NCBI RefSeq assembly: GCF_000372725.1
Contig: NW_005201392.1
Span: 4,521-68,520, forward strand
Reading direction: 5' to 3'
From: Emiliania huxleyi CCMP1516
Lineage: Eukaryota
Length of the DNA stretch: 64,000 nt
Shown here: piece by piece, positions 1 through 64,000 of the stretch
Layout of the letters: each line of letters opens with the position of its first letter
How positions within the stretch are numbered: position 1 is the first letter of the stretch
Program-made: the position numbers and the translations under genes
The notes under the pieces: model-generated
What the model was told of the DNA's origin: nothing
Databases searched by the model: none
What the model saw: the letters and a program-made list of their open reading frames with translations, nothing else

Positions 1-30
1 CCACCACTACCCGCGCGCCCGCGCGCGCAG

Positions 31-104
31 GCACGCCTATGACTGCGACGGCTACCTCCAGCCGCGCGACGACACGACCGTGATCGTGTTGCGCATTCGG
101 AGCA

Positions 105-139
<35 letters not shown>

Positions 140-214
140 CGAGGCGGCGGCGGCAGCGAACTAGGCCGAGGAGGCGGCGGTGGCGGCGGTGGCTGCTGCT
201 GCGCCATTCAGTAA
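31..214 (+). CDS. Last exon of a probable PP2C/PPM-family phosphatase with Gly-rich tail and C-terminal CaaX (gene starts upstream of window)
   Basis: After a CAG acceptor (28-30) the frame reads HAYDCDGYLQPRDDTTVIVLRIRSS(G)n...CCCAIQ*. RDDTTVIVL resembles the PP2C C-terminal DN/DD-T-V-I-V motif. TAA at 212-214. Confidence 0.55.
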
Positions 215-440
215 CGGGCTTCAGGTGCACCGGGCTTCGTGTTGCGGCTTCCCGCGCCGCGGAGGGAGACCCGCCGTGTACCATGTACCATGTACTATGC
301 TTTGCGTGTGTGTGTCACCCGTGTGTGACTGGCTGTGCGTCCGTGTGAGGCATGGTAAGCACCGACTTGAAATCCGCAGTGCGTGCGTGTGTGTGCGGTG
401 TGTCAGTGTGAGTGCGTTGCACATAAGATTTAACCCCTAA

Positions 441-474
441 ACGGCGTTCCTGTCAGTACTGACAGGAACGCCGT
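441..474. repeat. Perfect 34-bp palindrome overlapping the left TIR
   Basis: ACGGCGTTCCTGTCAGT|ACTGACAGGAACGCCGT. Confidence 0.9.
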
Positions 475-489
475 CTTATTTTATTCCTT

Positions 490-853
490 TGTATCGCGCG
501 CCTTGCGGGGGGGGGCGCGGAAAAGAGGAACCTCTTAGCGCCATCGCCATGGTGCTGCAAGCAGCGCCGGGCGACGACGACTTACCGCCTCCCGGTCCCC
601 CTCGGCACACCTCCGCTGCTCAATGTTTGACGGCTCGAACCCGTGAAGCTTCCCCGTGCGCGGGTTACCCCGCACACGGGTCAGCCTGCCAGCCACGTAC
701 CCACGCAAGCGTGGTCCGCGTGCATGGCATACAGGCGTCCGCCAGACAGCGCAGAGGCTAGGCGACCGGGGAAGGACTAGCTCAAGGGCAACACAGCGTC
801 ACCAGCCGTTGGCGCGCAGAACGAGTCTGCGGCCCTCGGTTGGGACGAGTGCG
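490..853. repeat. Dispersed ~365-bp repeat, copy 1 (copy 2 at 10603-10965)
   Basis: Near-identical sequence TGTATCGCGCGCCTTGCGGG...GTTGGGACGAGTGCG at both loci. Confidence 0.9.
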
Positions 854-1084
854 CGACGCGGACGAACCGCTCAATATGGCCGGCAGCTCGCGCTGCCGGC
901 GGGGTTGGTTGGGGAGAACCGGCACGGGGAGGGCCGGCCTCCCCGGAGGGGTCGCCCCCTGGAGGGGCCCCAAAGGGCCCCCCGGGGGGGCGGGGGCCCC
1001 CGCCCCGAGGGGCGGGGGCGGGTCCTTCCGTGTCGCTCCCCTCGTCGGGAGTGTCCGTCGGGATGGTGTTGTCCGCCCACTCGG

Positions 1085-1310
1085 CAGCGTTTGAGCCTCT
1101 GTCACCTTGCCTGCCGCGAGCAGCTAGCTCGTCGACGTAGTCGTTCCATTTGTTGCCGCTGTGACCCGCCACATGCCTCCACGTCACGGTGTGTTTGGCG
1201 CGAAGGCGTCGCCAGAGGGAACGAAGGCGCTCCGCTAGCTGTCCGTTTTGGGGGTCACCCTCCCCATCATGCACGCCGCCGCGTACTCGCTGTCGGTCCG
1301 CACTACTCCT
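1085..1310 (-). pseudogene. Frameshifted RNase H (type I) fragment, probably retroelement-derived
   Basis: VVRTDSEYAAACM in one frame and LWRRLRAKHTVTWRHVAGHSGNKWNDYVDELAARG in another: RNase HI TDS-Y and W-HV-GHSG..N...D-LA motifs. Confidence 0.7.
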
Positions 1311-3606
1311 TTGCAGGACGGCTGGTCGGAGCGACAGCCGATCCAGCAGTCGTCTGCGACATGGCAGTGGCCCCGAGTCATGTGCAGCTGGTCCCGAGCG
1401 GCTCAGGTCCCAGATCGAATCTCGGACCCACAGATTCTAGATTCCTTTAGATTCCCTGGATTCCCGCAACAACGATCTCTTAGCGGCGGCAAACAGAGGC
1501 GCAACTCTGCCAGCAGCGAGGAGGCTCCTGCTGCTCAGCTACCGAGGCCTGGTGGCGTCGGCTGCTGCGTGGAGAAGACAGCAGCACTGCCCGACCTCAA
1601 AACATGCACAACAAGCGGGATTTGTGACTCTGTCCTCGATTCTTCAGTCGCTCTGCCGGACGCCCTCGCTTTGTCGCGAGGGTCACCGGTGCAAGCCGTG
1701 TGGACGCCCAGAATAGCCTCCCCTGGCTTAGCTAGAGTGAGAGATATTGTGCACGTGGTCAGCCTCTACAATATATACACTGACACTTTACCTCCCAGAG
1801 CTCGGTGGTCTAGGTCCGCCACGGCCATCCTCAGCCTCCAGAGGGCCCCCGGCCGCGGCGCGGTGCGGCGGCGTCACAAATCCGACGTCAGTTCACCGGG
1901 ACGCGATCGGGCGATCTGAAGCCCAACTAGGCGTATGGATTGCCCGCCCAGGGCTATCACCTGGACCCCTCAATGGACGCCTGCGGTGCCGCCCCCACGA
2001 GGTGTTGTTCACACCTGTCCAACCATTCGTGCAGCAGGAACGCGCTGTGTGTGGCTGGCAGCAAACTCAAATGACGACGGGTTGCAGCCTCGTAGCTCAA
2101 CGGCAACATTGTGCATGAGGAAGGCTGATAGAAGTAGCACCAGCCACACAACCAACAGCTTCTGGAGAGTATGCGGAGCGCAAGCAGCCGGTGATCAAAG
2201 GCGTGTTGCTGTCGGTGGCAGATTGCCAGAGGGACGCCGGCGCTTCGGTGCGTGGCTTCGTCACAATTTTCCACCGCTCAACTTGGAGGCAGTGTGTCTA
2301 GTAGCGTGCTACACCTATGACAGCGGACCTCACTGGCGCCGACGTGCGACGACCGTCTGGGATCGAAAGACGAAACCGCGTCCCAGGAGCTCGTGCAGAG
2401 CGCGCTCCGGAGCTCTGTGGCGGAAAATTTGAAGGGAACGTGGTGGCTTCCCACCGCCTCTGTATGTGCCCAATAAAGTACTAACACGACCCTCGGGCAG
2501 CAGGGGGTATGTGGCGAGCGCACGGAGGCACAGTTAGGCCGCCGTGATATCGCCCTTCCGGGCACCCCGTTTCGCGGTAGCCGTTTAGGGGTTAAGATTC
2601 ACCTAAATAAATCATCTGTTTTTCTTTTCACTTGCGTGACTGCGAGTGTACTAGCTCACAAGACGCAACTTGTGCCCGATTTTTATAATCCTATACTATT
2701 ATACTACTCGTACACGGCTCGTCACAAGTTAGTTATTGGCATATGCGATAAAGCCGTTTCGCGTACGGCTCTATGGCAAAGTTCAAGTTAGTTCCAGTAC
2801 ATATTTTTTACACGTGTAGGCGCGAGCCTTACTCAAGAAGAGCGCCCACACACACGAAGACACGTATCTGGGCGCAGACGCGCATCCGCATGCGTGGGCG
2901 CTCATCTTAGTTTTAGGTTTGTTGTTGGCAAGTCATAGTCAAGACACAGAGCTCACTCAGAAATTCAGAATCACAGCGGGAGGAAAGCGGCGAGTCGCAA
3001 TTCCTGGGGTCCTTGTGGCGGGCCACCCTGTTCAGAAAGGCATGGATGCCAATCTGNNNNNNNNNNNNNNNNNNNNNNNNNNNNNNNNNNNNNNNNNNNN
3101 NNNNNNNNNNNNNNNNNNNNNNNNNNNNNNNNNNNNNNNNNNNNNNNNNNNNNNNNNNNNNNNNNNNNNNNNNNNNNNNNNNNNNNNNNNNNNNNNNNNN
3201 NNNNNNNNNNNNNNNNNNNNNNNNNNNNNNNNNNNNNNNNNNNNNNNNNNNNNNNNNNNNNNNNNNNNNNNNNNNNNNNNNNNNNNNNNNNNNNNNNNNN
3301 NNNNNNNNNNNNNNNNNNNNNNNNNNNNNNNNNNNNNNNNNNNNNNNNNNNNNNNNGGTGGGGGCGAGGGGCGGCGAAGGAGAGGGTTGCGGCGGGAAAG
3401 GCAGCGTGGAGGCTGGCGGAGGTGTGGGGGAGGTGGAGGGCGGCGGCGGCGTGGGCGAGGTGGAGGGCGGCGGCGGGCGGCGTGAGTGACGGCGGCCGCA
3501 GTGTGGAGGAGAGGTGGGGGGGAGGGCGGCTCATCTTAGTTAATACTCGCGTCCACACATGCAGGTGCGTACGTGGGCTCGGTGCACATGAGCACTTAGA
3601 GGGGCG

Positions 3607-4489
3607 CTGAGGGAGGGTGTAGAGGATGTAGAGTGTAGAGCGCTGTAGAGCTGTAAAGATGTAGAGCGCTCTGGAGCGCTGTAGAGCTGTAGAGCTCTAC
3701 ATCCGGCGCGTGACGATGCGCCTCCGTTGTAGAGCGATGTAGAGGCGCTCTACAACGTGAAATCTCTACAACAAACTCTACATCATAAGCGGCGAACGAG
3801 GCACGGTCGCTCTCCGACATGAGGCGCGTTGCACTTGCCAGTGCTGCCCTGGCCTTCTGTCTGCCCGCCCAATGGGTGGCAGGTGCCTCTGCTGCTGTGG
3901 CATGCCTCACGGCTGCGACTGGCCGGCGCCTCGGCGCGTCAGCTCGGCTCGGCGTAGCGATAGTGGCCAGCGCAACTCGCCTGGACTCAACGCTCAGCCA
4001 GGAGCTCCCGCACGCGCTGGCGCGAGTCATGGCGCATGCAACGCGTCTAAATGCTCTCCTCGCCTCGCGCAAATGCGACCGTCCTCGCAGCCGACAGTCC
4101 ACCGCCTGCTAAAGAAGCACAGCGACGAATGCGGCACCGGCGACACATGGCAGGCTGGTCATGACGCAGTTATAGGGTGTTGTGTGCCGTCGGAGTGACT
4201 CTCTGTGCGTCAGGGATAGTCAGGGCTGTCCATCAGAGCTCCAGTAAGCTCGGAGACACCCCATATTAGCGCGGCTCGACCTCTTTGAGTCACTGCCTTC
4301 CCGGCGGTTTGGCTGTAGAGCCTCTACAACAAACTCTACAGCAAAATCGCGCTCTACATCGCTCTACAACGGAGGCGCATCGTCACGCGGCGGATGTAGA
4401 GCTCTACAGCTCTACAGCGCTCCAGAGCGCTCTACATCTCTACAGCTCTACAGCGCTCTACACTCTACATCCTCTACACCCTCCCTCAG
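3607..4489. mobile_element. MITE/foldback-like element with ~140-bp TIRs built from TGTAGAG units and 8-bp TSD
   Basis: CTGAGGGAGGGTGTAGAGG... (3607) versus ...CCTCTACACCCTCCCTCAG (4489); GAGGGGCG flanks both sides (3599-3606, 4490-4497). Confidence 0.85.
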
Positions 4490-4577
4490 GAGGGGCGGCG
4501 AGGGGCGCGAGCCTTAGCGAAGATACGCGCCTACCGCGCAAAAAGAATTCGAGCCGACGCTCCGTTGTGATCCAGGC

Positions 4578-9140
<4,563 letters not shown>

Positions 9141-9469
9141 GCCGGCAGGGGCGCAGCTGCAGCTCCAGTGCAGGCCCGCGTGGACTGTGGTCCCAGCACG
9201 CGCAGGTGGCAGGTCCCAGTTGCGCAGCACCAGCAGGTGCAGGGTGCAGCGTGCAGGGCGAGCAAGTAAAGAAGCAGAGTACTCGCACGATTTCGAAAAA
9301 GAAAGTCTAAGAGCTCCGCATTCATATTTCATTGATAGACCACATATGAGCATAGATTTAGTGGGGCACGGTTCACTCTCCCTGTGCACAAGAGACATAC
9401 CGACTGATCTGTACTGGCCGACGTGTCTGTACTGCACGCCGGGGCCGGCCGGGCGAGCCAGGCTCGTCG

Positions 9470-9826
9470 TTTTGACACGATCCGACCCTGCGACCCTGGC
9501 GCTGCTACTCTAGCTATCAGACATGCACTGCTGACTGCTGCCACAATGTGCCATTTCGAGGCGCACTTCAGAGCTGTCGATGGCGCGATGCCGCACTGGT
9601 CCCACATTTTGGTCACACGAGACCACACCAAGTTTTCCGGTCCAAGAGAGAGGCACTGGTGGCGCTGTCCTGAGAAGGTGCATGCTCTCTCTTGACTGCC
9701 CACAATGTGCGCGAGGCTGTGTAGGCATAGTCGTCTACACTGAATGCTGAAGACTATCTACAGATAAGGCCGCGAGCTAATTACGCAGGTGGTCAATTGT
9801 GCAGCAGTCAGCAGCGCCGACAGGCT
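9470..9826. repeat. Dispersed repeat, copy 1 (inverted, indel-diverged copy at ~39623-40088)
   Basis: TTGACACGATCCGACCCTGCGACCCTG...CTAGCTATCAGACATGCACTGCTGACTGCTGCCACAAT...AGCAGCGCCGACAGGCT shared in opposite orientation. Confidence 0.85.
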
Positions 9827-10602
9827 AAAAAGAAAATATAAATGCCGCAAAAAAATCTCTCTAGAGCCTCTGGGGGACCGAGCCTATGGGGGACCCCATC
9901 TCCCCCCTCCATGGGTGGTAGCGGCGTGGCGTGGAGCGGTTGCGCATCCCTCCGGGGGCCCACCTCTGCGCCGGGGAGGCGTTGTTGGAGGCTAGGACGC
10001 AAGCGTCCGTCGCCCTTTTCAAACTCGGGGCCCACTCCGCTACGCTCCGACCCGAATTTGGAGGGCCTAAAAAGTTTAAGGTGTTGCTGCGCAACAGGGG
10101 TCGGACACAGGGGTTGTACCGGTTCTGGCTTGTCAGGGCGCCGTGCGTGGCTGGTCAGAGCAGTCCTGCCTCCCAACGCTCGCCAGATTGCCGCAGCCAA
10201 CCCGGTCTCGCTGAAAAGAAGAAAGTTTGGCCCAACGGAACTGGCGCGCACTGGCACTAACTCGAAACCATGTCAGCAGTCAGCCTTGGAATGTTGTAAG
10301 CGCCACATAAACTGAATTCGGCGCGGTGCCGTCCCTGTCTTGCCTCGCTCGCAAGAGCCTTGATCTCCGCCTTCACACACACCCGCCCCCGCTCTCGGGC
10401 TCGAGTTCTCGGGCCCTGGCTCGGGCATCTCAGACCCCAGAGCGCTTGGAGCACCACCCACAGCTCTGGCCACTCGCTGGGTCCACTGTGGCGTCGATCC
10501 TCCCAGGTACATACATACACGAGAGAGAGAGAGAGAGATCCCCTTTCTCCCATCAAGATAAGAGAATTCTTTTTTGGGACCATCGCTTTGCTGAGAGATG
10601 TG

Positions 10603-10965
10603 TGTATCGCGCGCCTTGCGGGGGGGGCGCGGAAAAGAGGAACCTCTTAGCGCCCTCGCCATGGTGCTGCAAGCAGCGCCGGGCGACGACGACTTACCGC
10701 CTCCCGGTCCCCCTCGGCACACCTCCGCTGCTCAATGTTTGACGACTCGAACCCGTGAAGCTTCCCCGCGCGCGGGTTACCCCGCACACGGGTCAGCCTG
10801 CCAGCCACAAATCCACGCAAGCGTGGTCCGCGCGCATGGCATACAGGCGTCCGCCAGACAGCGCAGAGGCTAGGCGACCGGGGAAGGACTAGCTCAAGGG
10901 CAACACAGCGTCACCAGCCGTTGGCGCGCAGAACGAGTCAGCGGCCCCCGGTTGGGACGAGTGCG
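10603..10965. repeat. Dispersed ~365-bp repeat, copy 2
   Basis: Matches 490-853; ends ~75 bp before the RAP-gene ATG. Confidence 0.9.
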
Positions 10966-11040
10966 ATCAGGCGCCTAAATCTAGTTTTAGACGCCGTCCC
11001 GGGGCCCGGGGCATGTTGTTCCTGTTGCGAGCAAACTCTG

Positions 11041-13410
11041 ATGTCGCATCGGAGCGAGGAGCGTCGCTGGCGTGATGATCAACGGCGCGCCGAGTACGGA
11101 CGCGAAGAGCGGCGATGGCGGGGCGAGCCGCGACGGCGGTCGCGATCGCGCGATGAGCCGCGGCGGGATGAGCTGCGACGGCGCAACGAGCGTTGGCAAG
11201 GCGAGCCGCACCATGACGGGCGGCATGACGAGCGGCGCGGCTACAACGCCTCTTGGTGCAGTGGCCGCGAGCAGCGATGGCACGCTGAGCCACACGCCGC
11301 TGAGCGATGGCGCGACGAGCCATTGCGAGGCGAGCGATGGCCGCATCATGACGGGCGGCACGTTGAGCGGCGCGGCTGCAACGACCGACCAAGCATGGGC
11401 GAGCGCGAGCGCGACTTGTACGATCGGCGCGATGATCGGTCCCACGATCCCAGGCGCGACCATGACCGGCGCGACCGCCGCGGCGAGGGGCAGCCTCAGC
11501 ACAGCGACCGCCGGTTGAGTCCGCCGATGCGTGGTGCGGGATCGCGCGACGAGAGGCACACCTCTGCTGCCGGAGGTCAGCTCGATGCTAAGCAGCTCAG
11601 CGGCCGTATCTCGCATGCCAGCGGCGCCGACGAGCTGCTCAGGCTCTTTGCTGCCCACAGCGCGATCTTGAACCACATCCACGCTGCGAACCTGTGGAAC
11701 AAACTGGGCAAGCAGCGCATCGAGCGGCGGCACGAGGGGCGGCTTGAGCAGCTGGTGCAGCGCACGCTCGACCTGGTTTCTTCGTGCCGAGCACGCGAGC
11801 TGGCCAACGTGTCTCACGGCGTTGCAAGGTGCGGCCTGCAGGCGAGGGTGGTGCACCCGTTGTTCGTAGCGGTGGCGGAGGCGGCGGTGCGGAGCGGGCT
11901 GGCTGGCTTCAACCCTCAGGACATGGCCAACACGGTGTGGGCGTATGTGACGGCGGGCGTGGCTGCAGACGCGCTGTACGCGGCGGTGGCGGAGGCGGCG
12001 GTGCGCAGCGGGCTGGCTGGCTTCAAGCCTCAGGAACTGGCCAACACGGTGTGGGCGTATGCGACGGCGGGCGTGGCTGCAGACGCGCTGTACGCGGCGG
12101 TGGCGGAGGCGGCGGTGCGCGGCGGGCTGGCCGGTTTCAACCCTCAGAACCTGGCCAACACGGTGTGGGCGTATGCGACGGCGGGCGTGGCTGCAGACGG
12201 GCTGTACGAGGCGGTGGCGGAGGCGGCGGTGCGCGGCGGGCTGGCCGGCTTTACGCCTCAGGACATGGCCAACACGGTGTGGGCGTATGCGACGGCGGGC
12301 GTGGCTGCAGACGCGCTGTACGCAGCGGTGGCGGAGGCGGCGGTGCGCAGCGGGCTGGCTGGCTTCAACCCTCAGAACCTGGCCAACACGGTGTGGGCGT
12401 ATGCGACGGCGGGCGTGGCTGCGGACGCGCTGTACGCGGCGGTGGCGGAGGCGGCGGTGCGGAGCGGGCTGGCTGGCTTCAAGCCTCAGGACCTGGCCAA
12501 CACGGTGTGGGCGTATGCGACGGCGGGCGTGGCTGCGGACGCGCTCTACGAGGCGGTGGCGGAGGCGGCGGTGCGCAGCGGGCTGGCTGGCTTCAAGCCG
12601 CAGGACCTGGCCAACACAGTGTGGGCGTATGCGACGGCGGGCGTGGCTGCGGACGCGCTCTACGAGGCGGTGGCGGAGGCGGCGGTGCGCGGCGGGCTGG
12701 CCGGCTTTACGCCTCAGGACATGGCCAACACGGTGTGGGCGTATGCGACGGCGGGCGTGGCTGCAGACGCTCTGTTCGCGGCGGTGGCGGAGGCGGCGGT
12801 GCGCAGCGGGCTGGCTGGCTTCAAGCCGCAGGCGCTGGCCAACACGGTGTGGGCGTTTGCGACGGCAGACCAGTACCACGCGCTGCTGTTCGCCGAGTGC
12901 TCGCGCGTGGTCAGCGGCTCCCTTTGGGAGGGTCCGTCGGGTTATGGCATCGAGGAGCGCCGTCAGCTGCACCAGTGGCAGCTCTGGCTCTTTTTGGAAC
13001 ACGCCGCAGACGCGCAGCAGCACCTTCTCTCCGAGTCCGAGCGGCGGCTCTGCTGCGACGCCATGCACGATACACAAGTGAGGGTCTCGGCGCTGCAGCG
13101 CTCCGTCGCGGCTGCCCTCGCCGCCGTCCGTTTCGGCTTCGAGGAGGAGTACGTCGAGCCGCGCACCGGCTACTCGCTCGACCTGGCGCTGCCCTCTTCA
13201 CGCATCGCGATCGAGGTGGACGGCCCGACTCACTTCCTGCTGCCCGACGGCCGGGGTGTGCGCAAACCCAACGGGCACACGCTAATCAAGCGGCGCCTCC
13301 TCGCGGCGGCCGGCTGGCGGGTGATCAGCGTTCCGTTCTTCGAGTGGGACGGCTTGCATTCGGCCGGTGAGCGGCAAGCCTACCTGGAGTGGGTGGTCGC
13401 CTCGCAATAG
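11041..13410 (+). CDS. Intronless helical-repeat (38-aa OPR/FASTK-like) protein with C-terminal RAP domain and R/D-rich N-terminus
   Basis: Nine 38-aa repeats GFxPQxLANTVWAYATAGVAADALYxAVAEAAVRxGLA; RAP motif GYSLDLAL...IAIEVDGPTHF...IKRRLL...GWRVISVPFFEW; first ATG at 11041. Confidence 0.9.
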   Translation: MSHRSEERRWRDDQRRAEYGREERRWRGEPRRRSRSRDEPRRDELRRRNERWQGEPHHDGRHDERRGYNASWCSGREQRWHAEPHAAERWRDEPLRGERWPHHDGRHVERRGCNDRPSMGERERDLYDRRDDRSHDPRRDHDRRDRRGEGQPQHSDRRLSPPMRGAGSRDERHTSAAGGQLDAKQLSGRISHASGADELLRLFAAHSAILNHIHAANLWNKLGKQRIERRHEGRLEQLVQRTLDLVSSCRARELANVSHGVARCGLQARVVHPLFVAVAEAAVRSGLAGFNPQDMANTVWAYVTAGVAADALYAAVAEAAVRSGLAGFKPQELANTVWAYATAGVAADALYAAVAEAAVRGGLAGFNPQNLANTVWAYATAGVAADGLYEAVAEAAVRGGLAGFTPQDMANTVWAYATAGVAADALYAAVAEAAVRSGLAGFNPQNLANTVWAYATAGVAADALYAAVAEAAVRSGLAGFKPQDLANTVWAYATAGVAADALYEAVAEAAVRSGLAGFKPQDLANTVWAYATAGVAADALYEAVAEAAVRGGLAGFTPQDMANTVWAYATAGVAADALFAAVAEAAVRSGLAGFKPQALANTVWAFATADQYHALLFAECSRVVSGSLWEGPSGYGIEERRQLHQWQLWLFLEHAADAQQHLLSESERRLCCDAMHDTQVRVSALQRSVAAALAAVRFGFEEEYVEPRTGYSLDLALPSSRIAIEVDGPTHFLLPDGRGVRKPNGHTLIKRRLLAAAGWRVISVPFFEWDGLHSAGERQAYLEWVVASQ

Positions 13411-13879
13411 TAGTCTACTCTTGTACCACCGAGCGCGGCCCCCCCAGAGAAAAGCTGTGTGAGAGAGAGCCCGCGGCGACAACATATCTCATATGTGTAG
13501 AGCCGTACTGTAGTCCGTGTTTACAAGTTGCGGGACATCTTTCTTCTTACATCAGACTTGTGTGAGGAGAGTGAGGTACACCGCACGTACTCGTACTGTG
13601 GTGCCCCAAAACAGCCAACACGCAACAGGGTTCGAGGGTGTACACTCCTTATCTTCGTACTTCGAATAAAATTGCATGTCGCCGCCTGCATATCTCGCCG
13701 CCTGCATGTCGCCGCCTGCATAAAATTGCATGTCTCCGCCTTCGGCCTCCCCGCCGCCCGCCTCCGCGCCAGGCCTCCACGGCCCGCCGCCCATCCAAGC
13801 GCCTCCTGAGCGGCATGCGGCCGGCGGCGGTCCGCCTGGTGGGGCCAGCGGCGGCCCGTCTGGCGAGGCCGGCACCGCG

Positions 13880-15400
13880 GACCAGCTCGCTGCTCTGGAA
13901 GCGATGGAGGTATACCACATTCTCGATGGTCGACCCGGCGTCGAGACTTTTCGCTCCGCCCGACCAGGGCCGCTTTCCGCGGCTGCACTACGAGCTTTAC
14001 GGCTCCGGCGTGCCGCCGACCGGTTGTGACGGCCGCCCGTGGCAGGCCCTGGACGCAGATGCCACCGGCGACTGCGTGGTTGCGTCGTGCGGTTGGCAGC
14101 TGCAGCGCGTCTTGGAGCCGGCCGTGCTTGAGGCGGCGGGGTTCGGGGCGGGCGGAGGCGTGCGGGCGGATTGCAGCTCTCTGCGGCAGGCAGTCCGCCA
14201 GCATTTGTCCGTACCCGAAGTCCTCGGGCGCCGCCTCAGTCAACCGTACGATGTGGGCGGCGCTGGCGTCGTCTTGACCGTCCGCGACGCGCTCCTGGCA
14301 GCGCACGCCGCTTGGCCTTCGGCGGCATCCGGCACGGCGACGGCGGCGGCGGCCGAGCGGTGGCGGACGCCGGGGGTGCGATGAGCGAAGGGTAGGTGGC
14401 CGCGCGCATCGCTGCGGCGGAGGACGCGGACCTAGCCGCCTTTCTCGAGGGCGTCGGTGGGCGGCAGTACGGGTGCGACGGCTTTCTCCTCGGGGTTGCC
14501 GACCTCTTCCACGTAGCCATCGTGGTTGACTCGTTTTCTGCGCCCGGGGCGAGGCGGACGGACGTCTTTTGGCCCACCGACGTGGCCACCGTCCGAGCCG
14601 GCCTGCACCTCTTCCTGGAGCGGGACGGGCACTGTGTCGGTATCGCCCGTGTGGGCGGCGCCCCGGAGGTCCTCGGCAGGGACCGCCAGCTTCGCCCAGC
14701 GAGGCCGGGGCCGCCCTCGGCATCGGCACAGCGCTCCGAGACGACGCGCCGGGGCCGGGCCCTTCGGGCAGCGCTGCGGCCTCGGCGACGGGCGCGGCTG
14801 GCGACGCGGCGACGCCTATCGACGTCGACGCCCCGTCGCCGTCCGGGCCATCCCGGCCGCAACCGCCGCCATCCGACGACGTTTGCCCTGTTTGCCCCGA
14901 GGACGACGACGTCGATGGCGGTGGTGGCGACGACCTCGACGAGGGCGTGCCCTCGGCCTTCCGCCCGCAGGGGGTGCCTGAGGTCCGCTGCCCCCATTTC
15001 TCCCTCACCGACCCTACCGTCGCTGTTGGGTGCTCCCGCTGTCTGCCGACTTGGGCGGGCCCTCGAGGTTTTGGCAACGCAGACGAGGCGCGCTCCTTCA
15101 CCTGCCTCGCCGCCCACCTCAACAGCGAGTCCGCTTCGCATCAGCTTGGCGCCGACCTCTTCGAGACGGAGTGCCTGGACATGGGCGTAAACCAGTGCCC
15201 GCTCCCCGGATGCCGCAGATGGTGCGCGACCGTGGGAGCCAAGTGCGGCCTTTATCAGCACCTCTTCAAGTGCGACCAATCCTACCGAGGCGAAGCGGGC
15301 GACCCGCGTTGGCAGGATGGGCGCGAGGGCTTCATGCGGCTTCTGCAGCAGCGGGCTCGACCGGGCTCGGCGGCGCACTACTTTCGGACCGGCAAGCAGC
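13880..15400 (+). pseudogene. Degenerate TE-like ORF with OTU-like cysteine protease and Cys/His zinc-finger segments
   Basis: LDADATGDCVVASC...LRQAVRQHL; YGCDGFLLGVADLFHVAIVV...LFLERDGHC; CPLPGC...GLYQHLFKC; spread over three frames with stops. Confidence 0.35.
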
Positions 15401-16612
15401 CGCAGGCGGACAGGAGCGCCAAGCACGCCCGGTGGGTCGCGGACACGGCGAGGCACGGTCCAGGGAGGAGGAGGGCGCCGAGGGCGACCCCGAGGCTCGA
15501 CGCCGAGCCAGGGCGGCCTCCAACGCTGCGCGCAAGGCCGCTTTCCGCGACCGCGGGTCCCAGCATGTCATCTCCAGCCCTGGGGTCCAGTACTCCTACG
15601 AGTGGCTTCGACCGTGGGCAGACAACTCGAGGCTGCTCGCCGCCATCGACACGGTCCGGCGCCGCCACCCGCCCGCCGGGGCGCGGCGCGAGTACTACGG
15701 CATGCTTTTCCATGGCATGAGGCTGCTCCGAGACAATATCTCTACCCACCCCGGACGCCGGCTTGTACATCGCTTTCCTCGCCTTGGCCAAGATGGTGAC
15801 TGTCAATCACGTGCGAGAGGGGGGCCGCGCGCGGTCGAAGTCGGAGATCCTCGGGCGAGTCCGCGCCGTTATGACGGGGGGCTCGAGGAGCAGGTCCGCG
15901 CGATGGTCTTGGAGTACCCCCTAGGGGCTCCGTCTGCGCCCCCCCAGAGGCTCGGTCTCTCTCGATCACCACGAATTCGTTTACCGGCCCGTGAAGCCGT
16001 CTGTTAGACTGATCGTGACCCGAAAGTCTATTAGTGCTTTTTCGCGGGAAATGTTTCTCAGCGTCGTCCGTCCGTTCCTCCCTTTGACGTCCCCGCTCCG
16101 GCGAGCATGGAAGACGCGTCGCTTCGTGTACGCCGCCGCGCCGTATCCGCTGCTGCGGGCTCCAGCGAGGCAGAGCATCCGCCCGTCCGGCGTCACCGGA
16201 CCGAGCCGCTCCCGCAGACTCGCCAGATCGTCAGGATAGTGTCGCACGAGGCACCGAGTACTCAGGTTTCGGCTGCTAGGTGTACACCGTACCATATGCG
16301 CCGGCATTGCTGAGCGCCCGCGACGGAATAGCAAACCTCCACTCTCAGCCATACCTCGCTCACCCAGGAAGATCTCCACTCCCTCTTCTTCCGGGCGACC
16401 TTCGCACGCAGGACGGCTTCCTCCCGCGCATGTCCCTCCGGCTCGACGAGACAGGAGGCGGTCCATCAGCCTCTCGGCGGTCCATCAGCCTCATCGTCCG
16501 GCGGCGGCCGCGGGCGGGATACGTCAAAACCACCACCATCTCCGTCGATCTGCGGCACCTTCTGCCGACGGTGCTGATCGGAGGGCTGTTGCTGCTACCC
16601 CCTGCCTCGGGC

Positions 16613-17845
16613 ATGACGCTGCCATTGTCGGCCGAGGAGCTGAGCGCCCTTGCCCGTGCGGTGGACACGGCAAATGCGGCTGGCCTGCTCGACACGCCCA
16701 GCGCCGAAGGCACCTGCTTCAGCCACGACCTGCTCGCTTGGTCGGTGGAGGTGGTAGTGCTCTCCGCAATTTGCGCAGCCCTTATTGCTGGCGCGTCCCA
16801 CTCTCGGTATGTGCAAAGGTGTTCCAGAGAACGCTCTCCTTCAGCTCGAGGGTGCGCGTCCAGCAGGGCGGGAGCGGCGGCGACGTGGCGGAACTCGGGG
16901 ACGACGACGACTGGGACGACCGCGTCCTCACGGTTGGTGTCGAGGGGGCGTCCAAGGCTGCGACCGCAATCGCGCTCTCTGCCGCCCTCGTGCTGGCCAC
17001 GCTCTTGCTCACGCTGGGGGCACGCCCTGCCGGCCGGGCAGCCCGCCCCGGAGATCGCGCGATACGTTGCAAGCGTGATGTGATATAGGAGTACCTCGTC
17101 AGCGGAGTCGTCCTCGCCGCGGGCAGCGGCGCGAGCTTTGTTGGGCTGCTGTGGGTGTGGAATGCGGTGCTCAAAGGTCAGGAGCTCGACTGGACTCGAT
17201 GCACGATGCCCTCACTTCTCGCTGCCGGCTGCGCCCTGCTCTCCACCCTGCTGCTGCTGCTGCTGCTGCGAAAGGTTGTTACATTTTCCATCTTCGCCGT
17301 CGGCGCTGCGGCCGGCGTCGTCGGGGCTCTCTCCCTCCGCTCATTCCTCTACGCCGAGAACCCGGCACGCTGCGTTGTTCTGCGCCGCGCCCGCGGCAGC
17401 TCGGTGCAATCTTGGTCTCGTGTCATTCGCTCCAGGCGCTGGTCGACGACTCCGACTTCTCAACCTTCTTTGTCGGCCTCACCGCCGCCTCCGGGCTTGC
17501 CTGCGGCGTCATCGCCGTCTGCCTCGAGCGTCCGGTCCTGCTCCTCGCGTCGTGCTGCATTGGCGGGTGCGAGTGTCGCAAACACCGTCTCCATTTGGTG
17601 TATACTCGCTACTGCTAGCACGCAACGGACCACCAACCATCCGTCCCAGGTACGCCTTCGCCGTCGCTGTCTCCGGCCTTGTGTCCCTCCGCCATAACGA
17701 ACCCCTCGCAGCGTGGGCCTTCCTGCTGGTGGCATTGCTCGCAGCCACAACGGGTCTGATCGTACAGGTCTGCGTAACCCGCGTGCGATGCGGCAAGAAG
17801 AGGGAACCCAAGGGTCACACGCGAATGATGAAGTCGAAAGCGTGA
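16613..17845 (+). CDS. Multi-exon polytopic membrane protein, DUF4203 (TM7S3/TMEM198)-like
   Basis: Successive small-residue hydrophobic helices (VTFSIFAVGAAAGVVGA; GLACGVIAVCLERPVLLLASCCIG; LLVALLAATTGLIVQ) and a basic C-tail; start uncertain. Confidence 0.5.
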
Positions 17846-18751
17846 TGGAAAGCAGGGCGTGGCCGCCTTTTTGGCCACCCACCCTCACCACCTCCAAAAT
17901 GAGAAGTGACCCGAGCCGCCGGGTGCCCCGCAGCGGCCTCGCTGGACCAGAAGAACCGGTCCGCGAGTGCTCCGCAGCAACCTCGCTGAGCCAGAACGTC
18001 GGCTCGCGAGAGGTGGGGTGCTAGTATGAGCCCGACCCAGGTCGTAGTGGTTCTTGCTCCCAGGACCCAGCGCTTGTGCGCTTCGGCGGTTAGTGGTGCA
18101 CTAACCTCCGAGAAACCCATCGGGTCGCTCCTCATCGCAGACCCTGTCAGCAGTCCTCCTCCGGGAATGTACGAGTACGTAAGAGCTACATACACTCCAT
18201 CGCTTCGGTGAAGGGGGTGAACCGCGCCATCCTCGATCGCCGTGCAAAGCTCGCTTCCGAGCTCTCACGCCGCGCGTAGGGCCCTTAGGGGCCTAGAGAA
18301 CACCACCCCCTCTCTCTTTCTCCCACTAAGCTGAAAACGACCCCCCCCAATGAACACACCAGTGAGGGAGGGCGAGACGATCGAGGGGTCCCGTACCATG
18401 CGGAATCGACCCTATCCAGTGCTCAAGTGCTCAAGAAAACGTACACTGAAAATCGCCTCTCTAAACATCGCGGAACACCTTCGAAGCATCAAGAGTCCCC
18501 CCCAGAACTATGTGTAAACCCCGAATTCTTGATGAAGTGTCGAGGCACGCGCACGCGAAACGCGACGTGCAGGGCACCCCCTACCTCGACCGAACTGGTG
18601 ACAAAGCTCCCCCCGTCTGCGCATTGGCCCTGCTCGCTGCGAGCAGCCCCTGCAACGCCGCCCCCAGCCGCACCCGCCCTCGCGGGGGCCTCTGACCCCA
18701 GTGGTCTGCGCGCTCGGCCTGCGCAGGACAGAGTGCCCGAGAGGATCTAGC

Positions 18752-19569
18752 ATGGCAAAGAACCATGACTTGCATGCGCGGCGGTGGAGGAGTCGCGAGA
18801 GCCTGCCCAAGCTGCCACTCTCCGCCTGCTTCGGGCGTGCCGCCGACGGCTCCCTCGAGTCCAGCAGCCGCGAAGTGCTGCAGCAGTTCCGGCTTGAGTG
18901 CCTCGCTGAGGCGCGATCCTCTGTGCAGTCCTTCTTGCAGCGGGAACGCGAGCTGATGGCGCGGCTTCCCGGCTCGCTCGGCGGCGCCAACGAGGAGGCC
19001 GCTGCCCTCTTCTCGGAGGTGGCCGCCTTCCGCGCTGCGGCCCTGCGCGAGCGGGCGCGGTTGCAGGTGGCATCTCTCCCTCACGCCGCCTTGCCCCACC
19101 CCCCCTCCCTGTCCGCGTTCGCTCCCCTCCCCCCTCCCCCTCACAACACTCTCTGCCCGTGCAGCGCGTTTGCTGGGCCTGTGACGGCATGCTGCGGGAG
19201 CGGCTGCAGCGCACGAGCAGCCCGGGCAGCGGCGTGGCAGCGGCCGACGTCAGCGGCGGCGCCAGGCCTGATGCGGACGCGGACCCCTCACCGCTCGTGG
19301 AGATGCTCGCGTCGGACCCTTCCTTTTGCGCTTTTGACCTGTCGCTGCAGCATTCGCTGCTCTTTGAGGAGTTGGCACGGTGGCAGGAGGCGGACGCGCG
19401 GACACGGCTGGCGCCAAAGTCGAGCAACCGCATGATCGCCGCCTCTCCGTCAGCCAGCGCTTCCCCCCTCTTGCCCCTCTCGCCGCAGCCGCCCGTGCGG
19501 CGCGCTTGGTCAAGGCGGCTAGACTACGGCGGCGGCGAGGGGGACGACATCTTTGAGTGGCGAGGCTAG
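18752..19569 (+). CDS. Hypothetical helical protein, two exons (intron ~19067-19164)
   Basis: ATG at 18752; coding-like frames joined by a CAG|GT...GCAG intron; no recognisable domain. Confidence 0.4.
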
Positions 19570-20311
19570 CGGCGGGGATCGCGCCGCCCCCAGCGCTTTG
19601 CATGTAGCGTGCGCGGTCCGGCGGGGCGGGATGTTGACGCTGGCACGGGCCGGCGCACATAAGGTGGCGGAGATGAGCTTTGGCTTTTGCAGAGTCAGTG
19701 CTCCCCTGAGCATGAGCATGACTGATGCACCAGCATGAAACTGGTGAAGACGATGGTACAATGGGTCGTGTTGTGCAGTGCACATCTCTGTGCTCTCTGT
19801 GGACCCAAGCTGCGCACTGGAGAGAGCGTGATGGGTGTTCGCGATAAGACCAAGAGCCACATACACCCATACGCCGGGAGAACAGCACACCGCACCCGTC
19901 GACCTGCCCTTAACGGTAACAGAATGCGGCACGCGCCGCGCCGCTCGCGTGTCGCGAGCCACGCGGCCATCGTTCTCGCTACTTCACCCCACGGCTGCTC
20001 TTTCCCGCGCGCACGCCAACGCTCTCCACACAGCGCCGCGCGCTGCCCGCGCACCCGAGCGTCACACATGTTGGTCGGGGCGAGAGAGTGGGGGAGAGTC
20101 ACGACTCGAGCTTTGATGCGCATCATTCGAGCTTTTCTCCGCGCTGTCGGCGCCCACCAGCGACTTTCGCTCAGCGGCGTCCGCATCCGGACACCACGAG
20201 GTGCAGCAATCGATCGGCAAGGCGTTCCCTACGGAGCAAGAGGGAGAGACGCTGCGGAAACGGAGAGGGGACAGCGACGGCGTCGTCGAGCGGCAAGGCG
20301 GAGCCCCTTCC

Positions 20312-22042
20312 CTATCCCATCTTCTCCCAGCCAGCGACCAACTGCAGCGGCTTCTTCATCTCAGGCGGACGCGGGCCACGAGGTGGCGGCGGAGGCAGCG
20401 GTGGGGGTGACAGCGGAGGGGGTGGCGGCGGAGGCAGCGGTGGGGGTGGCAGTGGAGGTGGTGGAGGTGGCGGAGGTGGCGGTGGTGGCGGAGGTGGCGG
20501 AGGTGGCGGAGGTGGACTGGCAGCAAGCAGACGGCCGTGGTTGGGCCACGCCTCGTAATCTCGGGTAATCTCGGGTAATCTCGGGTAATCTCGGGTGTGC
20601 CTCGCGGCCACACCTCGGCGGTTGCATCTCGGCTGCCCCCGCACGCGAGGACCACCCCCGTGCCGAGTGCGTGGGCCTCTCCACTCTCCTCTCTCACCGT
20701 AGAGCAGGATTGCCAGCCCGACGAGGCACACGCCAAAGACAAACGTGGGGGTGATCTGAAAGTCGAAGAGAAAATACCTGCGCGGAGGGGCCGCAGCGTG
20801 TGAGCAGACGCCGCCCACGGCGAGCGGCGGCGCGTGGCGGGCGGAGCGCACGAGGCGACGGAGGAGACGATGATCGCGACCGCCTGCGCGAACCCGCGCA
20901 CCTAGTACCATACCTCCGCAGTATCGAACCCAGCCTGGGTTCGGTCCCGTGGGTGGTGCGGTCTCGCGCACGATGTTGTCGGCGTACTTGATCGTGATTG
21001 CGACGAGCAAGCCGCCCGCGACGTTCATCATGACGGTCGCCCACGTGTAGGCCCCGAAGCCGTGCAGCCACCCCTCGCTCGCGCGCGCCGCGTCCTCCTC
21101 CTGCAGCACCGTCGCCGTCGCGACGAGCCCGCAGTAGATAGCGAGCTGGATGTTGCGCAGCCTGTTCACAGCTACGGGTGTGAAGAGACGCTGTTCATAG
21201 TAGATAGCGAGCTGGATGTTGCGCAGCCAGAGCGACGGCTTCCGCGACCCCTTGAGCATCCGCTCAAAGTAGACGGAGGCGAAGGAGGTGCACAGCGCCG
21301 CCGTCAGCATCGCCACGATACCGAGCGCGACATCCGAGCCCATCGCATGTGCGCTCGGAGGCACTGCCGCGGGAGCGCCGGCGCCGGCCGCCAACTGGCG
21401 ATCCAGAAGCGGCGGAGGAGGCACTGCGGGCGGGTGGCCCGGGTGGCCCTTGCTGCCGTGCCCCTTGAAGAGCATCTTCGGTCCGGCGCCATAAGGGCTG
21501 GAGAGCAGCCTGCCGCCCGCCATACCGCTGCCCCTCGCAGGCTCGGCCGCGTACTTCTCCAGCAGCTTGGAGAGGATCCCCTGCACTGAGATGACGCCGA
21601 GCACGAGGCTCGAGAGGCCGGCCCACTGGGACAGGCCGAGCTGCTTGCCGAGCAGGGCGATGGAGAAGAGGGCGGTGAAGAGTATCTTGGTCTGGTACGT
21701 CACGTGCGCCACCGCCGCGTCCAGGTGCGACAGCCCGATGAACAGGCAGTTGTTTTGCACCGTGTAGAGCACCGCAGGGATGCCGAGCTGCACCCACTCC
21801 ATGGCATTCTCGCGCAGGTCGGCGCGGATGGCGCGAATCGCCTCGAGCGGCCCACCCGTCTCGTGCATGTACAGTCCCATGCTCAGCAGCAGCTTGACTC
21901 CCTCCTGCACCAGCACCGCCACGCGGGTCGAGTACGGCGTGCCCGGCACGTTGCGCGACAGCTTCATCAGCAGGACAACGCCCGCATTCTGGAATATGAA
22001 GATGGCGAGCGCGCCCCACTTGAGGGCAGCCGCGCTCGGCAT
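20312..22042 (-). CDS. SLC35A-family nucleotide-sugar (UDP-Gal/CMP-Sia-like) transporter, multi-exon; 3' end uncertain
   Basis: VAVLVQEGVKL, IPAVLYTVQNN, VTYQTKILFTALFS, FASVYFERMLK, SLWLRNIQL, GGLLVAITIKYADNIVRGFA. Confidence 0.9.
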   Translation of the reverse strand: MPSAAALKWGALAIFIFQNAGVVLLMKLSRNVPGTPYSTRVAVLVQEGVKLLLSMGLYMHETGGPLEAIRAIRADLRENAMEWVQLGIPAVLYTVQNNCLFIGLSHLDAAVAHVTYQTKILFTALFSIALLGKQLGLSQWAGLSSLVLGVISVQGILSKLLEKYAAEPARGSGMAGGRLLSSPYGAGPKMLFKGHGSKGHPGHPPAVPPPPLLDRQLAAGAGAPAAVPPSAHAMGSDVALGIVAMLTAALCTSFASVYFERMLKGSRKPSLWLRNIQLAIYYEQRLFTPVAVNRLRNIQLAIYCGLVATATVLQEEDAARASEGWLHGFGAYTWATVMMNVAGGLLVAITIKYADNIVRETAPPTGPNPGWVRYCGGMVLGARVRAGGRDHRLLRRLVRSARHAPPLAVGGVCSHAAAPPRRYFLFDFQITPTFVFGVCLVGLAILLYGERGEWRGPRTRHGGGPRVRGQPRCNRRGVAARHTRDYPRLPEITRDYEAWPNHGRLLAASPPPPPPPPPPPPPPPPPPPPPLPPPPLPPPPPPPLSPPPLPPPPPRGPRPPEMKKPLQLVAGWEKMG

Positions 22043-22389
22043 GGCCCCCCAGCGGCAAAGTTCGGGACGCGGTACACAGCTCGCGCCGGGCCTTGTGTGG
22101 GATGCTCAGTCCTCGTATACTGTGCAGCGTGGTAGTTCTTTTACTTTTTTCCAGCCTGGACCAGACAATACCTTACCTAACCACTGTTCTTCAGTACATA
22201 CATACATACCACGTAGCCTCGCGATCATCCAGCGTACCGCGCCCCCCCACCAAGACACGACAGCACGTCCGAATCAGCTGCATCCGAATACCGGTACGGC
22301 GGCGGGGGGTACGATGGCATGTAAAAGCGGGATTCACCCGGCTCCCGGGTCCGCCCCGCCTCGCGGACCTCGCACACCTCTACCCCTAG

Positions 22390-24718
22390 CTCTACCCCAG
22401 CGAGTGCCGCCGCGGCAGCGCCCGCCGCGGCTCCTGCGGCTCGGGCACGCGCCGCACCACACCAAGGTCGAGCGGCTTGGGCGGGGGGGCGTCTCGGTGC
22501 GATGCGACGCCGTGCATGACGCTCGAGGGGGAGGGCATCCCGTGCTGCGCCTTTGGGAAGGTGAAGGCGTCCTCGTACCTGTGGACGTGTCAGGGGACGC
22601 GTCAGGGACGCGTCGGTGGTGGGTGGTGGGTGGGTGTGTGGGGGGGGGGGCTGGCAAATCTTTGCGAGCAGAGTGGAGGCGGAGCTGTCGACGGGGAGTG
22701 TGTGGCACGGGCGGGTGGGGCAGACAGCGCGGTGAGCCAGGAAGGGTGTGTCTCGGAGACAGCGCGGTGAGGGAAGAGGGCAGCCAGGAAGGAAGTGTCT
22801 CGGAAGCGTCCTCGTACTCGAGCTCGTCTCCGAGCGCGAACAGCAAAGTCGGAGGCGTCGACGGCACCTGAGGTAAGGGAGAAGCGGGGCCCGCTGATCT
22901 CCCGGTGATCTCGGGCAATCTCGGCTATCTCGGGCGTAGAAGCGGGACCCGCTGGCTCCAAGAACCCCCACGCCGCAGCAAAAACCCACACACCGCTGCC
23001 ACGGCCAGAGCCAGCAGAGTCGCAGGCCAGAGCCAGGGGGGGGAGGGGAGGGGGGGGGGGGTTCAGCGAGGCTAAGCAAGCGCCATTCGGCGAGGAGAGA
23101 GGAGAACCAAGGAGCGGCTGTCAGGCTGGATCTCGGCGATCTCGCGCCGGCTCTGCCGTCGGCTTGAGCAGCGGCGAGCCGTCCAGCTCTCGGCCCTCCT
23201 CCGCTGTGACGATACGCTGCAGCACGTCGAAGATGATGCCGTTGCAGCTCGACGTCTCGGCGCTCACGCACTGCACCTGTGATCTCGGCGAATCTCGGAT
23301 GACCTCGGGTATTGGGGTAGGACTCTCGAGTACACGGGCGCACTCTCTTCTTTCTCTTCTCTCCCATCTCTCTCTTCTTTTTCTGTTCTCTAATCTCTCT
23401 CTCTCGCCTCTCTCCTCTCTCTCTTCTCCCTCTCTCCTCTCTCTCTCTCTCCTCTCCCTCTTTTCTCATCCCTCTCCTCCATTCTCTCTCTCTTCTGCAC
23501 CCGCTCGCCCAGCACGGGCGCGCCTGGAAGGGGGGAAAGGGAGGAGGAGCGGGTCGGCGAGGGCGCGCGAAAAAGGGGGGGGCGTGCCTCGCTGTCTGTC
23601 TCCTCTCGACTGTCTTGTGCGTGATCTTGGGGAGACGGGCCGCGGGCTGTTGTTGGGCGGCGCGAGAGGGCGGGCGATGCGACCCTGCAGGGTGGGGAGA
23701 TCTGGGGAGATCTGGGGAGATCTGGGGAGACGCTGCCAGGCGCGTACACCACTGCCACAGCGCCGAGGGTGGGGGGGGCGCGCTGTCACAGGGCGAGGGA
23801 CATCACACAGCGCGACGGGGCCTGACACACGGCGTGTAGGGGGAGGGGGGGGAGGGGGGGGGGGGCTGCGAGAGTTGCTCGCCGAGGAGCTTGAGCCCTC
23901 GCAGCCGGCACACGACGACGGCGACGCCCTCACTGGCGGCGAGGGGGGGAGGGGGGTTGAGGGGGGCGGCCAAGGCGGCGGCGGCATGGGTGGGGGTGGC
24001 GAGGGAGGCGGCGACGGTGGAGGTGCGGCGGCGAGGGCCTCTGCAGTGACTTGAGCGCGGACTGCCCGCCGATGATGGCGGTGCGCTGCCGTTCGAAGAG
24101 GTCGAAGGCCCACGAGGGCTGCAGCCGCCCGCCGCACCCGATTGCGTCGGGGTGCACAGTCACGCACAGCTCGCGCTGGCGGGACGTGGCCAGCGGCTCG
24201 CAGCGCGCAAACTGTGGCGTGGGCGTGCGGTTCTCGCGCAGGCACGCCATCAGCGGCCGGTAGAGCGGGTGGCCGGGCCGCGGGACGTCGAGGCCGGCGA
24301 GCGCCGCGCCGGGAGGCTTGGAGTAGCTCATGACGCTCGTGTTGCACACGTCGGGCTTGCTGCAGTCCTCCGACGAATCGGCAACCCACGCGTGCAGCAG
24401 CCGCACGACGCCAGACTCCTCCTCGCACGCCGCCGGTGGGCAGAGGAACGTGACGACGTTGATACTCTCGCCCCACCTGGCGGGCCTGCCAAAGATCATG
24501 CTCTCGACGCTGCTCAGCACCAGCGGACTCCCTGCGGCCTCGCTCGCGGCCCGCTCGTTGTACTTGACGTACTGCGCGTAGTAGAGGAAGGCGTAGGCAT
24601 CGACGTCAGACATGCCGGCGGTGAGCTCGAAGGTCGACCTCGCCGGAGTGCTGGCTGCGTCCACCGCGCCCAGGCGGCGCGGGGGCGCGGGCGAGACGGC
24701 GGCGGGACCGAGCAGCAT
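22390..24718 (-). CDS. Double-hotdog (4HBT/YbgC-like) thioesterase-superfamily protein, multi-exon; 3' exons uncertain
   Basis: SDVDAYAFLYYAQYVKYNERA resembles the 4HBT D-D...Y..Y.E motif; second repeat has DLFERQRTAIIGGQ; paralogous to 55602-56602. Confidence 0.6.
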
Positions 24719-24869
24719 ATCTTAGCGAAGTTGGCTCGTTAATGAAGTTCTGCGATGACACCACGCTCCCACCTCTGCTTCACCTTCCTTATCACCCTGA
24801 TGAGGCGTATCTAGCACCAACGGCTTGAGGCCGGGTAGCGCAGCGTGGCTTGGCCACGGGTTGTCGTGC

Positions 24870-25092
24870 TCGTCGTGCTGAACGTCTCGCGCAGGTCGGG
24901 CACGCGGAAGTCGGCCTTCTCGTCGCCGACGCCGAGGTAGGATTCCTAGCCGCGGTTGGCCTCGGCCGAGCCGAAGGCGCACGCGCGCTCGGCCTCGGGT
25001 GGCAGCTCGAAGAACTTGGCACTCTCACCCCACGCACTCTCGGTGAGATTGGGTGGCAGGCCGTGATTGACGAGCGTCACAAAGCCAATGAG
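24870..25092 (-). pseudogene. 2OG-Fe(II) dioxygenase N-terminal (DIOX_N) fragment with in-frame stop
   Basis: GFVTLVNHGLPPNLTESAWGESAKFFELPPE...ANRG*ESY...PDLRETFS. Confidence 0.65.
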
Positions 25093-25699
25093 CAATGTCC
25101 TTTGGCCTTTATACGTTATTCTTCCGATTCTATATTCTTTTTCGAAGCGATTTTTAGCGATTTTCAGCGGGAATATAAAGAATATTTGAGAATATAGGCC
25201 CGATTTGGAGCTGTATTCTTGGCATATTCGAGAATATAGACCCTGTTTGGGATCTCCATGTGGGCGGTGTTGTGCAGATGATACCACACGGGGGGTGACG
25301 GGTGAGAGGCGCGCCCTGCAGCCTGCTGCCGCCGCACAGCCTCGCCGCTCCTAGTTGAGCGCCACTTTGCGCAGGCGCGGGCCGAGGTCGTCGGCGCCCT
25401 GCACCGCGCCCTTGAGCAACAAAAAAAATTTCGGAGGACAAGGCGGACGCACACGCACGATTCACACGACAGACAAGGCGCAGAGGACGGCTTCCTGTAG
25501 AAGCCGTCGTCCTCGCCACAAAAGCCGCCGACCGAACACTTCAAAAAAGAAAATCGATTGGCGCGCACTCGCACTCACACAGGTGCAGCGACTCAGGAGG
25601 CTCCTCGGTGTGACTCCCACGCCGAGGCGCAGGCGGCCTCCCCGTCCCGCTTGCCAAATCAAGCACTAACTCATGCCCCCGCGCCCCCGCCCGGGGTTG

Positions 25700-27550
25700 C
25701 TACAGGGCCGCAAGGCCAAAGTGCTCCCGCCCATTCACCATCGGCGCCAGTGCCTCCCATACGTTCAAAGCCGGATCGTACCGCTCCACTGACTTGGCAG
25801 CCCCATCGCCGTCGCCTCCTGCCGCATACAGCTTGCCATCGAGGACCGCGACGCAGTGGTTTCTCCGCGCCGTCGCCATCGGTGCAATCTTTTCCCACAC
25901 GTTTGCAGCCGGGTCGTACCTTTCCGCCGAGCGGAGAGGGAGGTGATTCCAAGATTCACCGCCGACCGCGTAGAGCTTGCCGTCAAGGGCGGCCATGCCA
26001 GGACAGGCCCGCGCCGTCCTCATCGGTGCGACTCGCTCACAGCGCGGACGGCGAGGGAGGGGCTCAAGCTCCTCGTCGGAATCGATATTCGGGGGCCTCC
26101 AAGGTGGCTCTGGATCCAAGCGTGCAGCGGGATCGTACTGCTCCACGGCGTTAAGGTACGTGTCGTCTCCTCGCATATAGCCACCCACAAAGTAGACTTT
26201 GCCGTCGAGCCCACCCACGCCAACATTGGACCGTTCCATGAGCCAAGGCATCAGGGGAAATTCCCATTCATCCGTTGCCGGGTCATAGCGCTCAACCGAT
26301 CTCCCGCCCACCACATACAACTTGCCGCGAAGCGCAACAGCTGCGATACGCCGTGTCGTAACTTGTCTCATCGGCGCCATGGTCTGCCACACATCCGCAT
26401 ACGGGTCGTAGCTTTCGACCAAATTGATGTCTCTGCCGTTCGAACCCCCTAGCACATACAGCTTGCCGTCGAGCACCGCCACAGCATGCTCGCATCTCGC
26501 CCCGCCCTCGCCGAACCAACCGCGTGCTCTCACTGACGTCACCAGTGTCCACGAGTTCGTAGCAGGATCGTATGTTTCCACTGAGCTCAGCAGCTGAGTC
26601 CCTGGAGTGCACCCAGCCACCGCATACAGCCTAGTCTCGCCGCTGCGTCGCTGCGGTAGCGTGGCGCTCAGGGTGGCCTCGAGAAGTAGGTTCCTGCACG
26701 CCAGAGTGTCAAACAGCGGATCTGCCAACACCACCTCCCTCAAAAACGCCCGCGGGAGGCGCGCAAACCGCACCCGCCTCAGTAGCTCCGCCGATTCCGC
26801 CTCGCCGAGCGGCGGATCGCGCGCCCGAACCCACGCCACGCCGGCGCGGTATACGTCCTCCTCGCGAGCGCGCAGCCGGTCGTCCTCCAGCAGCGAGCGG
26901 ACGATCCGCGCCGGCGCCGCCGCCCACGACTCGCCGCCCAAAACCACGATCTCATGAAACTCGTCTCGCGCCGCCTTGGCCGCAGCCTCTGCGAGCCATG
27001 GCAGCCGCCCGATGCGGTCGGCGACCTGCCAAACAGCGATGGCATTGGAAGCGGAGAGGCGCTTACCGCACGCCGCCGCTGCTGCCTCCAGAAGCCCGTC
27101 CATCTGCAGAAAATCCGCGCCCTCGAGCACCTCGACGAGCGCCGTTTCGTCCACAACCTCTGCCTCACCGGCGTAGACATACTCGAGGCATGCTCGGAGG
27201 CAGGCAGACGAGAAAGGTATGCCGTGCGGCTCTGCGCCGTTGCCGTCCGCCCACGTTCCCGACCAGGTCTTGAAGTACTTGCTGGCGCCCACCAGAATGA
27301 TCGCATGCGCAGGGATGGCTGGGCCGTCCGATGGCTTCAGCTTCACGTCGCAGCGCTCTCCGGCGCGGAACTTTTGGACAACGTCGGGCTGCTGCTGGTG
27401 ACCTCCGCTGAGGAGGATGGGAGCCGCGGGCGGCGAGGCGGCGGCGGCGGCGCGGGAGCGTTTGAGCGAGAGCATTACCCACAACGGAGCTTGGGGACGT
27501 CCGGGTCCGGCCCGCAAAAGTCCAAGTTCATCCAAGTTGACGTCCTCCAT
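25700..27550 (-). CDS. BTB-BACK-Kelch protein (KLHL-like), intronless; start approximate
   Basis: CDVKL...IPAHAIILVGASKYF (BTB), LRAREEDVY (BACK), repeated GKLYAVGG...SAERYDP...W (Kelch). Confidence 0.92.
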   Translation of the reverse strand: MEDVNLDELGLLRAGPGRPQAPLWVMLSLKRSRAAAAASPPAAPILLSGGHQQQPDVVQKFRAGERCDVKLKPSDGPAIPAHAIILVGASKYFKTWSGTWADGNGAEPHGIPFSSACLRACLEYVYAGEAEVVDETALVEVLEGADFLQMDGLLEAAAAACGKRLSASNAIAVWQVADRIGRLPWLAEAAAKAARDEFHEIVVLGGESWAAAPARIVRSLLEDDRLRAREEDVYRAGVAWVRARDPPLGEAESAELLRRVRFARLPRAFLREVVLADPLFDTLACRNLLLEATLSATLPQRRSGETRLYAVAGCTPGTQLLSSVETYDPATNSWTLVTSVRARGWFGEGGARCEHAVAVLDGKLYVLGGSNGRDINLVESYDPYADVWQTMAPMRQVTTRRIAAVALRGKLYVVGGRSVERYDPATDEWEFPLMPWLMERSNVGVGGLDGKVYFVGGYMRGDDTYLNAVEQYDPAARLDPEPPWRPPNIDSDEELEPLPRRPRCERVAPMRTARACPGMAALDGKLYAVGGESWNHLPLRSAERYDPAANVWEKIAPMATARRNHCVAVLDGKLYAAGGDGDGAAKSVERYDPALNVWEALAPMVNGREHFGLAAL

Positions 27551-28098
27551 GGGGGTGATCTGTGATCTGTGATCTGTAAGGGTCCGCCCGCAGGCGCATT
27601 TTGTATACCGAGGCGGTGCCCGGTGCCGAACCTGTCGGACCTTAAGACAGCGTTGTAGATCCCTGGGCGAGGGTGATGGAGGTGGGGAACCGGTCAAAGT
27701 CGACGCCGGTCCCGCCACATCGGTCTCATCGCCGCCGACGCCGTCCGGAGGCGGAGGTCGTCGGGCGGGGCTTCTCGCCCGTCGCGAAGCTGCTATATAC
27801 AACCGACTATATACATCGTGCGCAGACGACGACACTCCTGCTACACTCGTTCTCTAGTCAACACAAAACAGCATGGAGGTACGGACAATCAACATCGCGA
27901 CCAACCAAACCGACCAATCGATGCCGCACTTGCCAGCACCGATTGCCACGACGGTTCGCCAAACGAATCGGTGAGGTGGTGACGCAACATGCATACTGGA
28001 CACATATCTCATGCTGGGGCGCGTCGGACGCAGCCACGTGATCGCGTGGTCGCGAACTTGCGCGTGGCCGCGCTTACCCCCCGGGCGGGGGTGCCCTC

Positions 28099-30972
28099 TT
28101 AGGCAGCCTCGGCGGCCTCGGCGGCACCGGCTGCCCCTGGCTTTCCTGTTGCGTAGCCCCCATCCACCTTCTTGAAGCAGGCGGCGCCCGTCAGGAATAG
28201 AAAGAGGAGCGCGCTCAGGGCGAGGAGGGCAAAGACGCCGAAGACGATGCCGACGATGCAGCCGACGCCGCAGCTGCCGCCGCCGCCTCCGTCTCCGGGA
28301 CTCCCAGGGGGGCTTGGCGGGGGGGCTTGCACGAGACCCTCGACCGTGAGATCGGTGGTGTCGATGCCATCCGCCTGGAACTGAGCAATGAGAGCCGCCT
28401 GAAGGCTTGCCGCATTCTCGAGGATGCCGTTCGCACCCGAGAGCGCGTTCTCCGCCGCGGTGGCGGTGGCATCGTCCTTGAGCAGGATCTCGGCACGGAC
28501 GAGCACAGAGCCAGGCGAGAGCGTGAGGGAGACCGCCGACGTTGGCACACCGGCCCCCTCGGCGATCACCTTCTTGATCGCCGTCTGCTCCGCCGCGCCA
28601 ATGTCTTCGACCGTGCCGCCGAGCAAGAAATGGGTGACCACCGTGGACGGCGCCGCGCAAGCGAAGCCAGTGGCCGTCAGACCGGACGATGGCAGGCGGC
28701 ACGCGCCAGACTTGGCGCCGGCTGCAAGCGTGATTGTGCCTGTCACGCCGTCCGCCACGTGGATGACCCCGCCGTCATTGTTTGCGAAGGCCAGGTTGAT
28801 GATCCCCGCCTCGATGCTGACGACCCCGGTGTTTGTGATGGCGGTGCCCGTGGCAGAGCCAGTCGTCATCGTGACGCCGCCAGCGTTGTTCACTGCGCCC
28901 AGCGTGACGGTGCCGCCGTCTGCAAACGACACGGCGCCGGTGGCCGCGTTCGTCACTTCGTACATCTCAAAGGTGCCGCCCGAGACGGTGACCGCGCCGC
29001 TGTTTGAGATGTTGACGAGGACGGCGGTCGAGCCTGTCGCGAGCACGGAGCCCGAGTTGACCGTATCGGCGATGAAGACGTTCGGTGCGCCCGAGGCGAC
29101 CACATTGCCGGTGTTGATCAGGCCGCTCACCTCCAGCTTGGCCGTGGTGCTCGTCACCTCGAGCTCGCCCGCGTTGGAGCCGCCAATCACCATCACGGAG
29201 CCCATGCTCAGGACGCTCCTCTTCGCCGTCGCCAGGATCGTCGGCTTGTAGATGCGGAGGTCGGCTTTCGAATCGGCGAAGGTGGACCCGTCCCCCTCGT
29301 CGACGTCGAACAGGTCACGTACTTGCGAGTCCTCGGTGGCGGTCTCGTAGCACTGGAACGAGCTGTTCGTGCCCACCGTCGCCTCGAGGTAGATGGCACA
29401 TTTCATGTCGGAGGAGAGGAAGAAACCCCCGCCGGCCAGAACGGGACGTTGTGCGAACTCCATGCTGCTGTACGGATGCTGGATATCGTCGTCGTCGAAA
29501 TCGCCGTCGCGCGCGGCGATGATCTCCGCCCCGGGGGTGTTGGCCGCGAAGTCGGCGTCGAGCTGCGAGCAGTCCGAATTGCCACCCCCGAGGACGTAGT
29601 ACACAGCCGTCATGCACACCTCTTGCGACAAGCTCGCGGGCAGCGGCGCAAGCGCAGTCGTCACAAAGTCGTCATCGTTGTCGTCATCGACCCCGTTGGC
29701 GTAATTGATCCCGCAGTATTCGGCTGCAGCATTCTTGCAGCCATCGCACCCCGCGGGGACCAAGTGTGTCGTGCTTTCGAAGAACCAAGCCTCACAGCCA
29801 CCGGCGGCAGCGAAGTCTGAGACGCAAGTGACGCAGTCCGGGGCAGTCTTGCAGGCGACCGCCAAAGACCTCGGAACCTCTGACTCGAGGGTGAGTTCGT
29901 CAAGGCGGCGGCGGCCGAGAATGGCGCCCAGGTCCTGCAGGTCTTCGAAAAAGTCGCCCACGGGGATGCACGTTGGAACCTCCGCCGTCGGGTCTGTGGT
30001 TCCGCCGTCGGAGCAGTCCGAAGTGGTGTATGAGGTTACGACCACGGTGTCGCCGTCACAGGTATACATCACCCCACTAGCGCCGTCTGCGACGCACTCT
30101 CCGGAGAGTGCGGTCGCCTGCAAGACGTCCATCTCCACAGTCGTGCAACCGGTTGAGCAGTCATCGGAAGTGCAGGTACTGACTTCGACGCCACCCTCGA
30201 CGCTTGTCCACCCTTGAGGGCCGTCAAAACCTGTCGACCCTGGAGGGCCGTCGTCGTCCAAGTCCTCAAGGCGGCGGCCGCCGCGTTCGTGTCGCGAAAG
30301 GCAGACGTTGCTACAGACCTCGTTCTCGTCGCACGCTTTGTAGAGCTGAGCAGAGCTGGAAGCCGGCAGGCACGCACGAGCTTTGAACGCGCAAACCGCA
30401 GTCTCCACGTAGTCCTTTGCCGTGCAAACGAACGGGTACCTGACGTCGGTCGTGTTGCTGCAAACGGAGCAGCAGCCTGGGTCGTCCTTGTTCTCGAACT
30501 CCCCGAAACGCCTGCAGGAGTCGTCCTCGTCGTCGAACTCCTCGCCGGTGATGGGCAAGTACTCGTACGCTATGAGTTCGTCGTCGCCGGTGATGGGACT
30601 GTACTCGTAGATACTCGTGCAGCACGCTATGAGTTTCCGCTCGTTGCCATCGTCGGTGCAGTTGAAGGTGTCGTCGGTGCAGCCGTACTCGGCGCGTGCG
30701 GCGACAAAGGCGTCCCAGTTCGATGCGCACGTCTGCCTTTCCCAGTCCTCATCGATGCCCAAGTCTTCTGAGAGCGATGCCGTCGAGATGTTGCTGAGGA
30801 ACGTGTTCCAGTTCTTAAGGGTGGCCTGATCAGGCGTCCTGAGCTGTGAGTGGCGCGCGCGCAAGGGTAGGGGAGGGCGAGTGCAGGCTCGGTTGGGGAC
30901 CTGCTTCGCGGTGAACTCGGTGGGGACGGTGGATGCCGCGACAGATGCCACGAGGCAAACGACGAGCTTCAT
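28099..30972 (-). CDS. Type I membrane/surface protein: signal peptide, acidic Cys-rich modules, Gly/Asn beta-helix-like region, C-terminal TM; in-frame intron 30826-30900
   Basis: MKLVVCLVASVAAS; many Cys; N-x-G-x-V repeats; GCIVGIVFGVFALLALSALLFLFL. Confidence 0.8.
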   Translation of the reverse strand: MKLVVCLVASVAASTVPTEFTAKQVPNRACTRPPLPLRARHSQLRTPDQATLKNWNTFLSNISTASLSEDLGIDEDWERQTCASNWDAFVAARAEYGCTDDTFNCTDDGNERKLIACCTSIYEYSPITGDDELIAYEYLPITGEEFDDEDDSCRRFGEFENKDDPGCCSVCSNTTDVRYPFVCTAKDYVETAVCAFKARACLPASSSAQLYKACDENEVCSNVCLSRHERGGRRLEDLDDDGPPGSTGFDGPQGWTSVEGGVEVSTCTSDDCSTGCTTVEMDVLQATALSGECVADGASGVMYTCDGDTVVVTSYTTSDCSDGGTTDPTAEVPTCIPVGDFFEDLQDLGAILGRRRLDELTLESEVPRSLAVACKTAPDCVTCVSDFAAAGGCEAWFFESTTHLVPAGCDGCKNAAAEYCGINYANGVDDDNDDDFVTTALAPLPASLSQEVCMTAVYYVLGGGNSDCSQLDADFAANTPGAEIIAARDGDFDDDDIQHPYSSMEFAQRPVLAGGGFFLSSDMKCAIYLEATVGTNSSFQCYETATEDSQVRDLFDVDEGDGSTFADSKADLRIYKPTILATAKRSVLSMGSVMVIGGSNAGELEVTSTTAKLEVSGLINTGNVVASGAPNVFIADTVNSGSVLATGSTAVLVNISNSGAVTVSGGTFEMYEVTNAATGAVSFADGGTVTLGAVNNAGGVTMTTGSATGTAITNTGVVSIEAGIINLAFANNDGGVIHVADGVTGTITLAAGAKSGACRLPSSGLTATGFACAAPSTVVTHFLLGGTVEDIGAAEQTAIKKVIAEGAGVPTSAVSLTLSPGSVLVRAEILLKDDATATAAENALSGANGILENAASLQAALIAQFQADGIDTTDLTVEGLVQAPPPSPPGSPGDGGGGGSCGVGCIVGIVFGVFALLALSALLFLFLTGAACFKKVDGGYATGKPGAAGAAEAAEAA

Positions 30973-32619
30973 CTCGGACTTGATTGGAGAGAAGACCGAG
31001 GATTGGAGAGAAGACCTGGTGCGACGAGTGACGTCTTGCGTTCAGTCTCAGTGGCGGTGGTCGGTGGTGCGTGGACGTGGTGGCGAGATCATCAGTGGGG
31101 ATTCGGCTGGCCGACGGTGGGCGCGGAGAGCGGTAGAGGTTGGGCACACCGTGGCTCAGAGAGGCTTGCAAAGTGCTCAAGCAGCAACGACTTGGCGCGA
31201 GGAGCCGATAGCCTTCTTTGATGGAGTTACGCTCGGCGGCGCATATGAGTCGCTTCGACCATATCCTCCCTGTCCGAGACGTTGTTCTCGTCGTCGTTTT
31301 TGTTGGTTGTATGCGTCCTTGTAACCGGTGCCCGAAGCCGGAGCAACACGAGCCGGTCGGTGCGATTAGATTGTTGTTGACAGATTAGTGAGTGAGTGTG
31401 CTACTGCTTGCTGGCATGCTGGGACAGAGCTCACGAGCTCACGAGTTGGAGGAGGATCTTTGCGCTCATATTCTCCTGCGATTGTTACGGCCACAAGGAG
31501 CCGGCCGGCATTATCCGCTCTCACCCTCCCACCCATAGCGGCTGGTGTCCATGTATGTGTGTAGTCGCTGTCCATCCATGCATGTATGTGCGAGCTGTCA
31601 GTGAGTAAGTACGTACGGCAGAGTGCGTGCGTGTGAGTAGGGGAAGTGGTGACGCTTGAGGAACGGATGGACGGGGCTGGCTGGCCCCGCCGCTCCTTGA
31701 TTCGGACATTCCACATTCCACACACGCGACCGAAACGCGCCTTTGCCCGACGAGTTCTCCTTGCCCCCCCCCCCTCTTCGCTCTTGGTCTTGCCCACTGT
31801 GGCCGCCATTGATTGGATGCATTCGCCATTCCGCTTCGCCTTCGACACGTATAGGCGAGCGAGGGCGACCGGCGAGAACACGCTTCCGACAACAAAAAGA
31901 ACCGCCGACGCGAAATAGACACGGACCACAGGCGCAGGGCGTGGGACTGGGCTCACTCTTGTACTGCTCACACGCCTTGGGGGGGCTTCCTTGTTCTGCT
32001 GCTGCTGTGCCTCCTCTCGGACATGCCACATGCGACGAGCCCCTCGCATGTGCGGCGGCGACACCCCCCCCCCCTCACCCAAGCTGGNNNNNNNNNNNNN
32101 NNNNNNNNNNNNNNNNNNNNNNNNNNNNNNNNNNNNNNNNNNNNNNNNNNNNNNNNNNNNNNNNNNNNNNNNNNNNNNNNNNNNNNNCCTTAAGAAACGA
32201 ATGGACGGGGCTGGCTGCCCCCCCCCCCCCTTGATTGGGAAATTCCCCTTTCCACCCAGGGGACGAAAACGCGCTTTTGCCCGAGGATTTTTCTTTGCCC
32301 CCCCCCCTTTTTGGTTTTGGGTTTTGCCCACGGGGGCCCCCATGGATGGGAGGCATTCGCCATTCCGTTTCGCTTTGGACAGGTATAGGGGAGGGAGGGC
32401 GCCCGGGGAGAACACGCTTCCGACAAAAAAAAGAACCGCCGCCGGGAAATAGACCCGGCCCACAGGCCCAGGGGGGGGGACGGGGCTCACTTTTGTACGG
32501 CTCACACCCCTGGGGGGGGCTTCCTTGTTCGGCGGGGGCGGGGCCTCCTTTGGGACATGCCACATGGGAGGAGCCCCTGGAATGGGGGGGGGGGAAACCC
32601 CCCCCCCCCCCCCCCTCCC

Positions 32620-34088
32620 CCCACCCCGCCCGCTCGGCCCGCCCCTTCCAGCCCCCCACCCACGTCACGGCGTCAGATCCCCCGTGGAGTTCTCGAGGCA
32701 GGTATTCAGCCACAGTCAGCATCACCGAAGAACGCCTCCGCGTAGCTCTCCTCCAGTTGCCAGCAGAAGTCTTGGATCGTGCGGTTGGAAATCATCCACC
32801 CGAGATCGTAGGGGTAGTTTTTCCACTTCCTCTCGGTCGCGTAGACCGCATCGAGCTTCGCAACGAGCTTGGAGCTACCCTCGCCTTCGGGGTTGAGGTA
32901 GCCAGGGTTGTGGTCGATGACCGCGCCGATGAGGTCGGTGCACGCAGCGGAGTACTTGCGCGGGAAGGTCATGTGCACGTGCCACATCAGATCCAGAATG
33001 CGCGTCGGCTGGCAGCGCACGACAAAGGGACTCTTGCCCAGCAGGCCGAGCTACGAACGACGGGGGGGGCGCTGAGGGCAGGGACGACGGTTTAGCGCCA
33101 TAGGCAATTTATATGGCGCTGGGCGCGCGCGGCACCTCGTTGGCCTCCTTGGGGTTGAGCGGCTTGGCGAGCTCCTCAATGAAGCTGTGAGGCGACGCCG
33201 CCGCGCACTCGGCCGTGTATCGCTCCTTGTCCCGCTTCGCGAGCTCGGCAAACGACGCCCTGTCCGCATCAGAGAGTGCATTCCAATCCTCGACGAAACG
33301 CTTCACGGTTTCGTCCCCGACGGCGTACGTGCGGCTCGCAACCATGAACTGTATGGCACTCGTTGGCTTCTTGGGCGTCACCGCCTCGGACTCCATCTCC
33401 GTGAGCGACTCTCCCGTCGAACCGAAGGCGAGGGCGTCGACTCGGTCGCGCACGAGCGTCTCAACGGCCTTGACGACGAGAAACTTCTTGTACTCTGCGT
33501 CCACTGCGCGCAGGAAGCGCTTCTTCCCTGCGAAGGCACGGGGTGATCGTAAGGGTGCGCTTGCACAGGCTTGCTGCTAGCCGTCCATACGTACCGCCAA
33601 AGATGTCATCGTACAGGGTCTGAAGGAAGGGCAGCTGCTCGATGGTGACGTCATCGTCCTCCTCGTCGTATCCCGAAGGAACGCTGACGGTCTGGCCGCC
33701 GAGCTTCGACTCCAGCTCCCGCACAAACTCGTCGTGCATGCCGGTCAGGTCGAGCGCATGTGACTTGCTCTTCATGACGCGCAGCTCTCGGGGCTGAAGG
33801 CAGATCGCCGCACCGCCGTGCAGGAGAGTGCAGACCGCATCGTCCCAAGTGGAGCAGACACGGCTCAGAGTGAGAACCAGCGTCTGCAGCTGCGAGTGCG
33901 GACTCGCGTACTGCTTTGTGATCGGGCACTTGCCGCGATCGCCGTAGCCGCCGGAGCGCTTGGCGGAATCGAGGAGCTGCGTCAGAACGTGCTGGATCAC
34001 GTCGGCGGACTCGCCGCTCGAGAGCAGAGAGCCGAGGAGTGCAGTCCCGCGTCGAGCGTCATTTTCCGAGGCGCGGGTTGAAGGCATG
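32620..34088 (-). CDS. GRDP/DUF1399-like protein with embedded HMG box and F-box-like N-terminal segment, multi-exon
   Basis: AVDAEYKKFL ... ILDLMWHVHMTFPRKYSAAC...VIDH (GRDP-like) flank PKKPTSA...WNALSDADRASFAELAKRDKERY (HMG); 3' end runs into low-quality sequence. Confidence 0.6.
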
Positions 34089-34185
34089 CCTGCACGAGGT
34101 GCGCGGAGAGCCAGGCGAGGGCGCTGCAGCTGGCAGGAGGATGGTGGACGCCAAGCAGGCGAGCGGAACAAAAGAATTTGCAGCC

Positions 34186-34480
34186 CAGAGCCCTGAGCGG
34201 TGACGTCGTGTGAGAGTGCGTGTCGTGTTCATGTCTGGTGTTCATTATAGCTCTCCGAGTAGAGGGGGCGGTCTGCTGCTAGGGGAAACCCAGAGCGCGG
34301 AGCCAACCCTCGGAGACCCGTGTTTACTTTACGGCCCTTTCCCTGCGAACGCGCACCCCCGGGGCTAGGGCTCTCTAGCCCGTAACCCGACACCGATCAT
34401 CCGGCCCGCTGGGTGCGCTTCTCAGCTCCCCGGCCCTGGATGTGAGGTTAATGACTGCACTCCAAGTGCTCCAAGTGCTC
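34186..34480 (-). repeat. Dispersed intergenic repeat family, inverted copy (others at 42690-43005, 43871-43942, 59664-59880, 59937-60100)
   Basis: Shared CACTTGGAGTGCAGTC..TAACCTCACATCCAGGGCCGGGAGCTGAGAAGCGCACCCAGCGGGCCGGATGATCGG...TAGAGAGCCCTAGCCCC. Confidence 0.85.
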
Positions 34481-35318
34481 TCAACTAAAGCGCGGCGTGC
34501 CGTCCTCCCACCCCACCCTTACGCCTTGGGCTGCCTGCTTTCTTTCTACTGCTCCGAAATGCCCCCCGTACCCCAACCGCATGCACACCACGGCTGGCCT
34601 CTCACCGTCGGCCGCGCGACGACGATCGGGTCGCGCGCCTCGCGGCGGGCGGCGGCCCCACCTCCTGCTCCTCGACGGCCGGAGCCGGCGGAGCCGCAAG
34701 TTCCGCCGGAGGCTCGTCGTCGCTCCCGCCCTCCTCGCCCCCCCCCTCCTCCTCGCTCTCCTCCCCCTCCTCCTCCTCCTCCTCTTCCACGCTGTCCGAC
34801 TCGGACGCCTCGCCCCCCCCAAAGTCCTCGTCCTCCGACTCGTCCTCGCCCTCCCACCCTCGCTCGCACCAGCCTCGACGCGCCGTTCGAGCTCGGCTCT
34901 CGACGCCTCGCGGCTCGCGCGTGCCGCCTTGCGGCGGCTCCGCCGCCCCCGCCCCGAGCCACCGCCGCCGCCACGAGCCACGCGGGGTTTTGTCTGGCCG
35001 AGTCAACCCGAGATGCTGGGGCGAGGCGCGGCGCTGCGCGCGACATTTCACCTTTAGGTACCGCTTACGCCGCCACACACCAGTCACCAGCACAACAAAC
35101 GATCACACCAGAATTTCTGAATGGCAGAATGCAACAAAAATCACTCTCTCCCACCAGAATGCAGAATATGCAAAATCCCGTCGAGGGCGACGAGGGGCAG
35201 AATCACTCCGCAGGACGGTCGTTAATCCGTCCACCGTCGCGCGGGTTTCGTGTTGTTGTGATCCGTTGTAGTTTAACACATGGCATATAGTTTACAAAAG
35301 GCGACGATTCCTGCCCCG

Positions 35319-35980
35319 TCACTGGCCAATGTGCTGGAGCGCCCATTGCAACGATGCGTGCAGCGCCTCCACCTTGGCCTTGAGCGCTCCAAAAGACACG
35401 CTCGAGTCTGCGCCGGACAGGGGCGGGGCGTGAGCAAGCCGCCCTTCCGCCCGCGCCCGCGCCGCGCACGCAGCCGCACAACAGAGCCGCACACGAGGCA
35501 GGCGAGAGCACAACAAATTGCGGCGCGTGGCAGGGTGGGTCTGCGCGCCGGCACAGCACGCGACGAGGAAGGAGGAGACGCTCTTGATGGCGAGACGTCC
35601 CTCCGAGCACTCGATGAGCAGGCAGCCCAGCGTCCCTGCGGCGTTAGGGGCGGGTGATCAGGCGCCTCTTCGGCGCAAGTCGTGGGCGGGCCGCTGCTAA
35701 GAGCGAGGCACGCCTGCGTCCTCGCCCTTTTCATGCGACTGCCAGACCTTGGACGAGATGGCGGCGATGGTGGCGCCGTCCGCGCCGTCCCCTGCTGAGC
35801 CGAGTTGCAGCCCGCTACGGCGCAGAGAGAGCGCGGGTGTTGCCTGTGTGTGAGCGGGGTGCGTGCGAGCGGCCGGTGGTGGGTGCGGCACCTGCGATTA
35901 AGGAGGGTCGCCACGCGGACGCCCGGAGTTACAACCTCCCCCAGCACCTCTGGCAGCGCGCGCGGGTCGAGCAGGGCCAT
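35319..35980 (-). CDS. LAMTOR2: Ragulator subunit LAMTOR2 (Roadblock/LC7 family), about four exons
   Basis: MALLDPRALPEVLGEVVTPGVRVATLLN|..ATIAAISSKVWQSHEK|..LLIECSEGRLAIKSVSSFLVACC|..VSFGALKAKVEAL follows the LAMTOR2 pattern (L.PKAL..VL, AAIAS.IW, C.EGR.AI, FG.LKAK..AL). Confidence 0.8.
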
Positions 35981-36444
35981 CTCTGGACGAGCGAGAGCAC
36001 AGCGTTGGCGCACGGGTTGTCGCACACGAAAAGAATTCCCGGCAGCGGAACCGCGGAGCTTGGGTCGCGGTCTTAAGAGTCCGGGGCGAAACGTACCAGG
36101 CACCACACCGCACCGCACTGGACATCGGTCATCGCACGCATGGCGCAAGCACCATCACTCACTCACATCGGCGTGGCACAGGCTTCGTCGTTTGCACAGG
36201 GTGGAGGGGGGTGGAGGGGGGTGGGTGCGGGGGGGGGGGGGGGCTGGTGCAGCAGCAGCTCAGCGGCAGGCCACTCTCTCACAAAACACAGGTGCGGCAT
36301 CTCTCACGCGCCAGCGGAGGCGGAAGAGGAGGGCGGGCGCCCCCCATCGCAGCCTCCCCAGTGCCTTGCCACGCAAGCGCTCGCACGAGGACCCCGCAAG
36401 GATCCAAAATCTGAAGAGGGATGAAACGGTGGCCACGGCCGCCG

Positions 36445-36909
36445 TCAGCCGTCAGCGCGGCCGATGTCAAGCGGTTTGGTGGTGAAAGATTCGCCGCAGC
36501 CGCATGAGCCCTCAGCGTTGGGGTTGTGGAAGATGAACTCGGCCGACAGGTCGTCCTCCACGTAGTCCATCGTCGTCCCCACAATGTGCATCAGCGCCGC
36601 CGAGTCGATCCACACCGTCACGCCGTGCTCGACCACCTCCTCGTCGAGCTTCTTCTTCTCGGTGGCGTAGTTCATAGTGTACGACATCCCGCTGCACCCG
36701 CGCGTCTTGACCCCCACCCGCAGCGCGGCCGGCCCGTCGTCACCGCCGCCCGACTCTCTCCGCCTGTCGAGCAGTTCCTTGATCCGCTCCGCGGCGGTCT
36801 CGGTGAGCTGGATGGGCGCGCGGAGCGCAAGCCGCGATCGTCTGCGCGGCGCGACGACGACCTTGCCCGCGGCTGACGCCATGCCTCTACTCAAGGGGGC
36901 GCGGAGCAT
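36445..36909 (-). CDS. ISCA1: Iron-sulfur cluster assembly protein IscA1 (HesB family), probably mitochondrial
   Basis: LTETAAERIK, VGVKTRGCSGMSY, FIFHNPNAEGSCGCGESF; Arg-rich presequence. Confidence 0.93.
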   Translation of the reverse strand: MLRAPLSRGMASAAGKVVVAPRRRSRLALRAPIQLTETAAERIKELLDRRRESGGGDDGPAALRVGVKTRGCSGMSYTMNYATEKKKLDEEVVEHGVTVWIDSAALMHIVGTTMDYVEDDLSAEFIFHNPNAEGSCGCGESFTTKPLDIGRADG

Positions 36910-36957
36910 TGTGCGCAGCCCGGCCGATTCGGTGTGGGCCTCGACTTGCGCCTGCTG

Positions 36958-37013
<56 letters not shown>

Positions 37014-37429
37014 TCTCTCCCTGTCTCTCTCTCTTTCCCTCGAGCCTCGAGGCAGGGGGACGGGCGTGCACCCCCCTCCCCCCCTTTTCCCACGCACTCC
37101 AACAAGTAATAAAAATCTCTCTCTCTCTCTCCCAACAAGCAAAGTTAGAGTTGTTTGGTATTGCTAAAAATCTCTCTCTCTCTCTCCCAACAAGAGAATT
37201 TCTTGTTGGTTTTCTAAAATCTCTCTCGCACTCCGACAACTCTATTGGGCTCAACCAGGTTTTCCGGAAAACAAAAAGGAAAACAGAGGGTCCGCCCCAG
37301 CACTTTGCGTTTCCGGAAATTTCCAGGGAACAGAGCGTTTTGCGAGACGGTGATTGGTATTGCTAAAAATCTCTCTCTCGGTGTGTGTATGTACATCATT
37401 CAGTTTATGCCACCGTTGCATATCCGGAT

Positions 37430-37510
37430 TGCGACGGTGTATTCACTTTATGCCACTGTTGCATATCCGGATATGCAACAGTGGCATAAAGTGAATGATA
37501 CACCGTCGCA
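37430..37510. repeat. Hairpin with a perfect 56-bp palindromic core (37441-37496) and extended arms
   Basis: ATTCACTTTATGCCACTGTTGCATATCC|GGATATGCAACAGTGGCATAAAGTGAAT, flanked by TGCGACGGTGT / ACACCGTCGCA. Confidence 0.9.
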
Positions 37511-37648
37511 CACCACAGTACGTACGTGGAGCGTAACGAACGGAGCTCGGAGGGAGCCGCCGGGCAACTCAATATAGCCTACGAGAGGCGAGCTCACAGC
37601 AGAGTGCTGTTTTCTCGCCCACGTCTCGCGTGGCGTGTCTGAGCCGCA

Positions 37649-38362
37649 TCAGTAGGGCGGCGGGTTGAGCTGGTTGGTGCGGAGCGGCTTGTTGCAGCAG
37701 CCCGTGAAGCCCTTCTCCTTGGCGTAGGCCAGCGCTTCGGCCTCGGCCTCGCTGCCGACGAAGGAGGGGACGTCACGGCAGAGGATGTACAGCTGCGAGC
37801 CGGTGTCGTTGGAGACGACGGCCCACGAGTAGAGGCCTTCCTTCACCGGCCCCAGCTTCAGGATCCAGTAGTTGCCGGGAGGCTCAAACGAGGGCGTGCT
37901 GCAGCACTGGAAGAAGCCGACGCTGAAAACCCCGTCCTTGGTCGGCGTCCCCACCGCAGAGCCGCTGATTTTGATGCCAGAGAAGAGGCAGCCGAGGCCG
38001 ATCTTGCCGAAGAGGGCGCCGAGGCGTGGGAAGCAGCGGACGGTGTTGACGACGGAGATCTTGTTGGGGACGTCGGTCTCGCTGTACTCGGCCGTGACTG
38101 CGTTCCCGCCGAGCTCGAAGGTGTACTTGACGGTCGCGGAGGCATGCGTCTGGTACCACTTCCCGAGGTACTTCTCCGCCTCGAAGGCTTCAGTGCCGTC
38201 GAGGACCGTGAGCGTGGGGGTTGAGAAGCAGCACGGCGAAGCGCAGCCGCAGCAACCCGGCGCCGGAGGGTCCTCGGAGGCTTTCTCGGCGACGGGCGCG
38301 TTCTTTTCACGCATGTCGGCGATGAACTTTGTGGTGGGCTTCGGCACGGTGGGCTTGCTCAT
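37649..38362 (-). CDS. Lipocalin (Blc/ApoD-like), intronless
   Basis: FEAEKYLGKWYQ (SCR1), NYWILKLG...YSWAVVS (SCR2), LYILCR (SCR3). Confidence 0.88.
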   Translation of the reverse strand: MSKPTVPKPTTKFIADMREKNAPVAEKASEDPPAPGCCGCASPCCFSTPTLTVLDGTEAFEAEKYLGKWYQTHASATVKYTFELGGNAVTAEYSETDVPNKISVVNTVRCFPRLGALFGKIGLGCLFSGIKISGSAVGTPTKDGVFSVGFFQCCSTPSFEPPGNYWILKLGPVKEGLYSWAVVSNDTGSQLYILCRDVPSFVGSEAEAEALAYAKEKGFTGCCNKPLRTNQLNPPPY

Positions 38363-38489
38363 CAGAGAGTGGAGCGACGAGGGGTACTGTCGCCGAGCCC
38401 AGCACCTTGCCCAGAAGCAGAACGCGGCGCTCCCTCGGAAGAATTTCCCGATTTTCTCCGGCTACGACACGGCTGCGCGAGGTGGCATG

Positions 38490-38640
38490 AAGGCTGCAGC
38501 GAGAAGCGGCGAGAGACTGCGAAGAGAGATAGGAAGAGGCAGACTCCCTAGGGTGGGCGACGGCTAGCGCATCACACACCTCTCCTTAAAATCCCTGTGT
38601 GGTGGCGGCGTGCCGTCCTCCCATCCCTCCCTTGGGTTGT
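38490..38640. repeat. ~150-bp repeat upstream of the lipocalin gene (second copy 42540-42690)
   Basis: GCAGCGAGAA.CGGCGAGAGACTGCGAAGAGAGATAGGA...CTCTCCTTAAAATCCCTG...CCCATCCCTCCCTTGGG at both loci. Confidence 0.85.
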
Positions 38641-39622
38641 CTGTTTTCTTTCTTTTTTTTACGGCTGCCCGTGTCCCATCCCTCGTTTGGCGTGTCTGTT
38701 TTCTTTCTTTCTTTCTTTACGGCTGCCCGTGCCAACCAATGCTTTGGCCGATTGAGCCTGTGGGTTCTCCTCGCCCTGCTGCTGTGGTGCCTCTACAATG
38801 CAAAGTGGACGATCGCTCATAAAGGCAAAAGGGCGAGGGCCAAGCCCGCCCTCACCGCCCGCCTGGGTTCCAACTTTTTCCGGGGTATGGTATGGTACCC
38901 TCACGGCCCAAAGGGTGGGGGGGTATGGTCCTGACCGCCCAAGACTAGCCCTCGCCAGGGGTGGGGGGGTATGGTCCCTCGGCCCCTCCCTCTACTTCCG
39001 CCGCCGAGCCCGCAGCGCCATGCATGAGGTAGGAACAGGCGCCCGTGTCGCAGAGCTGCTGCCGCTGCTCCACACTCCACTCGCCGACACCCTTCTGGTT
39101 GCGGAGCGCCTCAATGTCGCGCGAATCAACATAGCCGTCGCTCAGACTGCTCCGGCAAGATCTCGAACGCCAGCCGTCCAAGTTGGTTTACCTTTGTGTT
39201 GTGCTCCTCCTTATTCGCGAGGTTACGCATCTCGGTGACCAGCGCGAGCAGCGATGCCTTGGTGCAGCGCCAGCAGAGAGTGAATACGAGCTCGAGCGGC
39301 GGAGTGGTAGGCTGCGGCTCAGTCCGACTCGGAGGAACGCCGCGTGTGAGAGCGATTCTGTCCCCGTGGCCGACCTCACACTGGCAGCCACTCTCGTCCA
39401 ACCACACCCAGTGATCTCCCGCGGATGATTTGAGCACGCCCGTGGCTGCCGTGCCCTCTGGGCCGGCGCGGGGCCCCCAGAGGGTGTCCATGCGGGGGGG
39501 AGATGGGTTCCCACGGCCCGCCGCAGGCGCCGATTTTTTCGGATTTTTTTTCTTTTTTCGCGATTTTTACTTGTTTTCATGGGAGTTCTGCGTACTTGCG
39601 GCCATGCTATCACGCCTTGCGA

Positions 39623-40088
39623 CAGCCTGTCGGCGCTGCTGACCGTGCCATGATGCACAATTGATCACCTGCATAGCTCGCGGCCTTAGTATCAAGCATT
39701 CAGTGACGACCTGATTCTACGACCAGTAGGAAGGTGTCCTTCCATCGTGTGCACGCTTCTGGCGCAATGCGCGTCGCCTCGGATTGGCTGCTGGCACTCT
39801 CGAGGCTATGCCTACACAGCCTCGCGCGCATGGGCAGTCAGGAGGGACCACGCACCTTCACAGGACAGCGCCGGTGCCTCTCTCTTGGACTGGCAAACTT
39901 GGTGGTCTCGTGTCACCAATGTGGGACCAGTGCGGCATCGCGCCATCGACAGCTCTGAACTGCGCCTCACCACTGACCGGGAAGGCCGCCAAGTGGGCCA
40001 GCACAGGTCGCATATTGTGGCAGCAGTCAGCAGTGCATGTCTGATAGCTAGAGCTGCAGCGTCAGGGTCGCAGGGTCGGATCGTGTCA
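39623..40088. repeat. Dispersed repeat, inverted copy of 9470-9826
   Basis: Reverse-complement match with indels. Confidence 0.85.
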
Positions 40089-40681
40089 AGCCTCTCGCCC
40101 GGCCAGCCGCGTGCAGACGTCGGCCTGTCTGCTGTCTGGAGTGATCTGTCGGCGGTCAGTACGACCAATCAGGTCGGAGTTTTCTTATGGTTAGAGGGTC
40201 TATCTGTATGTACTCCTCGAGATCTCTCCAAATCTGCCCTCTGTTAGACCGGGTTAGATCGGGAAGTTGGTGCTAGTAGAGACTAGTAGAGCCGGAGCCC
40301 CGTTTCCGCACTGCGGCGCGGCGCACGGTGCCTCCGGGGGCCCCCGCGCCGGCCCAGAGGCCGTGCCGTGATAATGCTCAAGCAGCAGCGTGCTGCCGCT
40401 TGAAGGCGTCAGGGCGAGCTGCTTACGTGAAACACAGCGGGGCAGACACCCGAGGACAGTGCTGTCGTCCGCACATCTCGGCCGAGGACAAAGTCTCCAC
40501 CCACGCGTTGCGGCAGTGAGGTCAGCGGAGGTAAAGCTGGAGAGCCATCCTTCGCGATTACCGACCAGGACTCGCAGCATGCGAGTATGATTGGCGCGTC
40601 GGCGGCGAGCTGGTGAATACTTATAAAATATGTGTCGGACGCGTAGCACCTCTTGTTCCAATTCCACGCGGACCCGTGCGC

Positions 40682-42247
40682 TCACGATTTCTGCGGCTTG
40701 CGCGCCTTGCGCTGCGGCCCCGCGCCCGATCCCCAGGTGGCGCGCATCTGCTCCTCAGTGACGTGGTTGGGGTCGAGGCGCAGCGCCATCTCGCGCGCCT
40801 TGGACTCGTCGCCCGTCTTGTATGCAACCTGCGGCCGTGTGTGTGTGGAGCGGTGAGCGTAGAGGGCGAGCTCTCGCGATCTGCTTCAGCCGGAGAGGCG
40901 GAGGGCGAGAGGGCGTGGCGGGGCGACGCGGGCGTCAGTGCTGGAAGGGCTCCTCTGACGTTTTCTTTTCCCTGCGAACATGAGCCTGCGCTTTCTTTTC
41001 CCCAGCGATTTCTGTCTCTACCCCGCGCCTGCATGAGCCTGCGCGCCTCCTCCTGCTGCCGCATGTCCTCCATGAGCGCCGAGCTGCCCTTGCTCTCTCC
41101 CATCGCCTTTGCCATCAGCGCGGTCGTCGCCTCGGACCGCTTGGCGCGCTCCCTCGCGAGCTCCGCCTTGCGCGCCGCCTCGTCGTCGAACGTCGTCCGC
41201 TCGAACGTGGCGGCGGCGCTCGCCTGTGGACATGTCGTGGACGTGTCGTGGGCGTGTCGTGGACGTGTCGTGGACATGTCGTGGACGTGTCCGCTCGAAC
41301 GTGGTGGTGGCGCCTGTGCGTCGGCGCCCTCGCGCGCCTTTCGCGCCTGCTCCTTGAGGTACCACGTGCGCAGGTTGTAGTACTTCTCGTCGGGCAGCGT
41401 CGCCGTGTTGAAGTCCTCCACGTAGGTCGAGAAGTGCTCCTTGAGGTCGCGCTGCGAGCACGCCTGCAAGGGAGGCGCGTGGCGGCGGCTGTTGCACATG
41501 GCGGCTGCACATGGCTGCTGTGCATGGCGGCTGTCCATGGCGGCTGTGCATGGCTACTGCACATGGCTGTTGCACATGGCTGCTGTGCTGCTGTGCACCG
41601 CGGTGGGCCTGAGCAAGCTGTGCATGGTATGTCGGTGTTGCTGCTTGCTGCTGCGCTGCTGCTGCGTGCTGCTGCTGCGTGCTGCTGCGTGCTGCTGCTG
41701 CGTGCTGCTGCGTGCTGCTGCTGCGTGCTGCTGCGCTGCTGCGTGCGGTGCTTGCTGTTTTGCATAGCAGTGCGCCGAGCACGCCTCCTGCGGCACGCCC
41801 TTGACCTCAGATAGCCACGCCAGGAACTCCTCCTGCTTCTCGTACATCTGGTCCTCCTTGATGATGCCGTACTTGCCCCACTGCACCGCGGGCGGCCCGC
41901 CGCGCGGGCCGGCGTCGCCCGCGCCGTCGCCCGCGCCGTCGCGGCGCTTGTGCCGCTTCTCCTTCTTCTTCTTGTCCTTCTTCGAGTGGTGCTTCTGCGC
42001 TCGCGGCGAGCAGGCGCGGTGAGGTGGCGGGGGCGTGTGGCGGGGTGCTGCTGCGACAGCGGCACGCCTTCTCCTTCTTCTTCTTCTCCTTCTTCTCCTT
42101 CTTGGCGCGTTTCTCGCGCTTGCGTGCCTCGCGCGCCTCGTCCTCCGCCTCACGCCGCCGCCGCTTCTGGTCGCGCCGCCGCTCCTCGGCGAAAGGGTCC
42201 GAGTCGGAACTTTCGCTGTCGCTGCCGCTGCTGGAGGCTGAGGACAT
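40682..42247 (-). CDS. Conserved uncharacterised eukaryotic K/R-rich, probably nuclear protein, multi-exon
   Basis: S/D-rich then K-rich N-terminus; WGKYGIIKE..MYEKQEEFLAWLSEVK...F..YVEDFNTATLPDEKYYNL...AYKTGD...RLDP. Confidence 0.75.
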
Positions 42248-42689
42248 ACCCTCCTCCGCGGGCGCCCTGGGAAAAGAATTACGAGTGAGGGCACGGGAAA
42301 TATGCCGCGAGGGGTTGTCTGTTTTCTTTCTTTCTTTCTTTCTGCCGCGAGGTGGGCAGAGCTGCGACGAAAGGCGAGAGCAAGGGAGCGGCAGGCGGCG
42401 GCGCCGTCGCAGGACGAGGCAGAGGAGAGCGACGCGACAGGACGACAGAGGAAGAAGCGACAAGAGAGCAACAAATTGAGAGAACGACGAGAGTGAGTGG
42501 GACGACCGCGAGGTGGCATATATGATCCATGAATGAAGGTTGCAGCGAGAATCGGCGAGAGACTGCGAAGAGAGATAGGATAGGAAGAGGCGGACGCCCA
42601 AGGGTGGGCGACGGCTAGCGCATCACACCCCTCTCCTTAAAATCCCTGCGTGGTGGCGGCTTGCCGTCCTCCCATCCCTCCCTTGGGGG

Positions 42690-43005
42690 GCACTTGGAGC
42701 AGGTTGTACTTGGAGCACTTGGAGTGCAGTCGGTAACCTCACATCCAGGGCCGGTGAGCTGAGAAGCGCATCCAGCGGGCCGGATGATCGGCATCGGGCT
42801 ACGGGCTAGAGAGCCCTGACCCCTAGCTAGGGGGGTGCGCATTCGCAGGGCAAGGGCCTTAAAGTAAACACGGGTCTCCGAGGGTTAGTTCTGCGCTTTG
42901 GGTGTCCCCTAGCGGCGGAACGCCCCCTCTACTCGGAGCTAGTAAACACCAGACACTAGACACGAGCATGACGTACACTCTCACCCGACATCGCCACTCA
43001 GGGCT
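42690..43005 (+). repeat. Dispersed intergenic repeat family copy
   Basis: Reverse complement of 34186-34480. Confidence 0.85.
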
Positions 43006-44455
43006 CCTCCGCCCGATCTCCCCACCTCCCATCCGAGGGGGCTCCCCTCTCCTCCCGGTCCTCCCTCCTGTTCGATTTCCGATGGTTCGGCGTCGGCTGC
43101 GGAGCCCGCCTTCCCCTCTTATACTTCTTCGACCGCGGCCTCGCCGTCGTCTCGTCTTCGGGGGCTATTCTTGTTGCCTCCGCCTCCGGCGATCCCGTGC
43201 CCGACTCCTCGGGTGAGGGCGGCGGCATTCGATCGCCACGCCGCCCCTCCCCGGGGGGTGGGGCCAGCTCTCTTCGGTCGAGGACTCGCGCCCGCCCCCG
43301 CGGTCTCTCTATCGTCCTCGGCTCGTCCGTCCGTCTCGACTCTACTCGCAGAGGCCGCGTCAGCTCGTCTCTCGCCTCCTCCGACAGCTGACCCCAGGCC
43401 CCCCCCGGGGCCCTCCGGTCTCGGCCCTCCGGCTCGCCGGCGGGTTCGTTATTGTGTTGCGGCAACTCCCCCCTCCCAGCTCCTTCTCCCGGGTACGCCA
43501 GCCTCCGGCGGGGCGGTTCCGGATCCCCCAGGTTATTCCGAGCGGGTCCACACGGTGGCGGCCCCGCCGGCGGCGGGGGTGGAGGCGGTGGCAGGGGCGG
43601 CGGGTATAGTGGCGGCCCTTGCGGTCCAAACGCCTGGTGTGGAGCCGCTGGGGCGGCCCCACGACCCTGCAGCCGTCCCAGTGGTGGGGGCGGAAGTGGC
43701 TGTACGTTATCTTTCTTTTTTTTTCTGGGCACGGGACTGGGGGAAAGAATTCTGCCACGCGCCCCCCTGGGGAAAGAAGACAGGTCGGACAAAGCAGTAC
43801 ATACAGCTAGTTAGTTAGGAGCCGATTCACACGACAGACAAGGCGCAGACGACAAGAAAGAAGTTCGCACCGCTGGGTGCGCTTCTTAGCTCCCCGGGCC
43901 TGGATGTGAGGTTAATGACTGCACTCCAAGTGCTCCAAGTGCACTGGCGGGCCTCCTACGATAGGGTAGGCTAGTGACACCTGCCATGAGTGCACAGCGC
44001 AGGCATTGGGCACCTGACATATAATTTGTGTTCCTCGGGGTGGCTCATTCACGGAAAGGAGAGGGAAACTCGAGCGCCTGGATGCCCAACTACCGCTGGG
44101 TGCTGCTGGCATGACGTGTATATCTTCCCTCTCGTAGATAGACTATAACGTCACGGTCATCACCACCAACCAACAGTCCAACCAAGCACATGACCAGACC
44201 AGCCAGCGGGACGTTGTGCAGGTCTTCGTTCAGCGCTTTGCGGCAGACTTCGCGGCAGACTCCCTCCACAGCGATCCGAGATGTATGTGCATGTATTGTT
44301 AAATGGTACTAGTTGGGGCAGTGTGGTCGCAATGCAAAGAGTGGCCGGGGAAGCGTTTCCAAGTGTATCGGGAAAAAATTTTTACAAAAAAAGAAAAAGC
44401 CGCGCCACCTTGGTTGGCGCAGCTTGCAGTCGACAAGCTCGCCCACGCTCCGGCG

Positions 44456-51492
<7,037 letters not shown>

Positions 51493-51906
51493 CCGGCTGC
51501 GCGTCACCGTCGCAGTCGCCACACGCGCTCTTAGCTACGCCCCCGCCGACCCTGTCTTGTATCTCTTGCGCACACACATACGCCAGTGAGCTGCTGGCGC
51601 GACTGGTCGTGTCGCTCCGGTCCCTTTTGTTACTCTGTATGCGGAGGTGAGGTGTGCGCAAGGAAATCTTATACGTAAAAGCTCGTGCACGCCGGTAGGA
51701 GGTGGTTGCTCCGCCGCCGGACCGCCCTCTCGCGCAGCCTGAACTCCCCCGTAGAAGCTCGCGAACAGTGCGGATTGTTGGAGCGCCGCGCCGGACCTCC
51801 CCGCCGGGGCCCGCCGGGGCGCCATATGGGACTCGTGGTGCCCGAGAAGCTTAGAGGTGAAGGTTTTTTGCTTGTGTCTATCGGTTCATGTCATGGACCG
51901 GCCGGC

Positions 51907-54653
51907 CTACTCAAACATGTCCGCGAGCAGCTCCTTGTTCTTCATGACTGCCCAGTCGGTGAGGCCGGCGAGCAGGTTCGTCTGCTCGTTGGTCAGTGAT
52001 GTGAGACCTCCCTTGAGGCCGCAGCACTCGCCGCCGGCGCCACACGAGACGATCGGGTTGGGCAGGAACGAGCCAAAGTGCGGGAAGCCGGCGAAGGGGC
52101 CGTCGTCGCCCTTGGCCAGCTGGTCGCGCGTGTCCTGCGGCAGCTGCGCCTCCCACTCTTTCGAGCTCGAGAGGTAAAAGAGGCAGAGGTCGAGACGCTT
52201 GTCCGGCGCGACGCCCATGTAGTCGTTGCCCACCTGGGGAGATATGGGGAGATATGGGGAGAGATGGGGAGAGATGGGGAGATGCGGGGAGATGCGGGAG
52301 ATGCGGGGAGAGACGTAATCGCTGCCCACCGTGGTCAGCGTCATGCGCACGACGGCGGTCTTGCCATCCGCCATGCTGTCCTGCATCGCGCGCACAAAGG
52401 GGCCAAAGTCGCTCTCACGGAAGACTCGCAGCGTGGCCGGGTCGCGCTCGGGCCAGCCCCACCTACAGGACGGTTCTAGGAGAGGTCTAGGAAAGGTCTA
52501 GGAGGGGTCTAGGAAAGGTCGCGCTCGGGCCAGCCCCACCGGTCCGCGCCGACGGAGAGCCCAAAGAGCGGCGGGAGGAAGCTCGAGATGGATTCGCGGA
52601 GCTTCTCCTCCGACGTCTCGCTGTACGGGTCCTGGGGAGATATGGGGAGATATGGGGAGAGAGACGGGGAGAGACGGGAAGAGACGGGGAGAGACGGGGA
52701 GAGGCGGGGAGAGGCGGGGAGAGGCGGGGAGAGGTGGACCTGTGCTAGGCCTCGAGATACGGGGAGATACGGGGAGATGTGGGGGGAGATATGGATCTGC
52801 GCATCTGGGCTCGCTACCCACTTGTCGCGCGGCGCGAGCGGCTGGGACGTGTTGAGGAAGCAGACCTCATGGTCGACGCTCCGCACCAGCACGTTGTACT
52901 GCGCGAGGATGTCGCCCTCGAGGTCGCCGTCCCCCTGCCGGTAGCGGCTGGACGGCGGCGGCTGCGGCTGCTCCGCCATCTTTGGCCAGTCGGGGAGGAG
53001 CGGCCCAACCAGGGGCACGTCGAGCAGCTTGGTGAGCCCGTCGACGATTGTCGATGTGCCAGTCGTGACCACCGCGTACTTGCGCAAGCAGCAGAAGAGG
53101 CCGCCGCCGAACTGGCAGCGGTCGTCGTTGCGCGTCGACGGGTCGGTGCTCGCGGTCAGCCAGTAGAGGTCGCGCTCGCCCCAGACCGAGGATGCGCCCG
53201 CCGCCTGCCCAGGGTTCGGGTACCGTGGGGGTAGGGGAGGGTGGCTTCGGGTACCGTGGGGTAGGGGAGGGACGCGCCAGCCGCCTGCTTCAGGCTCCAG
53301 CGCAACTCCGGAGGCGGAAGGCCTTCGACGACTGCGCTCGCGCCGGGCACGGCATCCGAGAGGGACGATCCCGCCGCGGCGCCTCCGTATGCAAACGGCT
53401 CGATCATTCCGCCCTTGGTGACCTGTAGGGAGAGATGGGGAGATATGGGGAGACATGGGGAGATACGGGGAGATCATCCCGCCCTTGGTGACCGTCGCGG
53501 TGGAGCCATCGGCGTAGGTGACGTCGACGTCCTGCAGGAGCGGGTAGCCGACGTACAGCGGCGTGCTCTCCATGTTTGTGAAGGCGTTCTTCGTCGACGA
53601 GAGCAGCGGCGCGCCTGCGGAGGATCGCTCCGAGAAGGTTCACGGAAAGGTCCAGCAGCCGTTCTCCGCCGACGAGAGCACAAGACGCGCCCGAGCCAGC
53701 AAGCAAGGAGCCGTCCTTAGGCGGGCCGAGGGAGGAGGTGGAGAGGATGAGGAACGGCGCGCCCTCGCGTGGGAGGAGGAAGTCGGAGGCCTTGAGGTGC
53801 CGGTTCCGCGCCAGCGCCTCCTCGCGAGACTGCTCGTTCCACGTGAAGAATTGGTCGCCCCCGAGCCCGTACGGCTGCAGCACCGCGTCACCCAGCGACT
53901 GGCTCCAGACCTGCCCGGGGTTCGGGTACCGTGGGGTAGGGGAGGGTGGGTTCGGGTACCGTGGAGTAGGGTAGGGTGGGTTCGAGTACCGTGGGGTGAG
54001 GGAGGGTGGGTCCGGACCTGCCCAGGGTCGCCTGTCCAGCAGCCGAGGCAGCCCGCGCGCGCGGCGCGCGGCAGCAGCCCGAAGAACATGTCGCGCGTCG
54101 CGCCGTACCCCAGCGACTCCTTTGGCAGCTCCGCGAGCTGAGCCATCGTCAGCTCCTCGGGCGGCGGGCTCGCGCCGTAAAAGACGCTGTCGGGCGTGTC
54201 GTTTTGGTTGTAGACGGTCACCGCCGTCAGCCACGAGCCGCCCGAGACGCCGGCCAGGTACCGCGTCCTCTTCAAGTGGTGCAGGTTGTGAAGCGCCCGC
54301 ATCTGGCCGTAGCCGGCCGCGTATGAGCGGCACCCGCCGCCGCTGACGCACACCCCGATGTTGGCGGTAACCGTCGTGTCTTGGAACCCGGGGAGCTGCT
54401 GCTCGGGCCAGGGGTAGTCCACCACGCCGACGGTGTTGAAGCCGTTGTAGCGCTCTCCCGCCCAGAGCTTCGCCGTGGTGCTCGGCGGCTCGCAGCACCG
54501 CAGTCGAGGCTGCGGCGTGCCGTGGGTCGTCGCGGCAGCCGGCGCCGTGGAGCGAGCGGCCGCCGGCTGAACCAGCGGCTGCTGCTGCCGGTGCTGCTGC
54601 CTCCGCATCTTGACGTAGCCACTCGACGGAGGTGGACAGCTGGGCGTCGCCAT
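51907..54653 (-). CDS. cPLA2/phospholipase B (patatin-like) lysophospholipase, multi-exon
   Basis: GVCVSGGGCRS oxyanion motif, YLAGVSGGSW nucleophile elbow, later GDGDLE candidate catalytic Asp. Confidence 0.82.
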
Positions 54654-55601
54654 ATTCTGCGAGAGAGAAGGCGAGCGGAGGGCAAGGTTGTGAAGGCTCT
54701 CTCTCCGGCTGCGCGCCTGACCGGTGCGGCCTCCGAGTCGGCGTCTAGCGCGCGCGATAAGCCTTCCCTGGGACCCCGTGTTGCATAAGGAGTGCACAGA
54801 TGGGTGTTTCCACAATCAAACCGTCCGTGAAGAGTGCTTGATTCACGGACAGCGAGGCTGCCCGCATGTTCAATCGTTCCCGCAAGCGGAGCTCCCCACC
54901 GGGGGCTTGAAGACACTGAGCCGAGCGCGCCGGCGGCGGACCGCCGCCGGCGCGCTCGCTTCGGCGGATGGCTGAGCGGCACAGTTTCTGGCCGCCCGGC
55001 CTGCGAGCTGTCGCCGCGAGACGATCGAAGGCGCTCAGTTCAAGCGCGCCGCCATGCCAGATCTCGCCCCACGCCCCGACCAGACCAGGCAGTGCGTGCA
55101 GGAATTATGCAGGCATGGGTGTGGTGAGCACGCCAGCGGCACCGCTGCGCACTCTCAGGGTCGCAGCCGCCGATCTCGTGAGGGAGGGGCGTGGGTCGGG
55201 GCGGGTGCGAGAGAGTCGAGGAGCGCGGCGCGCGCGTGCGCGCGTGGGGTAAGTCGGTTGATATTTCATCACTGGTATAAAAGACCCAAAACGGCACGCG
55301 CGCCGCGCGCACGCGCGCTCGCATCACCTCAACACTCACACAGCAAATCAAAGATGCGGGCAGCCGCTCGGGGCGAGGGTTTCTTCGATCAAAAAAGGGA
55401 CGTCAGCGAATCTGGGCACGGCTCATGTCACTGTCATCACTGTGCGATTTCGGGGCCCGGGGTTGTGCGTTTACGTGAAGGCGCCACAAGGTGTTTCTTT
55501 TCCCTGTCAGTGGGGGGTGGGGGGCCGAAGCAGCGGTTTTGGTGCGCTGGGGGCGCAGCGCACGGGCGGCGAGTTTGACCCGCAGGACTTGCTGCGTCGC
55601 C

Positions 55602-56602
55602 ATGATGAGGCTCCGCCTCGGTATAGCCGAGATCGACAGCTACAACATGCTCTTCTACGGGCATTACCTTCGCCACAGCGAGCGAGCGGCCAACTCGTGC
55701 CTGGGCCGTGAGTCCACCAGCGCCACCGTCAGTCACGTGGCTCTGGCAAAGTACGTCAGCAGCGTGTCTTGGAACGACGTCGTGGACATCCGGACGACGG
55801 CACACCCGTCGGAGGATGGCACCCTGCTGCACGAGTGGTTCGTCAACGAGAGGTACGACACGCCCGTGCACGTGTGCCTCTGCAGCTACGACGTGGACGG
55901 ACCGGCAGGCTTCGTCGGCGCGCGCACGCCCGACGGCAAGGAGGCGCGTCGGGTGAATCCGCGACAGCCGTGGGACCCTCTCGGAACCCTCTCGGAACCT
56001 TCCGCCCAGGCGCGTCGGCTCATCGCGCTGCAGCGCGAGGGCGCCGCCGTCTTCACGCCACAGGACGGCGCCGGCCGCAGCGAGGCCTTTGGCGTCTACC
56101 CGGACATGGTCGGCCCGAACGGCGCGCTGGCCGTGCCGTGCGTGATGGACCTATTCGAGCGGCAGCGCACCGTCTTGATCGGCGGGCAGGAGCGCACACG
56201 CACCCGCCACCTCGCCGCCTCCGTCCCCTCCTCTCTCCGCCCAGCCCGCCGCCGCCCTCGCCGCCGCCGCCCTTGCCGCCGACCTCACCCGACCCCACCC
56301 AGGAGGAGCTCGAGCGGCTCAAGCTCGAGGAGGGCACCTTCATCGTCGTCTACCTCATCCAGCAGCTGCGGCTGCCGCCGGCAACCGTCGTGCGACCGCG
56401 CGAGTTGGTCGAGGTGAGCTCTGCGTGCACGGTGCAGGGCGACGGCCTCTTCTACTGCGTCAAGCAGAGTGTGGTGCATCTGCCATCGGGCCAGCTGTGC
56501 GCGGAGGGCTACCTGAAGCTTGCCTTTGTGCGGGGCGGCGCCGTCGGCAAGGCGCCGCCCGCAATCCTCCGCCGCTTAGGCGTCAAGAATGACCGAAGTT
56601 AG
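55602..56602 (+). CDS. Double-hotdog thioesterase-superfamily protein, three exons
   Basis: AEIDSYNMLFYGHYLRHSERA; MDLFERQRTVLIGGQ; paralog of 22390-24718. Confidence 0.7.
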
Positions 56603-57435
56603 TTAAACAACAGTGTCAGCCAACTGATACGCTATCTCATACGAACACAGAGGCGGCCGGTGTGCCGTGTGAAGGGGCTGGGGCCGCGCGCGCACCAAAA
56701 GGACGACAGCAAGACGGACTCACAAAAGAGAGCACACTGGCGCGCACAAGCACACTTGACATTATGGATCGCATGCGGTAAACTCAGGGAGGAAATTACA
56801 GGCAGGCGGGGAGGGGATGAACAGGATATCCCTTCTATTGCTTTGCCGTTTTGGCGCGCTTCCCTTTCGGTGCACCGCGGGCAATCGCTGGAGGCCCATC
56901 TCGGACGGCGACGCGCTGGACGCCCCATGCAACAAGACCCAGGCCGAAGACAGCCTGCTCCGGCGTGCCGGTGTTGCCAAGCCCTTTTCGAATCAGGAGT
57001 GCAGCTCCGACGAGAATCGACAGAGTCGTGAACCAGAAGATTGCGAAATCGACCCGTCGCAGGAGCTCCTTGCGAACGGTGACTCGGACGTCGGGAGCCA
57101 GCGTTGCGGTGACGGCCGGCACCGTGGCCTCCTTCTGCTTCTTGGAGGTGCCCATTCGGGCGGCAGCGCAGCGATCGCGGGTGTCTGTCCCAAGCTGCGA
57201 GAGGGCCAACTGAGATGGCCTGCGTGCTGCAGCTCTCTACAGCACAACAGGCTCGACACAGGTGCGAACACAGGCTGAGTGAGAATCAGAAGAAAGGGAC
57301 ACGAATCCCTCTCGAGCCTCCGCATACAGAATCCTGTCTTGGGTGGCAGAATCGCTAGTGCAGAATCCTCAGGCGTGGACAGGGTTCTCCAAGACTGCTG
57401 GCGCGTGCTAGTACTATCACAGGCACACCACCCGC

Positions 57436-57960
57436 CTAAGCGACTCCGTTAAGAACGGCAATGCACTTAGCACCGTGCACAATGCCGCTGTCCCCGCACG
57501 CTAGCTCGTTCACCGTCTGCCACGCCACGGCGGTGTGGAGAACGACAGACAAGCGCTGCATCTGCAGCCCGTGCCAGTTCTTGGTGGTCCATGTGACCTC
57601 ATCGAGGTGCTGAGCGTGCGAAAGTTTGTTACTCAGCTGGTCCGCCGCCTGCCGAAGAATTTTGCGGACGCCGTCCCCGAAGCCGCCGAACGTCTCGAAG
57701 TCGAGGTTCGAGAGCAGCGTCGCGCACGACGTCGAGCTTAGCCGCGGCAGCTGGAGCAGCCGCATCAGTAGGCGACGCACCAGGGTCGCGTGAGGCGGCT
57801 GGCCCGAGGCCGGACGGCGGCGCGGCGGACAGCGGAACGAGCGTCGGAGTGGTTGCCGGGGCCGTACGGCTCGAGATCGAAGGTGTGGCCGCAGGGAGCG
57901 CGGGCAAGGGCGCTGGAAGCAACACGGAGCTCCGTTGGAGACGTTTTCAAGATTAGCGTG
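57436..57960 (-). mobile_element. 3' relic of an RLE-type (CRE-like) non-LTR retrotransposon
   Basis: FETFGGFGDGVRKILRQAA...QRLSVVLHTAVA resembles the C-terminal restriction-like endonuclease region; frameshifts and stops upstream. Confidence 0.55.
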
Positions 57961-58384
57961 TCAGAGTGAAATGGCACTAGCCTGGACGAAATGCTCCACT
58001 GCCCCCCCGGAACGCGCCTGCGCGGCGGCGAGCAGTGAAGAGGCGCGGAAAGCTGATTTTTTTACTTTTGGACGCATTTCGGGCTCCGTACTGGTTGACG
58101 CAGAGCCGCACGCGCCGACCGGCGCCGTTCGCGATCACGAGGGAGGATGCTGGCCATCCCGGGCTCTGTGCACATCGGCAGCGCGCGTTCTACGCGCTCC
58201 GCTATCCAGGTCTTGGCGCCCCACCTGGCACGCGTCGCTGGGCGCTCAGTCCCGCGTCCCCTGCTCGCCACCCCGACGCTCAAGGCGCCCGAGTCGAACG
58301 ACAGGCGGCACGCGAAGACTGGTTGCAACCCCGCCGACCACCAGGCCGCGGGGGGAGGTGCTCTGTACTGCTACACTATCAAAC

Positions 58385-58555
58385 TATTAGCCTAATAACG
58401 TACCTAATTATCAACACATACCTAATAATTAGCTTGTTATTAGGACTTTCGCGTTATTAGCCCGGGCGTGGCTAATAATCGTAGCTAATAACCCTCCACC
58501 GCGGGCGGGCTCGAGCCAGGGCTAATAACAAGCGCTAATAATAGGGCTAATAACA
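58385..58555. repeat. AT-rich island of direct and inverted CTAATAA motifs (possible transposon terminus)
   Basis: Repeated CTAATAA/TTATTAG in a GC-rich background. Confidence 0.6.
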
Positions 58556-59663
58556 CGCGCCGACACAGCCGCACCGCCCAAGTCCAGTCCCCGCATGCCG
58601 CGCACGGGTGCTCTCGCGCTTGCGCGCCTGCCGGCTTTGCGGAGGGCACATGAGTAGCCTACGATTGACCCATCTCCGGCCGTCTCTATGCACTCGCAGG
58701 TGCGTTTGGTCCTCGGCGCGCCCGCTCTCGCTGCCTCGAGCTGCAGAGATGCCTGCAAAGAAGACCGGGCGCGGAGCGAATCTGAGCCTACTCAACAAGG
58801 AGCACCCGAAGGACAAAAAGGGCGACGACGACATCGGCGACCTCGTACGTCGACAAGCCGGACGACTCGTCGAGCTCGGGCGAGTCCACCAGCGGCGAGG
58901 CGCTGCCGCTGGTGCAGTCAACCCACCCCTTCTCTGGTGCGAGCAGCGCACGGAAGAAGGGGAAGAACAAGCGGCCTCGGGCCGCGGAGGGCCCTAGCCA
59001 ACGGACGCTCGCCGATTTCATGCCCCGCCGGCCGCCTTCTCTCTCAGATGGCGCCACCTCTCAGCCTCCCGCCGACGCTCCCGCCGACGCTCCCACCTCC
59101 TCTCCCGCCGCCCCGACGGAGGAGATGGCGCCAGCGCTGCCCGAGCCCGAGCCCGAGCAGCTGCCGCCGCCTAAGCTAGCCGCGGAGCCACCGGCCAAGC
59201 CAAAGCGCGGCCGCCCACCGGGCAGCAAAAGGCCGGCTCAAGCCAGTGCGTCCAACCCGAGCCACTGCGGCCGTGCGTCGAGCTCTATCGGCGGCAACAC
59301 GAGCGAGGTTTGGTGCTCTCAGGAGCGCTATGCCAACGCGTGGTCGGCAGGGGCCGGCGGGGCAGGTCCGCGGCGAGCGCTTCGCCTGCGGCGCGCGTCT
59401 CTGGCCACCAGGGAGGGTCTGGAGGGCGATTTTGGGGTCGATTTTTGGGAAGTGATGCCAATCGAGAGATCTCGCCGAGCCCTTTTCGGTGGTGTGCTTG
59501 CGAGCTTTTTTTCGCACGGGAAGCATTTTTCGTACTCACAAACGTGAATTAGTCGACTAGGCTGGGTGCACCAATATTGGAACACTCCAACATCAGATTT
59601 GCCGCGTGCGTCCCTTTTTGAGGCGGAAAGCCGTATTTTCTTTTGGGTCCTGTGGGCACCCTA

Positions 59664-60100
59664 CACTTGGAGCACTTGGAGTGCAGTCATTAGCCTCACA
59701 TCCAGGGCCGGGGAGCTGAGAAGCGCACCCAGCGGGCCGGATGATCGGGATCGGGTTGCGGGCAAGAGAGCCCTAGCCCTGGGGGGTGCGCGGTCGCAGG
59801 GCCATAACACGGGTCTCCGAGGGATAGTACCGCGCTCCGGGTTTCCCCTAGCAGCAGAACGCCCCCTCTACTCGGAGCTAAAGAATACTCTCCGAGAGTT
59901 AGTCCGCGCTCCAGGTTTCCCCTAGCAGCGGAGTCGCACTTGGAGCACTTGGAGTGCGGTCATTAACCTCACGCCCACCCAGGGCCGGGGAGCTGAGAAG
60001 CGCACCCAGTTGGCCGGACGCTCGGCATCGGGTTACGGGCTAGAGAGCCCTAGCCCCGGGGGTGCGCGGTCGCAGGGCCATAACACGTCTCCGAGGGATG
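59664..60100 (+). repeat. Two tandem copies of the dispersed intergenic repeat family
   Basis: CACTTGGAGCACTTGGAGTGC... starts at ~59664 and again at ~59937. Confidence 0.85.
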
Positions 60101-60425
60101 GTTCCGTGTACCGGGTTACCCCTTAACTGCAGAAAGAAAGAAAGAAAGAAAACACGCAACCCAAGGGAGGGATGGGAGAACAACTGCAGAACGCACGCGG
60201 ATATTAAAATTCTTCTTTTGTGCACTGCCGGCGTGTGCCTCCCCCCCGCCGCCTCCTCCTCCGCCGCCGCCGCCGCCGCCTCCGCCGCCGCCGCCGCCGC
60301 CTCCTCCCCCTCCCCCGCCTTTGCCCTCCCCGCTGCGCGCGCACCGCCATCAGCTGACGCCTCTCCTCCCGCCCCGCTGTAGGCGCGCGCCCCTCGTTAC
60401 CGCACCCGCCGCACTGCGCTCCGTG

Positions 60426-60636
60426 ATGGGCGGCGGCCCTCAGATCCCGTACCCCAAGTGGGTGTGGACGCCCGTCGGCGGCTGGTACAACAACTACCCG
60501 AAAAACTACCAGCGCAACGGGTTGATCATGGCCGCCGGCTGGTTCGCCGCGGTGACCGCCATCTTCCAGCTCTCTATTCGTTGCGAGCGGCGCGCGGTCG
60601 CTCCGCACAGGCCCATCCCCTCGCAGCGCTGGTGCA
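60426..60636 (+). CDS. Small single-TM protein resembling fungal complex I accessory subunit NUUM; truncated by gap
   Basis: MGGGPQIPYPKWVWTPVGGWY...P.NY..N, then a TM helix and IPSQRW. Confidence 0.7.
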
Positions 60637-61417
60637 ANNNNNNNNNNNNNNNNNNNNNNNNNNNNNNNNNNNNNNNNNNNNNNNNNNNNNNNNNNNNNNN
60701 NNNNNNNNNNNNNNNNNNNNNNNNNNNNNNNNNNNNNGGGGGCCCCCCCCGGTTGGAAGGGGGGGGGGTGGGACCCCCCTTTTGGAGGGCTTTTTTGGAA
60801 GTTTGAGAAGACCCCCCCCCCCCCCTTCCCCCCTTCCCCCCCCCCTGAGGGGCCTCGAAGCATTTGGCAGTCGACCGGCACGGGCGCCGGTACAGTCCGG
60901 GCGATCCCAGTCCCGCGTCTTCCGCCTCTCCTCCGCGCTCTCCCGCGTGTCTTGTGTGGTCGTGACAACGTGAGCGGATCTCGGGCGCGCTCGCGGGGGG
61001 GTTGGTAGGTAAGGTAAGGTAAACTTCTCCACACACACGAGGTGGTGGGGCAAGGGGGGGCAACCCTCGCGTCTCCACGTCTGACGACAGGAGCCCCACG
61101 GCATTCAAACGCGGGGGGGTTCGCGTGGGAAGACCGCAAGGGGGGGCCAATTTTTCGTCAACGCTGCAAAACCGAAGAACTAAGTATTCTCAACGAACTA
61201 AGTATTGTCAACGTCATAGCGGCCGCCGCGCGCGTGCGTATTGCGGTGGCGCCACGCTTGGCGCTTTGGCCGCTGCCCGCTCTAGCTGCGAGCGAACCCG
61301 AACGTACGCGGTGTGGGGAGGGCGGCCGCGAGGGTGTGGGCGGCTGGTTGACGCTCCGAGAGGCCTGTGCTGTCGAGAGGGTAGACGCGGGGGCAAGAGA
61401 GTGTGCTCTCCGGGCGC

Positions 61418-61626
61418 CTAGACGACCCCCGACCAAGTCGAGACGGTGAAGACGTCCTTGTCGCCGACAGAGTGCTTCGTGGTGGTGATGTCCTGCGGCG
61501 CACGCGCAGCGGTGTGGCTGAAGGGCGGGGCTGGCGCGAGAGGGCGAGCCCCGGGCCCGAGGAGTGCGGAGAGGGAGAGGGAGGGTGTGGAGAGGTGTGG
61601 AGAGGTGTGGAGAGGTGGTGGTGTGG

Positions 61627-61660
<34 letters not shown>

Positions 61661-62481
61661 CGTGGGCGGTGCCTGATGGAGGTGTAGGTGTGGAGAGGGA
61701 GAGGTGTGGAGAGGGAGAGGTGTGGAGAGGGGTGTGGAGGTGTGTGTGTGTGGCGTGGGGCGGTGCCTGGTCCGAGACAATCTTCTTGAGATAGTCCATG
61801 AACTCAGTGCCCGCCTGCTCTCGGCAAGGTGAGCACGAGCGAGCACGCGCAAGTATGAGCGAGTACGGGCGAGTACGAGCGAGCACCGCAAGCGGACGCG
61901 GCTTCATCTCGGCTATCTCTCGGTTATCTCTCGGCCGGGCCTCTCGGCTCTCGGCCTAGCTGACAGCGAGGCGTCCTCTCCACGAGAGGTGTAGGGGATG
62001 CGAGGGGGGCGCCGAGGCGGGTGATGCGCCAACTGCAGGACGTTGTGGTTTGCCTTTGGACACCGACCAGTGATGTGTGTTCTCGGCTCTATCGGCACGC
62101 CTGCGGCGCCTCGTCCCGGCCGTCCTGCGTGCCGGGGTACAGGTTCCAGTCGCACAACACGGCCGTGTCACTGTTGATCATGCCTGGGGGGGGGGGGGGG
62201 TTCGGAGCTTAGAGACGGTTCGTGGAGAGGGCGCCGGGCGGCTCGCTGCTGCTCGTGCCGTTGGACTCGAGCAGCCGCAGGTCGGGCAAGAAGTCCTGCG
62301 GCAAAAGGGCAAGAGGTCGGGCCAGGCCAGGTCCGGGGTACACTTCCACACACACACACGAGCTGGTGGGGCAGGGGCCAGGCTAGTCCCTCGCGACTCC
62401 ACGTCTAGACGACAGGAGCTGGCACGGCATTCAACGTGCAAGGCCCAGTGCGCGTGGGTGAGCGGTGTGCGTGCGCGCGTT

Positions 62482-62513
<32 letters not shown>

Positions 62514-63692
62514 AGTGAGTGAGTGAGTGAGTGAGTGAGTGAGTGAGTGAGTGAGTGAGTGAGTGAGTGAGTGAGTGAGTGAGGGAGTGAGTGAGTGAGT
62601 GAGTGTGTGTGTGTGTGTGTGCGCGCTTCTCCTCCCGCTGTGGGAAGGACAAGGCTCGGACAAGGCTCCCCCCCGTATCTCCCCCGTATCTCCCCCGCAT
62701 CTCCTCGTATCTCCCCGCATCTCCCCGTACCTCCCCCGCATCTCCGCATCGCAAGGCAGGAGCCTCCGCCATCTCGACTGGGTCTCGACTGGGTCTCTGC
62801 TGGGTCTCTGCTGGGTCTCTTGCTGGGTCTCGGCAAGCTCCCTGCTATCTCCCTGCTATCTCCCTGCTATCTCCCGGCGATCTCCCTGCGATCTCCCTGC
62901 GATCTCCCTGCGATCTCCCTGCTATCTCCCTGCGATCTCCCGGCGATCTCCCGGCGATCTCCCGGCGATCTCCCGGGCCAGACCTTGATGGAGTGGTCGA
63001 GCAGCACTGCGTCGAGAGGCCGAGCGCCGTGCTTAGCCTGGATCGACGGGAGCCGATCGGCCACTGACCCGATCCGCACCTGCTCACGGGGGGGGACAGG
63101 CGTGGAGAGACGCCGTTCACAGCCGCTGCGCCGCCGCTCCGCTCCCCACCTCCACGCGGTCCCGCAGCCCCGCGTGCTCGACCACGGTCGACGCAATCGC
63201 GGCAAACAGCGGCTCGATCTCGACCGAGACGAGCTTGGCGCCGGGCGGGAGGAGGCGGCCCATCCGGACGGCGGTGTAGCCGCAGTACGTGCCCAGCTCC
63301 ATCACGTACGCCTCCGGCCCGCGCTTCGCATGCACCTCCTCGACGGCGCGGTCGATGGCCTGGCTGCGCAGCTTCCACTCGGCCGTGCCAGCGCCGTTGA
63401 AGTACGTGTCCCAGAAGACGTCCATCGCGTCGAGCACCGAGGCCGGATCGCCCTCCGTCGACGAGCTGATCACGTGCCGCAGCAGCGAGCGCTCGCGCAG
63501 CTCGTTGAAGTCCGAGGTCGCAGAGGGCGGCCGCGCAGCGTCGTTTGAGTCCCAGCGCACGGGCGGCGCAGGGCGCGAGATCGCCGAGGCGCGCGCCGCC
63601 GACAGCGGGCTGAAGGCGCCCGCGCCCGCGTGGAAGCTCCGGCTCCGCAGCGCGCGCGTCGTCGCGCCCGAAAAGGGCTTGAGGGAGATCAT
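61418..63692 (-). CDS. Catechol O-methyltransferase-like (class I SAM) protein, multi-exon
   Basis: GDPASVLDAMD, MELGTYCGYTAVRM, LVSVEIEP, LDAVLLDH, LPDLRLLE. Confidence 0.88.
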
Positions 63693-64000
63693 CTAGGAGG
63701 AGGAGCGGTGGCGGCGCCCGATGAGGTCAAAAAAATGCACTAACATCGAAGGCTAAGCTCAAAAAATGCACTTTTCGGTCTTCAAAAGAAATCCGGTGGC
63801 ACCCCGTGTTGAGCCGAGCGACACAATAACAGCGGGCGCGTCTCACCACTCACCGCATCTCATGATCTGCATCCTCGCGACCGCCGTTAACAGCACGGCA
63901 GCTTCCCGCGTCGGTCCCTCTCAACCTCCTGTTTTCTGCGTGCACGCCGGATTGGGCGGGCGGCGGGCGGTCGTCGGATCGGCGGACGCTTCTCGAGTCC

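Follow-up and report, generated by a model that had tools for sequence, protein, structure and literature searches.

Family D, a module of about 40 nt that lies within introns of the alga Emiliania huxleyi CCMP1516, is probably a tiny mobile introner that spreads in a copy-and-paste manner, with staggered breaks priming insertion and the 3' end of the module anchoring it, to judge from the arrangement of its copies. It recurs in unrelated genes (41 distinct loci), bears an insertion signature and is spliced out, as seen in RNA at two loci of the window (the whole stretch of 64,000 nt that was analysed). The origin of new spliceosomal introns is a long-standing question, for which introners are the best-supported source.

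The two window loci lie on opposite strands and were already described in an earlier note on this DNA as sites of one shared insert. Both introns hold as given in Table 1, since each is the only G[C/T]..AG placement that fits the RNA joints. In agreement with the note, the host genes are unrelated: the exon upstream of intron A matches the nucleotide-sugar transporter family (PF04142, E 4.8e-51), whereas the exon upstream of intron B matches the inositol monophosphatase family (PF00459, E 1.2e-9), and the spliced frame is open in both cases. At locus A, 36 nt (21163–21198) separate two exact 30-nt copies, and the first G of the upstream copy (21199–21228) is the last exon base, with the other 29 nt forming the 5' end of intron A, including the GC donor. 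In an RNA contig (run X12, record 9), 21132 is joined to 21199, so that 66 nt are left out; 30 letters at the joint could belong to either side. At locus B, another contig of the same run (record 12) reaches 5307, beyond which its letters match those from 5372 on, corresponding to a skip of 64 nt. The exon copies of 29 and 22 nt reported before are indeed duplicated, although the full repeats measure 30 nt at locus A and 23 nt, with one mismatch, at locus B. Contigs of RNA run X10 break at the module at both window loci, the joints being neither seen nor contradicted, and raw RNA run X17 gave nothing at locus B. In DNA, intron A is present in contigs of runs X3 and X6 and intron B in contigs of run X1.

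Table 1. Features of family D introns within the window, with the evidence for each.
Feature	Position	Strand	Description and evidence
Intron A	21162..21227	-	66 nt, GC-AG, nucleotide-sugar transporter gene; RNA contig, sole GY..AG placement and open spliced frame
Upstream copy, duplicated exon stretch A	21199..21228	-	30 nt; exact 30/30 repeat of 21133-21162
Family D module copy A	21163..21198	-	36 nt, 5'-truncated; nhmmer E 1.1e-13
Downstream copy, duplicated stretch A	21133..21162	-	G 21162 completes the AG; the other bases begin the next exon
Intron B	5286..5349	+	64 nt, GC-AG, inositol-monophosphatase-family gene; RNA contig and unique GY..AG placement
Upstream copy, duplicated exon stretch B	5285..5307	+	23 nt, 1 mismatch to 5349-5371
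Family D module copy B	5308..5348	+	41 nt, 5' end near full length (ACGAGGTGT...); nhmmer E 7.7e-14
Downstream (exonic) copy, duplicated stretch B	5349..5371	+	Direct sequence comparison
Candidate third, diverged family D intron	63080..63149	-	70 nt, GT-AG; read from the sequence; nhmmer match, with a profile made from the family copies, 63102-63123, E 0.0025

The two genes together have six RNA-supported introns, of 64, 66, 70, 70, 74 and 88 nt, each of which admits exactly one G[C/T]..AG placement. The repeat is dispensable for splicing, because four neighbouring RNA-supported introns have just 2–7 ambiguous letters at their joints; two of these four retain what look like remnants of an exon copy, with 14 and 17 matching bases out of 30. 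The candidate third intron likewise shows a decayed exon duplication, in which nine of its first 12 bases agree with the next exon. The G+C content of the window ranges from 53 to 70% along its length (64% overall), and the sequence contains five runs of N.

The fillers of introns A and B have in common a 21-base core with one differing position, followed further along by GCTGTG. Within the window this core has two matches (at most three mismatches), where zero are expected, and none of 100 shuffles produced any match. A scan of metagenome contigs, which demanded an exact 20-base core and is therefore skewed to young copies, returned 48 matches in 47 loci, or 41 distinct copies once seven same-locus duplicates were removed. 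Two of the metagenome loci are those of the window, one identical to locus A over 621 of 621 positions (L033) and the other to locus B over 616 of 621 (L028), and this near-identity indicates that the metagenome contigs come from the same species. The 39 distinct copies located away from the window loci each have their own flanks. In the DNA runs, which are cultures, the summed contig depth over copy A (21161–21197) reaches 23,012 in run X3, compared with ~18 in neighbouring single-copy bins, and 345,647 in run X6, compared with ~552, while over copy B (5310–5346) it reaches 12,112 in run X1, compared with ~30 in the flank (about 270–460 times); these sums are not copy numbers and are taken only as hundreds or more. 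In addition, dozens of contig loose ends begin exactly at the module edges at both window loci, and five further contigs of X3 and X6 consist of a module end, 28–33 other letters and a module start. The earlier proposal of a shared trans template, as opposed to local slippage, is thus supported by 41 distinct copies with their own flanks and a depth of hundreds-fold.

No match to the core was found in the viral contigs scanned, and no longer parent copy is visible, the consensus of the loose ends past the module being near random (agreement 0.45–0.57). The earlier note had also named a source locus among the things that would support its model; neither a source locus nor an autonomous or enzyme partner was found in the window, the metagenome contigs or the DNA-run contigs. 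An empty (pre-insertion) allele was likewise absent from the DNA contigs (X3 and X6 at locus A, X1 at locus B) and the metagenome contigs, which represent few strains, so that insertion is deduced from structure only.

The family consensus spans ~43 nt, reading approximately (G)GAGGTGTGAACAGCGTCTCTTCACACCCACTGCTGTGAAYAG, and the module as found occupies about 37–43 nt. In the full-length consensus, GTGTGAACAG lies close to the 5' end and GCTGTGAAYAG forms the 3' end, while an 8-bp inverted repeat (GGTGTGAA/TTCACACC) is internal, with 14 nt remaining on its 3' side. The previous description of the insert as non-repetitive and ~36 nt long therefore needs to be qualified. The insert is shared and is not a product of chance, but it has structure, namely the inverted repeat and the motif GTGAACAG, which is found at both ends of copy A (with G 21162 included, copy A ends ...GTGAACAG). 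Similarly, 36 nt is correct for copy A but not for the family, as A is 5'-truncated and B carries a 2-nt deletion near its 3' end (GTGTAG in place of GTGAAYAG). Copy A is without the left arm of the inverted repeat, yet was inserted and is spliced. A structural RNA role is not supported, as the folding of both introns and both modules resembles that of shuffled sequences (z -0.2 to -1.6) and copy A has no hairpin. A search of Rfam over 20300–22300 returned no family, with one sub-threshold snoRNA-like match (E 0.15) elsewhere in the region.

Duplications were called by comparing the sequence directly after the module AG with that upstream of the module (score of at least 28) in the 37 testable copies, which exclude three of the 41 distinct copies that have no usual 3' end and one that is cut by a contig end. 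A locus-specific direct repeat flanks the module in 32 of the 37, compared with five of 1332 mismatched control pairs at the same score, and in the remaining five the duplication is weak or absent. The repeats are 17–40 nt long (median 25, sd 5.7), with 22 mismatches in 665 compared positions, in line with the many copies and variable duplications that had been suggested as a check. All 32 loci have AG at the 3' end of the module, mostly within GTGAAYAG. By contrast, the 5' end is ragged: conservation fades more than 8 nt upstream of the core, and several copies, including A, are cut to GT or AT. Between duplication and module, the metagenome loci have 0–10 extra nucleotides that can be assigned to neither. 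Microhomology is seen at the 5' junction, where the last four nucleotides of the upstream repeat resemble the next module bases (31/64 versus 20.9 under the null, sd 3.2, p 0.002). At the splice site, 13 of 29 loci carry A at exon position -2, compared with an A frequency of 0.12 (p 1.6e-5), which mimics the ..AG of the module. The target is G|G plus one further base, which makes the donor GC in 18 of the 32 loci, GT in eight, GA in four and another dinucleotide in two.

For the copies outside the window, splicing is supported indirectly by the phase of third-position G+C (GC3) in the flanks, which is continuous after removal of the intron in 17 of 31 loci (~10 expected) and is kept, mostly as phase 0, in ten of the 11 loci whose two flanks are both strongly periodic. 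When the spliced metagenome flanks were tested for open frames, many frames were open on both strands, as these are G+C-rich DNA. A strand test based on codon-position composition failed its own calibration, the known locus L033 scoring -0.03.

Intron length is much more uniform than the parts from which it is assembled. Across the 32 loci, the introns measure 61–75 nt (median 68), with an sd of 3.4 as opposed to the 8.0 expected were the parts independent, although the search itself permitted about 49–105 nt. Repeat length and filler length are inversely correlated (r = -0.80), and none of 10000 permutations was as narrow. Peaks of minimal intron length are known in other eukaryotes. We interpret the narrow distribution as the outcome of selection for a sharply defined minimum in intron size, the alternative being a mechanistic ruler. 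Selection on total length would lead long duplications to pair with truncated modules.

We suggest that a staggered break in a host exon would prime copying of the module, starting at its 3' end, in a process that would resemble target-primed reverse transcription, or some similar fill-in by a polymerase, rather than the action of a cut-and-paste transposase. The duplicated target would supply the 5' splice site, be it G|GC, GT or GA, depending on which coding base comes after G|G, while the module would supply the AG and presumably the branch point, such that the upstream duplicate and the module could be spliced out together. Only insertions with a total close to the minimal intron size of the organism (~68 nt) would then survive in exons. 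Such 3'-anchored, break-primed copying fits the combined features of the family: the 3' end is fixed and the 5' end ragged, the target duplications are long and differ in length, and each of the two joints shows microhomology. These features do not fit a transposase with a fixed stagger.

Several copies depart from the regular layout. Locus L004 contains a head-to-head pair of copies in opposite orientations, separated by 48 nt, one of which could be spliced on the other strand only via an AG|GC inside its own duplication. Non-consensus 5' extensions are shared by the two L004 copies, and others by L014 and L044. The hairpin part is inverted in L019, whereas L041 has lost the 3' part, is joined via 7–8 nt of homology and takes its AG from the duplicated exon, and L038 is a partial copy. 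Two tandem units of repeat plus module are present in each of L030, L044 and L045, and L047 is a compound intron that includes a second filler family. The structure of the irregular copies suggests template switching by a polymerase within the process, which in three of the 41 copies (L019, L041 and L038) would have occurred at the DNA level.

Non-LTR retrotransposons, and the short elements that they mobilise, produce 5'-truncated insertions by target-primed reverse transcription. Family D is similar to such retroposons in having a fixed 3' end, variable 5' truncation, duplications of variable length and microhomology at the 5' junction. Unlike them, it lacks an internal promoter and an identified reverse-transcriptase partner, and also an A-rich or simple-repeat 3' tail, as the copies end with GTGAAYAG right at the duplication. 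Moreover, the unit of ~43 nt is far shorter than known short interspersed elements.

An alternative reading that we consider possible, if unlikely, dispenses with dedicated mobile-element machinery: double-strand breaks in transcribed genes would be repaired by end joining, with templated synthesis copying an existing module, or abundant excised intron RNA, and re-copying the flank. The microhomology at both junctions, the 0–10 unassignable nucleotides between duplication and module and the irregular copies (L019, L041, L004, L030, L044, L045 and L047) are all consistent with such filler, as is the attribution of Daphnia neointrons with flanking direct repeats to staggered breaks (PMC4202315). 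Random filler should, however, vary from locus to locus, whereas one module with one 3' end is present in at least 41 loci, and the repeats in Daphnia are 4–12 bp long compared with 17–40 nt for family D. In its chemistry this reading overlaps with break-primed copying of a mobile module, from which it differs mainly in the dedicated enzyme and template. Movement of family D as a miniature inverted-repeat DNA transposon (MITE) by a transposase appears very improbable. The full-length module does contain an 8-bp inverted repeat, and most classified introners are DNA elements with terminal inverted repeats (PMC12130899). Here, however, the inverted repeat is internal rather than terminal, its left arm is missing from the spliced copy A, the duplication varies (17–40 nt, sd 5.7) rather than having one fixed short length, and the ragged 5' end and a folding energy like that of shuffled sequences (z -0.2 to -1.6) point in the same direction.

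The layout could also have arisen with no duplication at insertion, if an intron of ~68 nt had been inserted whole and its 5' part later overwritten, from the 5' splice site inward, with the opening bases of the following exon, as might happen in abortive repair from spliced cDNA. Such overwriting would account for a total length that stays nearly constant even though the exon copy gives way to the module at varying points (r = -0.80), and for the exon copy always beginning exactly at the splice site. Yet conservation of the 5' part does not extend past about -8 to -14, and this holds also for the loci whose exon copies are shortest; an extra event would be required at each locus and selection on length would still be needed, and the antisense copy of L004 displays the identical layout of duplication plus module. 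We regard this explanation as highly improbable. An origin by chance resemblance, assembly artefact or a single segmental duplication can be given almost no weight. The window itself holds just two core matches, as would suit coincidence, but zero are expected, and the introns are present in independent DNA runs as well as in metagenome contigs. Indeed, the two situations that the earlier note had named as fatal to its proposal, only two copies genome-wide or a single segmental duplication, are both contradicted by the 39 further distinct loci, each with flanks of its own, and by the unrelated genes that hold the two window copies. Intron gain by tandem exon duplication was also considered and set aside, since only the 5' 17–40 nt copy the exon and the remainder is the shared module.

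Break-primed copying of a mobile module would place family D among published introners, which are short multi-copy introns, some with the AG at the end of the element and the donor drawn from the duplicated target (PMC9860276, 2022). As in those introners, the copies reside in unrelated genes, use GC and GA donors and leave the mRNA restored exactly (PMC9860276). The duplications described there are 3–9 bp long and fixed per family, often accompanied by terminal inverted repeats (PMC9860276), in contrast to family D, in which terminal inverted repeats are absent and the duplication, long (17–40 nt) and not constant in length, accounts for between a quarter and a half of the intron and is traded off against 5' truncation. 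For E. huxleyi CCMP1516, 653 elements in five families with mean lengths of 70, 70, 37, 37 and 37 nt are tabulated, with the duplications entered as '?' or 'N' (PMC9860276, Tables 5–6). A second survey has three E. huxleyi introner families with the mechanism given as Unknown or LTR, one of them with '10bp terminal direct repeats' (PMC12130899), and the E. huxleyi introners listed in the supplements favour genes, with 82% located in genes (PMC9860276, PMC12130899). Family D may already be catalogued among the 37-nt families, of which one has 54.0% G+C compared with ~54% for the module (counted by hand), a comparison by length and composition rather than by sequence. The supplement rows and main-text passages of these two papers (PMC9860276, PMC12130899) do not mention long duplications, length control or junction features. 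Similarly, a literature search on E. huxleyi introns returned no main text on long exon duplications, and the supplements of the genome paper may describe intron repeats.

The donor usage of family D (18 GC, 8 GT, 4 GA and 2 others among 32) is close to that published for E. huxleyi introns in general, where 56–65% of donors are GC, 35–40% GT and ~4% GA, and 98–100% of acceptors are AG (PMC4028052). New introns in Daphnia pulex, which have been ascribed to the repair of staggered double-strand breaks, provide a further parallel in that a direct repeat of the adjacent exon end is found at the far end of the new intron and compound introns arise by repeated events (PMC4202315). The repeats there are 4–12 bp, however, and the fillers are not described as one high-copy family (PMC4202315), whereas the family D module is present in at least 41 loci.

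Duplications as long and as variable as these look unusual. The form taken by family D is one in which the element itself is only ~40 nt and the exon duplication gives the remaining part of the intron together with the donor. As the donor is taken from the exon duplication, there is no conserved donor sequence beyond G|GY. Other filler families in the window have the same layout, and about 16 of 26 other structures of exon copy plus filler admit a GY..AG placement, with periods of 64–85 nt. Should the layout prove general to these other families, it would offer a mechanical reason for the majority of GC-AG introns (and some GA-AG) in E. huxleyi, a majority put down until now to base composition (PMC4028052), and would account for the errors made in this genome by gene predictors restricted to GT-AG.

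We also entertain, as a speculation that is more likely wrong than right by some distance, a broader scheme in which introns beget introns. Excised intron RNA, the 3' end of which is AG, would serve as a template for reverse transcription at staggered breaks in transcribed genes. Copying would start from the 3' end and usually stop short, a target of 17–40 nt would be duplicated to form the new 5' splice site, and this process would have built most of the ~70-nt introns of the alga. If so, the GC start of most introns would be explained by what follows G|G in G+C-rich coding sequence. The tight control of length (68 nt, sd 3.4) provides a direct handle on the constraints that act on minimal introns, and the 3'-anchored, microhomology-joined structure of family D makes the old idea of intron retroposition testable with strain pan-genomes.

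The layout of family D, in which a short multi-copy module lies between two copies of a host-exon stretch, is also that of 12 further structures in the window, each of which joins an exon copy of 15–26 nt to a filler of 45–64 nt with periods of 69–85 nt (see table), although the families are different. Their fillers consist of short motifs in tandem, among them GACATGTCC(GA), CATATCTCCC and units resembling GGTACCC, and in most of the 12 a single GY..AG placement, from the second base of the repeat, is possible. Within 44001–52000, G+C is lower (0.53–0.63) and GC skew is strongly negative; this low-G+C region is flanked by N runs at 47256–47805 and 49949–50146. In the GCC-rich intron at 5025–5112, a 7-nt junction repeat (GTGCAG) is located on the opposite side and is a copy of the end of the upstream exon.

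Exon copy and filler structures and RNA-supported introns in the window
Feature	Position	Strand	Description
Exon copy + filler	6086–6162
Exon copy + filler	6223–6324
Exon copy + filler	6685–6755
Exon copy + filler	7487–7570
Exon copy + filler	7882–7951
Exon copy + filler	8255–8346
Exon copy + filler	45039–45117
Exon copy + filler	45414–45483
Exon copy + filler	46913–47008
Exon copy + filler	52440–52517
Exon copy + filler	53409–53492
Exon copy + filler	59840–59914
RNA-supported intron	5025–5112	plus	88 nt, GC-AG; largely GCC repeats
RNA-supported intron	20778–20851	minus	74 nt, GT-AG; contains GGCGTCTGCTCACACGCTGCGG

Among the family D matches on metagenome contigs, L004 (281–450) carries two copies arranged head to head and separated by 48 nt, which share a 5' extension but have separate flanking duplications of 11 and 23 nt, with unit sizes of 67–68 nt. 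At L047 (170–335), a candidate compound intron of 139 nt comprises a filler of the form (TCGGGTAATC)n, then 23 nt that copy the end of the upstream exon and finally a family D module, which suggests that one site was hit by repeated events. A second, more diverged module copy is observed one unit upstream of the core match at L030, L044, L045 and L031, thus forming tandem arrays of exon copy and module, and L044 retains a decayed third exon copy further upstream.

Close to the family D-bearing intron of the nucleotide-sugar transporter gene (21162–21227), two further short stretches stand out in the DNA runs by contig depths that greatly exceed those of their flanks, ~1150 times (20555–20597) and ~68 times (20903–20962) in X6. 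The latter falls within an RNA-supported 70-nt intron (20902–20971), and therefore repeated modules also build neighbouring introns. The GGCGTCTGCTCACACGCTGCGG stretch of the 74-nt intron is similar to the family D core, and the intron may be an ancient, diverged family member that no longer has an exon copy. The transporter intron itself (66 nt) is stop-free in the frame of its gene; its retention would lengthen the transporter by 22 residues instead of cutting it short.
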